From contig JAIZWK010000001.1 of the NCBI GenBank assembly GCA_021498095.1, positions 3,630,001 through 3,662,000 on the forward strand: a stretch of 32,000 bases of DNA, in the 5' to 3' direction. This document shows positions 1 through 32,000 of this stretch, piece by piece. Under the pieces are notes generated by a model. It had not been told where the DNA came from. It saw only the letters and a program-made list of their open reading frames with translations, and searched no databases. The position numbers and the translations under genes were made by a program. Positions within the stretch are counted from its first letter, which is position 1. Each line of letters starts with the position of its first letter. The DNA comes from Candidatus Harpocratesius repetitus (GTDB taxonomy: Archaea; Asgardarchaeota; Lokiarchaeia; Sigyniarchaeales; Promethearchaeaceae).

Positions 1-395
1 AATTTATTCATTCTTACATAAATTAAAATCACCTAATATTAATTTTCATCTGTTTTTAAGCTAAATTATTTTCAAATTTGTTGATATCATAACAAGTGTT
101 AGTATCTCTTACTATAGTAATCAAACTATTTATTATTTCAAAAATATGAAAGAATTGAATAAAAATATGTAAGAATAGAAATAAAATGATAAGAATTGAA
201 GAAAATGATAAAAATTGAGATAAAAAATAAAAATGGTAAAGAATTTGCGAAAACAAATATTGAACTATAATATGATCACTTTAGGATGGAAATTTATTAG
301 ATAATAACATGAAATATAAATAGAATTAATAATTAATTAACCAATATTTGAAAATATGAACAGATTTAGAATTTATATTATTATAATAAGATGAT

Positions 396-1469
396 TTGAA
401 TAAAATGACTCGTTTAAACTATTTCCGATTTGCCAAGAATTTTACACTCAATAATTTTTCCTTCAACCATATTTATAAGCCTTTAAACGCCCAGATTGAA
501 CTTACCTTAAAATGTAATGCTCAATGCGTATTTTGTTCCATTTGGCACCCTGATTTTCAAAAAGAATTGCAAGAGGAAATGAAAACGGATGAAGTCAAAA
601 AAATAATTGATGATTTGCATGAACTTGGTGTTCAAGTTGTTAATTTTACAGGGGGCGAGCCAACTCTTCGGTCAGATCTGCCAGAGCTCATTTCATATGT
701 AAAAAGCAGGGGAATGATGCCCACAGTAGCCAGTAATGGTTTATCGTTGTATAAATGGATAAAAAACGGTAAATTTAAAGACTTGGAGCTGATTATGGTT
801 TCTTTAGATTGGCCTTTTCCAGAAAAGCACGATCTTTATCGGGGAATTCATATTTTTAAGCAGGCAGTTAAAGGTATTCGAGCAGCAGTGCTTGAACGAA
901 AGACTGTGATTATATCAATGGTCGTTACCAAAGAAAATCTTCAATATATGGAAGAAATGAGCCGATTAGCAAAAAAATTGGGCGCGATGATTGAAATGTT
1001 ACCATGCGAAAATATAATTAGAGAGCAAGATACTCCGCATGTGGTGGAAAATATCACATCATTTATTCCTGATTTACATAAATATGCGCAAGAAATCCGA
1101 AGATTGGTAAAAAAATATCCAAATATACTAACAGACACAATTACTGCAGATATTATTGAAGCAGGTGGATTTGGATATCAAAATATGCTTCACTGTGTTT
1201 CAGCCAGAGCCTTTTTGGTAATAAATTATAAAGGTGAAGTAGTATTTCCTTGTAAAATTCACCCCATTTTGCGCGTTAATGTAAAAAAGAAATCATTATA
1301 TGATGTATATCATTCATATGAAGCAAAACAGATCATGGATATGAAGGATGGGTTTCCATTTTGCAAGGGGTGTCGATTAGGTTGTGCCATTGCCGCTTCA
1401 ATACCTACCCGATGGGCGACTTTATACGAAAAATATATTCGGGCATTTATCAATGGTAATCTTTTTTAG
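396..1469 (+). CDS. Radical SAM protein with C-terminal SPASM/twitch-like Cys cluster
   Basis: CxxxCxxC (CNAQCVFC), FTGGEPTLR motif, C-terminal Cys residues (C..PC..CKGCRLGC). Start may be the ATG a few codons in. Confidence 0.9.
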   Translation: MNKMTRLNYFRFAKNFTLNNFSFNHIYKPLNAQIELTLKCNAQCVFCSIWHPDFQKELQEEMKTDEVKKIIDDLHELGVQVVNFTGGEPTLRSDLPELISYVKSRGMMPTVASNGLSLYKWIKNGKFKDLELIMVSLDWPFPEKHDLYRGIHIFKQAVKGIRAAVLERKTVIISMVVTKENLQYMEEMSRLAKKLGAMIEMLPCENIIREQDTPHVVENITSFIPDLHKYAQEIRRLVKKYPNILTDTITADIIEAGGFGYQNMLHCVSARAFLVINYKGEVVFPCKIHPILRVNVKKKSLYDVYHSYEAKQIMDMKDGFPFCKGCRLGCAIAASIPTRWATLYEKYIRAFINGNLF

Positions 1470-1569
1470 ATTTTTTAAAGTGATGAATATAATACAATAA
1501 CTAAAATCAGAAAAATCGGAAAATCGGAAAAATCTAAAAACAATCAGTAATCAAATATAATAAAAAAAT

Positions 1570-2232
1570 TTACAAGCGCTCTTTCCAACCCTTATCTTTT
1601 TTATATCTAAAATCCTCATTAACAGATTGTGTGTATGAAGAATCAGTTGTAGTTGTGTCAACAGATAAATCCTTCTTATAGGTTCCCATTCGATCATTAG
1701 GATCTGTATAAATAATATTAGATTGTAGAGCTCGTAATTTGTCATGAATAATTTCTTTTTTCTTTATTTTATCAGGGTTTAACTTTTTATAAATCATCTT
1801 AACAATCATGATTACAAACGCTGCAGCAAAAGAAACAAGTAAATAAAGCGAAAAGAGAGTTCGTCCAAAAATAAAGGTAAAGGGAAGATATTCATCATAT
1901 CCACCATACAATAACCGCATTAATCCCCACATGGCAAAAAAGACAACAGATCTTATCATCATGGGTAAGAATTGTTTTTTGGACATTTCGCTTACTAATT
2001 TCATCATATCAGCATTTATTTGGGCAATTAATTGAGGATTATTTTCAGATTGAGCGATTCTTAATTGATCTTGTAAATCTTGTACCAACATTTGGGTTTG
2101 CATTTGAGATTCTGCAGAGACCGCATATCTGTGTGAAAACCATTGTGAAAACGCAACCATTAATAGTGAAATACCCACAATTTGCCAAACAACTTCCGGA
2201 GGTGCAATTGTCATTACTATCATAGATGTCAA
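1570..2232 (-). CDS. EMC3/TMCO1 (DUF106, Oxa1-superfamily) membrane protein
   Basis: TM1, then a cytosolic coiled coil (QMLVQDLQDQLRIAQSENNPQLIAQINADMMKL), then 'KQFLPMMIRSVVFFAMW' TM2 and TM3. This is the DUF106 architecture. Confidence 0.75.
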   Translation of the reverse strand: MTSMIVMTIAPPEVVWQIVGISLLMVAFSQWFSHRYAVSAESQMQTQMLVQDLQDQLRIAQSENNPQLIAQINADMMKLVSEMSKKQFLPMMIRSVVFFAMWGLMRLLYGGYDEYLPFTFIFGRTLFSLYLLVSFAAAFVIMIVKMIYKKLNPDKIKKKEIIHDKLRALQSNIIYTDPNDRMGTYKKDLSVDTTTTDSSYTQSVNEDFRYKKDKGWKERL

Positions 2233-2301
2233 TTGTGCAGAAGATTTTAATTTTCTTTTTTTATTTGATAAAAGAATACCAGCTTTATATTAAATCGCGT
2301 A

Positions 2302-2847
2302 TTGTATGCTTATATGAGAAAACAAGAGGAATCAACAGAAAAACATAAAATTAAAGAATTAAGTAATCATGTTTGGTTCCAATTAATCCTATACTTTTCT
2401 TTCGCAGTGTTAATGGTATTATTAAATATTGGAATTCAAAATTTTCATCTTAGAGTAATTTTTCCATGGCTACAACCTAAATTATCAACAATTCCCTTCT
2501 TTTATACATTCTATATCTCAACAGACCCATATAACATGCCTGAAATTGTCGGATCCATCTTGGCAGTGGGTATTACATATATTATTAAATTCTTCTTAGA
2601 CAAATTCTTCGTTTTTCAGCAAAGATCAAATCAACTCAAAGAAACAGGAAAACAATTTACTCTCTATTTTCTTTTTGCAATTGTAACTACTCTTGAAAAT
2701 CTCTTAATTCAATTTTTATTAGGAATTTGGACAAATATAAGCCTTGATTTCCGTATAATCATTGCATTAGCTTGTGGATATAGCACGAAATTCATATTGG
2801 ATAAGAAATTTAGTTTTAAAAAAAGAGAACTGGGCAACCAAAGATAA
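2302..2847 (+). CDS. GtrA-like membrane protein
   Basis: Four hydrophobic segments with repeated 'KFFLDKFFVF' / 'KFILDKKFSF' GtrA-type motifs. Confidence 0.7.
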   Translation: MYAYMRKQEESTEKHKIKELSNHVWFQLILYFSFAVLMVLLNIGIQNFHLRVIFPWLQPKLSTIPFFYTFYISTDPYNMPEIVGSILAVGITYIIKFFLDKFFVFQQRSNQLKETGKQFTLYFLFAIVTTLENLLIQFLLGIWTNISLDFRIIIALACGYSTKFILDKKFSFKKRELGNQR

Positions 2848-2940
2848 AAAGTAAAAGAAAAACAATAGAGAAAAGAAGGATAAAAGAGAGAAGAAAGATA
2901 AAGTAGATAAAAAAGAACAATAATGGAGTAGAAAAAGGAT

Positions 2941-2980
2941 TGAAAATGATTGAAAATGGTTGAAAATGGTTGAAAATGAT
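2941..2980. repeat. Tandem decamer (TGAAAATGRT)x4
   Basis: Read directly: tgaaaatgat tgaaaatggt tgaaaatggt tgaaaatgat, inside a purine-rich intergenic tract. Confidence 0.9.
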
Positions 2981-3101
2981 TTCTAATTGGAAAAAGTTCG
3001 AAGCAAACAAAAAAATATTGTAAAAATAGAAGAAATCAAAAATCTCTCCTAAAAAAAAGATAATATTCTAAAATATGAAATAATGTGCTTTTTTATTTTA
3101 T

Positions 3102-3782
3102 TTAAGATTTAACAATCTTTCCATGTTCCATTTCGATCAATCTTGTTCCGTATTTGACCAATCCCTTATCATGGGTAACAATACACATCGTAGTGCCCAT
3201 CTCTTTATTCAATTGTTTTAGTAATTCCATAATCTGGCGGGCGGCTTCATTATCCAAGTTTCCTGTAGGTTCATCAGCAAATAATATCCGTGGTTTGTGA
3301 ATAATAGCTCGAGCGATGGCAACTCTTTGTTTTTCTCCACCAGATAATTCCTTTGGAAGATTATCTTTACGATCAAGCAAATCAACTTTTCGTAGGGCAG
3401 AAATAGCTCGATCTTCAATTTCTTTGGATCGTAATACTCCAGGCCACAAAACAGCTTCAATATTTTCAATTGCGGTTAGATTCTCGATGAGATTAAAATC
3501 TTGAAATACAAAACCTATCTTTCTTCTTCGAATATTACTTAATCTTTCTTCTGTGGCTCGTTCGATTTTTTCTCCATCTACAATTACTGTTCCATCATCA
3601 GGGAGATCGAGCCCACTCATAACATTTAGCAATGTAGTTTTTCCACATCCTGTTGGACCCATAATGATAACAAATTCCCCGGCGTTTATTGTTAAGTTGA
3701 CATCTGCTAAAGCTCGAATAATATTTCCCCGTAATCGGAACTCTTTTTGAATATTTTCCAATTTAATCATAATTTCTGGCAT
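3102..3782 (-). CDS. ABC transporter ATP-binding protein (LolD/MacB type)
   Basis: Walker A GPTGCGKT, signature LSGGEKQRVAIARA, Walker B LFADEPTGNLD, H-loop VTHD. Confidence 0.95.
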   Translation of the reverse strand: MPEIMIKLENIQKEFRLRGNIIRALADVNLTINAGEFVIIMGPTGCGKTTLLNVMSGLDLPDDGTVIVDGEKIERATEERLSNIRRRKIGFVFQDFNLIENLTAIENIEAVLWPGVLRSKEIEDRAISALRKVDLLDRKDNLPKELSGGEKQRVAIARAIIHKPRILFADEPTGNLDNEAARQIMELLKQLNKEMGTTMCIVTHDKGLVKYGTRLIEMEHGKIVKS

Positions 3783-3805
3783 TTAATTCTCCTCCTTATT
3801 TTAAA

Positions 3806-4378
3806 TTATTTTAAGATCCTTAATGCGACGATTGGTCGTAATTTTAATATTTTTGAATACATGACTAATATACCTAAAATTTGAGCCACAACAAACATTG
3901 CTAATGTAATCACTATCGGCCAAATACTAAGTAATGGGCGAGTTTTGATGCTGTAATCTTCTAATCCCGGAAAGTTAGAAGGTTGTGAGTAAAAATATGT
4001 AACTGCGGCTGTTGTATGAATTAATACTTCTGCAACTAAAATGAATGAAATTAATGTAACCCACATTAACTCACCAATAATTATTGTGCGAATATTGGCA
4101 TTTGTATATCCAATACATTTTAATGTCGCAATTTCCCGTTTTCGATAATTTATAACAATCCAAGCGTACAAAATGGAAAGGATAAGCGTAGAAACAATTG
4201 ATATGGCTAACATTAATATTTCTTGATTTGTTCGAGTAGCGGGATCGCCATAAATAAATGATTCAAAATTAGAAGCCATCCATGCCATAAGTACTGTATA
4301 CATTAAAGTAAAGACAATAAATCGACGTCGGCTCCGCATTGCCATTTTTATTGATTTTCCTATTAGTCGTAATCCCAT
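3806..4378 (-). CDS. Small FtsX/MacB-like ABC permease
   Basis: 'RKREIATLKCIGYTNANIRTIIIGE' FtsX coupling motif, ~4 TMs, directly upstream of the ATPase. Confidence 0.85.
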   Translation of the reverse strand: MGLRLIGKSIKMAMRSRRRFIVFTLMYTVLMAWMASNFESFIYGDPATRTNQEILMLAISIVSTLILSILYAWIVINYRKREIATLKCIGYTNANIRTIIIGELMWVTLISFILVAEVLIHTTAAVTYFYSQPSNFPGLEDYSIKTRPLLSIWPIVITLAMFVVAQILGILVMYSKILKLRPIVALRILK

Positions 4379-4488
4379 AATTTAATACACCGTTATTTAT
4401 TCTTACTGAAATATCATTTACAATCATATATAATTTTGTGTTTACTTGATGATCTATATTCTTAAGGATTAGGAACTAAGAAGATCAT

Positions 4489-4872
4489 ATGGATTATGAA
4501 AAACTTGTTTTTGAACTAATGGATACTGAACCAGCAGTTTTTGGGGGCGCAGTTATCAATGCAAATAAAGAGTTAGTTTTCCAGACTGAAAACTGGGATT
4601 TACAGCAAGATATTGATTCTATTGTAAAAGCAATGGATGAAGCAAATAAGGATGATGGTAAAAATCCTGGAAGAATTCAGATTATGAATGTAACTTATAT
4701 GATTGTAGAATTTACCCCAGAGCGGATTATTGCGACAAATGTCGCCCATAAAGGTCATGTCATAATTGCCATGCATGAAGGTTGGGGTTTAGTTACATAT
4801 ATCGATCCTTCAAAAGGACCCCGTGATGCTTTGTTCAATGTTCAGAGTTTTACCCGTCGTTTAAGCGAATAA
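4489..4872 (+). CDS. Asgard (Loki-type) profilin
   Basis: 127 aa with 'QTENW', 'YMIVE..PERIIATN...KGHVII' and 'TYIDP..GPRDALFNVQ.F', motifs I recall from characterised Lokiarchaeal profilins. Confidence 0.88.
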   Translation: MDYEKLVFELMDTEPAVFGGAVINANKELVFQTENWDLQQDIDSIVKAMDEANKDDGKNPGRIQIMNVTYMIVEFTPERIIATNVAHKGHVIIAMHEGWGLVTYIDPSKGPRDALFNVQSFTRRLSE

Positions 4873-4883
4873 GGTAAACTTAC

Positions 4884-4900
4884 TTTTTTGAACTTTTTTT
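4884..4900 (+). terminator. Oligo-T tract, putative archaeal intrinsic terminator of profilin
   Basis: Two T-runs 12-28 bp after the stop codon. Confidence 0.4.
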
Positions 4901-4920
4901 AAATTCATTTTTGATTTGTT

Positions 4921-5020
4921 AATTGAAGGTATTTTAAACTTCAAAGATTCGATGTTTTTCATTTCATCATCTTAATTCTCCCGACTCAAATCTAAAATAT
5001 CCTTTCTTATTTTTTGTCGA
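4921..5020 (+). repeat. Dispersed 100-bp repeat arm H
   Basis: Ungapped 63/100 identity to arm B. AATTGAAGG start, CCGAC at 4981, GTCGA at 5016. Confidence 0.8.
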
Positions 5021-5242
5021 TTTTACCAAGGTGCCAAATTCAAGATATGTAAATCAAAAATTATGATAAAATCGGCATCAAATTGAAGAATTTATAAAGA
5101 GGATGGTAAATTTTTAATAAATTCTTTGAAAAAATCGAGTTCGACAAAAAAAGAATTGCGATATTTCAGATATAAGTCGGAAATATATGAATGATATTCA
5201 AAAAAGCGTTTAAATTGAAAAAGATAAAATATCCTCAATTAT
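5016..5242 (-). repeat. 227-bp dispersed repeat (arm A, 5141-5240, plus linker), inverted copy of 21551-21777
   Basis: Reverse complement matches 21551-21777 at 208/227 positions with no gaps. Confidence 0.97.
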
Positions 5243-5375
5243 ATGATATTTTTTTACTGACCAGGTTTGATCAAAAATTTTTTTGTTGTTGATAATTTTT
5301 TATCAATATTTCAATTCTTAATAAATAATAATACTACAGAATCTTTTAATAGAAAAAGAAAGAAAACTATTTTTA

Positions 5376-6785
5376 ATGGAACAATCGTCTACTGCTTTCA
5401 ACATTCAAAAGTCTGAGAAAAAAAAATATGAACGTCTTCTTTCTGTTGATATAGTAAGGGGAATTGCGATTTTTGGGGTTCTTTTTATTCATCCAATGAT
5501 TTTTGGAACATGGTATACCGAAACTTTAGCTTTAGAAATTGTCCCTATATATGTTATTGCAATTTTTGCACCAATTATCTTAATGGGTACATGGGGTGGC
5601 GGATTTCCCCTGATCTCTGCAGTTGTCAACACATATAATATTTATCATAGATTAGAAATCGGATATTCTTATAAGGAAGCAGCAAAACCTGTCATAATTA
5701 ATTCAACTTTTATTCTTTTAATATCACCTATAAAAAATCTACTTTTCAGCAGGACGTGGACAAATTCTTATCAAGAAGGAATGAATTATTCTATTTTAAG
5801 CAGATTGATGGAAGAAGGAGAATTGGCTTGGCCTGGTCCTGAAAAAATATTTCAAATAGGATCTTTACCATCAATTGCAATTAGCGGCTACATTACAGTA
5901 TTAATTCTTTGGATTCTCTTTAAGAATGAAGGGAGAAATAAAGTAAAACGAAATGCAATAATATTGACCATAATCGGGATATTCTTAACATTCATTTCAA
6001 ATCCATTAAACGAATTGTTAAATCCAATCATTATAGATTTATTTTTAAAGGGTGGAATTAGTCGATTTTTCGCCTTCATCCTTCGCTGGTTTTTTGGAGC
6101 CCAACTTTCTTACTTTCCCGTAGGAATTTATGGCTTTTTTGGAATAGTTGCTGGAATATTTCTTTCCGTTAGGGCACCACTTAAAAAAATTAAACGATAT
6201 GGATACGGTTTAGGTTTATTTTACTTAGCCGCTTTTATCATAAGTTTGATAATTACAACAAATAAAGCACTTGCTCAAGGGAAAAATCCTATTTTTGTGA
6301 TTTTAGATTATGAAGTATATCCACGCGAATTGTTATTTTTCAGCTTAGGATGCATGCTGATTCTTTTAGTATTTATGGTCAAACGCTATGAATATATTCC
6401 GCAAGAATTAAAAGTAAAAAGGGCGAAAAAATCACTATTTTTCAGAAGATTTGGAGTTGCAACTCTTACATTTTACGTTTTAGAACCTATTTTTAACAAC
6501 AGTTTTGCGCTTCTCTTTCACACAATTTTTGGACCCAGAGAGGGTTTTGGAATTCAAGATCCGTTTATGACCAATTTTTGGGCAATATTATTATATGTAT
6601 TCACATTTGAAAGTTTTTGGATATTGTTTTCATATTTTTGGTCAAAAACAGGGTATAAATACGGAGTCGAATATTGGATCATAAGAATTTCAAATCGTTT
6701 CCGAGAAACCAAATCAACTCGATTACAACTTTTTGATTATCAGCAAAATAAAGAGCCAATACTTGAAAATGCCAAAGAAAAATAA
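5376..6785 (+). CDS. Polytopic membrane protein, DUF418/DUF1624 (HGSNAT-like acyltransferase) family
   Basis: N-terminal 'RLLSVDIVRGIAIFGVLFIH' motif, about 11-12 TMs, late 'G..TLTFY' motif. Confidence 0.7.
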   Translation: MEQSSTAFNIQKSEKKKYERLLSVDIVRGIAIFGVLFIHPMIFGTWYTETLALEIVPIYVIAIFAPIILMGTWGGGFPLISAVVNTYNIYHRLEIGYSYKEAAKPVIINSTFILLISPIKNLLFSRTWTNSYQEGMNYSILSRLMEEGELAWPGPEKIFQIGSLPSIAISGYITVLILWILFKNEGRNKVKRNAIILTIIGIFLTFISNPLNELLNPIIIDLFLKGGISRFFAFILRWFFGAQLSYFPVGIYGFFGIVAGIFLSVRAPLKKIKRYGYGLGLFYLAAFIISLIITTNKALAQGKNPIFVILDYEVYPRELLFFSLGCMLILLVFMVKRYEYIPQELKVKRAKKSLFFRRFGVATLTFYVLEPIFNNSFALLFHTIFGPREGFGIQDPFMTNFWAILLYVFTFESFWILFSYFWSKTGYKYGVEYWIIRISNRFRETKSTRLQLFDYQQNKEPILENAKEK

Positions 6786-6894
6786 TAATAAAGAAATTAT
6801 AAAAAAAGGATAAAAGCAAAAATAAAAATTGGTTAAAAATAAGAATAAAAAGAGAGATAAACGCAATTTTAATTAAAATAAAAATCATACTTTT

Positions 6895-7614
6895 TTAAAT
6901 TACTGTTAAAAGCGGGCGTAAAAGGACTATTACCAAGATTAATACCACAATTAGCGGAATTAAAATTAGTACAATTCGAAGCTGCTGCCTCCAACCCCAC
7001 CGATTTATTCCTTTTAAAATTTTCTCTATATTGCGTTGACGTTTTCGACTTACCCGCTCCCATCTATTTTGAGCTTGATTCAAATTAGTGTGAAATTTAT
7101 CCCGTTTTTCTGCTTTCTTTTGATATAACGCGCTCTTCATAGCGATGAAATTCTCATTCAATTTCTGATTGGCAGCTTCAAATTCTTGCATTTCTTGTTG
7201 AAATTTTGCTTCTAAACGTTCTTCCCGCCGTTTAATTCGTTCAAGTCTTCTTTGCTGAGCAGCTTTTTTCCGCTTTCGTAAACGTTCTAATCTTCTTAAA
7301 TGATTCTGTCGAATATCATCTTCAAATTGTTGCAGGGTTTTTTCAGTGTTTAGTATAAAATCTTGCCATCCACGTGCGATTTTCATTGGCAGAGGCAATT
7401 CTTTCTCAAGTTTTGCTTTTTCTTCAGGAGATATGGAAGAAAAATCGTAATCTTTGCTAATAATATTCTCATTATTACTGTTATTATTTGATGAAGATTC
7501 TGGATTACTTTGATTATTATTTGAAGAAAAAAATTGATCAACTTCATTTTCAAGATTATACAAGTCTTTTACAATATCTCGTGTAATTCGTTTTCTCTTT
7601 TTCTGTGCGACCAT
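6895..7614 (-). CDS. Tail-anchored basic coiled-coil protein (paralog 2)
   Basis: Long R/K/E/Q helix and one C-terminal TM. ATG at 7614 is preceded by GGTGA, which overlaps the upstream stop. The ORF track starts at GTG 7623. Confidence 0.8.
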   Translation of the reverse strand: MVAQKKRKRITRDIVKDLYNLENEVDQFFSSNNNQSNPESSSNNNSNNENIISKDYDFSSISPEEKAKLEKELPLPMKIARGWQDFILNTEKTLQQFEDDIRQNHLRRLERLRKRKKAAQQRRLERIKRREERLEAKFQQEMQEFEAANQKLNENFIAMKSALYQKKAEKRDKFHTNLNQAQNRWERVSRKRQRNIEKILKGINRWGWRQQLRIVLILIPLIVVLILVIVLLRPLLTVI

Positions 7615-7623
7615 GTTTATCAC

Positions 7624-8553
7624 CTATATCAAACCTAAAGGAATAAATGATTCATTATTTGAAATTAAATCAAAAAGATTTACTCCAAGACCTTTGAAAA
7701 TATAGAAAATAGCCATAAGGACAAGAAAGATACCTACAATCCATGCTAATAAGCTAATATAACCTCGCCACCATAATCGGTTTGAAAATTTAACAAAGCG
7801 TTCAGTTTGTCGGCGTTGACGACGAATAAATCTTTCCCAATTTTGTTGACGTATCTGTTGCGTTTCTGAAATATACTCTTTCTGCATTTGGACAGCCATC
7901 TGGCGACGAGCTTTACGAGCAGCTCTGCGTTTTATCCGTAAAGCACGACGATGTTCCCTAATTTTTTGCTGTAATTCCCGATTTTCCTGCAGAATTGCTT
8001 CATTTTGGAGACGTGCTTCTTGTAATGTTTTTTTCTCGATCTGTCGAACCAGCTGCCGCTTTTCTCGGCGACTTTGCTCTATTTCATTCAACTTCTGCTT
8101 AAATTCTTCTTGTTGATGTTCAAAAAAGGCTTTAATTCGCCGTCGATCCCGTTCTTGGCGTTGAAGGAGGCGTTTATGACGACGTTCAAATACTTTTTTA
8201 TTTTTAACCCTTTTTTCTAAGCGCTTTTCTTCCTGTAAAAATCTTTCTTCTTGCGCTTGCTCTAAGGAATTTTGAGTACTTTGTGAGAATTGAAGCCAAG
8301 CTTTATTTATTTCATTTTCTGATGATTCTTTTTGAGAAGATTGAAACGGTTGCTTTATATCTTGGGATTGAGATTTAGAATTTTTAAAAATTTGAATATT
8401 TAAATTTTTAAAAGGATTGATAGCATCTACAAATTCTTCGAAATCTTGACCAATTTTTTCAAAATCAATTATTTTCTTTTTCTCTTCAGGCATTTTTCCA
8501 TTCACATTTTCTATATTAGACTTAATTGGTTTCTTTTTTCTGCAGTATTTCAT
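7624..8553 (-). CDS. Tail-anchored basic coiled-coil protein (paralog 1)
   Basis: Long R/Q/E helix and one TM near the C-terminus. Start may be ATG 8493 (MPEEKK). Confidence 0.8.
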   Translation of the reverse strand: MKYCRKKKPIKSNIENVNGKMPEEKKKIIDFEKIGQDFEEFVDAINPFKNLNIQIFKNSKSQSQDIKQPFQSSQKESSENEINKAWLQFSQSTQNSLEQAQEERFLQEEKRLEKRVKNKKVFERRHKRLLQRQERDRRRIKAFFEHQQEEFKQKLNEIEQSRREKRQLVRQIEKKTLQEARLQNEAILQENRELQQKIREHRRALRIKRRAARKARRQMAVQMQKEYISETQQIRQQNWERFIRRQRRQTERFVKFSNRLWWRGYISLLAWIVGIFLVLMAIFYIFKGLGVNLFDLISNNESFIPLGLI

Positions 8554-8706
8554 TTTTAAGTGTTGTCAATTTAACAATTTTGAAAACTAATATAAAGATC
8601 GCCCTTATTTTCAAGATAGATTTGTATTTATTTATGATTTGTGAATTCCAATTATTATTCTAGAATTTTGACAATTATTATAGAATTTAGATCATAACTT
8701 CTATAA

Positions 8707-9912
8707 TCATAGTGTCATTATTATTTGATTTTGTGCCTTTAGCATATCTTCTAAAATTAAATCCATAGCTTCTCTAATGTCATTTGAAGAAGTAGGAATA
8801 CTTCGTTTAGCATTGACGCTTGCTAACAACACTTCACTTAATCCACGAATTATCATATCAGGAGAATACCAAGGACGTTTTGAAGCCCACCACTGTTGAC
8901 ATGAATGAATTCCGCGATCCAAAAAGTTACGTGCATTATCAAATAATTGCTGTTGCTCTTTATTCATACTAACTTTGTATTTTTGAGCAAGATGAACTGT
9001 GGTAAGTGCATACATGATAAATCGATGTTGTTCCAAATGAAGTTTGTTGTTAGGATCAAACCATAATGGAAATGGAACTTTTCGTTCAAGGTCGTATGGC
9101 ATTGTGCTCCAACTAGATGCACGGGGTATTTGTTTATATCTAACAGGAAACTTTTGTATAATTTCAGAAACTGTGCATAATTTAATATCATCACGATGGG
9201 GTAATGAATCAAACAACGGATTTAGGAAATTCTTGATGGCGTGTTTCACGTGATGTCCGAATGTTTCTCCATCCATGGCTAAAATTACGTAATAATCATG
9301 ATCTTGATTTTTATATTTTAATCGTTGTGCGAAGGTTTCCACGGTGTTAACTTTATCGAAAGCACAATCTATTGAAATTAGATCATCTCGAAATACTAAC
9401 TTTAATCCGGTTTTTTCATGTTCTGAAATAAAGGTCGAAGGAAATTCATTAAGACTATTTGCAATTCCTGAGCTAATTACCCACTCAAAACCAGATTTCT
9501 TTATTGCTGGGAAAATTTCTTCACTTATTGCCATTTCTGGTGGAAAAAATCCTTTAGGTTGATAGACAGAACCGAAATACTGCCGATTTGTTTTTGTATT
9601 CAGCTGAATTTGACGAATGACCTCAGGTTCTGGAATAAGTGGCAATAATGGATGAAACTTTCCTGAACCTGTAAAATCAATTTGATCACGAGAAGCCAAT
9701 GTTGCGATTCCTTCAATAATATCTCTAAAACCATAATCATCCAATTGTTCTGTGAGGGTTGCGTTAATATTTAAAGTGATTTTTGCTTCAGGGTGTTCTC
9801 GTAAGGCATCTAAGATCGGGCGATAAGATTCTTTTACAATCTGCTTAATTACTGGAGCGATTTGCACGGGAGGTTGATAGATATGTAAGAGAAAAGCAAA
9901 ATATACTGTCAT
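8707..9912 (-). CDS. Glycoside hydrolase family 57
   Basis: GH57 conserved regions H-x-YQP, H-P-L-L-P-L-I, PPEMA (nucleophile Glu) and AMDGETFGHH (acid/base Asp). Confidence 0.92.
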   Translation of the reverse strand: MTVYFAFLLHIYQPPVQIAPVIKQIVKESYRPILDALREHPEAKITLNINATLTEQLDDYGFRDIIEGIATLASRDQIDFTGSGKFHPLLPLIPEPEVIRQIQLNTKTNRQYFGSVYQPKGFFPPEMAISEEIFPAIKKSGFEWVISSGIANSLNEFPSTFISEHEKTGLKLVFRDDLISIDCAFDKVNTVETFAQRLKYKNQDHDYYVILAMDGETFGHHVKHAIKNFLNPLFDSLPHRDDIKLCTVSEIIQKFPVRYKQIPRASSWSTMPYDLERKVPFPLWFDPNNKLHLEQHRFIMYALTTVHLAQKYKVSMNKEQQQLFDNARNFLDRGIHSCQQWWASKRPWYSPDMIIRGLSEVLLASVNAKRSIPTSSNDIREAMDLILEDMLKAQNQIIMTL

Positions 9913-10055
9913 TGTTTTATACCTTTATCTAATATGAAAATCTTAACTATTAATCTTTTGCGAAGTTTGTCTACTTCAAGAAAAAGGGGATTCAAATTTT
10001 TTTTATCTTCAAAAAAATTTGATAAGAAGTAATAAAAAACAAAAAAGAATTAAAA

Positions 10056-11435
10056 TCAAGATGAAATTGGAAAGAAATCATTCATTGCTTGAAAAATGCG
10101 TTTGAAACATTCTTCAATTTGGTTTGCAGCGACAGAACAGAATGCAAATCTGATACCATTAACCTTTTCTTCCAAGTTTTCATTAGGAAATGTACCAACT
10201 TTATATTTTACTACAAGATGATCAGCAAATGTAGTGGCAGAAACACCATTCAAATTCAAAAATACAAAAAATCCACCTGCTGCAGGATCAATGCTAATAT
10301 TTGGATGAGAAAAGGCATTAAACGCTCGAATTGTTTCTTCATAGCGGATTTTCAACAATTCATGAATTTTATTTTGATCTTCAAGGAGCTTAACGAATCC
10401 ATCTTTCAAATATTCCACTAATATTTCTTGAATGAAATGATTTGAATTACTTATTGTGGAACGAATCATCCCTTGAAGTTTATTTTCCCATTCTTTTCGA
10501 AAAGCAGGCAATTCTTCAGGTTTTATCCAAGAAGAATGTATGCCTAAAGTAATACAAGCAATTCTTCCACCATACATTAACATCTCCTTTGAAGCGCCAT
10601 CCAATTTTATTGGAATTAGAAGATGGTGTCGATTTACCAACATGTAGAATAGGGAATTTGAAATCACAGCATTATTAAAAACAAACCCTTCATAAGCATC
10701 ATCACATAAGATAATAATTGGTTTTTGTAGTCTCTCACAAGCATCTACAAGTGATTCAACAATATTACGAGCTTCTAATGTCGTTGGACAATATCCTGTA
10801 GGATTATTTGGAAAGTTAAGTATTAGTACAATTTTATCTTGTATTTTCGCACATTTTTCAATAGCTTCAATCATTCCGCTTAAATTAAACTCTTTTCCTT
10901 TAAAAAAATCAAATAATGATAGTTTGAGACCGTTCTGATATTTCAAAACAGCATCATAATTTCCCCAACGTTTGTTAGGACAAACAATAGATTCTCCTGG
11001 ATTTAAAAACATGCGAGTGGTAAGAAAAATAGCATTTGTTATTCCATTGCAAATCTGAGGTTTTGTAATTAAATCATGAAGCAATATTGGTGGATATGGC
11101 ATGTTTCTAGCCATTTCACCTTTTTTAATCACCCATGCTTCCCATAGATCGCGAAAAGCAGATACGCCTGCAACAGGTGCATAAGACGCAACACGTTCAG
11201 GCTCAATATTCAGATATTTCTGCAATCCAGGCATTGAATATACAATTTTCTTGTCTCGACCCGTTGGAATCATATCAGTTTCGATTCCAAAGGCGCTACC
11301 TATAGTTGCATTATATTCACCTTCTGTTTTGGCGCGATTAGCCCAATAGAAGATCCCATTTGGATGGAAAATACGTTTTCCAACGTCAGAAAAACTTTCA
11401 AAGACAGGGGTTTGTTGTAAAAGCGGAAAATTCAT
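10056..11435 (-). CDS. PLP-dependent aminotransferase class I/II
   Basis: NFPNNPTGY, DDAYEGF, GASKE (PLP Lys) then GGRI. Likely start ATG 11435; the ORF track extends to 11483. Confidence 0.92.
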   Translation of the reverse strand: MNFPLLQQTPVFESFSDVGKRIFHPNGIFYWANRAKTEGEYNATIGSAFGIETDMIPTGRDKKIVYSMPGLQKYLNIEPERVASYAPVAGVSAFRDLWEAWVIKKGEMARNMPYPPILLHDLITKPQICNGITNAIFLTTRMFLNPGESIVCPNKRWGNYDAVLKYQNGLKLSLFDFFKGKEFNLSGMIEAIEKCAKIQDKIVLILNFPNNPTGYCPTTLEARNIVESLVDACERLQKPIIILCDDAYEGFVFNNAVISNSLFYMLVNRHHLLIPIKLDGASKEMLMYGGRIACITLGIHSSWIKPEELPAFRKEWENKLQGMIRSTISNSNHFIQEILVEYLKDGFVKLLEDQNKIHELLKIRYEETIRAFNAFSHPNISIDPAAGGFFVFLNLNGVSATTFADHLVVKYKVGTFPNENLEEKVNGIRFAFCSVAANQIEECFKRIFQAMNDFFPISS

Positions 11436-11655
11436 GATTATCAACAATGTAACCCAATAATGAAATGCCGCATTTAAATTCATTTACAAGTAAACGTTTA
11501 ATCGAGTGAACATATTTGAATCAGCCCTCAAATATCCCATCCAAATATTCTTTCTTAAAAATATCTAATTTTAATAGATTTTTGGAAATTGCGATGACAA
11601 CATTTATAAAAGTTCTTCGAGAAATGAGGATCACTCATAGGGAGTGTTATTCAGT

Positions 11656-12153
11656 ATGACCGAAAGAAATGAAGAATATTTCAAGCAATTTATTGGGTAT
11701 GAATTTGGACCCGATAAATATCGCGTTAAAGGAAAGAATTTATCCGCCTACAGTGCTGCGATCGGAGATAAAAATCCGAAATTCTACGTAGAAAAAACAG
11801 AAGGTGAAGAAAAACCAGATTATTCGAATATTGTAGCTCATCCCGCTTATGCTGCTACATACACTATTCCGGGTTTGTTAATGCAATTAACTGAAGTAAA
11901 AGATAAAGATGGAAATAAATTGGTTAAAAATATTGGCAAGTTACTACATACTTCACAAGAATATGATTATGATGGTTGCGATCCTTTAACTCCTGCCGAT
12001 AAAAAAGTATATACTGTGGGAAAAATCGTAAATCTATTTTTAAAGAAAGATAAACTTTGGGTAGAATTATTGTTTACTTCCACCAATGCAGATAAAACGA
12101 AAACATTTTGTAGAACAACCGTAAAAGGGTTGTTACGTAAAGGAGGCTTTTAA
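11656..12153 (+). CDS. MaoC/FAS1-type dehydratase, N-terminal-like subunit
   Basis: 'YSAAIGDKNP.F', 'VAHPAY' and 'LLHTSQEYDY' hot-dog motifs. Abuts the next gene (TAAATG). ATG 11656 follows AGGGAG. Confidence 0.8.
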   Translation: MTERNEEYFKQFIGYEFGPDKYRVKGKNLSAYSAAIGDKNPKFYVEKTEGEEKPDYSNIVAHPAYAATYTIPGLLMQLTEVKDKDGNKLVKNIGKLLHTSQEYDYDGCDPLTPADKKVYTVGKIVNLFLKKDKLWVELLFTSTNADKTKTFCRTTVKGLLRKGGF

Positions 12154-12669
12154 ATGGTTGAAGTTGGAACACATATATTAAAAACAGATGGTCCTGTTAC
12201 TCGAGAAATGATAAAAAAATATGCTAGTGCATCAGGAGACCGTAATCCAATTCATATCAACGATGAATTTGCTGAAAAAGTAGGATTAAATGGAGTAATT
12301 GCACATGGAATGCTCTCATTTGGATTCGGTGCTCATCATCTGAATGATTTTGCTGAAGAATTAAATGGACAATTGATTAACTTAGGTTGTGAAATGCGGG
12401 GGATGGTTCGTCCTGGTGATACAATATTGACTCATATCACAGTTAAAGCAATAAATGATAATATTTTGGAGATTGAGATGATTCAGAATTCGAAAATGCC
12501 CCTAAAATTGGAAAAAGCAGGCGAAAGAATTGAAACTTATGAAGGATTGGAGCGCGGATGGGTTAGTGAAAAGGAACAAGATCTGATAAAAACAGAAGAA
12601 ACAGAAAATGGAACCCTAACCTATCGGGAAGCTTTAGTTAATAAAGGCTGGGCTAAAATCCGAATTTAA
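12154..12669 (+). CDS. MaoC-family (R)-specific dehydratase, catalytic subunit
   Basis: Hydratase-2 motif YASASGDRNPIHINDEFA...G.IAHGM. Confidence 0.92.
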   Translation: MVEVGTHILKTDGPVTREMIKKYASASGDRNPIHINDEFAEKVGLNGVIAHGMLSFGFGAHHLNDFAEELNGQLINLGCEMRGMVRPGDTILTHITVKAINDNILEIEMIQNSKMPLKLEKAGERIETYEGLERGWVSEKEQDLIKTEETENGTLTYREALVNKGWAKIRI

Positions 12670-12744
12670 AAAATTAATTAAATGGTTTTTTTTTGAATAT
12701 TTATTTTTTTATTCCTTTATTATTTTCAATTTTAATTCATTAAT

Positions 12745-12873
12745 TTATGAGGTTATAGCAGAATTCGAAAAATTGAAGAAAATTCGGAAATCTTGCATCA
12801 TTTATCCATAAACTCCAAATCTATCCCAATTTTAAAATTGTCGAAAAATCGTTTAAGAAAAATATATATAATT
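12745..12873 (+). repeat. Repeat arm C plus inner extension, inverted copy of 15768-15896
   Basis: 12749-12873 matches the reverse complement of 15768-15892 at 112/125 positions with no gaps. Confidence 0.95.
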
Positions 12874-12881
12874 AAGTCAAT

Positions 12882-12981
12882 AATTCAAGGAAAAATGATG
12901 GAAATGTGAAATTCTTGACCGCATTTAAGGGTTTAAAAATACCGACTAAAATTGTAATTGGATGCGCAGGAGTATTGTCGA
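12882..12981 (+). repeat. Degenerate repeat arm G
   Basis: AATTCAAGG start, CCGAC at 12942 and GTCGA at 12977 fall in the same register as arms H and B. The intervening sequence is diverged. Confidence 0.55.
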
Positions 12982-13043
12982 AAATATTGGCCCAAAAGAT
13001 AGAATTTGATTAAGATAAAAAAAATTGCTAGAGCCTCTTATAT

Positions 13044-14339
13044 TCAGTTATTATTAAGCAACCATTTCCATAATGGTATATATTCTATAGTTTTGTTTTT
13101 CTTTTTGACGATCTGCTCTTCATCCCATGTAATCAATAGCATTTTTTCACATCCTAATTCTTCATTTGCTTTTAACAGCCCTTTTTCTTCGCGGGTTCGA
13201 GTTTTATTTGAATTAATCTTGTAAGAAACTTGAATAAGTTGGATTATCTTTGTTCCAAATTTGATTACAAAATCCACTTCATATTGTTCTGGAGATTTCC
13301 AATAATATATTTCAAAAGGACGCTCATGTTGAATTGATCGTCGTTTCAATTCTAAAAAGACTAAATTCTCAATTTGTCGAGTGATATTACTCTCTGTTCG
13401 GAAGCCAATTTTCGCATTAAGGCCTAAATCCACAGAATAAATTTTTCGTGGGGAACGATGTTGTGTCTTATAGCGTTTGCTGTAAATAGAAAGACTAAAG
13501 AAAAGATATGCTTTTTCTAAATAATCCAAGTATGTTGCAATTAAATTCTTGTTTATCCCTAAAGAACCAGCCAATCGAGAATATGTGTAATAACTTGCAG
13601 GAGTGCTTAAGAAATAGTATGCGATTTTTTCTAAATCATTTGGTTTATGGATTCTATAGCGATAAACAATGTCTTTCATCAGTATTGAGTCAAAAAGATC
13701 ACGCAAATATCGTGGAGAATCATGATATTTGAAAACCTCGGGAAAACCTCCTGAGTCAAGATAATTCTTTAAATGATACATAATAGTTCCGATTTGTTCA
13801 TCACTATAACCTTGAAAACTAAACTTTTTTAAGGATAAATACTCTTGAAAGCTAAAGGGAAAAAGGTCGTAACGAAGAAATCGGCCGGTTAGGTAGGTAC
13901 TCAATTCTGAACTTAGCAATGATGAATTACTTCCTGTTATTAAGACTGTGTATTTACGACGGAGGAGTCTATTAACAAACATTTCCCATTTTGGTTGATT
14001 TTGTGGTTCGTCGAGTAAAAGAGTTGATACCTTTCCATAAATATGATGAACAGCAGTTAGAATTTCCTGAAATCCATCAGTTCCTAAATCTCCTAAACGT
14101 TCATCATCGAAATTGATATATCCATACTTAACATTTTCATCAGAATCATTAATATCGTTAGAGATGCTAGAATAAAGGAGTTGATGAGCAAATGTACTCT
14201 TCCCTGATCGACGTACTCCCATAATAATAATTGCGATCCCTCTTTCCAATGGCACTTGAAGTTGACGTGGAATGATTTGGTTGCTTAAGAATAATTCTTG
14301 AATTTCCTTTTTCTGATCTCGAAGAATCTTTTCAAACAA
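13044..14339 (-). CDS. AAA+ ATPase (AAA_14) with DUF4143 and C-terminal nuclease-like motif
   Basis: Walker A GVRRSGKS, Walker B LLDEPQ, ITGSNS, 'SGGFPE', 'RKIYSVDLG', 'ENLVFLEL', 'EVDFV'. Confidence 0.92.
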   Translation of the reverse strand: MFEKILRDQKKEIQELFLSNQIIPRQLQVPLERGIAIIIMGVRRSGKSTFAHQLLYSSISNDINDSDENVKYGYINFDDERLGDLGTDGFQEILTAVHHIYGKVSTLLLDEPQNQPKWEMFVNRLLRRKYTVLITGSNSSLLSSELSTYLTGRFLRYDLFPFSFQEYLSLKKFSFQGYSDEQIGTIMYHLKNYLDSGGFPEVFKYHDSPRYLRDLFDSILMKDIVYRYRIHKPNDLEKIAYYFLSTPASYYTYSRLAGSLGINKNLIATYLDYLEKAYLFFSLSIYSKRYKTQHRSPRKIYSVDLGLNAKIGFRTESNITRQIENLVFLELKRRSIQHERPFEIYYWKSPEQYEVDFVIKFGTKIIQLIQVSYKINSNKTRTREEKGLLKANEELGCEKMLLITWDEEQIVKKKNKTIEYIPLWKWLLNNN

Positions 14340-14377
14340 TATGAAAACCCAATTAAATTAAGTGAATTCAAATATAT

Positions 14378-14490
14378 AAATTTTGGCTAATAAATTGACT
14401 AAAAATTTAAAATTATGATTAGTAAATTAACTAAAATTTTAAAATTTTGGTTAGTATCATGACAATATTTTTAAAAATATGGCTAAGATA
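14378..14490. repeat. 32-bp degenerate tandem repeat (~3.5 units) with internal palindrome TTAGT-N6-ACTAA
   Basis: Units start at 14378, 14410, 14442 and 14474. Unit 2 carries the perfect palindrome. Confidence 0.8.
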
Positions 14491-14640
14491 AAATTTAATA
14501 TTTGATTTTTTTTCAAAATTTAAAAGTAACCAAAGCATATTTTTGTTAATAATAACTGTTTTTATAACGCAAGCACATTTTATTCTAAAAATATGCATCT
14601 ATTTCATTAGAACGTTAAAAAGATATAGTATTTATCAATA

Positions 14641-15744
14641 TTAAAAAAAAATAGAATTGTTATTTGCAAGATCCCATAAGAAATAAACCAAAAACAAAAT
14701 TACAAAACTGAATGTTGTGATAACATAAGTTTTAGTATAAATTTTAAATTGATTTCTGGAAGAAGGGTGATTTTTCGATGAATTTTTATTTTCTACTCCA
14801 TCTTTCATATCATTTATTTCTTGAGTGGATTTATTATAATCTACTGAATTATTTTTAAATACATTCAATTTTTGAGAAATTCTACTCTGAATCATGTTGA
14901 AAATAAGCACAGAAATCCAGATCATGAATGAAGCTTTTAGAGTCACCACTTGAGGCCAAAAAAAAAGTTCATAATCGACAAATATCCCTGCCATATACCA
15001 CATCTGGGTAATATACCCGTCAAATATTGGTAAACAATTCAGAATAAATAAAAGCGCCTGTCTAGCAGGGATTGAAGCATGATTTTTTTCTAATAAGAAA
15101 TAAGAGAGGTGATTTAAATATCCATATATGCCGATAAATAGCGCATAGAAACACCATTTATACAATTTTAGATAAAAACCTACGAAATAAATTTCGCTAA
15201 AAATAAAATCTAAGAACCATAACAATCCTAAACCGATAAAATATATTCCGATAATTATCCATTTCGGTAAATTCTCTAATGAGTACTTTTTTGTTGCTAC
15301 TTTCTGGCTTTGTCCAATCTTAGTATCACGTGTTTTTATTGTCCAATACAACCCGATGCTAACCATATTTGCCAAGATAATTAAAATAAATACAGAATTA
15401 TTTTCAGTAAACAGATTCCTTAACCATTTTCCCAGAAAGGATTCATTAGGATTAGAGATATTCCAAATTGGTTTAAGAAAAAGCCACCAAAGGCGCCAAA
15501 AATTCGGAAATTCTCCTTCTACTGCTGGAGCTGATATTTGCAGATAATCATATAAAGCAAGCATGTCGTCTGTAAAAAAAGGCAACGAGTTTCTCAATCG
15601 AATAGGTCCTTTATAAACAATAAAAATATAGAAGCTAAGGATTAACGTAAAGCTCACATAAGATATACAGATACCAAAAAGCCACTTCGCTGTCTGATAA
15701 CCCCATTTCAGCAATTTTTTTGAGTTATTTTGAATATTTTTCAT
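14641..15744 (-). CDS. Hypothetical polytopic membrane protein
   Basis: 367-aa ORF with about 8 aromatic-rich hydrophobic segments and AGGAG upstream. Family not recognised. Confidence 0.75.
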   Translation of the reverse strand: MKNIQNNSKKLLKWGYQTAKWLFGICISYVSFTLILSFYIFIVYKGPIRLRNSLPFFTDDMLALYDYLQISAPAVEGEFPNFWRLWWLFLKPIWNISNPNESFLGKWLRNLFTENNSVFILIILANMVSIGLYWTIKTRDTKIGQSQKVATKKYSLENLPKWIIIGIYFIGLGLLWFLDFIFSEIYFVGFYLKLYKWCFYALFIGIYGYLNHLSYFLLEKNHASIPARQALLFILNCLPIFDGYITQMWYMAGIFVDYELFFWPQVVTLKASFMIWISVLIFNMIQSRISQKLNVFKNNSVDYNKSTQEINDMKDGVENKNSSKNHPSSRNQFKIYTKTYVITTFSFVILFLVYFLWDLANNNSIFF

Positions 15745-15767
15745 TTTTATTTCTCCTTTTGATTTAA

Positions 15768-15896
15768 AATTATATATTTTTTTCTTAAACGATGTTTCGA
15801 CAAATTTAAAATTGGGATAGATTTGGGTTTTGTGGATAGTCGATGCAAGATTTTCGGATTTCCTTCAATTTTTTGAATTCTGCTATAACCTCTTAT
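15768..15896 (-). repeat. Repeat arm D plus inner extension, inverted copy of arm C
   Basis: 112/125 identity to arm C. TCGAC at 15797 and CCTC at 15889. Confidence 0.95.
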
Positions 15897-16095
15897 GAAG
15901 TTTTTTTGTTTTAAAAATAAAGGACATACAAATAATTTCGTATTTTTCATTAACAAAAAAAAAATATTGAAATATAAAAAACTTCAAATCATTAAAGTTT
16001 TGAGGGAGTATTCACTATTTTTTTGTATTTCCCTAAATAATCATGATTTTGCCACATCTTCTCTATATTTGTATCATGGAATTTTTTAATTTAAC

Positions 16096-16287
16096 GTGGG
16101 GCTTCAAGAATATCAGGGAAGAATTCTTGCTTTTTGCACCAATCAAAGAAACGACAAAAATCTCCAAAAAATCGTTCAAAATGGTCATATCTAAAAATCA
16201 GCTTCAAGTTCTCAGCAATATCAGTGCTTAACTTGCGGATGATCATTTTACGGATATACAAGTCCTGAGTTTCAATCAATTGTGTAA
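16096..16287 (+). pseudogene. Possible decayed IS1-like (InsA-type) zinc-ribbon gene fragment
   Basis: One frame reads AFCTNQRNDKNLQKIVQNGHI*KSASSSQQYQCLTCG*SF, with in-frame stops. Resembles C..IV.NG...Q.Y.C..C zinc ribbons. Confidence 0.35.
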
Positions 16288-16983
16288 AACATGCATTCTT
16301 TGCCTTACTCTCAATTTAGGGCAAACGGTTAAATACAAGCACAATTTCGACTACATTAAATGTAAAATCTTCCGCTGTAACACGATTGTTCTATATAATC
16401 TTAGAATAATCTTAGAATAAATTTCAAAATCATTTAATTATAAAGATTTGCGCGAAAACAATCGAATTTCGATTGGTTCAGTCCCGAAGTGCTTGAGTGT
16501 TATTAAAGATAATTCTATAAGTGCCAAATCTATAACTTAAAAGAACGAAGCTCGCTTAATGAAATAAGAAAGAATCTGATAAAAAGAGATTAAAAATAAA
16601 GAGAATCTGCATTATTATCATTAAAGTTCTTATATTAAATATAATGATTTAAAAATTCAAAGGTTGATTTCAATTAACTGTAAAAATTGAAGGATTAAAA
16701 TTAAATATTTATTAATAGCTCATTAAGAATAGCAAATAGTATTTTAGAAAGATGAATTCATAATAAAAAAGAAAAAGATCAAATAAAAACAGAAGAAAGT
16801 AAAGAGCAAAAATAGAATAAGGGAATTATATTAGAAATAACGCTCAAAATAGAAAAGAAGTCTTTAAATATAGAGTCATTAATGGTTGAATTGTCACAAA
16901 AAATGATCCAAAACCTTTAACTCAGCGACGCATTACCGAAAGTGATTGAGATTGATGTATTTTTTCAAGAATTTAAAAAATGA

Positions 16984-17997
<1,014 letters not shown>

Positions 17998-18040
17998 GTA
18001 ACTACTTTATTTACATAAAACCTTTTTTTCTCTTATTTGT

Positions 18041-18140
18041 TTATGAGGTTCTAGTAGCATCTTTATTTTTGACTGAATTACCATTTTCATCTTTAGTTTT
18101 CCGACAATAATCAATTCTATCCAAGAATTATTTCAGTCGG
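18041..18140 (+). repeat. Repeat arm F
   Basis: TTATGAGGTT start identical to arm C. CCGAC at 18101, CTATCC and GTCGG at 18136 are all in register. Confidence 0.75.
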
Positions 18141-18237
18141 CAAAAATGAACTTTAGAAAATATAATTATGGGTCGATTTTTGACTATTTTTAATCAAATT
18201 ATAGTTGAACTTGATAAAAAAAGTTCTAAATTTCTGA

Positions 18238-18337
18238 TCGACAAATTTCAAATTAGGATGGAATATTGATAAATGCGTAAATTATGCAGGATTTTTATTT
18301 TTTTATTAATCTATCAAATGTTGATAAAAGCTCTTAT
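18238..18337 (-). repeat. Repeat arm E
   Basis: 65/100 ungapped identity to arm D (TCGACAAATTT ... TCTTAT). Confidence 0.75.
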
Positions 18338-18474
18338 CTTTCAGTTACTATTCTTGATATTTATTGTAATAATGAAAGTGATTATTTTCCTTTTATTTAT
18401 CAAAATTCTCAAAAATCCAATAGGTTAAATAATTGTCTGATGATAATTTATAGTGGATTAGAGAAATTCATGAG

Positions 18475-18909
18475 ATGGTTAAATTTATGATAATACTAGA
18501 AGAAATCTGGTTTATTAATGATTATGGAATTTGCCTTTTTAATTATTCCATTGATAAAAAGATGGACCCAGAATTATTCAGCCCAATATTTACTGCAATC
18601 AACCAATTTGGGCAAAAAGCAGTAAAAAATTCAATCAATGAAATTTCCATGGGTAAAAATTATCTTTTGAGTTTGGATATCCCTGATTATAAATTAAAAT
18701 TAGTTGGAAGGACCAGCCAAACTAAAAATCGGGAGATAATGGAAAAAATGCTAATTGAAATTGCTGAAAAATTTAAAAATCATTTTACTGTTGAAGAGAT
18801 TGCTCAATATAAAGGACAGGTTGATCAATTTGCACCCTTTTCCCAGTTTATCACTGCATATTTCGATCAACAAGAACAGCTAATTCAAAATTTTAAATCC
18901 ATTCTTTAA
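18475..18909 (+). CDS. Longin-like domain protein
   Basis: Asgard longin pattern: 'IWFINDYGICLF' hairpin, 'DPELFSPIFTAINQFG' helix, strands, 'LIEIAEKF...F' helix, 'VDQFAPF'. Confidence 0.75.
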   Translation: MVKFMIILEEIWFINDYGICLFNYSIDKKMDPELFSPIFTAINQFGQKAVKNSINEISMGKNYLLSLDIPDYKLKLVGRTSQTKNREIMEKMLIEIAEKFKNHFTVEEIAQYKGQVDQFAPFSQFITAYFDQQEQLIQNFKSIL

Positions 18910-18964
18910 TTAATACTTTGATTAGATCTTTATCCTATTTTTTAATTCATTCTCTAATATTAAG

Positions 18965-19498
18965 TTAAATTTTAATTTGATCCTTTCGGTTTTTTTCATT
19001 TTTTTGAAATACACTTAGTTTTGGAAATAAACAGCCTGTTGAACGTTGGTATTCAATATATTTTTCTCCAAAACGGCGTACTAAATCCGCTTCTTCAATT
19101 TTAATCATGATTGGAGTATAAATAATAATAAAAATCAACGAAATCAAAGTAGCAGTCCATGAATTAGTCATTAAGCCCATAATCACCCACATTGGAAATT
19201 CTCCAATCGTTTGTGGATGGCGAACGTATTTATAGATTCCAGTATATAGAGATGTATCTTCTGATGGAACCATGGTTTCTTTCCCTGCATCCCGCATTCC
19301 AATACTAAAAATTATTCCGAATGGAATCAACAATAAGATACCAGTTAATAACGCATGCCATAATTTAGGAAATATAGGAAAGAATAAATTTGGGATTGGA
19401 AAAATAGCCCATAATATTAAATTTATTAAAGTAATTGTTTCAAATATTGAGGCAATCTTCATAATATACTTTTTAACTATCCAAAAGATCCTAAACAA
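18965..19498 (-). CDS. Isoprenylcysteine carboxyl methyltransferase / PEMT-family membrane methyltransferase
   Basis: 'LYTGIYKYVRHP' and 'EEADLVRRFGEKYIEYQRST..LFP' motifs. Confidence 0.9.
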   Translation of the reverse strand: MFRIFWIVKKYIMKIASIFETITLINLILWAIFPIPNLFFPIFPKLWHALLTGILLLIPFGIIFSIGMRDAGKETMVPSEDTSLYTGIYKYVRHPQTIGEFPMWVIMGLMTNSWTATLISLIFIIIYTPIMIKIEEADLVRRFGEKYIEYQRSTGCLFPKLSVFQKNEKNRKDQIKI

Positions 19499-19584
19499 AT
19501 TAAATTTATAAAAGATTCAATAAATAAATTTCCTGAACCATCAAAGCCAATGAAATTAGATCTTGATATTTAATGTGATTTTAA

Positions 19585-20058
19585 ATGATTGAAATCTCTC
19601 CTTTAAAGCCAGATCATGATTTTAATGGATTTGATTGCGGAGAAAAATTAATTAATGATTTTCTGAAAAATGAATCAAGAAATCAGCAAAAATGGAATAT
19701 TTCCAATATTTATGTAATTTATAAAGATAACAAGGTTATAGCTTATTCTGCATTGTTTTCTTGCCACTTTAGATACAAAAATGAAGAATTAAATAGAAAA
19801 GTGAGAATTCCAGGAATATGTATTGGTCAACTAGGTGTAGATAAAAAATATAAAAAGAATGGGTTAGGGAAATATTTAATTCAACATTCAATATCAGTCG
19901 CAAATAAAATAAGAAAACTAGTTGGTTGTAGAATAATTTATGTTGAAGCTTTAGAAAATGCGAAGAAATATTGGGAAAGATTCAATTTTAAAGAAATTGA
20001 AAAAAAAGGAAAAAATCAATTTAAAATGGTATTTGATATTAATTGTAATGATGAATAA
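19585..20058 (+). CDS. GNAT acetyltransferase, AtaT/TacT-like
   Basis: 'FDCGE..IN.FLK', 'IPGICIGQLGVDKKYKKNGLG', 'IYVEALENAKKYWERFNF'. Confidence 0.88.
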   Translation: MIEISPLKPDHDFNGFDCGEKLINDFLKNESRNQQKWNISNIYVIYKDNKVIAYSALFSCHFRYKNEELNRKVRIPGICIGQLGVDKKYKKNGLGKYLIQHSISVANKIRKLVGCRIIYVEALENAKKYWERFNFKEIEKKGKNQFKMVFDINCNDE

Positions 20059-20300
20059 TTTTTATTAATAAATAGCAAAGAATAACATTTAAACCAATTT
20101 TATGTTGCTAAATTGAAGTTCAAGTGACAATTTACTCAGTGAAAAAAGTTATTCAGAAAGCGTGTTATTATCTTTCTCATTTCTCCTTTTTTTTACCCAA
20201 TCTAATTTATCAACTATAACTATTTTTATAATGATTAACAATTTTTATTCATTAGAAGAAACTAATAATTATTACCGTGTTTTATATATCATTGAGAAAT

Positions 20301-21515
20301 ATGCCTGAAATTAACTTCACAAAAATCACTGATATGGATATCAAGAATAAGAAAATTTTGGTTCGTGTCGACATTAACTCTAGTATTGATTTAGAAAAGC
20401 ACGAAATTCGAAGCGATCCACGTATAAAAGCAATCTTACCCGCTTTAGAGGCACTTAAAGAAGCAGCTGTAGTTTTAATCGCTCATCAAAGCCGATTTGG
20501 AAAACCAGATTGTATTGATTTAGATCTACACGCACAACGTTTAAACGAATATCTTGGCGGAAGAGTGAAATTTGTGCGAGATTTGTTCGGTGATGAAGCT
20601 ATTGCTGCAATTAAAGCACTACAACCTGGAGAAATTTTATTATTAAATAATGTTAGACTCTGGAAAACCGAAACTGAAGTTAAAAGTATTGAAGAAGCTG
20701 AACAAACGGAACTTATAACCAAATTATCACCACTTTTTGATTATTTTGTCAATGATGCATTTGGAGCAGCTCATCGAGCCCATGTTTCGTTAATTGGTTG
20801 GCCAACGATTTGTGCAGGACCAACAGTAGAACGTGAACTAAAAATGGTGCAGAAACTCTTTAAACCGGAAAAACCTTCTGTGTGGTTAGTTGGGGGAGCG
20901 AAAGCATGGGATAAATTTCAAGCACTTTCCTTCAACTTAGAGAATGGAAGCATTGATAAAGCATTAGTTTGTGGCTTGACTGCAATTCTTATCTTAGAAG
21001 CTAAAGGAATTTCAATGGGGGATGCAAACAAGAAATTTATTGCAGATGATTTAGAAGCCCATAAAGATGAAATTCGTGCAGTCTATGAAAAATATGCGGA
21101 TTCTATTGAATTACCTCTCGATTTGGCATATGAAGAAAATGGAATTAGAAAAGAAGCACCTACTAAAGAAGCAGGCGCATTAAATGTATCAACTGGAGAT
21201 ATAGGGCAAAAAACCATTGAAAAATATAAAACAATTCTTAAAGAAGCAAAAACAATTGTTGCCAACGGTCCCCCCGGAATTTTCGAAAATGAAAACTTTA
21301 AACAATCATCATTTGAAATCGTAGAAGCTATGGCTGCTGCTGCCGATGCAGGTGCATTTGTGGCAATTGGTGGAGGGGATATGGGAGCTGTGGCAGAAAT
21401 GTCTGGATATGGAGACAAGATCACGATTTCAACTGGTGGTGGAGCATTACTAAAAATCCTGAGTGGTAAAGATTTACCATTATTACAAGTACTTCGAAAT
21501 AAAATGCCAAAATAA
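20301..21515 (+). CDS. pgk: Phosphoglycerate kinase, archaeal type
   Basis: RVDINS, AHQSR, NDAFGAAHR, GGAK, NGPPGIFE, GGGD, STGGGA. Likely ATG 20301; the ORF track starts at GTG 20277. Confidence 0.97.
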   Translation: MPEINFTKITDMDIKNKKILVRVDINSSIDLEKHEIRSDPRIKAILPALEALKEAAVVLIAHQSRFGKPDCIDLDLHAQRLNEYLGGRVKFVRDLFGDEAIAAIKALQPGEILLLNNVRLWKTETEVKSIEEAEQTELITKLSPLFDYFVNDAFGAAHRAHVSLIGWPTICAGPTVERELKMVQKLFKPEKPSVWLVGGAKAWDKFQALSFNLENGSIDKALVCGLTAILILEAKGISMGDANKKFIADDLEAHKDEIRAVYEKYADSIELPLDLAYEENGIRKEAPTKEAGALNVSTGDIGQKTIEKYKTILKEAKTIVANGPPGIFENENFKQSSFEIVEAMAAAADAGAFVAIGGGDMGAVAEMSGYGDKITISTGGGALLKILSGKDLPLLQVLRNKMPK

Positions 21516-21550
21516 GATTTAAAAATATATTATCAAATTAAGTTGTCATT

Positions 21551-21777
21551 ATAATTGAGGATATTTTATCTTTTTTAATTTAAACGCTTTTTTGAATATC
21601 ATTTATATATATCCGACTTAAATCTGAAATGTCGCAATTCTTTTTTTGTCGAACTCGATTTTTTCAAAGAATTTGTTAAATATTTACCATCCTGTTTATA
21701 AATTCTTCAATTTGAAGTCGATTCTATTAAAATTATTGATTTTCATACCTTGAATTTGGTACGTTGATAAAATCGAC
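21551..21777 (+). repeat. 227-bp dispersed repeat (arm B, 21553-21652, plus linker), ending at TCGAC
   Basis: 208/227 identity to the reverse complement of 5016-5242. Homology stops after TCGAC at 21773-21777. Confidence 0.97.
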
Positions 21778-21805
21778 TTTTTCTTTACAAAAATTTTAAT
21801 TATCG

Positions 21806-21822
21806 TAATTACATTGTAATTA
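21806..21822. promoter_or_regulatory. Palindromic operator candidate TAATTAC-ATT-GTAATTA upstream of the antitoxin
   Basis: Perfect 7-bp inverted repeat just before the ATG at 21824. AbrB/MazE antitoxins autoregulate through such palindromes. Confidence 0.65.
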
Positions 21823-21823
21823 T

Positions 21824-22078
21824 ATGGAAAAAATTAAAACGAAACTTATCCAGATTGGAAACTCTAAAGGGATTAGAATTCCCAAATATATTTTAGAAAG
21901 ATTGAATCTCCATAATAAAATTGAACTGATTATCGATGAGAAAGCAATGCAAATACATATTAAATCAGATGAAACTCCAAGAAAAAAATGGGCAGAAAAA
22001 TTTCAGCAAATGCACGAATCTGGGGATGATATGCTTTTAATCGATGATTCATTGGATTTGGAAGAATGGGATTGGTGA
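21824..22078 (+). CDS. mazE: AbrB/MazE/SpoVT-family antitoxin
   Basis: 'KLIQIGNSKGIRIPK.IL' AbrB motif and acidic 'LEEWDW' C-terminus. Confidence 0.92.
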   Translation: MEKIKTKLIQIGNSKGIRIPKYILERLNLHNKIELIIDEKAMQIHIKSDETPRKKWAEKFQQMHESGDDMLLIDDSLDLEEWDW

Positions 22079-22417
22079 AAAATTATTCCAAAAATAAAAA
22101 TTGAGCAATATTCAGTTTATCTTTTAAATTTAGATCCCTCAATTGGACATGAGATAAGAAAGACGCGGCCTTGTATAGTAATTTCACCAGATGAAATGAA
22201 TCAATATCTACAAACGATTATTATTGCTCCAATGACAACAAAATCACACGCTTATCCAACCAGAATTAAATTAACGTTTGAGGGAAAAGTAGGATGGATT
22301 GTGCTTGATCAAATTCGGACTGTGGATAAAAAAAGAATAGTCAAGAAACTTGGAACAGTAGATGCCCAAATAATAAGCAAAATCAAAGAATTAATCAGAG
22401 AAATGTTCGTAGATTAG
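22066..22417 (+). CDS. mazF: PemK/MazF toxin with frameshifted 5' end (possible pseudogene)
   Basis: 'VYLLNLDPSIGHEIRKTRPCIVISPDEMN' lies upstream of the tracked ATG at 22196. The overlapping start ATG GGA TTG GTG at 22066 is out of frame by one base at the A5 run 22078-22082. Confidence 0.88.
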
Positions 22418-22433
22418 AACGCCGGATAATTAA

Positions 22434-22603
22434 CAGATGAGGGAGATGTAGAAGTTTTAGATATTTCAAATGATGGAATTGTGAAAGTGGAATTACAAGG
22501 TCACTGTTGTGGATGTCCATATTCACGAATGACTTTAAAAAACAGGATAGAGCAAATTTTAAAGGAAAAAATTCCAGAAGTTAATGAAGTCATTAATGTA
22601 TAG
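22434..22603 (+). pseudogene. 5'-truncated duplicate of the NifU-like gene
   Basis: 163/170 identical to 22911-23080. No start codon, and an in-frame TAA lies at 22427. Confidence 0.93.
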
Positions 22604-22852
22604 ACTGAATTCTTTTTTACTTTTCATTACTTTTACCAAATTAATAAATTTATCTGAGATAGTCAACATGTGAATAAATTTCATCAAGATATATTTAAAA
22701 GTTATGCTGGATGATCAAACTTGTTCAGAATTTGATTTGTAGCGAAAAAGCTTATTCACCATAAGGATTAGATTCAATTAATTTGCTGTGATTCTATTCT
22801 TACACTTAATCAAATTCAATTTACTGAATTTATTTTGTGGAGATCGATTCAA

Positions 22853-23080
22853 ATGTCATGGAAAGATAACGTTACTCTGGTAATCAATCAATTACGCCCC
22901 AGTTTACAAGCAGATGGGGGAGATGTAGAAGTTTTAGATATTTCAGATGATGGAATTGTGAAAGTGGAATTACAAGGTCACTGTCGTGGATGTCCATATT
23001 CACAAATGACTTTAAAAAACGGGATAGAGCAAATTTTAAAGGAAAAAATTCCAGAAGTTAAAGAAGTCATTAACGTATAG
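22853..23080 (+). CDS. NifU/Nfu C-terminal-domain Fe-S cluster carrier
   Basis: 'LRPSLQADGGDVE...V.V.LQGHCRGCPYSQMTLKNGIE' Nfu CxxC signature. Likely start ATG 22853. Confidence 0.95.
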   Translation: MSWKDNVTLVINQLRPSLQADGGDVEVLDISDDGIVKVELQGHCRGCPYSQMTLKNGIEQILKEKIPEVKEVINV

Positions 23081-23276
23081 ACTTAATTCTTTTTTATTTT
23101 TGATAATAAAATTATATTAAGAAATATTTTCATTACTTTAAGGAAGTTCCCATCCGATAAATTCGCGCTCATATACGGTTTGTAAATATCGGAATAATGG
23201 TTCTTTTTCAAATGCCAATTTTTTATTTATAATGGTCATTAAAATATTTCTCCAATAAATTCTGTTTTTTCTCAAA

Positions 23277-24362
23277 TTATTTTTCTAAAATTTGTTTTTT
23301 AATCTTCTCAAAAATTTCATTTCCTCTTGAAAAGGGACATACTTTTACGCAAATGCTGCAACCTTGCATTTTATTAAATTGTGGATGGCATTTAATGGGA
23401 TCTAAACAGCGGGATAATTTTCCTATTGTTTCAACATTAGTTTTATATACAGATTTTGTTTCTTGAATTGCATCCGGTGGGCAATATTTTTGACATAATT
23501 TACAAATCCTACAATATTTTTCAATCCAAGAATGTTCAGTTGAATCTGTATATGCAAATACAGGATGTTCAATATAAATGGGAGCAATACGCTGACGTTG
23601 TCCAAATTCAGGAGTGATCAGAAGTCCGTTCATTCCTTGCCATCCTAACCCTGCTTTTGCCGCTAAAGGCACGTATGAAACCAATCCACCAAGAGGATGG
23701 TTAGGCTGACAGCGAATACCATGTTTTCGCAACCATTTAGCAATATCTAATACAGCTTTACCTAAGTGATTATACACACGGATTGTTTCAAATCCTGCTT
23801 TAGCGCGTGGTGCAGTATCAATTCGATCTTTTTTCATCTCTTCGATTAATACTAAAGCATAAGGAAAAAGGATATGGCGTCCTTTTATGATTAATTCACG
23901 GGGAACCCGAGTAAACCCTATTCGATAAATTCCCCATCTATTTTTAGCGTATAAGAGTAATTTTTCCCACAAATTATCAGAATTATGGTGGAGATCTTGC
24001 TTACTATTATCATTAATGGATTTTATGGAAATATTTGGTTTTAATGTCTGAAATTGCTTATATACACCATATGCAGTGCCGAAAATTTGAGGTACAGTAA
24101 TAATTTGGGACCATAAATCATTCCAACCAAATTTATCAGTCATATTTTCCATGACGTTCAAATATTTAATACGGTCTAGTGGATTATTAAGTAGTAAATT
24201 TCGTATTTTTAAAAATCCGAATTCAGGAGAATCTTCGCAGGATTTAACAATATTGGGCATATCTCGTGTTTTTTCTAAGAAATTAAGAGTAAGTGGATTA
24301 GCTGCAGGAAAACGCAAGGATTTTATTGTTTTTTCCAGTTTTTTCAAACCAAAATCGGACAT
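23277..24362 (-). CDS. Reductive dehalogenase / QueG-like corrinoid 2x[4Fe-4S] protein
   Basis: 'PLAAKAGLGWQGMNGLLITPEFG.R.R', CxxCxxCxxxCP and C-x9-CxxCxxxCP. Confidence 0.85.
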   Translation of the reverse strand: MSDFGLKKLEKTIKSLRFPAANPLTLNFLEKTRDMPNIVKSCEDSPEFGFLKIRNLLLNNPLDRIKYLNVMENMTDKFGWNDLWSQIITVPQIFGTAYGVYKQFQTLKPNISIKSINDNSKQDLHHNSDNLWEKLLLYAKNRWGIYRIGFTRVPRELIIKGRHILFPYALVLIEEMKKDRIDTAPRAKAGFETIRVYNHLGKAVLDIAKWLRKHGIRCQPNHPLGGLVSYVPLAAKAGLGWQGMNGLLITPEFGQRQRIAPIYIEHPVFAYTDSTEHSWIEKYCRICKLCQKYCPPDAIQETKSVYKTNVETIGKLSRCLDPIKCHPQFNKMQGCSICVKVCPFSRGNEIFEKIKKQILEK

Positions 24363-24539
24363 AAGTAATTATTTATTTTAATCTGGATAAATTTAAAATT
24401 TTTAGCACTGCTCTGATTCCATCTTTATTTTTATAATTGTAAAATATAAAATCCTTATAGCAATGATATTTTTTCTTAATGATACTTATTATTTCATATA
24501 CATAATAATAACTGAATAATTCATCTATTTTTTCTTACA

Positions 24540-25037
24540 ATGAACGAGCAATCTCGACAACAATTTAAGATGATAGTAGTCGCGACTGAAAATGGACTCC
24601 CATTAGTGTCTGTGAAATTAGATAAGAATTTAAAAGAAGAATACCTCACACCATTTTTTTCATCAATTCATCAATATTCAGATCTTGGTGGTCTGCAGAG
24701 TCATCAAACAAATGTGATTATTAATGATTATGAAATTGTGATAAATCGAAAAGATGGATTAATGTTGATTGGTGTGTTTGACAAGGATATGAAAAAACTC
24801 TCAATTATGCAAGATAACATGTATAAAGTTCTTACATTATTTAAAAAAATGTATCAAGAAGAACTTGAAGCGATCCAAGAAAATAAACCAGTAGATATGA
24901 AAATTTTTAAGAAATTTGAATTTTTGATTGAAAACGCTATGCAAACGTACATTCAACAACTAAAAGAAGATGAAGAAAATCGTGATAAAGGAATATTTAC
25001 TAAACTTATAAGTTTATTTAAAAAGAAGCCAGAATAA
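24540..25037 (+). CDS. Longin-like domain protein with amphipathic C-terminal tail
   Basis: 'IVVATENGLPLVS', 'LTPFFSSIHQYS', 'VLTLFKKMY', 'FKKFE.LI', tail GIFTKLISLFKKK. Confidence 0.75.
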   Translation: MNEQSRQQFKMIVVATENGLPLVSVKLDKNLKEEYLTPFFSSIHQYSDLGGLQSHQTNVIINDYEIVINRKDGLMLIGVFDKDMKKLSIMQDNMYKVLTLFKKMYQEELEAIQENKPVDMKIFKKFEFLIENAMQTYIQQLKEDEENRDKGIFTKLISLFKKKPE

Positions 25038-25094
25038 TATTTTTCTCAATATTCATAATTGATCTTTTAAAATAAAAAAAGTATCTAAGAAATA

Positions 25095-27926
25095 TTAACT
25101 AACTAAATATTTCTTAGAGCGCCCTCTATAAAACGAAGATAACATTTCAGCAATTACTTTTATTAATTCATCTTGTTGAGTTATCGTACAAACCATTTCA
25201 TCCAATTTTTCGGTAACTGGCCCATAAAAAGCTTCTTCTTGATCGCGGTTAGCACCAAATACATTAACAGGAAAATCAGGAACTTCCCGTAAATCAATGT
25301 TATCCATTTCAACCAATTTTTTTGCTAAATCTTTATCAGTAATCTTGCAGGCAATTGTAACTTTTTGTCTCATTTTTGTTTGTTCAATGGCTTTCACAGG
25401 AAGTAAACTCATATCAGGAACGACAATTAAACAATGGAGTTTGGTTCGTCTCACCATAGCATCCAAAAATGTCATGATCGATTGTTTTGTAACTATCTGC
25501 CATGTTCCTTCAGCTTTTAATAATTCCATTTCCTTTACATCTTCCCAAACACCTTCGAATTGTTTGCGATACGTATCACTGATTTCGATAGCAGACTTAA
25601 TAGGTTCATAAATTACTTTTTCAATTGTATCAACGGCTTTAAAGAATTTTTTACCTGTATTTTCGTATTCATTAAGAGATTTTTCTCCAATCGTATCGGA
25701 TACTGTCAAAAACCCAGTATTCAAAGATTTGATTGAATCTTGTAAGTTTGACTTGTGAGTTTTTGCAGTTTCAATAAACCCATCTGTTACAGATTTAACT
25801 GAATTTATAATAGATTTTTCTGTAGAAGATAGAGTAGCATGAGAATTAGTTTCAATATCTTTGGAGATTTTGGTTATATTCCCCGCTAAAGTCGAAGAAA
25901 GAGACTCAATGGATTTTTTATTTTCTTCATTTCCTCTCTCAATAGCTCTAATGCTCTGATTAATGGTTTCAGTTATTTTTTCTTTAATTTCATTTGTCGC
26001 AGAGGTATTTTTCTGAACACTTGCTTCAATAGTTGCAGCAATTTCTCTTTTCATTGTTTTAGTTCCATCTAAAAGTGTTGAACCAAATGAATCAACATTC
26101 TTCTTTAATGTTTTAGTGTTACTGCTCTTTATCTTAGAAATCGATGAATTTAGTGATTTCGAAATGCCGTTAATCTCCTTATTTATACCAGTAACAGAAT
26201 TAACAATATTATTTTCAAATGAACTTACTTCATTTTGAATATTTTTAGTGAATGATTCAATAATACTTTGAAATTCAGTTCTAAATTCCGTTAGAAAGGA
26301 TTTTTGGGATTCAGAAAATTGTGAATGAATAGTTTGATTCATTAATTCCATACCTGATAAAATTTCGCTACTATTCTTATTAGAAACGTCGATAAGTCGA
26401 TCTGATTCTTTAATAATATTTTCAGTAAAACTAGTTAAATTCTGTTCAATTTCTGTTAATAATTTTCTTGATTCTTCAATCAGAGTTGTGTTAAATGTCG
26501 TAGCGGTTTCATTTACAGTAGTCATTAATTTACTTATTTTTTCGTTAAGTTTTTCTTTTACTACATTTATTGTGGATTTTAAAGAATTTTTACGTTGTTC
26601 GCTAACTTCTTTAATTTTTAAAACCAAATTATCCAATTCTTCACTTAAGATCTCTATATTTGAATCAAATTCGTTAGAAATGGTCGATTTTTGCTCAGTA
26701 ATTTGGGTTTCAAAATCTTTAACTCCAGTTTGCAATGTGTTATCCAAATTTGATGTGTTTTGGTTAATATTTTCTTTAAAAGAATTTTGAAGAGTTTCTA
26801 CGCTTGAAGATATTTGAGATTTTGCTGTATCGATATTTTCTGATAGTGAATTATTACGTTCTTTTAATTGATTCTCTATTGAAGCATGTTGTTCAGTCAA
26901 AAGTTCTTGAATCTTACTTAGATTTGTATTAACTTTTTGTTCTATATTCTCAATAGTTTTTCTTGAAGTTTCAGTTATATGATTAATGACAGAATCTTTT
27001 TGATTAAAAACTTCAGATTTTAATCCATTAAATGCAGCATCAATTGTTGCAGTACTTTCTTTCGCCATTTTTTCTGAAGCAACATGACTTTCTTGCTCAA
27101 TTTTATCAAAACTATTTACTGCCTGTTGGTGCCACAAATCCATACTTTTATTGATTTTGTTAACATTCTCTGAATGTTGTCTTAAAATCGATTCTGAAGC
27201 AGAATATATAGAATCTTTATAATTTATTTTACTTTCTTCAAAATGCTGCTCCATTTTTGATTCATTTTCATTTAATCCGTTAACTAGTGAGATTTTATTT
27301 TGCTCAGAAGATTGTAATGTCTCTTCCTTATTCTTAGAAATCTCAGTAATCGATTCTTCAGATAATTTGTTAAGATCGGAAGTAATTTTTGTTGTTATTT
27401 CCGAAATATTTGATTCAATTGTTGAAATACTTGATTGTTTTTGAGATTTTATTTCTTCTAAAGTTGAATTTATTGAATTGTTAATTGAATCTAATTGTGT
27501 ATCTGTGAGGGAGTTAATTTCTTGTTTGTTATCTCTAACTATGTCTCCAATATTTTTCTTAACTGAATCCATAGTAGATTTTGTGGAATCTCTTAAATCT
27601 TCTATTCCTTTTTCAACATATTTCCGATTTTTCATCATTTGTTGGACAAGTTCTTCTAATTGCTTGGTAAATCCTTCAAATGGCGCAATTGCAAAATATA
27701 CATCAACTAAACCCTTAGCTTTTGGTATTTTTTGAGCTAAACCACGTTCGACAAATTGATCAAGAATTTCCTTAATTTTGTCGTATTCAGTTTGTTGTTC
27801 TAAATTTTTATAGGCACAAACTTCTCCGATTGTTAATTTTCCTTTAATTAACAAGAGCTCATAACATGATGCTTGAAGTTCATCTAACTGTAATTGCGCT
27901 TTAGCAATTTCAACAAAATTTTTCAT
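25095..27926 (-). CDS. TrmB-like wHTH, long hendecad helical insert, and TrmB C-terminal-like domain
   Basis: N-terminus 'QASCYELLL..G.LT.GE.....IL..FVERGL......Y.A..P' is a TrmB-type HTH. About 700 aa of amphipathic repeats follow. C-terminus 'W.I....I.....M....K....IVVP...D.EEA.YG'. Confidence 0.75.
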   Translation of the reverse strand: MKNFVEIAKAQLQLDELQASCYELLLIKGKLTIGEVCAYKNLEQQTEYDKIKEILDQFVERGLAQKIPKAKGLVDVYFAIAPFEGFTKQLEELVQQMMKNRKYVEKGIEDLRDSTKSTMDSVKKNIGDIVRDNKQEINSLTDTQLDSINNSINSTLEEIKSQKQSSISTIESNISEITTKITSDLNKLSEESITEISKNKEETLQSSEQNKISLVNGLNENESKMEQHFEESKINYKDSIYSASESILRQHSENVNKINKSMDLWHQQAVNSFDKIEQESHVASEKMAKESTATIDAAFNGLKSEVFNQKDSVINHITETSRKTIENIEQKVNTNLSKIQELLTEQHASIENQLKERNNSLSENIDTAKSQISSSVETLQNSFKENINQNTSNLDNTLQTGVKDFETQITEQKSTISNEFDSNIEILSEELDNLVLKIKEVSEQRKNSLKSTINVVKEKLNEKISKLMTTVNETATTFNTTLIEESRKLLTEIEQNLTSFTENIIKESDRLIDVSNKNSSEILSGMELMNQTIHSQFSESQKSFLTEFRTEFQSIIESFTKNIQNEVSSFENNIVNSVTGINKEINGISKSLNSSISKIKSSNTKTLKKNVDSFGSTLLDGTKTMKREIAATIEASVQKNTSATNEIKEKITETINQSIRAIERGNEENKKSIESLSSTLAGNITKISKDIETNSHATLSSTEKSIINSVKSVTDGFIETAKTHKSNLQDSIKSLNTGFLTVSDTIGEKSLNEYENTGKKFFKAVDTIEKVIYEPIKSAIEISDTYRKQFEGVWEDVKEMELLKAEGTWQIVTKQSIMTFLDAMVRRTKLHCLIVVPDMSLLPVKAIEQTKMRQKVTIACKITDKDLAKKLVEMDNIDLREVPDFPVNVFGANRDQEEAFYGPVTEKLDEMVCTITQQDELIKVIAEMLSSFYRGRSKKYLVS

Positions 27927-28098
27927 TTCGATTTTTACACCATTTCTTTTTATGTAATTTTTTCTTTGATCGTCTTCATACTTATTTTTTTGGGTTCATT
28001 TACCCAAAGAATAGTAAAATATGATAAATCATTAAAAAAAATGTAAAAGATCAAATTCTATTAAAAATAATTAAATATTAGAAAAAGAAGAATTAAAA

Positions 28099-28197
28099 TG
28101 GGCCCACTCGGGCTCGAACCGAGGACCTCCTGCACGTCAAGCAGGCGTATATGCCAGAAATTCAAAGAATTTCTTATAACCACTATACTATGAGCCC
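28099..28197 (-). tRNA. tRNA-Val(GAC) with a non-canonical D-arm intron (best fit 28151-28174)
   Basis: Acceptor GGGCTCA/TGGGCCC-A, anticodon arm CCTGC-TTGACGT-GCAGG, T arm CTCGG-TTCGAGC-CCGAG. A ~24-nt insert in the D arm forms a bulge-helix-bulge. Confidence 0.95.
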
Positions 28198-28256
28198 AAA
28201 TTGAAAACAGTTAATGTACTCAAGATCCAATGGAATAAAAATATTTTGGGTTGATT

Positions 28257-29165
28257 CTATTTTCGTTCGCGTAAGATGGGAATCTCTAAAGAACAATCAA
28301 CACATTCTAAAATACCAATTCGCACTAAAAAATGTTGTATACTCAAACACATTTCGGAGTCAAAATCTTCATACAAAGCACGATTGGTGCGTTTTGCCTT
28401 AATTAATGATTGATATTGAGTAAAAAATTTTTCCAGACATTTTTCTGATTCTTCATCTAAATGATCTTGAACCATATGAGCTCTAAAAAGCACAAAAAAG
28501 ATTAAATCGAATCGAGTCACGACACTCATTTCAATTTCCAGCCCTTGAATTAATATTCGATCAATTTTTCCTAAGTTTTCTTCTCCAAACATTGAGAGGG
28601 CGGAGATAAATTGAGAAATTAAATCCATATTCAAAGATTTATCAATCTGAATACTATATAATATATCCCCACCAACTCGTGAAATTCCAATAGCCAATAT
28701 ATATTTTCGAAGTAAGTTTTCAACTAATTCATTCCGACAAAATTTAGGCGCAATGGTACCTCGAATGGAAGAAGAATCTGGTAAGGCAGTAGTATTTTGA
28801 GGGGAATGGGATGAATTTTGTGATGATTTTTTTTGTAAAATTTGTTGATCATTTTGTTGTGAAATTTGTGATAAAGGTAAATGAAAAAGATTTGATAAAA
28901 ACGTAGATCTAAGACCATTTATACTAAATAATTGATTTTGAATGTATGTTTTTGATTGTGGAAGATAAAGAACCGGGGGATAGATTTTACATGGTTGTTT
29001 CTGACAATGAACATTAATATATAATGGATCTTGAATAATTTGCATAAGAATGGCAGGATCTTCTAAAGATTTTTCTTTAAATGGTATTGTATGTGATTGT
29101 AACCATTGTTTTAATTCGGAGCACCGATGACAATTTGATTTGGTATATAACACCACGGTTGCCAT
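28257..29165 (-). CDS. Glutaredoxin-like domain fused to a longin-like domain
   Basis: N-terminus 'VVLYTKSNCHRCSELKQWLQSHTIPFKEKSL'. Q/S-rich linker. C-terminus 'GGDILYS...DLISQFISALSMFGEE...EKCLEKFFTQY...LYEDFD'. Likely ATG 29165. Confidence 0.75.
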   Translation of the reverse strand: MATVVLYTKSNCHRCSELKQWLQSHTIPFKEKSLEDPAILMQIIQDPLYINVHCQKQPCKIYPPVLYLPQSKTYIQNQLFSINGLRSTFLSNLFHLPLSQISQQNDQQILQKKSSQNSSHSPQNTTALPDSSSIRGTIAPKFCRNELVENLLRKYILAIGISRVGGDILYSIQIDKSLNMDLISQFISALSMFGEENLGKIDRILIQGLEIEMSVVTRFDLIFFVLFRAHMVQDHLDEESEKCLEKFFTQYQSLIKAKRTNRALYEDFDSEMCLSIQHFLVRIGILECVDCSLEIPILRERK

Positions 29166-29212
29166 TCCATTCCCCACACCATTAAAGAAATTCCACCTAT
29201 TTAATACTTAAT

Positions 29213-30061
29213 TTATTCTTTTTGTACGTAACTGAGCAATTCTTTTCGAATATTATTAAAAGCTAAACTTGTGCGATCGCGTGGATGAGCTAGATCAATT
29301 CGAACTTCTCGGGTTATACTTGCAGGATTTGAGCTTAATACAATTACCCTTTTACTCAAAAAGGTTGCCTCATCTATATTGTGAGTAACAAAAACGATCG
29401 TTAGATTTTGTTTCTTCCATATATCAAGAAGATCTCTCTGCAGGGCATTTCGAGTTTGTGAATCAAGTGCTGAAAAGGGTTCATCCATAACAATAAGATT
29501 GCTAGTAGGATTAATTGCAATAGCCCGACAGATGGCAATTTTTTGTTGCATTCCTCCAGAAATCTCTTTTGGTAAATAATCTTTATATTCTCGCATCCCA
29601 ACTAAATCTAATAACCGTGAAACAACAACATCTTGCTCTTTTTTGGGAATATTTTTAATATTCAAACCAAACCGAATATTTTGTTCAATAGTCAACCACG
29701 GAAATAAGGAAAACTCTTGTGGAATATAACCGACTTTTCCTAAACTATTTAAGGATTTATACTGTCTCTGTCTATTTTCCAAAGAATTTTTTTGCGTAGA
29801 TTTATTTGGATTAAGTGAATATTGATTATATTCAGAAGATTCAGAAGAATTGGAAAGATATAAGATTTTTCCGTCAAATTTCTGATCAAATCCTGCCAGA
29901 ATTCGTAATAAAGTGGTTTTCCCACAACCACTTGGACCAATTATTGAAAGAAAATCCTGATCTTCGATTTTAAACAGAATATTTTTTAATACCAGGTTTT
30001 CTGAATGATTTGGTCGAGAGAAGGATTTCGATTTAATATCTATTGTAAACATTTTGAACAC
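29213..30061 (-). CDS. ABC ATPase, nitrate/sulfonate/taurine (SsuB/TauB/NrtD) type
   Basis: GPSGCGKT, PQEFSLFPWLT, ISGGMQQK, MDEPFSALD, VTHNIDEA. Confidence 0.95.
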   Translation of the reverse strand: MFKMFTIDIKSKSFSRPNHSENLVLKNILFKIEDQDFLSIIGPSGCGKTTLLRILAGFDQKFDGKILYLSNSSESSEYNQYSLNPNKSTQKNSLENRQRQYKSLNSLGKVGYIPQEFSLFPWLTIEQNIRFGLNIKNIPKKEQDVVVSRLLDLVGMREYKDYLPKEISGGMQQKIAICRAIAINPTSNLIVMDEPFSALDSQTRNALQRDLLDIWKKQNLTIVFVTHNIDEATFLSKRVIVLSSNPASITREVRIDLAHPRDRTSLAFNNIRKELLSYVQKE

Positions 30062-30066
30062 ACAGG

Positions 30067-30870
30067 TTAGTTTTCTGAATTATATTTCCAAGCCAATGAA
30101 TACTTCTCAATTAAAAAAAAGATAAAATTGATCAACAAACCCACAATAGCAATCATAAGCATACCTGCAACCATATGTGAGTAATAACCAATATTTTTCA
30201 TATAATTTATAAAATAACCAATACCTGCACCAGATATACCCATCATTTCAGCAGCAATCACACACATCCAACCAACACCTACAGCAACTTTTGTACCTGT
30301 TAGCATATTGGGAGTTATTGAAGGAAGAATTACATTCCAAATAACTTGAATTTTATTTGCTCCTAAAGATCGTGCAACATCTTGATAAACAACATTACTT
30401 TGTCTTACTCCATCATATACATTTTGAAAAAGTGGAAAAAACGCACCGATAAAAATAATAAATGCATTAGAAGTAGTTGTTAATCCAAAAGTAATGATCG
30501 CAAAAGGGATCCATGCAATTGGAGGAATAGGGCGAATCATCTCAATAATTGGTTGAAAAATATGATCTAAAAATGGTGTGAGTGCCAAAACAATTCCAAG
30601 TGGAACTGCAATAATCCAAGCATAAAAAACACCAATAAATACTCGAATAAGACTTGCAATTACATGAGTTAGAAGAGTTTGGCCATCTATTGGAGTATAA
30701 AGCAAAAGAAAGAATGATTTGAACGCTTCATGAGGATATGGAACAACTCGTGTTCCTTGAGTAAATAATTGAAGAATAATAACAAAGAAATACCATGAAG
30801 CAATAAATATTACGAATCCTGCGATATAATATAAAATAATCTTGAATTTACTACGATTTTTTAGTTTCAT
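30067..30870 (-). CDS. ABC permease, SsuC/TauC type
   Basis: 'IRPIPPIAWIP', EAA-like loop 'DVARSLGANK.Q....VILPS', 'GWMCVIAAEM'. Confidence 0.95.
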   Translation of the reverse strand: MKLKNRSKFKIILYYIAGFVIFIASWYFFVIILQLFTQGTRVVPYPHEAFKSFFLLLYTPIDGQTLLTHVIASLIRVFIGVFYAWIIAVPLGIVLALTPFLDHIFQPIIEMIRPIPPIAWIPFAIITFGLTTTSNAFIIFIGAFFPLFQNVYDGVRQSNVVYQDVARSLGANKIQVIWNVILPSITPNMLTGTKVAVGVGWMCVIAAEMMGISGAGIGYFINYMKNIGYYSHMVAGMLMIAIVGLLINFIFFLIEKYSLAWKYNSEN

Positions 30871-30886
30871 TCCTTAAAACTTCCAG

Positions 30887-31528
30887 TTATTTTTCATTCG
30901 TTTTATCGTTTTGTGTGATTATCATATAAAAACTTTCGTTTCGAAGCGAGATTTGGCAATGACAATTAATTGGGGGTTTCTCCAGCACAGTTTTAAAATA
31001 TTCACTCCAATAAATTCCATATGTTTTTTGATTAAAATGATAAAAAAACGTTATTTCAAATTTCTTTGCATAAAATTCATCCGATTCGGTTTCATCTTGT
31101 GCTTTTATCTGAACCTTCCAAAAATAATTTCCTGCAATCCATATTTGCTTAATCGCGATAAGGATCTCATAAAGAGTTAAGCGATTAATCGGTCTATTAT
31201 CATAAAACCATTCAATTAGTTCAATACAATTGTTGTTTTCTTGAGGTTCAGTTGGAATCTTATCGATATAGGAAAGAAAAGTAGTTCGTCCTACAGCTAA
31301 CATATTGAAATCTGATCGCATTAAGTGCCAAAGTTGATATTCATCTAAATTACTTTTTTTTAAATCATCTAGCATATGTACACGAATTTTTAAGAGTTTT
31401 AAAGCTTCTTCAATAACATTTGAAATTGTACCGTACTGAAGAGCCAATTGTTTTAGTGCTTCATAAGTCGAATCGGAAACAGTTGTATGAAGATGTTTTT
31501 TTTTTATAGAATTTGTGGATGATGGCAT
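30887..31528 (-). CDS. Ribbon-helix-helix DNA-binding protein with uncharacterised C-terminal domain
   Basis: 'HLHTTVSDSTYEALKQLA..YGTISNVIEEALKLL' fits a beta-helix-helix RHH. First gene of the ABC operon. Confidence 0.6.
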   Translation of the reverse strand: MPSSTNSIKKKHLHTTVSDSTYEALKQLALQYGTISNVIEEALKLLKIRVHMLDDLKKSNLDEYQLWHLMRSDFNMLAVGRTTFLSYIDKIPTEPQENNNCIELIEWFYDNRPINRLTLYEILIAIKQIWIAGNYFWKVQIKAQDETESDEFYAKKFEITFFYHFNQKTYGIYWSEYFKTVLEKPPINCHCQISLRNESFYMIITQNDKTNEK

Positions 31529-31660
31529 ATTAATCGATATAATTTCAAATTATTTTCAAGAATATATAACATTTTTGTTTTTCATGTATTTATGTGAACA
31601 CAATGGTTCAAATATGCTCAACACCATCATTATTATATCGAAAAAAAGAAGTGTTTTAAA

Positions 31661-32000
31661 ATGATTTCACGAAAAAGTATGGTTTTTCTCATCTTGGGAA
31701 TCGTAATGGTTGCAGGAATTGGCATCGGAATTTACTATTATGATCAAAACAATGCCGATGTGCGTATTGGTTATTTAGAAGGAGATCTTCACCAACTTGC
31801 TTTTTATGTTGCGCGCGAACAAGGATTGTATCAGCAAGAAAATATCAAAATTCAAAGCGTTGCATTTAGTAATGGTGGGGATGTAATGACTGCATTTGAA
31901 GCATCTAACCGTGGCATTGACATGGCGTATTTTGGTTTCGCACCTGCACTTTTTCATCGATTTACAAATCAAGCAGCAAATATTACCATTTTGGCTGGTG
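31661..32000 (+). CDS. ABC substrate-binding protein, NMT1/SsuA/NrtA-like (partial, runs off the window)
   Basis: Not in the ORF track. Translates MISRKSMVFLILGIVMVAGIGIGIYYYDQNNADVRIGYLEGDLHQLAFYVAREQGLY...FSNGGDVMTAF...IDMAYFGFAPA. N-terminal TM anchor. Confidence 0.9.
   Translation, partial: MISRKSMVFLILGIVMVAGIGIGIYYYDQNNADVRIGYLEGDLHQLAFYVAREQGLYQQENIKIQSVAFSNGGDVMTAFEASNRGIDMAYFGFAPALFHRFTNQAANITILAG

Follow-up and report, generated by a model that had tools for sequence, protein, structure and literature searches.

Two adjacent genes lie on the minus strand of the window, by which we mean the whole 32,000-nucleotide stretch of Candidatus Harpocratesius repetitus DNA analysed here. An initial annotation had reported two open reading frames at this place, and both are indeed present and co-directional. 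The longer gene (gene A, 7624..8553) encodes 309 amino acids as called, or 289 if translation begins at codon 21, the latter being the length of the closest orthologue. The shorter (gene B, 6895..7614) encodes 239 amino acids from an ATG at 7614. A GTG at 7623 offers B an alternative start and a product of 242 residues (ORF 7623..6895, minus strand), but the ATG is more probably the true start since the database copy and the orthologues use the same one. Four nucleotides before this ATG the sequence reads AGGTGAT (7619..7625, minus strand), a putative Shine-Dalgarno-like motif that overlaps the TAG stop of A. The distance between A and B is 0-9 nt in this genome and 18-47 nt in relatives, and the two genes are likely co-transcribed. 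They had also been described as translationally coupled; the close spacing, with the Shine-Dalgarno-like motif over the A stop, holds good, while coupling itself is only plausible. Finally, an TTTTTATTTT run (6875..6884, minus strand) situated 11-20 nt past the B stop is a candidate archaeal oligo-T terminator, although in a genome of around 30% G+C such a run is weak evidence of termination. Among the sequencing runs containing the locus no RNA run is listed; two DNA runs, from one study, probably represent the source sample.

The two proteins share a common plan comprising an N-terminal amphipathic helix, a disordered linker, a long uninterrupted α-helix (hereafter the rod) and a C-terminal membrane helix. 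In A the short amphipathic helix motif spans approximately residues 27-49 (8407..8475, minus strand), within which AlphaFold2 places a helix at 31-44, and the motif is common to the B family and the single-gene relatives. The rod of A (residues 79-264; 7762..8319, minus strand) consists of around 17 units of 11 residues with a net charge of +25, and AlphaFold2 models a helix at 79-288 with pLDDT mostly above 90. The membrane helix of A, located by hydropathy at approximately residues 265-287 (7693..7761, minus strand), precedes a conserved tail of 23 residues; in this C-terminal region W271, G274, F276, Y284, K287 and G290 are invariant in close orthologues. In B, AlphaFold2 and the alignments define an N-terminal helix at residues 3-29 (7528..7608, minus strand), after which residues 30-60 form a disordered, Asn/Ser-rich linker. 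The rod of B (residues 75-212; 6979..7392, minus strand) contains 12 units of 11 residues, has a net charge of +19 and falls within an AlphaFold2 helix at 75-238 with pLDDT of 88-96; three units ahead of the membrane it carries a conserved N-R-D-K-F motif. Hydropathy places the membrane helix of B at residues 213-232 (6919..6978, minus strand), with seven residues after it, and P220 within this helix is invariant in 20 of 20 B sequences. Across the family the long helix measures 116-190 residues, or around 17-28 nm, and runs directly into the membrane helix.

Each protein thus has, as the initial annotation had stated, a single strongly hydrophobic segment at or near its C-terminus, and no N-terminal signal-like segment was found in either. 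[quoted passage not shown] From these two features, along with the strongly basic side before the membrane helix, we infer that the bulk of A and B lies in the cytoplasm. A Get3/ArsA-type ATPase is encoded in the genome and an EMC3/DUF106-like gene is present in the window, which speaks only for a capacity for insertion.

The defining feature of the rods is a hydrophobic stripe that recurs with a period of 3.65 residues (11/3) along the entire long helix. For the B rod of this genome the periodicity has a z score of 6.4. Of the 20 B-type sequences, 19 hold this period coherently from end to end of the rod (z 2.2-11.8), and power at 3.5 is nearly nil. When the sequences are laid out in rows of 11, hydrophobic residues occupy three or four fixed columns in an a-d-e-h pattern whose register is held throughout, so that A and B rods both display the a-d-e-h pattern and 11-residue periodicity of hendecad coiled coils. 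This pattern defines the right-handed coiled coils of ATPase stalks (PMC6131620). The rods lack Pro and have almost no Gly, that of A having neither. Most hydrophobic residues of this narrow stripe lie no more than about 45 degrees from its centre, and Trp, Phe and Met are unusually frequent in it. The hydrophobic occupancy of the stripe is 39-53%, and 35% of the hydrophobic residues are aromatic (Trp 9-12%); another 11-residue-repeat protein from the same window, used for comparison, has values of 62%, 14% and 0.7%, respectively.

The polar positions flanking the stripe are as well conserved as the stripe itself, and the most conserved rod motif puts an Asn in a core column. Lys and Arg lie closer to the stripe and Asp and Glu at the opposite pole, a modest trend towards the class-A charge pattern of apolipoproteins that the general excess of positive charge confounds. 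For this genome and those closely related to it, the net charge of the rod is +15 to +19 for B and +25 to +32 for A, with long Arg/Lys/Gln runs; most family members are net positive, while distant members having the same repeat, motifs and anchor range from -3 to +6. A conserved Gly or Ser is positioned exactly at the rod-membrane junction of both proteins, between aromatic residues. The A and B rods of this genome differ by about 50 residues in length and, since the length differences are not clean multiples of 11, they furnish no argument about register.

The sequence blocks that the initial annotation had seen as shared were found in both proteins: the GWQDF/AWLQF block is the start of the long helix, and the W-E-R...R-x-W-W/G-W block adjoins the membrane. 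Pairwise BLASTP aligns A and B weakly (28 amino acids, 43% identity, E 0.001), and comparison of the two family profiles with hhalign gave a probability of 92% (E 6e-7) for small alignments and 99.3% (E 1.9e-20, 158 columns) for larger ones. The family alignments contain eight A-type and 20 B-type sequences; orthologues of A are 89%, 57% and 70% identical to it. The match of profile against profile settles the paralogy that had been suspected, and A and B are, by this measure, true paralogues.

The family has a narrow distribution. Among 1.84 billion representative proteins, searched exhaustively, only 21 matched. Of 76 genomes belonging to one Asgard order, 53 carry a B-type gene, and no convincing one was found outside it; the weak B-profile matches in other lineages (E 6e-5 to 9e-4) lie in long ORFs or miss the anchor region and were rejected as coiled-coil noise. 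The A and B pair is limited to the taxonomic family to which Ca. Lokiarchaeum ossiferum belongs (B orthologue NEF87_004359), and its sister family has one B-like gene only. In each of the six genomes in which A and B could both be placed they are neighbours reading in the same direction, and the same holds for five diverged metagenomic loci; a profilin gene lies tail to tail with the pair at every locus of the family. In the literature, no paper was found to mention NEF87_004359/004360 and none to join Lokiarchaeia with tail-anchored proteins beyond the Heimdall SNARE work. As judged from these searches, A and B constitute a lineage-specific family not described before.

Database comparisons offered several other identities, none of which was retained. 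Pfam LMBR1 matched 13 of the 20 B and two of the eight A members, with a best E of 9e-4 and every match below the 31.9-bit cut-off; the rod and anchor align to profile positions ~211-382, a long helical loop and the next membrane helix. As the members are homologous to one another this recurrence is not independent, and the similarity is treated as one of composition and architecture. Architecture only is also shared with viral fusion families (Fusion_gly, CoV_S2, GP41 and Baculo_F), which match the helix-aromatic-anchor end at E 0.05-3. The PDB profile matches are chance-level coiled coils, among them influenza HA2 (E ~0.005), apolipophorin-III (0.025), LMBD1 (E 1) and eL31 (0.2). A defence or phage gene was rejected: the PADLOC matches, at 18.6 bits, are to coiled-coil regions of DndD and PDC-M40C and are not the same for A as for B, and the single-gene relative has none. 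No match to A or B was found in PHROGs or NCBIfam, and no usable match in an ESM Atlas feature search. Foldseek with the B model yielded no PDB matches and only AlphaFold DB clusters at E>=0.4, a result that is uninformative because a lone helix provides no fold signal to match. The window itself encodes a TrmB-like rod protein (25095-27926) with 11/3 periodicity over hundreds of residues; unlike A and B, that protein is soluble, with an N-terminal TrmB-type DNA-binding domain and no membrane anchor, and its stripe is rich in Ile, Leu and Val and almost devoid of Trp.

The C-termini had previously been called synaptobrevin-like, and A and B a proto-SNARE-like pair. SNAREs (PF00957, PF05739), including the prototypic SNAREs of Heimdallarchaeota (bioRxiv 10.1101/810531; 10.64898/2026.10.19.760048), do resemble A and B in being tail-anchored, in having a basic aromatic junction and in occurring in Asgard archaea, although A and B come from a Lokiarchaeia-type order and not from the Heimdall group. 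However, a basic, Trp-containing stretch before a membrane helix is a generic membrane-anchor feature, and profile searches of the kind that had been proposed show no SNARE similarity, an outcome named in advance as refuting the reading. Neither A nor B matches the SNARE or Synaptobrevin Pfam families at E<=10. The best of the 28 family members reach E 0.63 for Synaptobrevin (E ~0.6 in three of 20) and E 0.15 for SNARE (one of 20), noise-level values of which none attains the cut-off. A genome-wide scan produced no SNARE match above cut-off, and the locus was missing even from the sub-threshold matches. Used across 75 genomes of this order PF05739 detects nothing, whereas it finds full-length Asgard SNARE-like matches in 14 of 21 genomes from a single Heimdall-group family and none in 14 control genomes. 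Against a Heimdall/Hod-group SNARE-like family picked by PF05739, the two A/B family profiles gave hhalign probabilities of just 1.0% and 0.6%.

The repeat points the same way. The rods have a period of 3.65 compared to 3.5 in SNARE-like controls: power at 3.5 is 0.01-0.7 in the rods and 2.3-3.1 in six Asgard SNARE-like controls, and the order is reversed at 3.65-3.67. SNAREs possess a motif of ~53 residues with 16 heptad-spaced layers, whereas such layers are absent from the A/B rods, which are two to three times as long. The stripe of A and B is around half polar and Trp/Phe-rich; that of the controls is 94% hydrophobic and lacks Trp. The Phe earlier remarked upon at the would-be zero layer is F174 of B, 34 residues before the distal Trp and invariant in close orthologues, and the nearby R-D-K immediately precedes it. 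The controls keep a Gln at the core position, and A and B have no central Gln/Arg layer. On the combined sequence evidence A and B are not members of the SNARE family, and we place high confidence in their description as tail-anchored, 11-residue-repeat rods that are not SNAREs.

What such rods might do can be considered through the more general half of the original proposal, a heteromeric membrane tether, which survives as one of two leading models. Its support is indirect, and comes from the adjacency of A and B wherever both were located and from the conservation of their membrane helices beyond mere hydrophobicity. A and B, or a B-like homomer, may pair into a nearly untwisted coiled-coil stalk, a reading that we rank first but would put a little short of probable. 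The conserved membrane helices would hold the two long helices side by side, pairing being through the stripes, and the stiff stalk would place the conserved N-terminal motifs ~20 nm from the membrane on its cytoplasmic side, in a position to capture a binding partner there. With the single gene of the sister family the same rod would form a homo-oligomer, the A/B pair representing a tandem duplication that converted homomer to heteromer. The role of the rod would then be that of a structural anchor or spacer rather than of a zippering fusion machine.

Counted for the stalk were the continuous high-confidence helix, the a-d-e-h columns, the narrow stripe, the conserved polar flanks and the core Asn, together with the retained anchor residues (Pro in B; Trp/Gly/Tyr/Lys/Gly in A), the adjacency, the paralogy and the Get3/ArsA-type ATPase. 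Counted against it was the stripe as a poor coiled-coil core, of low occupancy and aromatic-rich, along with the mismatch in length between the A and B rods here and the possible hinge offered by the conserved Gly or Ser where rod meets membrane. Since both rods are strongly basic in this genome (+19 and +25), parallel pairing of A with B would be repulsive. Adjacency, seen within one taxonomic family only, is weak evidence of interaction. Predicting A (79-309) and B (62-239) as a complex, from an alignment for each, gave a score of 0.13 (mark 0.32), which weighs neither for nor against pairing. Nor do the neighbouring genes invoked earlier add to the tether reading. The 'DUF106' gene (1570-2232) matches EMC3_TMCO1 at 21.7 bits against a cut-off of 27.1, and the one longin-like signal in the window (24540-25037) is sub-threshold too; the signals exist, but both are below Pfam thresholds. 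The former gene contributes nothing because it sits in a synteny block limited to one family, the latter because of its sub-threshold match.

Known stalks and tethers resemble A and B in part. [quoted passage not shown] A and B differ in their aromatic-rich stripe, in having no globular head and no sequence similarity to the stalks, and in a gene context without ATPase genes. Subunit b of the F-type enzyme likewise has a single membrane helix, but its anchor is N-terminal where that of A and B is C-terminal. The eukaryotic tail-anchored rod tethers golgin-84, giantin and CASP, and junctophilin with its spacer helix, are likewise anchored at the C-terminus, with a long helical rod and, at its far end, a short N-terminal motif that is conserved. 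Compared with these, A and B are far shorter, have an 11-residue rather than a heptad repeat, show no detectable homology and have no known second membrane to tether.

A second reading of the same stripe, which we consider only slightly less likely than the stalk, is that of a membrane-surface scaffold. The conserved Gly or Ser at the rod-membrane junction, a small residue between aromatics, makes a hinge possible there; with a bend at the Gly, the amphipathic helix could rest flat against the cytoplasmic leaflet and sink its Trp/Phe/Met stripe into the interface, as in apolipoproteins, α-synuclein, perilipins and LEA proteins. So anchored, the protein could sense, stabilise or shape membrane, for example, by way of speculation, in the thin protrusions of cultured Lokiarchaeia. 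The aromatic- and Met-rich stripe of low hydrophobic occupancy agrees with this, as do the modest trend in the placing of basic and acidic residues and the mostly positive net charge, and an 11/3 period suits a helix to surface adsorption because it keeps the stripe straight. Long 11/3 periodicity also characterises apolipoproteins A-I/A-IV/E (PF01442), apolipophorin-III, α-synuclein and LEA group 3 (for such lipid-binding helices see PMC6975979), and A and B tend modestly towards the placing of basic residues near the stripe and acidic ones at the pole that apolipoprotein-type helices have. Weak Apolipoprotein similarity was detected in four of 20 members (best E 4e-4), apolipophorin-III and ApoA-I were found in the PDB at E 0.025-0.08 and one member had been automatically named 'gas vesicle protein'. 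Against these points, the apolipoprotein matches (PF01442, PF07464) are far below cut-off (best 20.6 bits vs 90), and Pro-punctuated repeats and 22-mer units are absent from A and B, which are also permanently anchored. A and B have a narrower stripe than lipid-binding helices typically do, and it contains the conserved Asn; the strong conservation of the polar flanks and of many charged residues would be unneeded for simple lipid adsorption. AlphaFold2, with no membrane modelled, draws the rod and membrane helix as one straight helix.

Much less probable is a membrane-tethered binder of polyanions (ribosomes, RNA or DNA) with a layout like that of YqjD/ElaB of E. coli, ribosome-binding proteins anchored by their C-terminal tails; the rods would keep ribosomes or nucleic acid close to the membrane. 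The very basic rods of this genome and its close relatives, with their Arg/Lys/Gln runs, and some chance-level weak matches to basic ribosomal proteins would fit, but the charges of the distant members show that a strongly positive rod is not general in the family, and neither DUF883/ElaB nor any nucleic-acid-binding family shows similarity to A or B. It is highly improbable that A and B instead bridge two membranes by zippering into a bundle as SNAREs do, driving or preparing fusion, the likeness being confined to a helix, a basic aromatic stretch and a C-terminal membrane helix, and internal membranes not being known in cultured Lokiarchaeia (bioRxiv 10.1101/810531).

The search for precursors of the eukaryotic trafficking machinery has turned to the tail-anchored proteins of Asgard archaea. 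SNARE-like proteins are so far known from the Heimdall group only and a second, Lokiarchaeia-type SNARE would have mattered; that the A/B pair is not one removes a false lead. What takes its place is a well-conserved family of unusual design, in which a C-terminal anchor is joined to one 17-28 nm helix of 11-residue repeats bearing a Trp/Phe-rich stripe. Its occurrence in the cultured Ca. Lokiarchaeum ossiferum permits localisation and pull-down, and the single gene in one taxonomic family set beside the duplicated pair in the other provides a natural comparison for the evolution of homomeric into heteromeric rods. It is conceivable, though we think it unlikely, that the A/B rod is a Lokiarchaeia-specific cortical element, either a heteromeric stalk between the membrane and some cytoplasmic structure, e.g. 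the actin cytoskeleton, or a surface scaffold shaping protrusions. If true, the closest relatives of eukaryotes in culture would have evolved independently a way of organising membranes that is neither SNARE-based nor eukaryote-like.

The long paralogue gene (A; 8553..7624, minus strand, 309 residues as read from the sequence) is directly followed downstream by the short paralogue gene (B; ATG at 7614, to 6895, minus strand). In the sequence, a GTG directly follows the TAG stop of A, with an ATG, preceded by AGGTGAT, 9 nt further on; B orthologues and the database copy begin at this downstream ATG, giving 239 residues. A T-rich run lies 3' of the stop codon of B. The G+C content of the window is around 30%, and the genome holding both genes is a single 4.36-Mb contig. 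The closest relatives of A and B are hypothetical proteins, encoded by Candidatus Harpocratesius sp. (identity 89% for A, 81% for B) and by 'Promethearchaeota archaeon' MAGs; they assign the window to a Lokiarchaeia-type Asgard archaeon. In Ca. Lokiarchaeum ossiferum (closed genome, 6.04 Mb; same family) B corresponds to UYP48074.1 (NEF87_004359), also annotated as hypothetical, and a literature search found no mention of NEF87_004359.

Pairwise BLASTP of A against B yields a single 28-residue block adjoining the membrane (E 0.001). Profile-profile comparison gave 92% probability (E 6e-7) from small initial alignments and 99.3% (E 1.9e-20, 158 columns) with larger ones of 20 B and 8 A sequences. 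By this comparison, which is decisive, A and B are paralogues. Similarity begins at the 'W-x-x-F' block that starts the long helix and continues through the whole membrane helix; a short N-terminal amphipathic motif is also common to both. [quoted passage not shown] The tandem paralogous tail-anchored pair of the initial annotation is thereby confirmed.

In AlphaFold2 predictions made with the family alignments, residues 3-29 of B are helical, 30-60 disordered and 75-238 a single unbroken helix (pLDDT 88-96); in A, a short helix (31-44) is followed by a disordered stretch and then by one unbroken helix (79-288). Pro is absent from these long helices, or rods, and Gly nearly so. Since neither protein has a signal peptide and the region preceding the anchor is very basic in both, the rods are expected to lie in the cytoplasm.

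Spectral analysis of rod hydrophobicity gives a sharp peak at 3.65 residues. The best period lies between 3.60 and 3.675 in 19 of 20 B-type sequences (z 2.2-11.8 against shuffles), with power close to zero at 3.5. When the rods are written in rows of 11 counted from the membrane end, hydrophobic residues fall in three to four columns, kept over 10-12 rows for B and over 11-17 for A. Such an arrangement is the a-d-e-h 'hendecad', a repeat of 11 rather than 7. As controls we used the 56-70 residues preceding the anchor in six tail-anchored SNARE-like proteins, matches to the Pfam SNARE model in Heimdall/Hod-group genomes; these show power of 2.3-3.1 at 3.5 and 0.01-0.25 at 3.667, whereas the A/B family shows the opposite.

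Composition was counted within about 50 degrees either side of the centre of the hydrophobic face, or stripe. Its make-up is unusual: hydrophobic residues occupy only 53% of stripe positions in B and 39% in A. Aromatic residues make up 35-36% of these (Trp alone 9-12%), and Met makes up 10-16%. For comparison, the stripe of the SNARE-like controls is 94% hydrophobic and lacks Trp, while that of a soluble TrmB-like rod protein encoded in the window (25095-27926, minus strand, 943 residues) is 62% hydrophobic, of which 14% is aromatic and 0.7% Trp. The latter protein starts with a TrmB-type winged helix (E 7e-4) and shows strict 11/3 hydrophobic periodicity over some 650 residues (about 110-760; power up to 4.4 at 3.667); it scores 60.7 bits against Apolipoprotein repeats, under the cut-off of 90. 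In the A/B rods the basic residues (Lys/Arg) lie nearer the stripe than do the acidic residues. Conservation is as high at positions bordering the stripe as within it and drops only at the opposite pole. The best-conserved rod motif is N-R-(D/E)-K-hydrophobic, whose Asn occupies a core column three repeats before the B anchor. Strong positive charge of the rods, +19 in B and +25 in A in this genome, is limited to this clade; distant members have -3 to +6.

[quoted passage not shown] We tentatively favour, at somewhat less than an even chance, an arrangement in which the A and B rods would pair as a parallel stalk displaying the N-terminal motifs some 20 nm from the membrane. Such a stalk would fit with the narrow stripe and conserved flanks, an Asn in the core, membrane helices conserved at specific residues and the obligatory A-B gene pairing.

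Periodicity of 11 residues is also the hallmark of long helices lying on lipid surfaces, and the anatomy of A and B is compatible with this reading as well as with a stalk. That the rod lies on the inner leaflet, a possibility we rate only slightly below the stalk, would suit the Trp/Phe/Met-rich, half-polar stripe with basic residues near it, as well as the net positive charge of the rods, a small residue where rod and membrane helix join, and weak apolipoprotein-type matches. Polyanion binding by the rods is improbable.

Neither A, B nor any of 28 relatives matched a Pfam or NCBIfam family at threshold, Synaptobrevin or SNARE models reaching E 0.15-0.65 in only four of the 28. A whole-genome scan with PF00957 and PF05739 gave nothing above cut-off, and the A/B locus is absent even from the sub-threshold matches, which 10-11 of the 14 ordinary control genomes give as well. 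PF05739 is sensitive enough for a fair test: full-length matches (E<=1e-3) come from 14 of the 21 genomes in one Heimdall-group family, 0 of 75 in the window's order and 0 of 14 controls. SNARE-like proteins have been reported only from Heimdallarchaeota (bioRxiv 10.1101/810531; 10.64898/2026.10.19.760048), and the control proteins presumably represent this published family. At six loci these controls are 226-261-residue tail-anchored proteins with a core Gln, clean heptads and full-length PF05739 matches at or just under the cut-off (20.8-26.4 bits). Comparison by hhalign of the B and A family alignments with the Heimdall-group family found no similarity, the probabilities being 1.0% and 0.6%. 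Phe does occupy the would-be central (zero) layer, as originally noted. With no profile match, hhalign at 1.0% or below and this Phe, the pair therefore falls outside the SNARE family, and the synaptobrevin-like or proto-SNARE identity first proposed is rejected, the period too being 3.65 rather than 3.5; a SNARE-like reading is extremely improbable. The broader idea of a membrane tether in the initial annotation may still apply.

The pair lies in a block of two MaoC-type genes, aminotransferase, GH57, A, B, convergent profilin, FtsX, ABC, GtrA, EMC3/DUF106-like and radical-SAM genes. Since this block, which recurs throughout the window's family (GH57 missing at some loci), is not preserved in the sister family of the same order, the neighbours reveal little of A/B function. 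The profilin gene (4489-4872, plus strand, 127 residues) has no Pfam match, but its similarity to PDB 5YED/5YEE (E 2.7e-23), and also to 5ZZB, 5ZZA and 7PBH, clearly marks it as a genuine Asgard profilin. It stands tail to tail with the A-B pair at all family loci, in this genome with an extra gene between them. This multi-pass membrane ORF (5376-6785, plus strand, 469 residues, no Pfam match) is missing there in all related loci examined and is probably an insertion; repeat elements nearby had been pointed out previously. The DUF106 and longin genes invoked earlier do give similarity signals, both below threshold: an EMC3/TMCO1 (DUF106)-like membrane protein (1570-2232, minus strand; 21.7 bits, cut-off 27.1) and a Roadblock/longin-type candidate (24540-25037, plus strand, 165 residues; MAPKK1_Int E 0.003, Fuz_longin_1 E 0.08).

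At all five sister-family loci the aminotransferase and B-like genes are flanked by the gene for a conserved 320-339-residue protein (at approximately 350-1360 or 5100-6200 of the locus) whose end carries two Cys-x-x-Cys zinc-ribbon-like motifs. In a divergent JGI locus, a 357-residue Pro/Ala-rich protein with a Cys-rich C-terminus (2014-3087 of that locus, plus strand), unrelated to A, lies upstream of a B-type gene automatically named 'gas vesicle protein'.

When 1.84 billion representative proteins were searched exhaustively with the B profile HMM, 21 matched at E<=1e-3. Twenty have 52-244 residues, with the same anchor in the full-length ones examined; the weakest (E 8.7e-4) is an unrelated 321-residue repeat protein lacking an anchor. 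The survey across Asgard genomes called for by the initial annotation found the A-B pair kept in one family. Among 301 genomes searched, the B type occurs in 53 of the 76 of the window's order (own family 4 of 7, this genome counted; sister family 49 of 69), with only noise-level matches outside it. Eight of 13 further genomes from the window's own family carry the A type, against essentially none of the 82 searched in the sister family. Wherever both were located (six genomes and five diverged metagenomic loci), A and B are adjacent and co-directional, while five sister-family loci, which also have the aminotransferase gene, carry next to it a lone B-like gene of 153-208 residues and lack a second paralogue. 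This distribution marks the pair as a tandem duplication at the level of the family, of which B is the conservative copy. The A/B family is undescribed, structurally distinctive and lineage-restricted.

Follow-up and report, generated by a model that had tools for sequence, protein, structure and literature searches.

Two independent MITE insertions probably account for an inverted repeat around an ATPase gene and a membrane protein gene in Candidatus Harpocratesius repetitus

In the current work, we characterized an inverted repeat that brackets two genes between maoC and gap in Candidatus Harpocratesius repetitus. The bracket most probably records two independent, recent insertions of a MITE beside pre-existing accessory genes and is not a cassette, a reading to which we assign a probability of about 0.85. 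The window (i.e., the whole stretch of DNA analysed) spans 32,000 nt, and positions refer to it unless genome positions are stated. An earlier note on this DNA had described inverted arms C and D, identical at 112 of 125 positions, and this was borne out by a 128-nt inverted repeat whose arms (12746-12873 and 15768-15895) are 89% complementary and separated by 2,894 nt. The repeat is far beyond chance because C and D are both members of a family of repeats that has 35 genomic matches. "Arm G," which the note had counted as an extra arm, is nothing of the kind; C and G form the 5' portion and the middle of a single uninterrupted element on the plus strand (12749-13037), with an end-to-end spacing of 289 bp. 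Arm D is not a full element and consists of an exact 125-nt 5' fragment on the minus strand (15768-15892). The contents of the bracket had been named correctly as an AAA+/DUF4143 ATPase, which Pfam supports, and a membrane protein, which has several hydrophobic spans.

The repeat family, here termed family A, comprises 35 matches in the 4.36-Mb genome, about 30 of them full-length copies and several of them fragments, and all copies are intergenic. The element is 289 bp long and non-coding, with only a 4-codon reading frame present, and it is bounded by 12-bp terminal inverted repeats in which the 5' end, GAGGTTATAGCA, and the reverse complement of the 3' end, GAGGCTCTAGCA, match at 10 of 12 positions. 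Perfect 4-bp target duplications, all AT-rich, flank 27 of 29 full copies. One TTAA within a separate repeat is empty in two copies of that repeat (genome 360740-360820 and 512712-512792), filled by the MITE in a third (1493874) and filled by an insertion sequence (IS) in a fourth, with TTAA duplicated by both insertions. The suggestion that short MITE-like elements share the ends seen here was therefore sound, and duplications and filled and empty sites show the family to be truly mobile. The arms are MITE sequence on several counts: short and non-coding structure, terminal inverted repeats, a duplication of fixed length, dispersed copies, filled and empty sites and a related IS. Copies that are 100% identical to one another imply that transposition may be recent or ongoing. 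Two longer elements between MITE ends, candidates of 2,561 and 4,985 bp, were rejected as merely neighboring MITEs of different families.

The related IS is 1,825 bp long (genome 2233279-2235103), encodes a DDE transposase of 496 aa (PF01609) and has a 4-bp duplication, TTAA; one copy with an uninterrupted 496-aa reading frame is present. Its left end, GAGGATCTAGCAATTTTT, is nearly identical to the reverse complement of the MITE 3' end, GAGGCTCTAGCAATTTTT. Given this similarity of the ends, the equal duplication length and the shared target, the IS is likely to be the autonomous partner of the MITE. Sulfolobus SM elements are an example of archaeal MITEs. MITEs are counted among archaeal mobile elements (PMC13343696). 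The element described here agrees with archaeal and bacterial MITEs in its 289-bp, non-coding structure, terminal inverted repeats, fixed duplication, dozens of copies, intergenic placement and IS-shared ends, but differs from them in that we regard it as a new sequence family and in that its partner IS does not reach the thresholds set for named IS families. No copy of the MITE turned up in two relatives (genomes G001 and G002), and its sequence pattern had no match beyond the source genome among GTDB species genomes; it was otherwise seen only in low-depth contigs of one marine-sediment metagenome. Nothing specific to MITEs in Asgard archaea was found in the literature.

The two arms have separate pedigrees within this family. 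Arms C and D belong to different subfamilies (A1 and A2, respectively) and are 89.6% identical to each other. Copy C is 99.7% identical over its full length to a copy at genome position 2571858, three other copies match its first 125 nt at 100% identity, and C carries its own complete duplication, with TTAT at 12745-12748 on its left and again at 13038-13041 on its right, the latter 2 nt past the ATPase stop codon. Arm D matches a copy at genome position 3442433 at 125 of 125 nt and then switches abruptly to native sequence. When 35 copies were placed at random in intergenic DNA by simulation, a pair fell within 3.2 kb in 63% of cases and a pair in opposite orientation did so in 38%. The pairing of C and D is by itself not statistically unusual. 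One observation counts against independent insertions, namely that the outer flanks of C and D (the latter at 15893-15896) are both TTAT, as expected if a unit had transposed. However, TTAT is the commonest target of the MITE (10 of 29 copies), and the flank of D read in its own orientation, ATAA, lies on the 5' side of 4 of the 29 copies, which puts the probability of a match by chance at about 0.14.

Comparison with relatives placed the genes at this site without the arms. In a same-genus relative the order pgk, gap, membrane gene, ATPase and maoC is the same as here, as are the orientations, and neither arm occurs at either junction. This arm-free locus is present in two assemblies (G002 contig C104 and a 99.97% identical NCBI/JGI contig, 15,925 bp). 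The relatives are metagenome bins, from which repeats may drop out during assembly, yet the relative's contig crosses both junctions with different sequence. A synteny check proposed in the earlier note, for direct adjacency of maoC and gap without the 3.15-kb segment, was positive in two relatives, with about 170 nt between maoC and gap in G010 and about 120 nt in G001. At the same time, conservation of both genes at the same site in a relative lacking the repeats was the first half of what the note had named as speaking against a cassette, and this is what the arm-free locus presents. Moreover, the borders of presence and absence relative to G001 lie at about 12663 and 16960, off the arm ends. 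The native 23-nt leader of the membrane gene, TTAAATCAAARGGAG...ATG (15745-15767, minus strand, with GGAG at -12 to -9), is common to the relative, and the sequence upstream of this leader has been replaced by arm D. The relative offers no clean empty site that a single step would turn into C or D, and the site for C is only approximate, because the DNA between the genes there has diverged and includes about 190 nt peculiar to the relative.

Between arm D and the conserved region upstream of gap lie 796 nt of single-copy sequence (15897-16692) that has no second copy in the genome and contains no repeat, Pfam match or recognizable gene. This stretch was not found in the two same-genus genomes, and no homolog of it was found. 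The region upstream of gap itself (16693-16995, plus strand) is homologous to that of the relative, in which a repeat of it sits beside the membrane gene; the three copies are about equally alike, which speaks neither for nor against a donor resembling the source genome. In the relative, direct repeats of roughly 130 nt surround the membrane gene and might mark integration by homologous recombination.

The ATPase (13044-14339, minus strand) is a protein of 431 aa with a TTG start codon that matches AAA_14 (2e-30) and DUF4143 (3.8e-20) in Pfam. Against the PADLOC profile PDC-S01 it scores 7.5e-102, with residues 22-429 aligned to model positions 10-408 of 412. DUF4143 has been listed in the PD-(D/E)XK nuclease superfamily with unknown function (PMC3424549). 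As in the AAA+ ATPases of PDC-S01/COG1373, AAA_14 and DUF4143 occur together, the profile match runs end to end and the distribution is patchy; unlike in PDC-S01, there is an adjacent membrane gene that falls outside the PDC-S01 definition. We treat a defence role of the ATPase as a candidate annotation only. The gene is accessory and patchily distributed, with nine paralogs in the genome at 27-37% identity and no near-identical copy. Upstream of it, two tandem 32-nt repeats, partly palindromic (14396-14458), are conserved in the relative. The membrane protein (14641-15744, minus strand; 367 aa) is an orphan encoded by a single-copy gene; it had no match to any family in Pfam, NCBIfam, PADLOC or the ESM Atlas that would indicate a function. 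It was found only in the source genome, in the same-genus relative (92% identity) and as one 63% homolog, and a pattern search for the gene in JGI metagenomes matched only a contig that was already known.

Synonymous divergence from the relative (dS) is 0.42 for the ATPase and 0.08 for the membrane gene, compared to 1.4-2.5 or saturation for six flanking genes; the dN/dS of the membrane gene is 0.45. Over its first 113 nt, the intergenic sequence between the two genes is almost identical in the two genomes. On sequence grounds, we conclude that both are true accessory genes that were recently exchanged, and that they did not travel on MITE ends.

Based on these observations, we propose the following history. 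The maoC-gap region would be a small accessory-gene site in this Lokiarchaeia-type Asgard archaeon, and both genes were probably acquired or swapped within the genus when its species had long since separated, by some means in which the repeats played no part. Long afterwards, the 289-bp MITE, which appears to be a non-autonomous element with ends GAGGYTMTAGCA and a 4-bp AT-rich duplication, would have inserted twice independently, from two different source copies, and the DDE transposase of the 1,825-bp IS probably mobilized it in trans. A subfamily A1 copy presumably landed 2 nt past the stop codon of the ATPase and stayed intact. A subfamily A2 copy presumably inserted upstream of the membrane gene, where a later deletion would have stripped it of all sequence beyond position 125 and may also have taken the native promoter region as far as -24. 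The TATA-like stretch of the MITE at -42 to -26 could then serve as the promoter of the membrane gene. With two independent insertions, the inverted-repeat bracket would be a by-product, and since two separate MITE insertions flank pre-existing genes, what remains would be commonplace transposon debris rather than a cassette that carries genes.

Another feature of the locus is the position of arm D, which is fused 23 nt upstream of the ATG of the membrane gene. The TATA-like motif noticed there in the earlier reading is real: AAGAAAAAAATATATAA lies inside the MITE on the minus strand, running from 15786 to 15770, with its end 26 nt short of the ATG (15744). TTTAWA motifs in the genome as a whole peak at -31 to -28 from ATG codons. 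It is plausible that the stretch from -42 to -26 is now the promoter of the membrane gene. Promoter donation by small repeat elements is exemplified by the Correia elements of Neisseria. Arm D resembles these in bringing an element-borne promoter-like motif next to a start codon and in having replaced the native upstream DNA, but the MITE family differs from them in having no orientation bias toward downstream genes (15 copies co-oriented vs. 15 opposed). Because there is no such bias, a promoter role, if there is one, would be a one-off event at this site, not a property of the family.

A more far-reaching explanation, which we consider unlikely, goes one step further than two insertions: the orphan membrane gene, itself recently transferred, would have recruited the MITE fragment as its promoter and, in addition, the outward ends would make the ATPase and membrane gene block a new composite that the resident DDE transposase could move. 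If true, the locus would show a transposon with cargo at the very first stage of its formation. The second part of this idea may also be considered separately, i.e., that a bracket produced by two independent insertions is now movable as a unit by the IS transposase. A complete 5' terminal repeat does stand at both borders in the correct inverted orientation, the identical MITE copies discussed above argue for recent or ongoing activity, and the intact 496-aa frame of the IS could supply the enzyme. On the other hand, no second copy of the unit exists in the genome, and in full elements as they occur naturally a 5'-type end is combined with a 3'-type end, whereas the block has two 5'-type ends; we rate such mobility as quite improbable.

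The proposal in the earlier note that MITE ends had carried the two genes as cargo did not hold up. It would require a 3,144-bp unit (12749-15892) to have transposed in as one piece, on two outward 5' MITE ends and with transposase supplied in trans. Mobile insertion cassettes with such an arrangement exist; MIC231 of Bacillus cereus has IS-type inverted ends, passenger genes and no transposase. The locus studied here shares with MIC231 the inverted IS-type ends around passenger genes and the lack of a transposase inside, while a candidate trans-acting transposase is intact elsewhere in the genome. Both borders end in the same outward-facing 13-nt terminus, GAGGTTATAGCAG, and the outer flanks agree, a match that chance alone could produce at the probability given above. 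In contrast to MIC231, however, the relative has the cargo at this site without any such ends, each end arrived on its own and one of them is truncated, and the unit is single-copy, as is the membrane gene, with no ATPase paralog above 37% identity. Together with the different subfamilies of the arms, each identical to other copies, the inner TTAT duplication of C and the G001 borders that miss the arm ends, this makes a cassette very improbable.

Equally hard to credit is an invertible segment in which recombination between the arms flips the two genes and switches promoters: an inverted repeat of 125-128 nt is present and a promoter-like motif lies at the inner edge of arm D, but no recombinase gene occurs in or beside the segment (the neighbors are maoC and gap), the arms are merely 89.6% identical, the orientation is the same as in the arm-free relative, and a flip would not clearly uncouple the TATA-like stretch from the gene because that stretch is inside the arm. 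Short-read contigs from a source-like run break at both arms (pieces 11500-12774, 13013-15797 and 15866-17500), and the "opposite strands" joints from 12866/12871 to 15777 trace to contigs of high depth that represent other full MITE copies and fit either arm. These contigs thus speak neither for nor against an inversion or an excision.

With two independent MITE insertions as the preferred explanation, a false lead is removed, since no new kind of transposase-free gene cassette is present at this locus. What the analysis provides in its place is a fully specified MITE/IS pair, apparently active in recent times, from an Asgard archaeon whose genome is closed, together with a clear local case of what appears to be recent gene flow between two congeneric species, in which the two accessory genes with their low dS lie among core genes saturated at synonymous sites. 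Such markers may be used to date insertions, to spot assembly breaks and to track accessory and defence genes in the closest archaeal relatives of eukaryotes.

Two genes in the closed genome of Candidatus Harpocratesius repetitus (4.36 Mb, about 30% GC) are enclosed, as the earlier note had claimed, by inverted arms, which form a repeat of 128 nt (12746-12873 vs. 15768-15895, 89% complementary). Both genes lie on the minus strand, and encode an ATPase with AAA_14 and DUF4143 domains (13044-14339) and a 367-aa membrane protein with several hydrophobic spans and no family match (14641-15744). The locus is flanked by a MaoC-type dehydratase pair (11644-12669) and by gap, encoding a class I GAPDH (16996-17997). 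The 796 nt that separate the right-hand arm, D, from the upstream region of gap (15897-16692) are unique and seemingly non-coding, without a counterpart in the same-genus genomes, and no homolog was found for a 74-codon frame on their minus strand (16091-16315). Upstream of the ATPase gene, two tandem, partly palindromic 32-nt units (14396-14458) are kept in a same-genus relative, G002, and may be a regulator binding site. The bracketed genes had been read as a transposase-free cassette or invertible segment. With a probability of roughly 0.85, we regard the arrangement not as a cassette, but as two independent insertions, one of them truncated, of a MITE family that is new yet ordinary, around pre-existing, recently exchanged accessory genes.

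Contig C104 of G002 carries pgk, gap, the membrane gene, the ATPase gene, two maoC genes and an aminotransferase gene in the order and orientation of the window, and a 15,925-bp contig that is 99.97% identical (NCBI and JGI) shows the same arrangement. The relative aligns to the window in three blocks (11578-12693, 13016-15770, and 16693-17997), and neither D nor the left-hand arm, C, was found in it, on a contig that crosses both junctions. At the left junction it carries 234 nt of its own, and at the right junction 36 nt separate the common leader from the gap upstream region. Direct adjacency of maoC and gap, which the earlier note had proposed to look for, was indeed seen in the closed genome of G010, from another genus, and in G001, from the same genus, but G002 holds both genes without the repeats, which is the first half of what the earlier note had named as speaking against its reading. 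Comparison of G002 with G010 and G001 therefore indicates that the two genes form an accessory insertion that also occurs where the arms are missing. The MITE family of the arms, family A, was not found in G001 or G002, a result that is weak alone as both are draft bins, with completeness of 87% and 92%.

A genome search with the left arm showed that its similarity extends past 125 nt, reaching 289 nt at about 30 sites. Aligned with flanking sequence, the copies begin at GAGGTTATAGCA and end at TGCTAGAGCCTC; all are intergenic. A perfect 4-bp direct duplication is present at 27 of 29 copies, with bases that vary among them (TTAT 10, TTAA 6, ATAA 4, ATAT 3, plus others). Within the element, self-similarity is weak, and clear inversion is confined to the 12-nt ends. 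Family A is a textbook MITE. Because copies run 289 nt with set ends and duplications, arm C and the supposed extra arm G just inward of it are the 5′ and middle parts of a single complete copy (12749-13037), flanked on both sides by TTAT (12745-12748 and 13038-13041), the right-hand TTAT lying 2 nt past the ATPase stop codon.

At 125/125 positions, arm D (minus strand, 15892 to 15768) agrees with a copy at genome position 3442433, after which it changes abruptly to TTAAATCAAAAGGAGAAATAAAA-ATG. Since the relative's leader comprises the same 23 nt save one base (G for A in the AAAAGGAG stretch), the leader is native, and arm D is therefore a MITE truncated beyond position 125 and fused to the gene at -24. 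Similarity out to 15741, suggested by BLAST, was rejected as a weak chance resemblance. Over the 125 common positions, three other copies match arm C at 100% (subfamily A1) and several match arm D at 100% or 99.2% (subfamily A2), whereas C and D share 89.6% identity. As each matches other copies better than its partner, the arms are separate, recent insertions from two source copies. When 35 copies were placed randomly in intergenic DNA, a pair 0.3-3.2 kb apart arose in 63% of trials, and such a pair in opposite orientation in 38%. The outer TTAT flanks of C and D do match, with a chance probability of about 0.14, and a complete duplication of its own already flanks copy C. The short-read contigs examined break within the arms. 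A cassette built on these ends is contradicted by the different subfamilies of C and D and by a relative that has the genes without them.

Scanning for paired similar ends with matching 4-bp flanks revealed an IS of 1,825 bp with a TTAA duplication (G000:C1:2233279-2235103; L069:501-2325), G000 being the source genome and L069 a stretch of it. The IS contains one uninterrupted reading frame of 496 aa, whose product has a PF01609 DDE transposase domain; similarity to IS1182 and IS1634 is weak and below cut-off. Elsewhere in the genome are a degraded second copy (about 88747-89997) and two paralogs at 32% identity (about 3318266 and 3573357). The left end of the IS, GAGGATCTAGCAATTTTT, is nearly the reverse complement of the family A 3′ end, GAGGCTCTAGCAATTTTT. 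Within a separate repeat of about 170 nt, one TTAA is empty in two copies (360740-360820 and 512712-512792), filled by a family A MITE in a third (1493874-1494162) and by the IS in another (2233279-2235103). Both fillings duplicate the TTAA. Use of one site by both elements suggests a preferred target, and the empty and filled sites together show that the family A MITE moves. Ends, duplication length, and target choice tie the family to the IS transposase, which, judging from these sequence features, would mobilise it in trans.

At least two more MITE families, with 40-55 copies each, occur in the genome. A family B copy (about 40 copies; 5′ end GAGGTTCTAG...) directly follows gap, with TTAT on both sides (18045-18333). 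Family C (about 55 copies, about 320 bp) is present at 4921-5248 and, truncated, at 21553-21777, and these two copies account for the window's 228-nt inverted repeat. In G002 and G010, gap and pgk adjoin; in the window they are kept apart by a 144-aa ORF, a PEMT/ICMT-like gene, a GNAT gene and a MITE (18000-20270), a second local accessory insertion. At G000:C1:1910784-1912148, a 32%-identical ATPase paralog has a family A fragment (element positions 225-298) 65 nt past its stop. A 99-nt tRNA gene (28099-28197; Rfam match 54 bits, missed by ARAGORN) probably carries an archaeal intron; an intron-bearing tRNA is among the features that put the genome with the Lokiarchaeia-type Asgard archaea.

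The BRE/TATA-like stretch noted earlier near the membrane gene's ATG is present: arm D puts AAGAAAAAAATATATAA at -42 to -26, where the relative has unrelated sequence. Genome-wide, TTTAWA peaks at -31 to -28 relative to ATG codons (20-30 counts vs. about 6 background) and GGAG at -15 to -11; the membrane gene has GGAG at -12. The gene is intact and has lost its original upstream DNA, so that, on sequence grounds, the best candidate for its promoter is the MITE fragment. Family A showed no orientation preference toward genes (15 vs. 15).

The ATPase matches PDC-S01, a candidate defence family of PADLOC, from end to end (7.5e-102), and DUF4143 is among the PD-(D/E)XK nuclease-fold families without assigned function (PMC3424549). 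The source genome encodes nine ATPase paralogs (27-37% identity), and the nearest homolog besides the relative's is 42% identical. Among 5.8 billion proteins, only two homologs of the membrane protein were found (92% and 63% identity). Synonymous divergence was compared between 13044-15767 and the relative's stretches L075 and L051, plus six flanking genes. The flanking genes have a dS of 1.4 to 2.5 or are saturated (third-position identity 0.51-0.56), whereas dS is 0.42 for the ATPase gene (0.81) and 0.08 for the membrane gene (0.95; dN/dS 0.45). The ~190 intergenic nt nearest the membrane gene's stop are non-homologous between the two genomes. Given their low dS relative to the flanks, the genes were exchanged between these two species, or drawn from a shared donor pool, long after the two had separated, and the transfers probably fell at separate times. 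They are passengers in this evolutionary sense, but not on MITE ends, which the relative's copy lacks. Since the arms are identical to other MITE copies, they are more recent than the membrane gene's 4.5% divergence from the relative's copy. In the relative, this gene lies between direct repeats of a roughly 130-nt gap-upstream piece (L051:3875-3952 and 5181-5258; 78-nt core, 83% identity); we would guess at integration of a circle by homologous recombination. Low-depth contigs from X3, a marine-sediment metagenome run, cover 13692-15632 with a membrane gene about 99% and an ATPase gene about 88-90% identical, also contain family A pieces, and hint at a third mosaic population. The contrast in dS between the two genes and their flanks points to gene flow that took place recently, at a single chromosomal site, between two species of the genus.

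Follow-up and report, generated by a model that had tools for sequence, protein, structure and literature searches.

The window analysed here, a stretch of 32,000 nucleotides from the closed 4.36 Mb genome of the Lokiarchaeia member Candidatus Harpocratesius repetitus, carries on its minus strand (positions 28257-29165) a gene for a 302-aa protein (P0001) in which a glutaredoxin-like (Grx) domain is fused to a longin domain. An in-frame GTG 12 nt upstream is an alternative start of this gene, and the closest named relative of its product, from Ca. Harpocratesius sp., is 93% identical. The fusion, first proposed in a sequence-only reading of this DNA, is genuine and not an assembly artefact confined to a single genome, since 29 further full-length fusions could be aligned. 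A search for longer fused forms of the protein turned up none, which is weak evidence.

As that reading described, the domains are joined by a Q/S/N-rich linker (28743-28874, minus strand), of low predicted confidence (pLDDT below 50 at residues 105-140) and unconserved, but its composition is lineage-specific and its length varies from 15 to 49 aa (49 aa in the Harpocratesius protein, 15-38 aa in the other orthologs). A functional role for the linker as a Q/S/N element was dismissed, conservation being absent among orthologs. The full-length AlphaFold model shows two domains whose mutual placement is not fixed (pTM 0.50).

Directly downstream of the fusion gene lies a gene for tRNA-Val(GAC) (28099-28197, minus strand; Rfam 54.1 bits, missed by ARAGORN), with a D-arm insertion of about 24-28 nt that is probably a non-canonical intron. 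A promoter scan gave counts at chance level with a bacterial model, which is ill-suited to archaea. Elsewhere in the window, a 165-aa longin-like gene is convergent with a gene for a 943-aa protein that contains a TrmB-type HTH as well as a long coiled coil of the apolipoprotein kind (24540-27926); the latter gene is also found downstream of the fusion in the genome G002. A 144-aa longin-like protein adjoining GAPDH is encoded at 18475-18909, and a 127-aa protein at 4489-4872, which has no Pfam match, presumably resembles Asgard profilin.

The ABC transporter cassette beside the fusion gene

The fusion gene starts 47 nt past the stop codon of a TauB/NrtD-type ABC ATPase gene, co-oriented with it and with a permease gene. 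These two genes and that of a 213-aa possible regulator (29213-31528, minus strand) are context rather than a conserved partner. The binding protein of the cassette is NMT1-like and its gene is transcribed on the opposite strand, away from the regulator, permease and ATPase genes (region 30887-32000 of the window, and L093:662-1669), so that the cassette is not one co-oriented operon. The earlier description of a gene closely spaced and co-oriented behind an ABC operon was accurate for the ATPase and permease genes, but not for that of the binding protein.

Co-transcription of the ABC genes and the fusion is possible, as they are co-oriented, 47 nt apart and also adjacent in G002, an arrangement that favours the proposal of an adaptor connected with the import of sulfur compounds by a sulfonate/nitrate-type ABC system. 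This proposal nevertheless appears very improbable when loci are compared. Of 18 loci, 2 have the ATPase gene next to the fusion. They belong to a single genus (the Harpocratesius genome and G002), and in each the order is a 432-aa gene, a 150-aa gene, the ABC cassette and the fusion. Identical flanks occur without the cassette at the syntenic site in G001, and a histidine kinase gene fills the cassette slot in L094; the ABC cassette is a local insert between genes that are elsewhere adjacent or separated by the histidine kinase gene. In Promethearchaeum, the neighbours of the fusion are Lrp and DUF711 genes. Every NCBIfam equivalog score that might have given the substrate class of the cassette fell under its cut-off, and the NMT1-like nature of the binding protein also argues against the sulfur-uptake link.

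The redoxin and longin halves and their cysteines

The N-terminal domain (residues 1-97; 28875-29165, minus strand) is of the NrdH/glutaredoxin type that had been read from its sequence. This is shown by a match to Pfam Glutaredoxin PF00462 over residues 4-36 (24.3 bits, cut-off 22.9) and by a fold search that matched it to cGrx1 (7c10; VIA Z 9.6, rmsd 2.0, 74 aligned) and NrdH (1h75; Z 8.8). The features of dithiol Grx/NrdH-type proteins are present, namely the Grx fold, a CxxC where helix 1 begins and a conserved proline. The active-site-type CxRC (C12-C15, CHRC; 29121-29132, minus strand) belongs to a CxxC found in all 35 fused domains, and a second pair, Cx4C (C54, C59; 28989-29006, minus strand), lies just before Pro64, which is invariant in 30/30 aligned fusions. 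Among fused domains 31 of 35 have this second pair, and among stand-alone ones 36 of 40, one subclade having lost it while retaining the fusion. The classical glutathione motifs TVP and GG are absent, the proline loop reading YPP, FVP or HTP with no GG after it. An Spx/ArsC identity was rejected: such proteins are some 120-130 aa long and contain the Spx central domain, whereas this domain has 97 aa, and the match covers only residues 4-45 at a score far below cut-off.

Stand-alone relatives of the redoxin are found throughout the order, and each of the 60 genomes searched from the families f1 and f3 has a member of this Grx family. The fused copy is its sole member in the Harpocratesius genome, while G001 and L. 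ossiferum keep a stand-alone copy alongside the fusion. Within about 1.5 kb of the stand-alone genes, the catalytic chain of ferredoxin:thioredoxin reductase (FTR) is encoded in 10 of 28 loci, with a second Grx and in two families, and an iron-sulfur flavoprotein in 24 of 28, counts that overstate independence because the genomes are related (mostly one family). The Harpocratesius genome encodes the FTR chain in an FTR-Grx-FprA cluster, away from the fusion. No ribonucleotide reductase genes (nrdEF/nrdD) were recognised in the short flanks of the 28 stand-alone loci of about 3 kb or of the fusion loci. Encoded next to FTR, another Grx and the iron-sulfur flavoprotein, the small redoxins found across the order (L024-L053) have CxRC or CxKC and an F-C-x4-C insert, and carry only a generic Grx name.

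Eukaryotes use the longin fold to dock Rab GTPases. The C-terminal half of the protein (residues 146-282; 28320-28730, minus strand) has no match in Pfam or NCBIfam, and its assignment to this fold, as proposed earlier, rests on models, fold search and conservation. The model of this half (60 rows; pLDDT 87, pTM 0.83) and the full-length model both have, by DSSP, the beta-beta-alpha-beta-beta-beta-alpha-alpha longin topology, to which the former adds an extra N-terminal helix, and the fold search gave Sec22 (Z 13.4, rmsd 2.6, 124 aligned) and VAMP7 (Z 12.8), with the best roadblock match, MglB (Z 8.5), well under the longins. In the ESM Atlas, a lead of 0.89 pointed to a cluster with Fuz_longin_1 on 22% of its members; all clusters found were unnamed ones from Promethearchaeota, and the MK-D1 protein had no usable match. 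The predicted structures, together with conservation, thus show a longin as the C-terminal half and a dithiol NrdH/Grx-type domain as the N-terminal half.

Constraint is stronger on the longin half, which holds 40 of the 44 invariant columns among the 30 aligned fusions and has a mean pairwise identity of 72%, against 49% for the Grx half. Conservation peaks on the predicted GTPase face, formed by the beta1-beta2 hairpin together with helix alpha1. Four cysteines of this region are invariant in the 30 fusions: C143, ahead of the extra N-terminal helix (28737-28739, minus strand), C273, in the last longin helix (28347-28349, minus strand), and C288 and C291, the CxxC (CVDC, 28293-28304) of a C-terminal beta-hairpin (28266-28310, minus strand; pLDDT 76-80 in the 60-row model). 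The sequence-only reading had noted both CxxC motifs, which are indeed kept across orthologs, but had overlooked C143, C273 and the Cx4C pair, as well as the link with the GcvH-like-Rab GTPase described below. Many stand-alone paralogs have C273 and a cysteine two positions off C143, and two have a third cysteine in the tail; none has the CxxC, which is restricted to the clade of fused and split forms and, two fragments excepted, occurs only with a Grx fused to the longin or encoded 4 nt upstream (L021, L054). No zinc-ribbon match for the tail appeared in the fold-search lists, which longin matches fill.

Distribution of the fusion and linkage to GcvH-like-Rab genes

Homologues of the fusion number about 38 sequences, among them MK-D1 DSAG12_01044 and L. 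ossiferum NEF87_002021; the searches gave 35 relatives of near-equal length, nearly all full fusions. Of the 14 genomes of the host family that were searched, 8 have the fusion (three genera), and it occurs in no other family among those searched, the two domains being encoded by separate genes in other Lokiarchaeia. The fusion has been kept, at identities of 42-93%, in no fewer than three genera as well as several unplaced lineages. The gene of the MK-D1 ortholog is transcribed at 227 RPKM, level with its neighbours (PMC7015854). In the locus L022, the fusion gene is convergent with a gene (6024-10310) for a 1428-aa surface protein that has a membrane segment and a cytoplasmic tail of longin-like appearance.

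Two divergent contigs of one assembly (L021:2-818, L054:824-1535) carry a split form, in which genes for a Grx and a four-Cys longin lie 4 nt apart; in L021 the pair is followed by another longin paralog. Because the split forms nest among the fused ones in the tree, they probably arose when a fused gene later came apart, its two parts remaining neighbours. A single clade (SH-aLRT 91) unites the 41 four-Cys longins and is nested among longins that adjoin GcvH-like-Rab genes, in a quick tree with a midpoint root from which six partial rows and low-scoring rows were excluded. P0052, a possible longin of this clade with no upstream Grx, was left uncounted because the longin sequence is lost partway along its contig. 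The tree of Grx domains is too short for dating the fusion event. In family f3, distant longins of the superfamily (L012-L017, L020) lie beside a gene for an Mrp/NUBPL Fe-S scaffold, often with an ARMT1-like phosphatase.

The nearest stand-alone longins adjoin a gene whose product is a Rab-like GTPase preceded by a GcvH-like domain at its N terminus (GcvH-Rab), an architecture labelled GCVHG in a published supplement (PMC10933270); the GcvH-like domain mostly lacks the lipoyl lysine. GcvH-Rabs form two groups. In the first, a supported clade of 11, a longin gene always follows, and wherever flanks were read the genes lie beside hdr-mvhD-polyferredoxin genes, with hdrABC-mvhD beside the Rab-longin operon. 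The remaining GcvH-Rab genes are convergent with two paired SIS-domain genes, and in some cases a longin gene lies between. In L058, this slot between GcvH-Rab and SIS genes is occupied by the Grx-longin, 29 bp from the Rab gene, and in L097 the fusion lies 726 bp from GcvH-Rab, abutting the end of an hdr-mvhD-polyferredoxin-Rab-longin run; the distance in L. ossiferum is about 11 kb. In P0044, a longin from a neighbouring clade of the same subfamily is joined directly to a Rab that is a relative of the GcvH-Rabs, and P0043 has two longins in tandem. A link to a divergent roadblock-Rab in L. ossiferum was dropped, having been seen only in L008 and L056.

All eight fusion-bearing genomes contain a GcvH-Rab, and its range (7 of the 9 genomes of the host family but 1 of the 103 from the large sister family) makes it rare outside the family. 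The Harpocratesius genome has an intact copy (C1:909632-910648) with no longin alongside; here, as in most lineages, the fusion is far from any GTPase gene, and adjacency, where found, could be a relic of duplication from an operon longin. A remnant of a second GcvH-like-Rab gene (L087:2976-3330; G000:C1 about 1492975-1493330, minus strand) joins the first dozen codons to the last 100 through an internal deletion, the longin gene behind it being intact.

A complex of two longin halves with the GTPase domain of the intact Harpocratesius GcvH-Rab, the single Rab of that genome to be modelled, reached an ipSAE of 0.62, against 0.01 for the best control; the score mark is reached by 58 of 80 solved pairs and by 2 of 110 mismatched pairs. 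Zinc was included in the modelled complex, outside the score. Runs agreed in at least 84% of contacts, with a partner pLDDT of at least 77. In the model, the beta1-beta2 hairpin and alpha1 of both longin copies contact switch I/II through residues that are invariant (R163, G166, L169, F186, F193, E196), in the same geometry as MglB:MglA and TRAPP:Rab1 (PMC3747258). Since similar complexes have been solved (Mon1-Ccz1:Ypt7, TRAPP:Ypt1, MglB:MglA), the prediction may derive from these known structures. The model shows a docking face that looks intact and does not establish the GcvH-Rab as the true partner; together with the conserved face, it lends support to the small-GTPase adaptor suggested by the sequence-only reading.

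Candidate roles of the fused redoxin

The evidence supports reading the protein as a longin-type platform that serves a small GTPase, the GcvH-like-Rab being the likeliest one. That it is a platform subunit with its own thiol oxidoreductase, the redoxin controlling the platform, is plausible, if short of probable. In such a scheme the longin would dimerise, alone or with a stand-alone paralog, and, as a scaffold for GEF or GAP activity, bind the GcvH-like-Rab at switch I/II, a step that gene context, the tree and the complex model make fairly probable, and C143, C273, C288 and C291 would, with similar probability, converge into one zinc or thiol site on the longin. More tentatively, the tethered redoxin, fed by reduced ferredoxin via FTR, may set the redox or metal state of the cysteine site, in which case GTPase regulation would follow the reducing power of the cell. 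We infer redox gating of GTPase regulation in this general sense, as did the sequence-only reading when it put forward a redox-sensing adaptor. In its strictest form it seems somewhat doubtful: thiol redox would gate a Rab-type switch directly, and a longin GEF/GAP platform equipped with a redoxin and an oxidisable Cys4 site would couple a eukaryote-like trafficking GTPase to ferredoxin/Hdr energy metabolism or to exposure to oxygen.

The redoxin could instead be a general or target-specific disulfide reductase that the longin merely positions on a GTPase complex or membrane, the GTPase controlling the site of reduction and the Cys4 being structural zinc. The presence of the Grx family in all searched f1 and f3 genomes fits this reading, and, being the only copy in the Harpocratesius genome, the fused Grx may still do the housekeeping job of its family; a CxxC beta-hairpin with two distant cysteines is, moreover, typical of structural zinc sites. 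We consider it unlikely all the same, as G001 and L. ossiferum also have a stand-alone Grx and the CxxC tail occurs only together with a Grx, which suggests that the two are coupled. Some glutaredoxins bind Fe-S clusters, and the eight cysteines (CxRC, Cx4C, C143, C273 and CxxC) might hold a cluster or an exchangeable metal and report Hdr/Mvh cofactor supply to the GTPase. Such a sensor or carrier would suit the Cx4C, which by Grx geometry should lie near the CxRC because it is beside the proline loop, as well as the partner Rab operon next to hdrABC-mvhD and the f3 longins beside the Mrp/NUBPL scaffold gene. It is, however, quite improbable given that the CGFS motif is absent, that a fusion-retaining subclade has lost Cx4C and that the NUBPL link is confined to a distant longin clade.

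About as improbable is a single ancestral fusion of neighbouring genes, in the ancestor of the family, whose halves work independently. The variable, disordered linker and the natural split form are what such a history would leave, and domain shuffling is frequent among Asgard ESPs (10.1101/2020.10.19.343400). Yet the fusion was retained across the genera and unplaced lineages listed above, the split genes have stayed 4 nt apart and nest among fused forms, and the new cysteine motif tracks the fusion.

The proposed GTPase platform with a tethered redoxin resembles the Mon1-Ccz1:Ypt7, TRAPPC1/C4:Rab1 and MglB:MglA platforms (PMC3747258) in its longin fold, its conserved helix alpha1 and a predicted dimer with the Rab across both copies via switch I/II. 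It differs from them in the N-terminal redoxin, the extra N-terminal helix and the CxxC hairpin tail, with 8-16% identity and a GEF/GAP role that is putative. Longin, longin-GTPase and 'GCVHG' GTPase proteins of Asgard archaea (PMC10933270; PDB 8yqg) come from the same organisms and share the fold (Z 10.7 to 8yqg), and the likely partner has the GcvH-GTPase architecture labelled in that study, in which a glutaredoxin fusion is unmentioned. With NrdH-redoxins and small dithiol glutaredoxins (clostridial cGrx1 7c10, BC3987 3zij, E. coli NrdH 1h75), the fusion shares the fold, the CxxC opening helix 1 and the invariant proline before strand 3; unlike NrdH and cGrx1, it has a CxRC, a Cx4C insert of about 13 residues and a longin partner, with neither TVP/GG motifs nor a ribonucleotide reductase gene in the loci read.

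A likely ortholog by gene order, between DUF711 and Lrp as in DSAG12_01043-01045, is ORTHOMCL912 in Supplementary Table 2 of PMC9834061, labelled there as cog.001434 MON1-like roadblock plus cog.001937 glutaredoxin. This is an automatic table entry, and no discussion of function, cysteine site or partner was found in that paper. The literature searched, which leaves most subscription papers outside, likewise held no discussion of a Grx-longin fusion or of a single-chain redox-gated Rab regulator; the earlier statement that no such fusion had been described holds for discussion in these papers, but not for the two-domain label. The present analysis adds the four-Cys clade, the order seen in the hairpin, two lineages in which the fusion directly adjoins a Rab gene, the split form and the model of the complex.

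Asgard genomes encode dozens of small GTPases and longins, whose pairings and the signals they read are still open (PMC10933270), and matching GTPases to longins has remained so because they mostly lie outside operons (PMC10933270). The Grx-longin and the GcvH-like-Rab provide one candidate pair, found in two cultured species, with thiol redox or metal as its candidate input. As the fusion is restricted to one family of Lokiarchaeia, it shows a rewiring of parts and not the direct ancestor of a eukaryotic protein.
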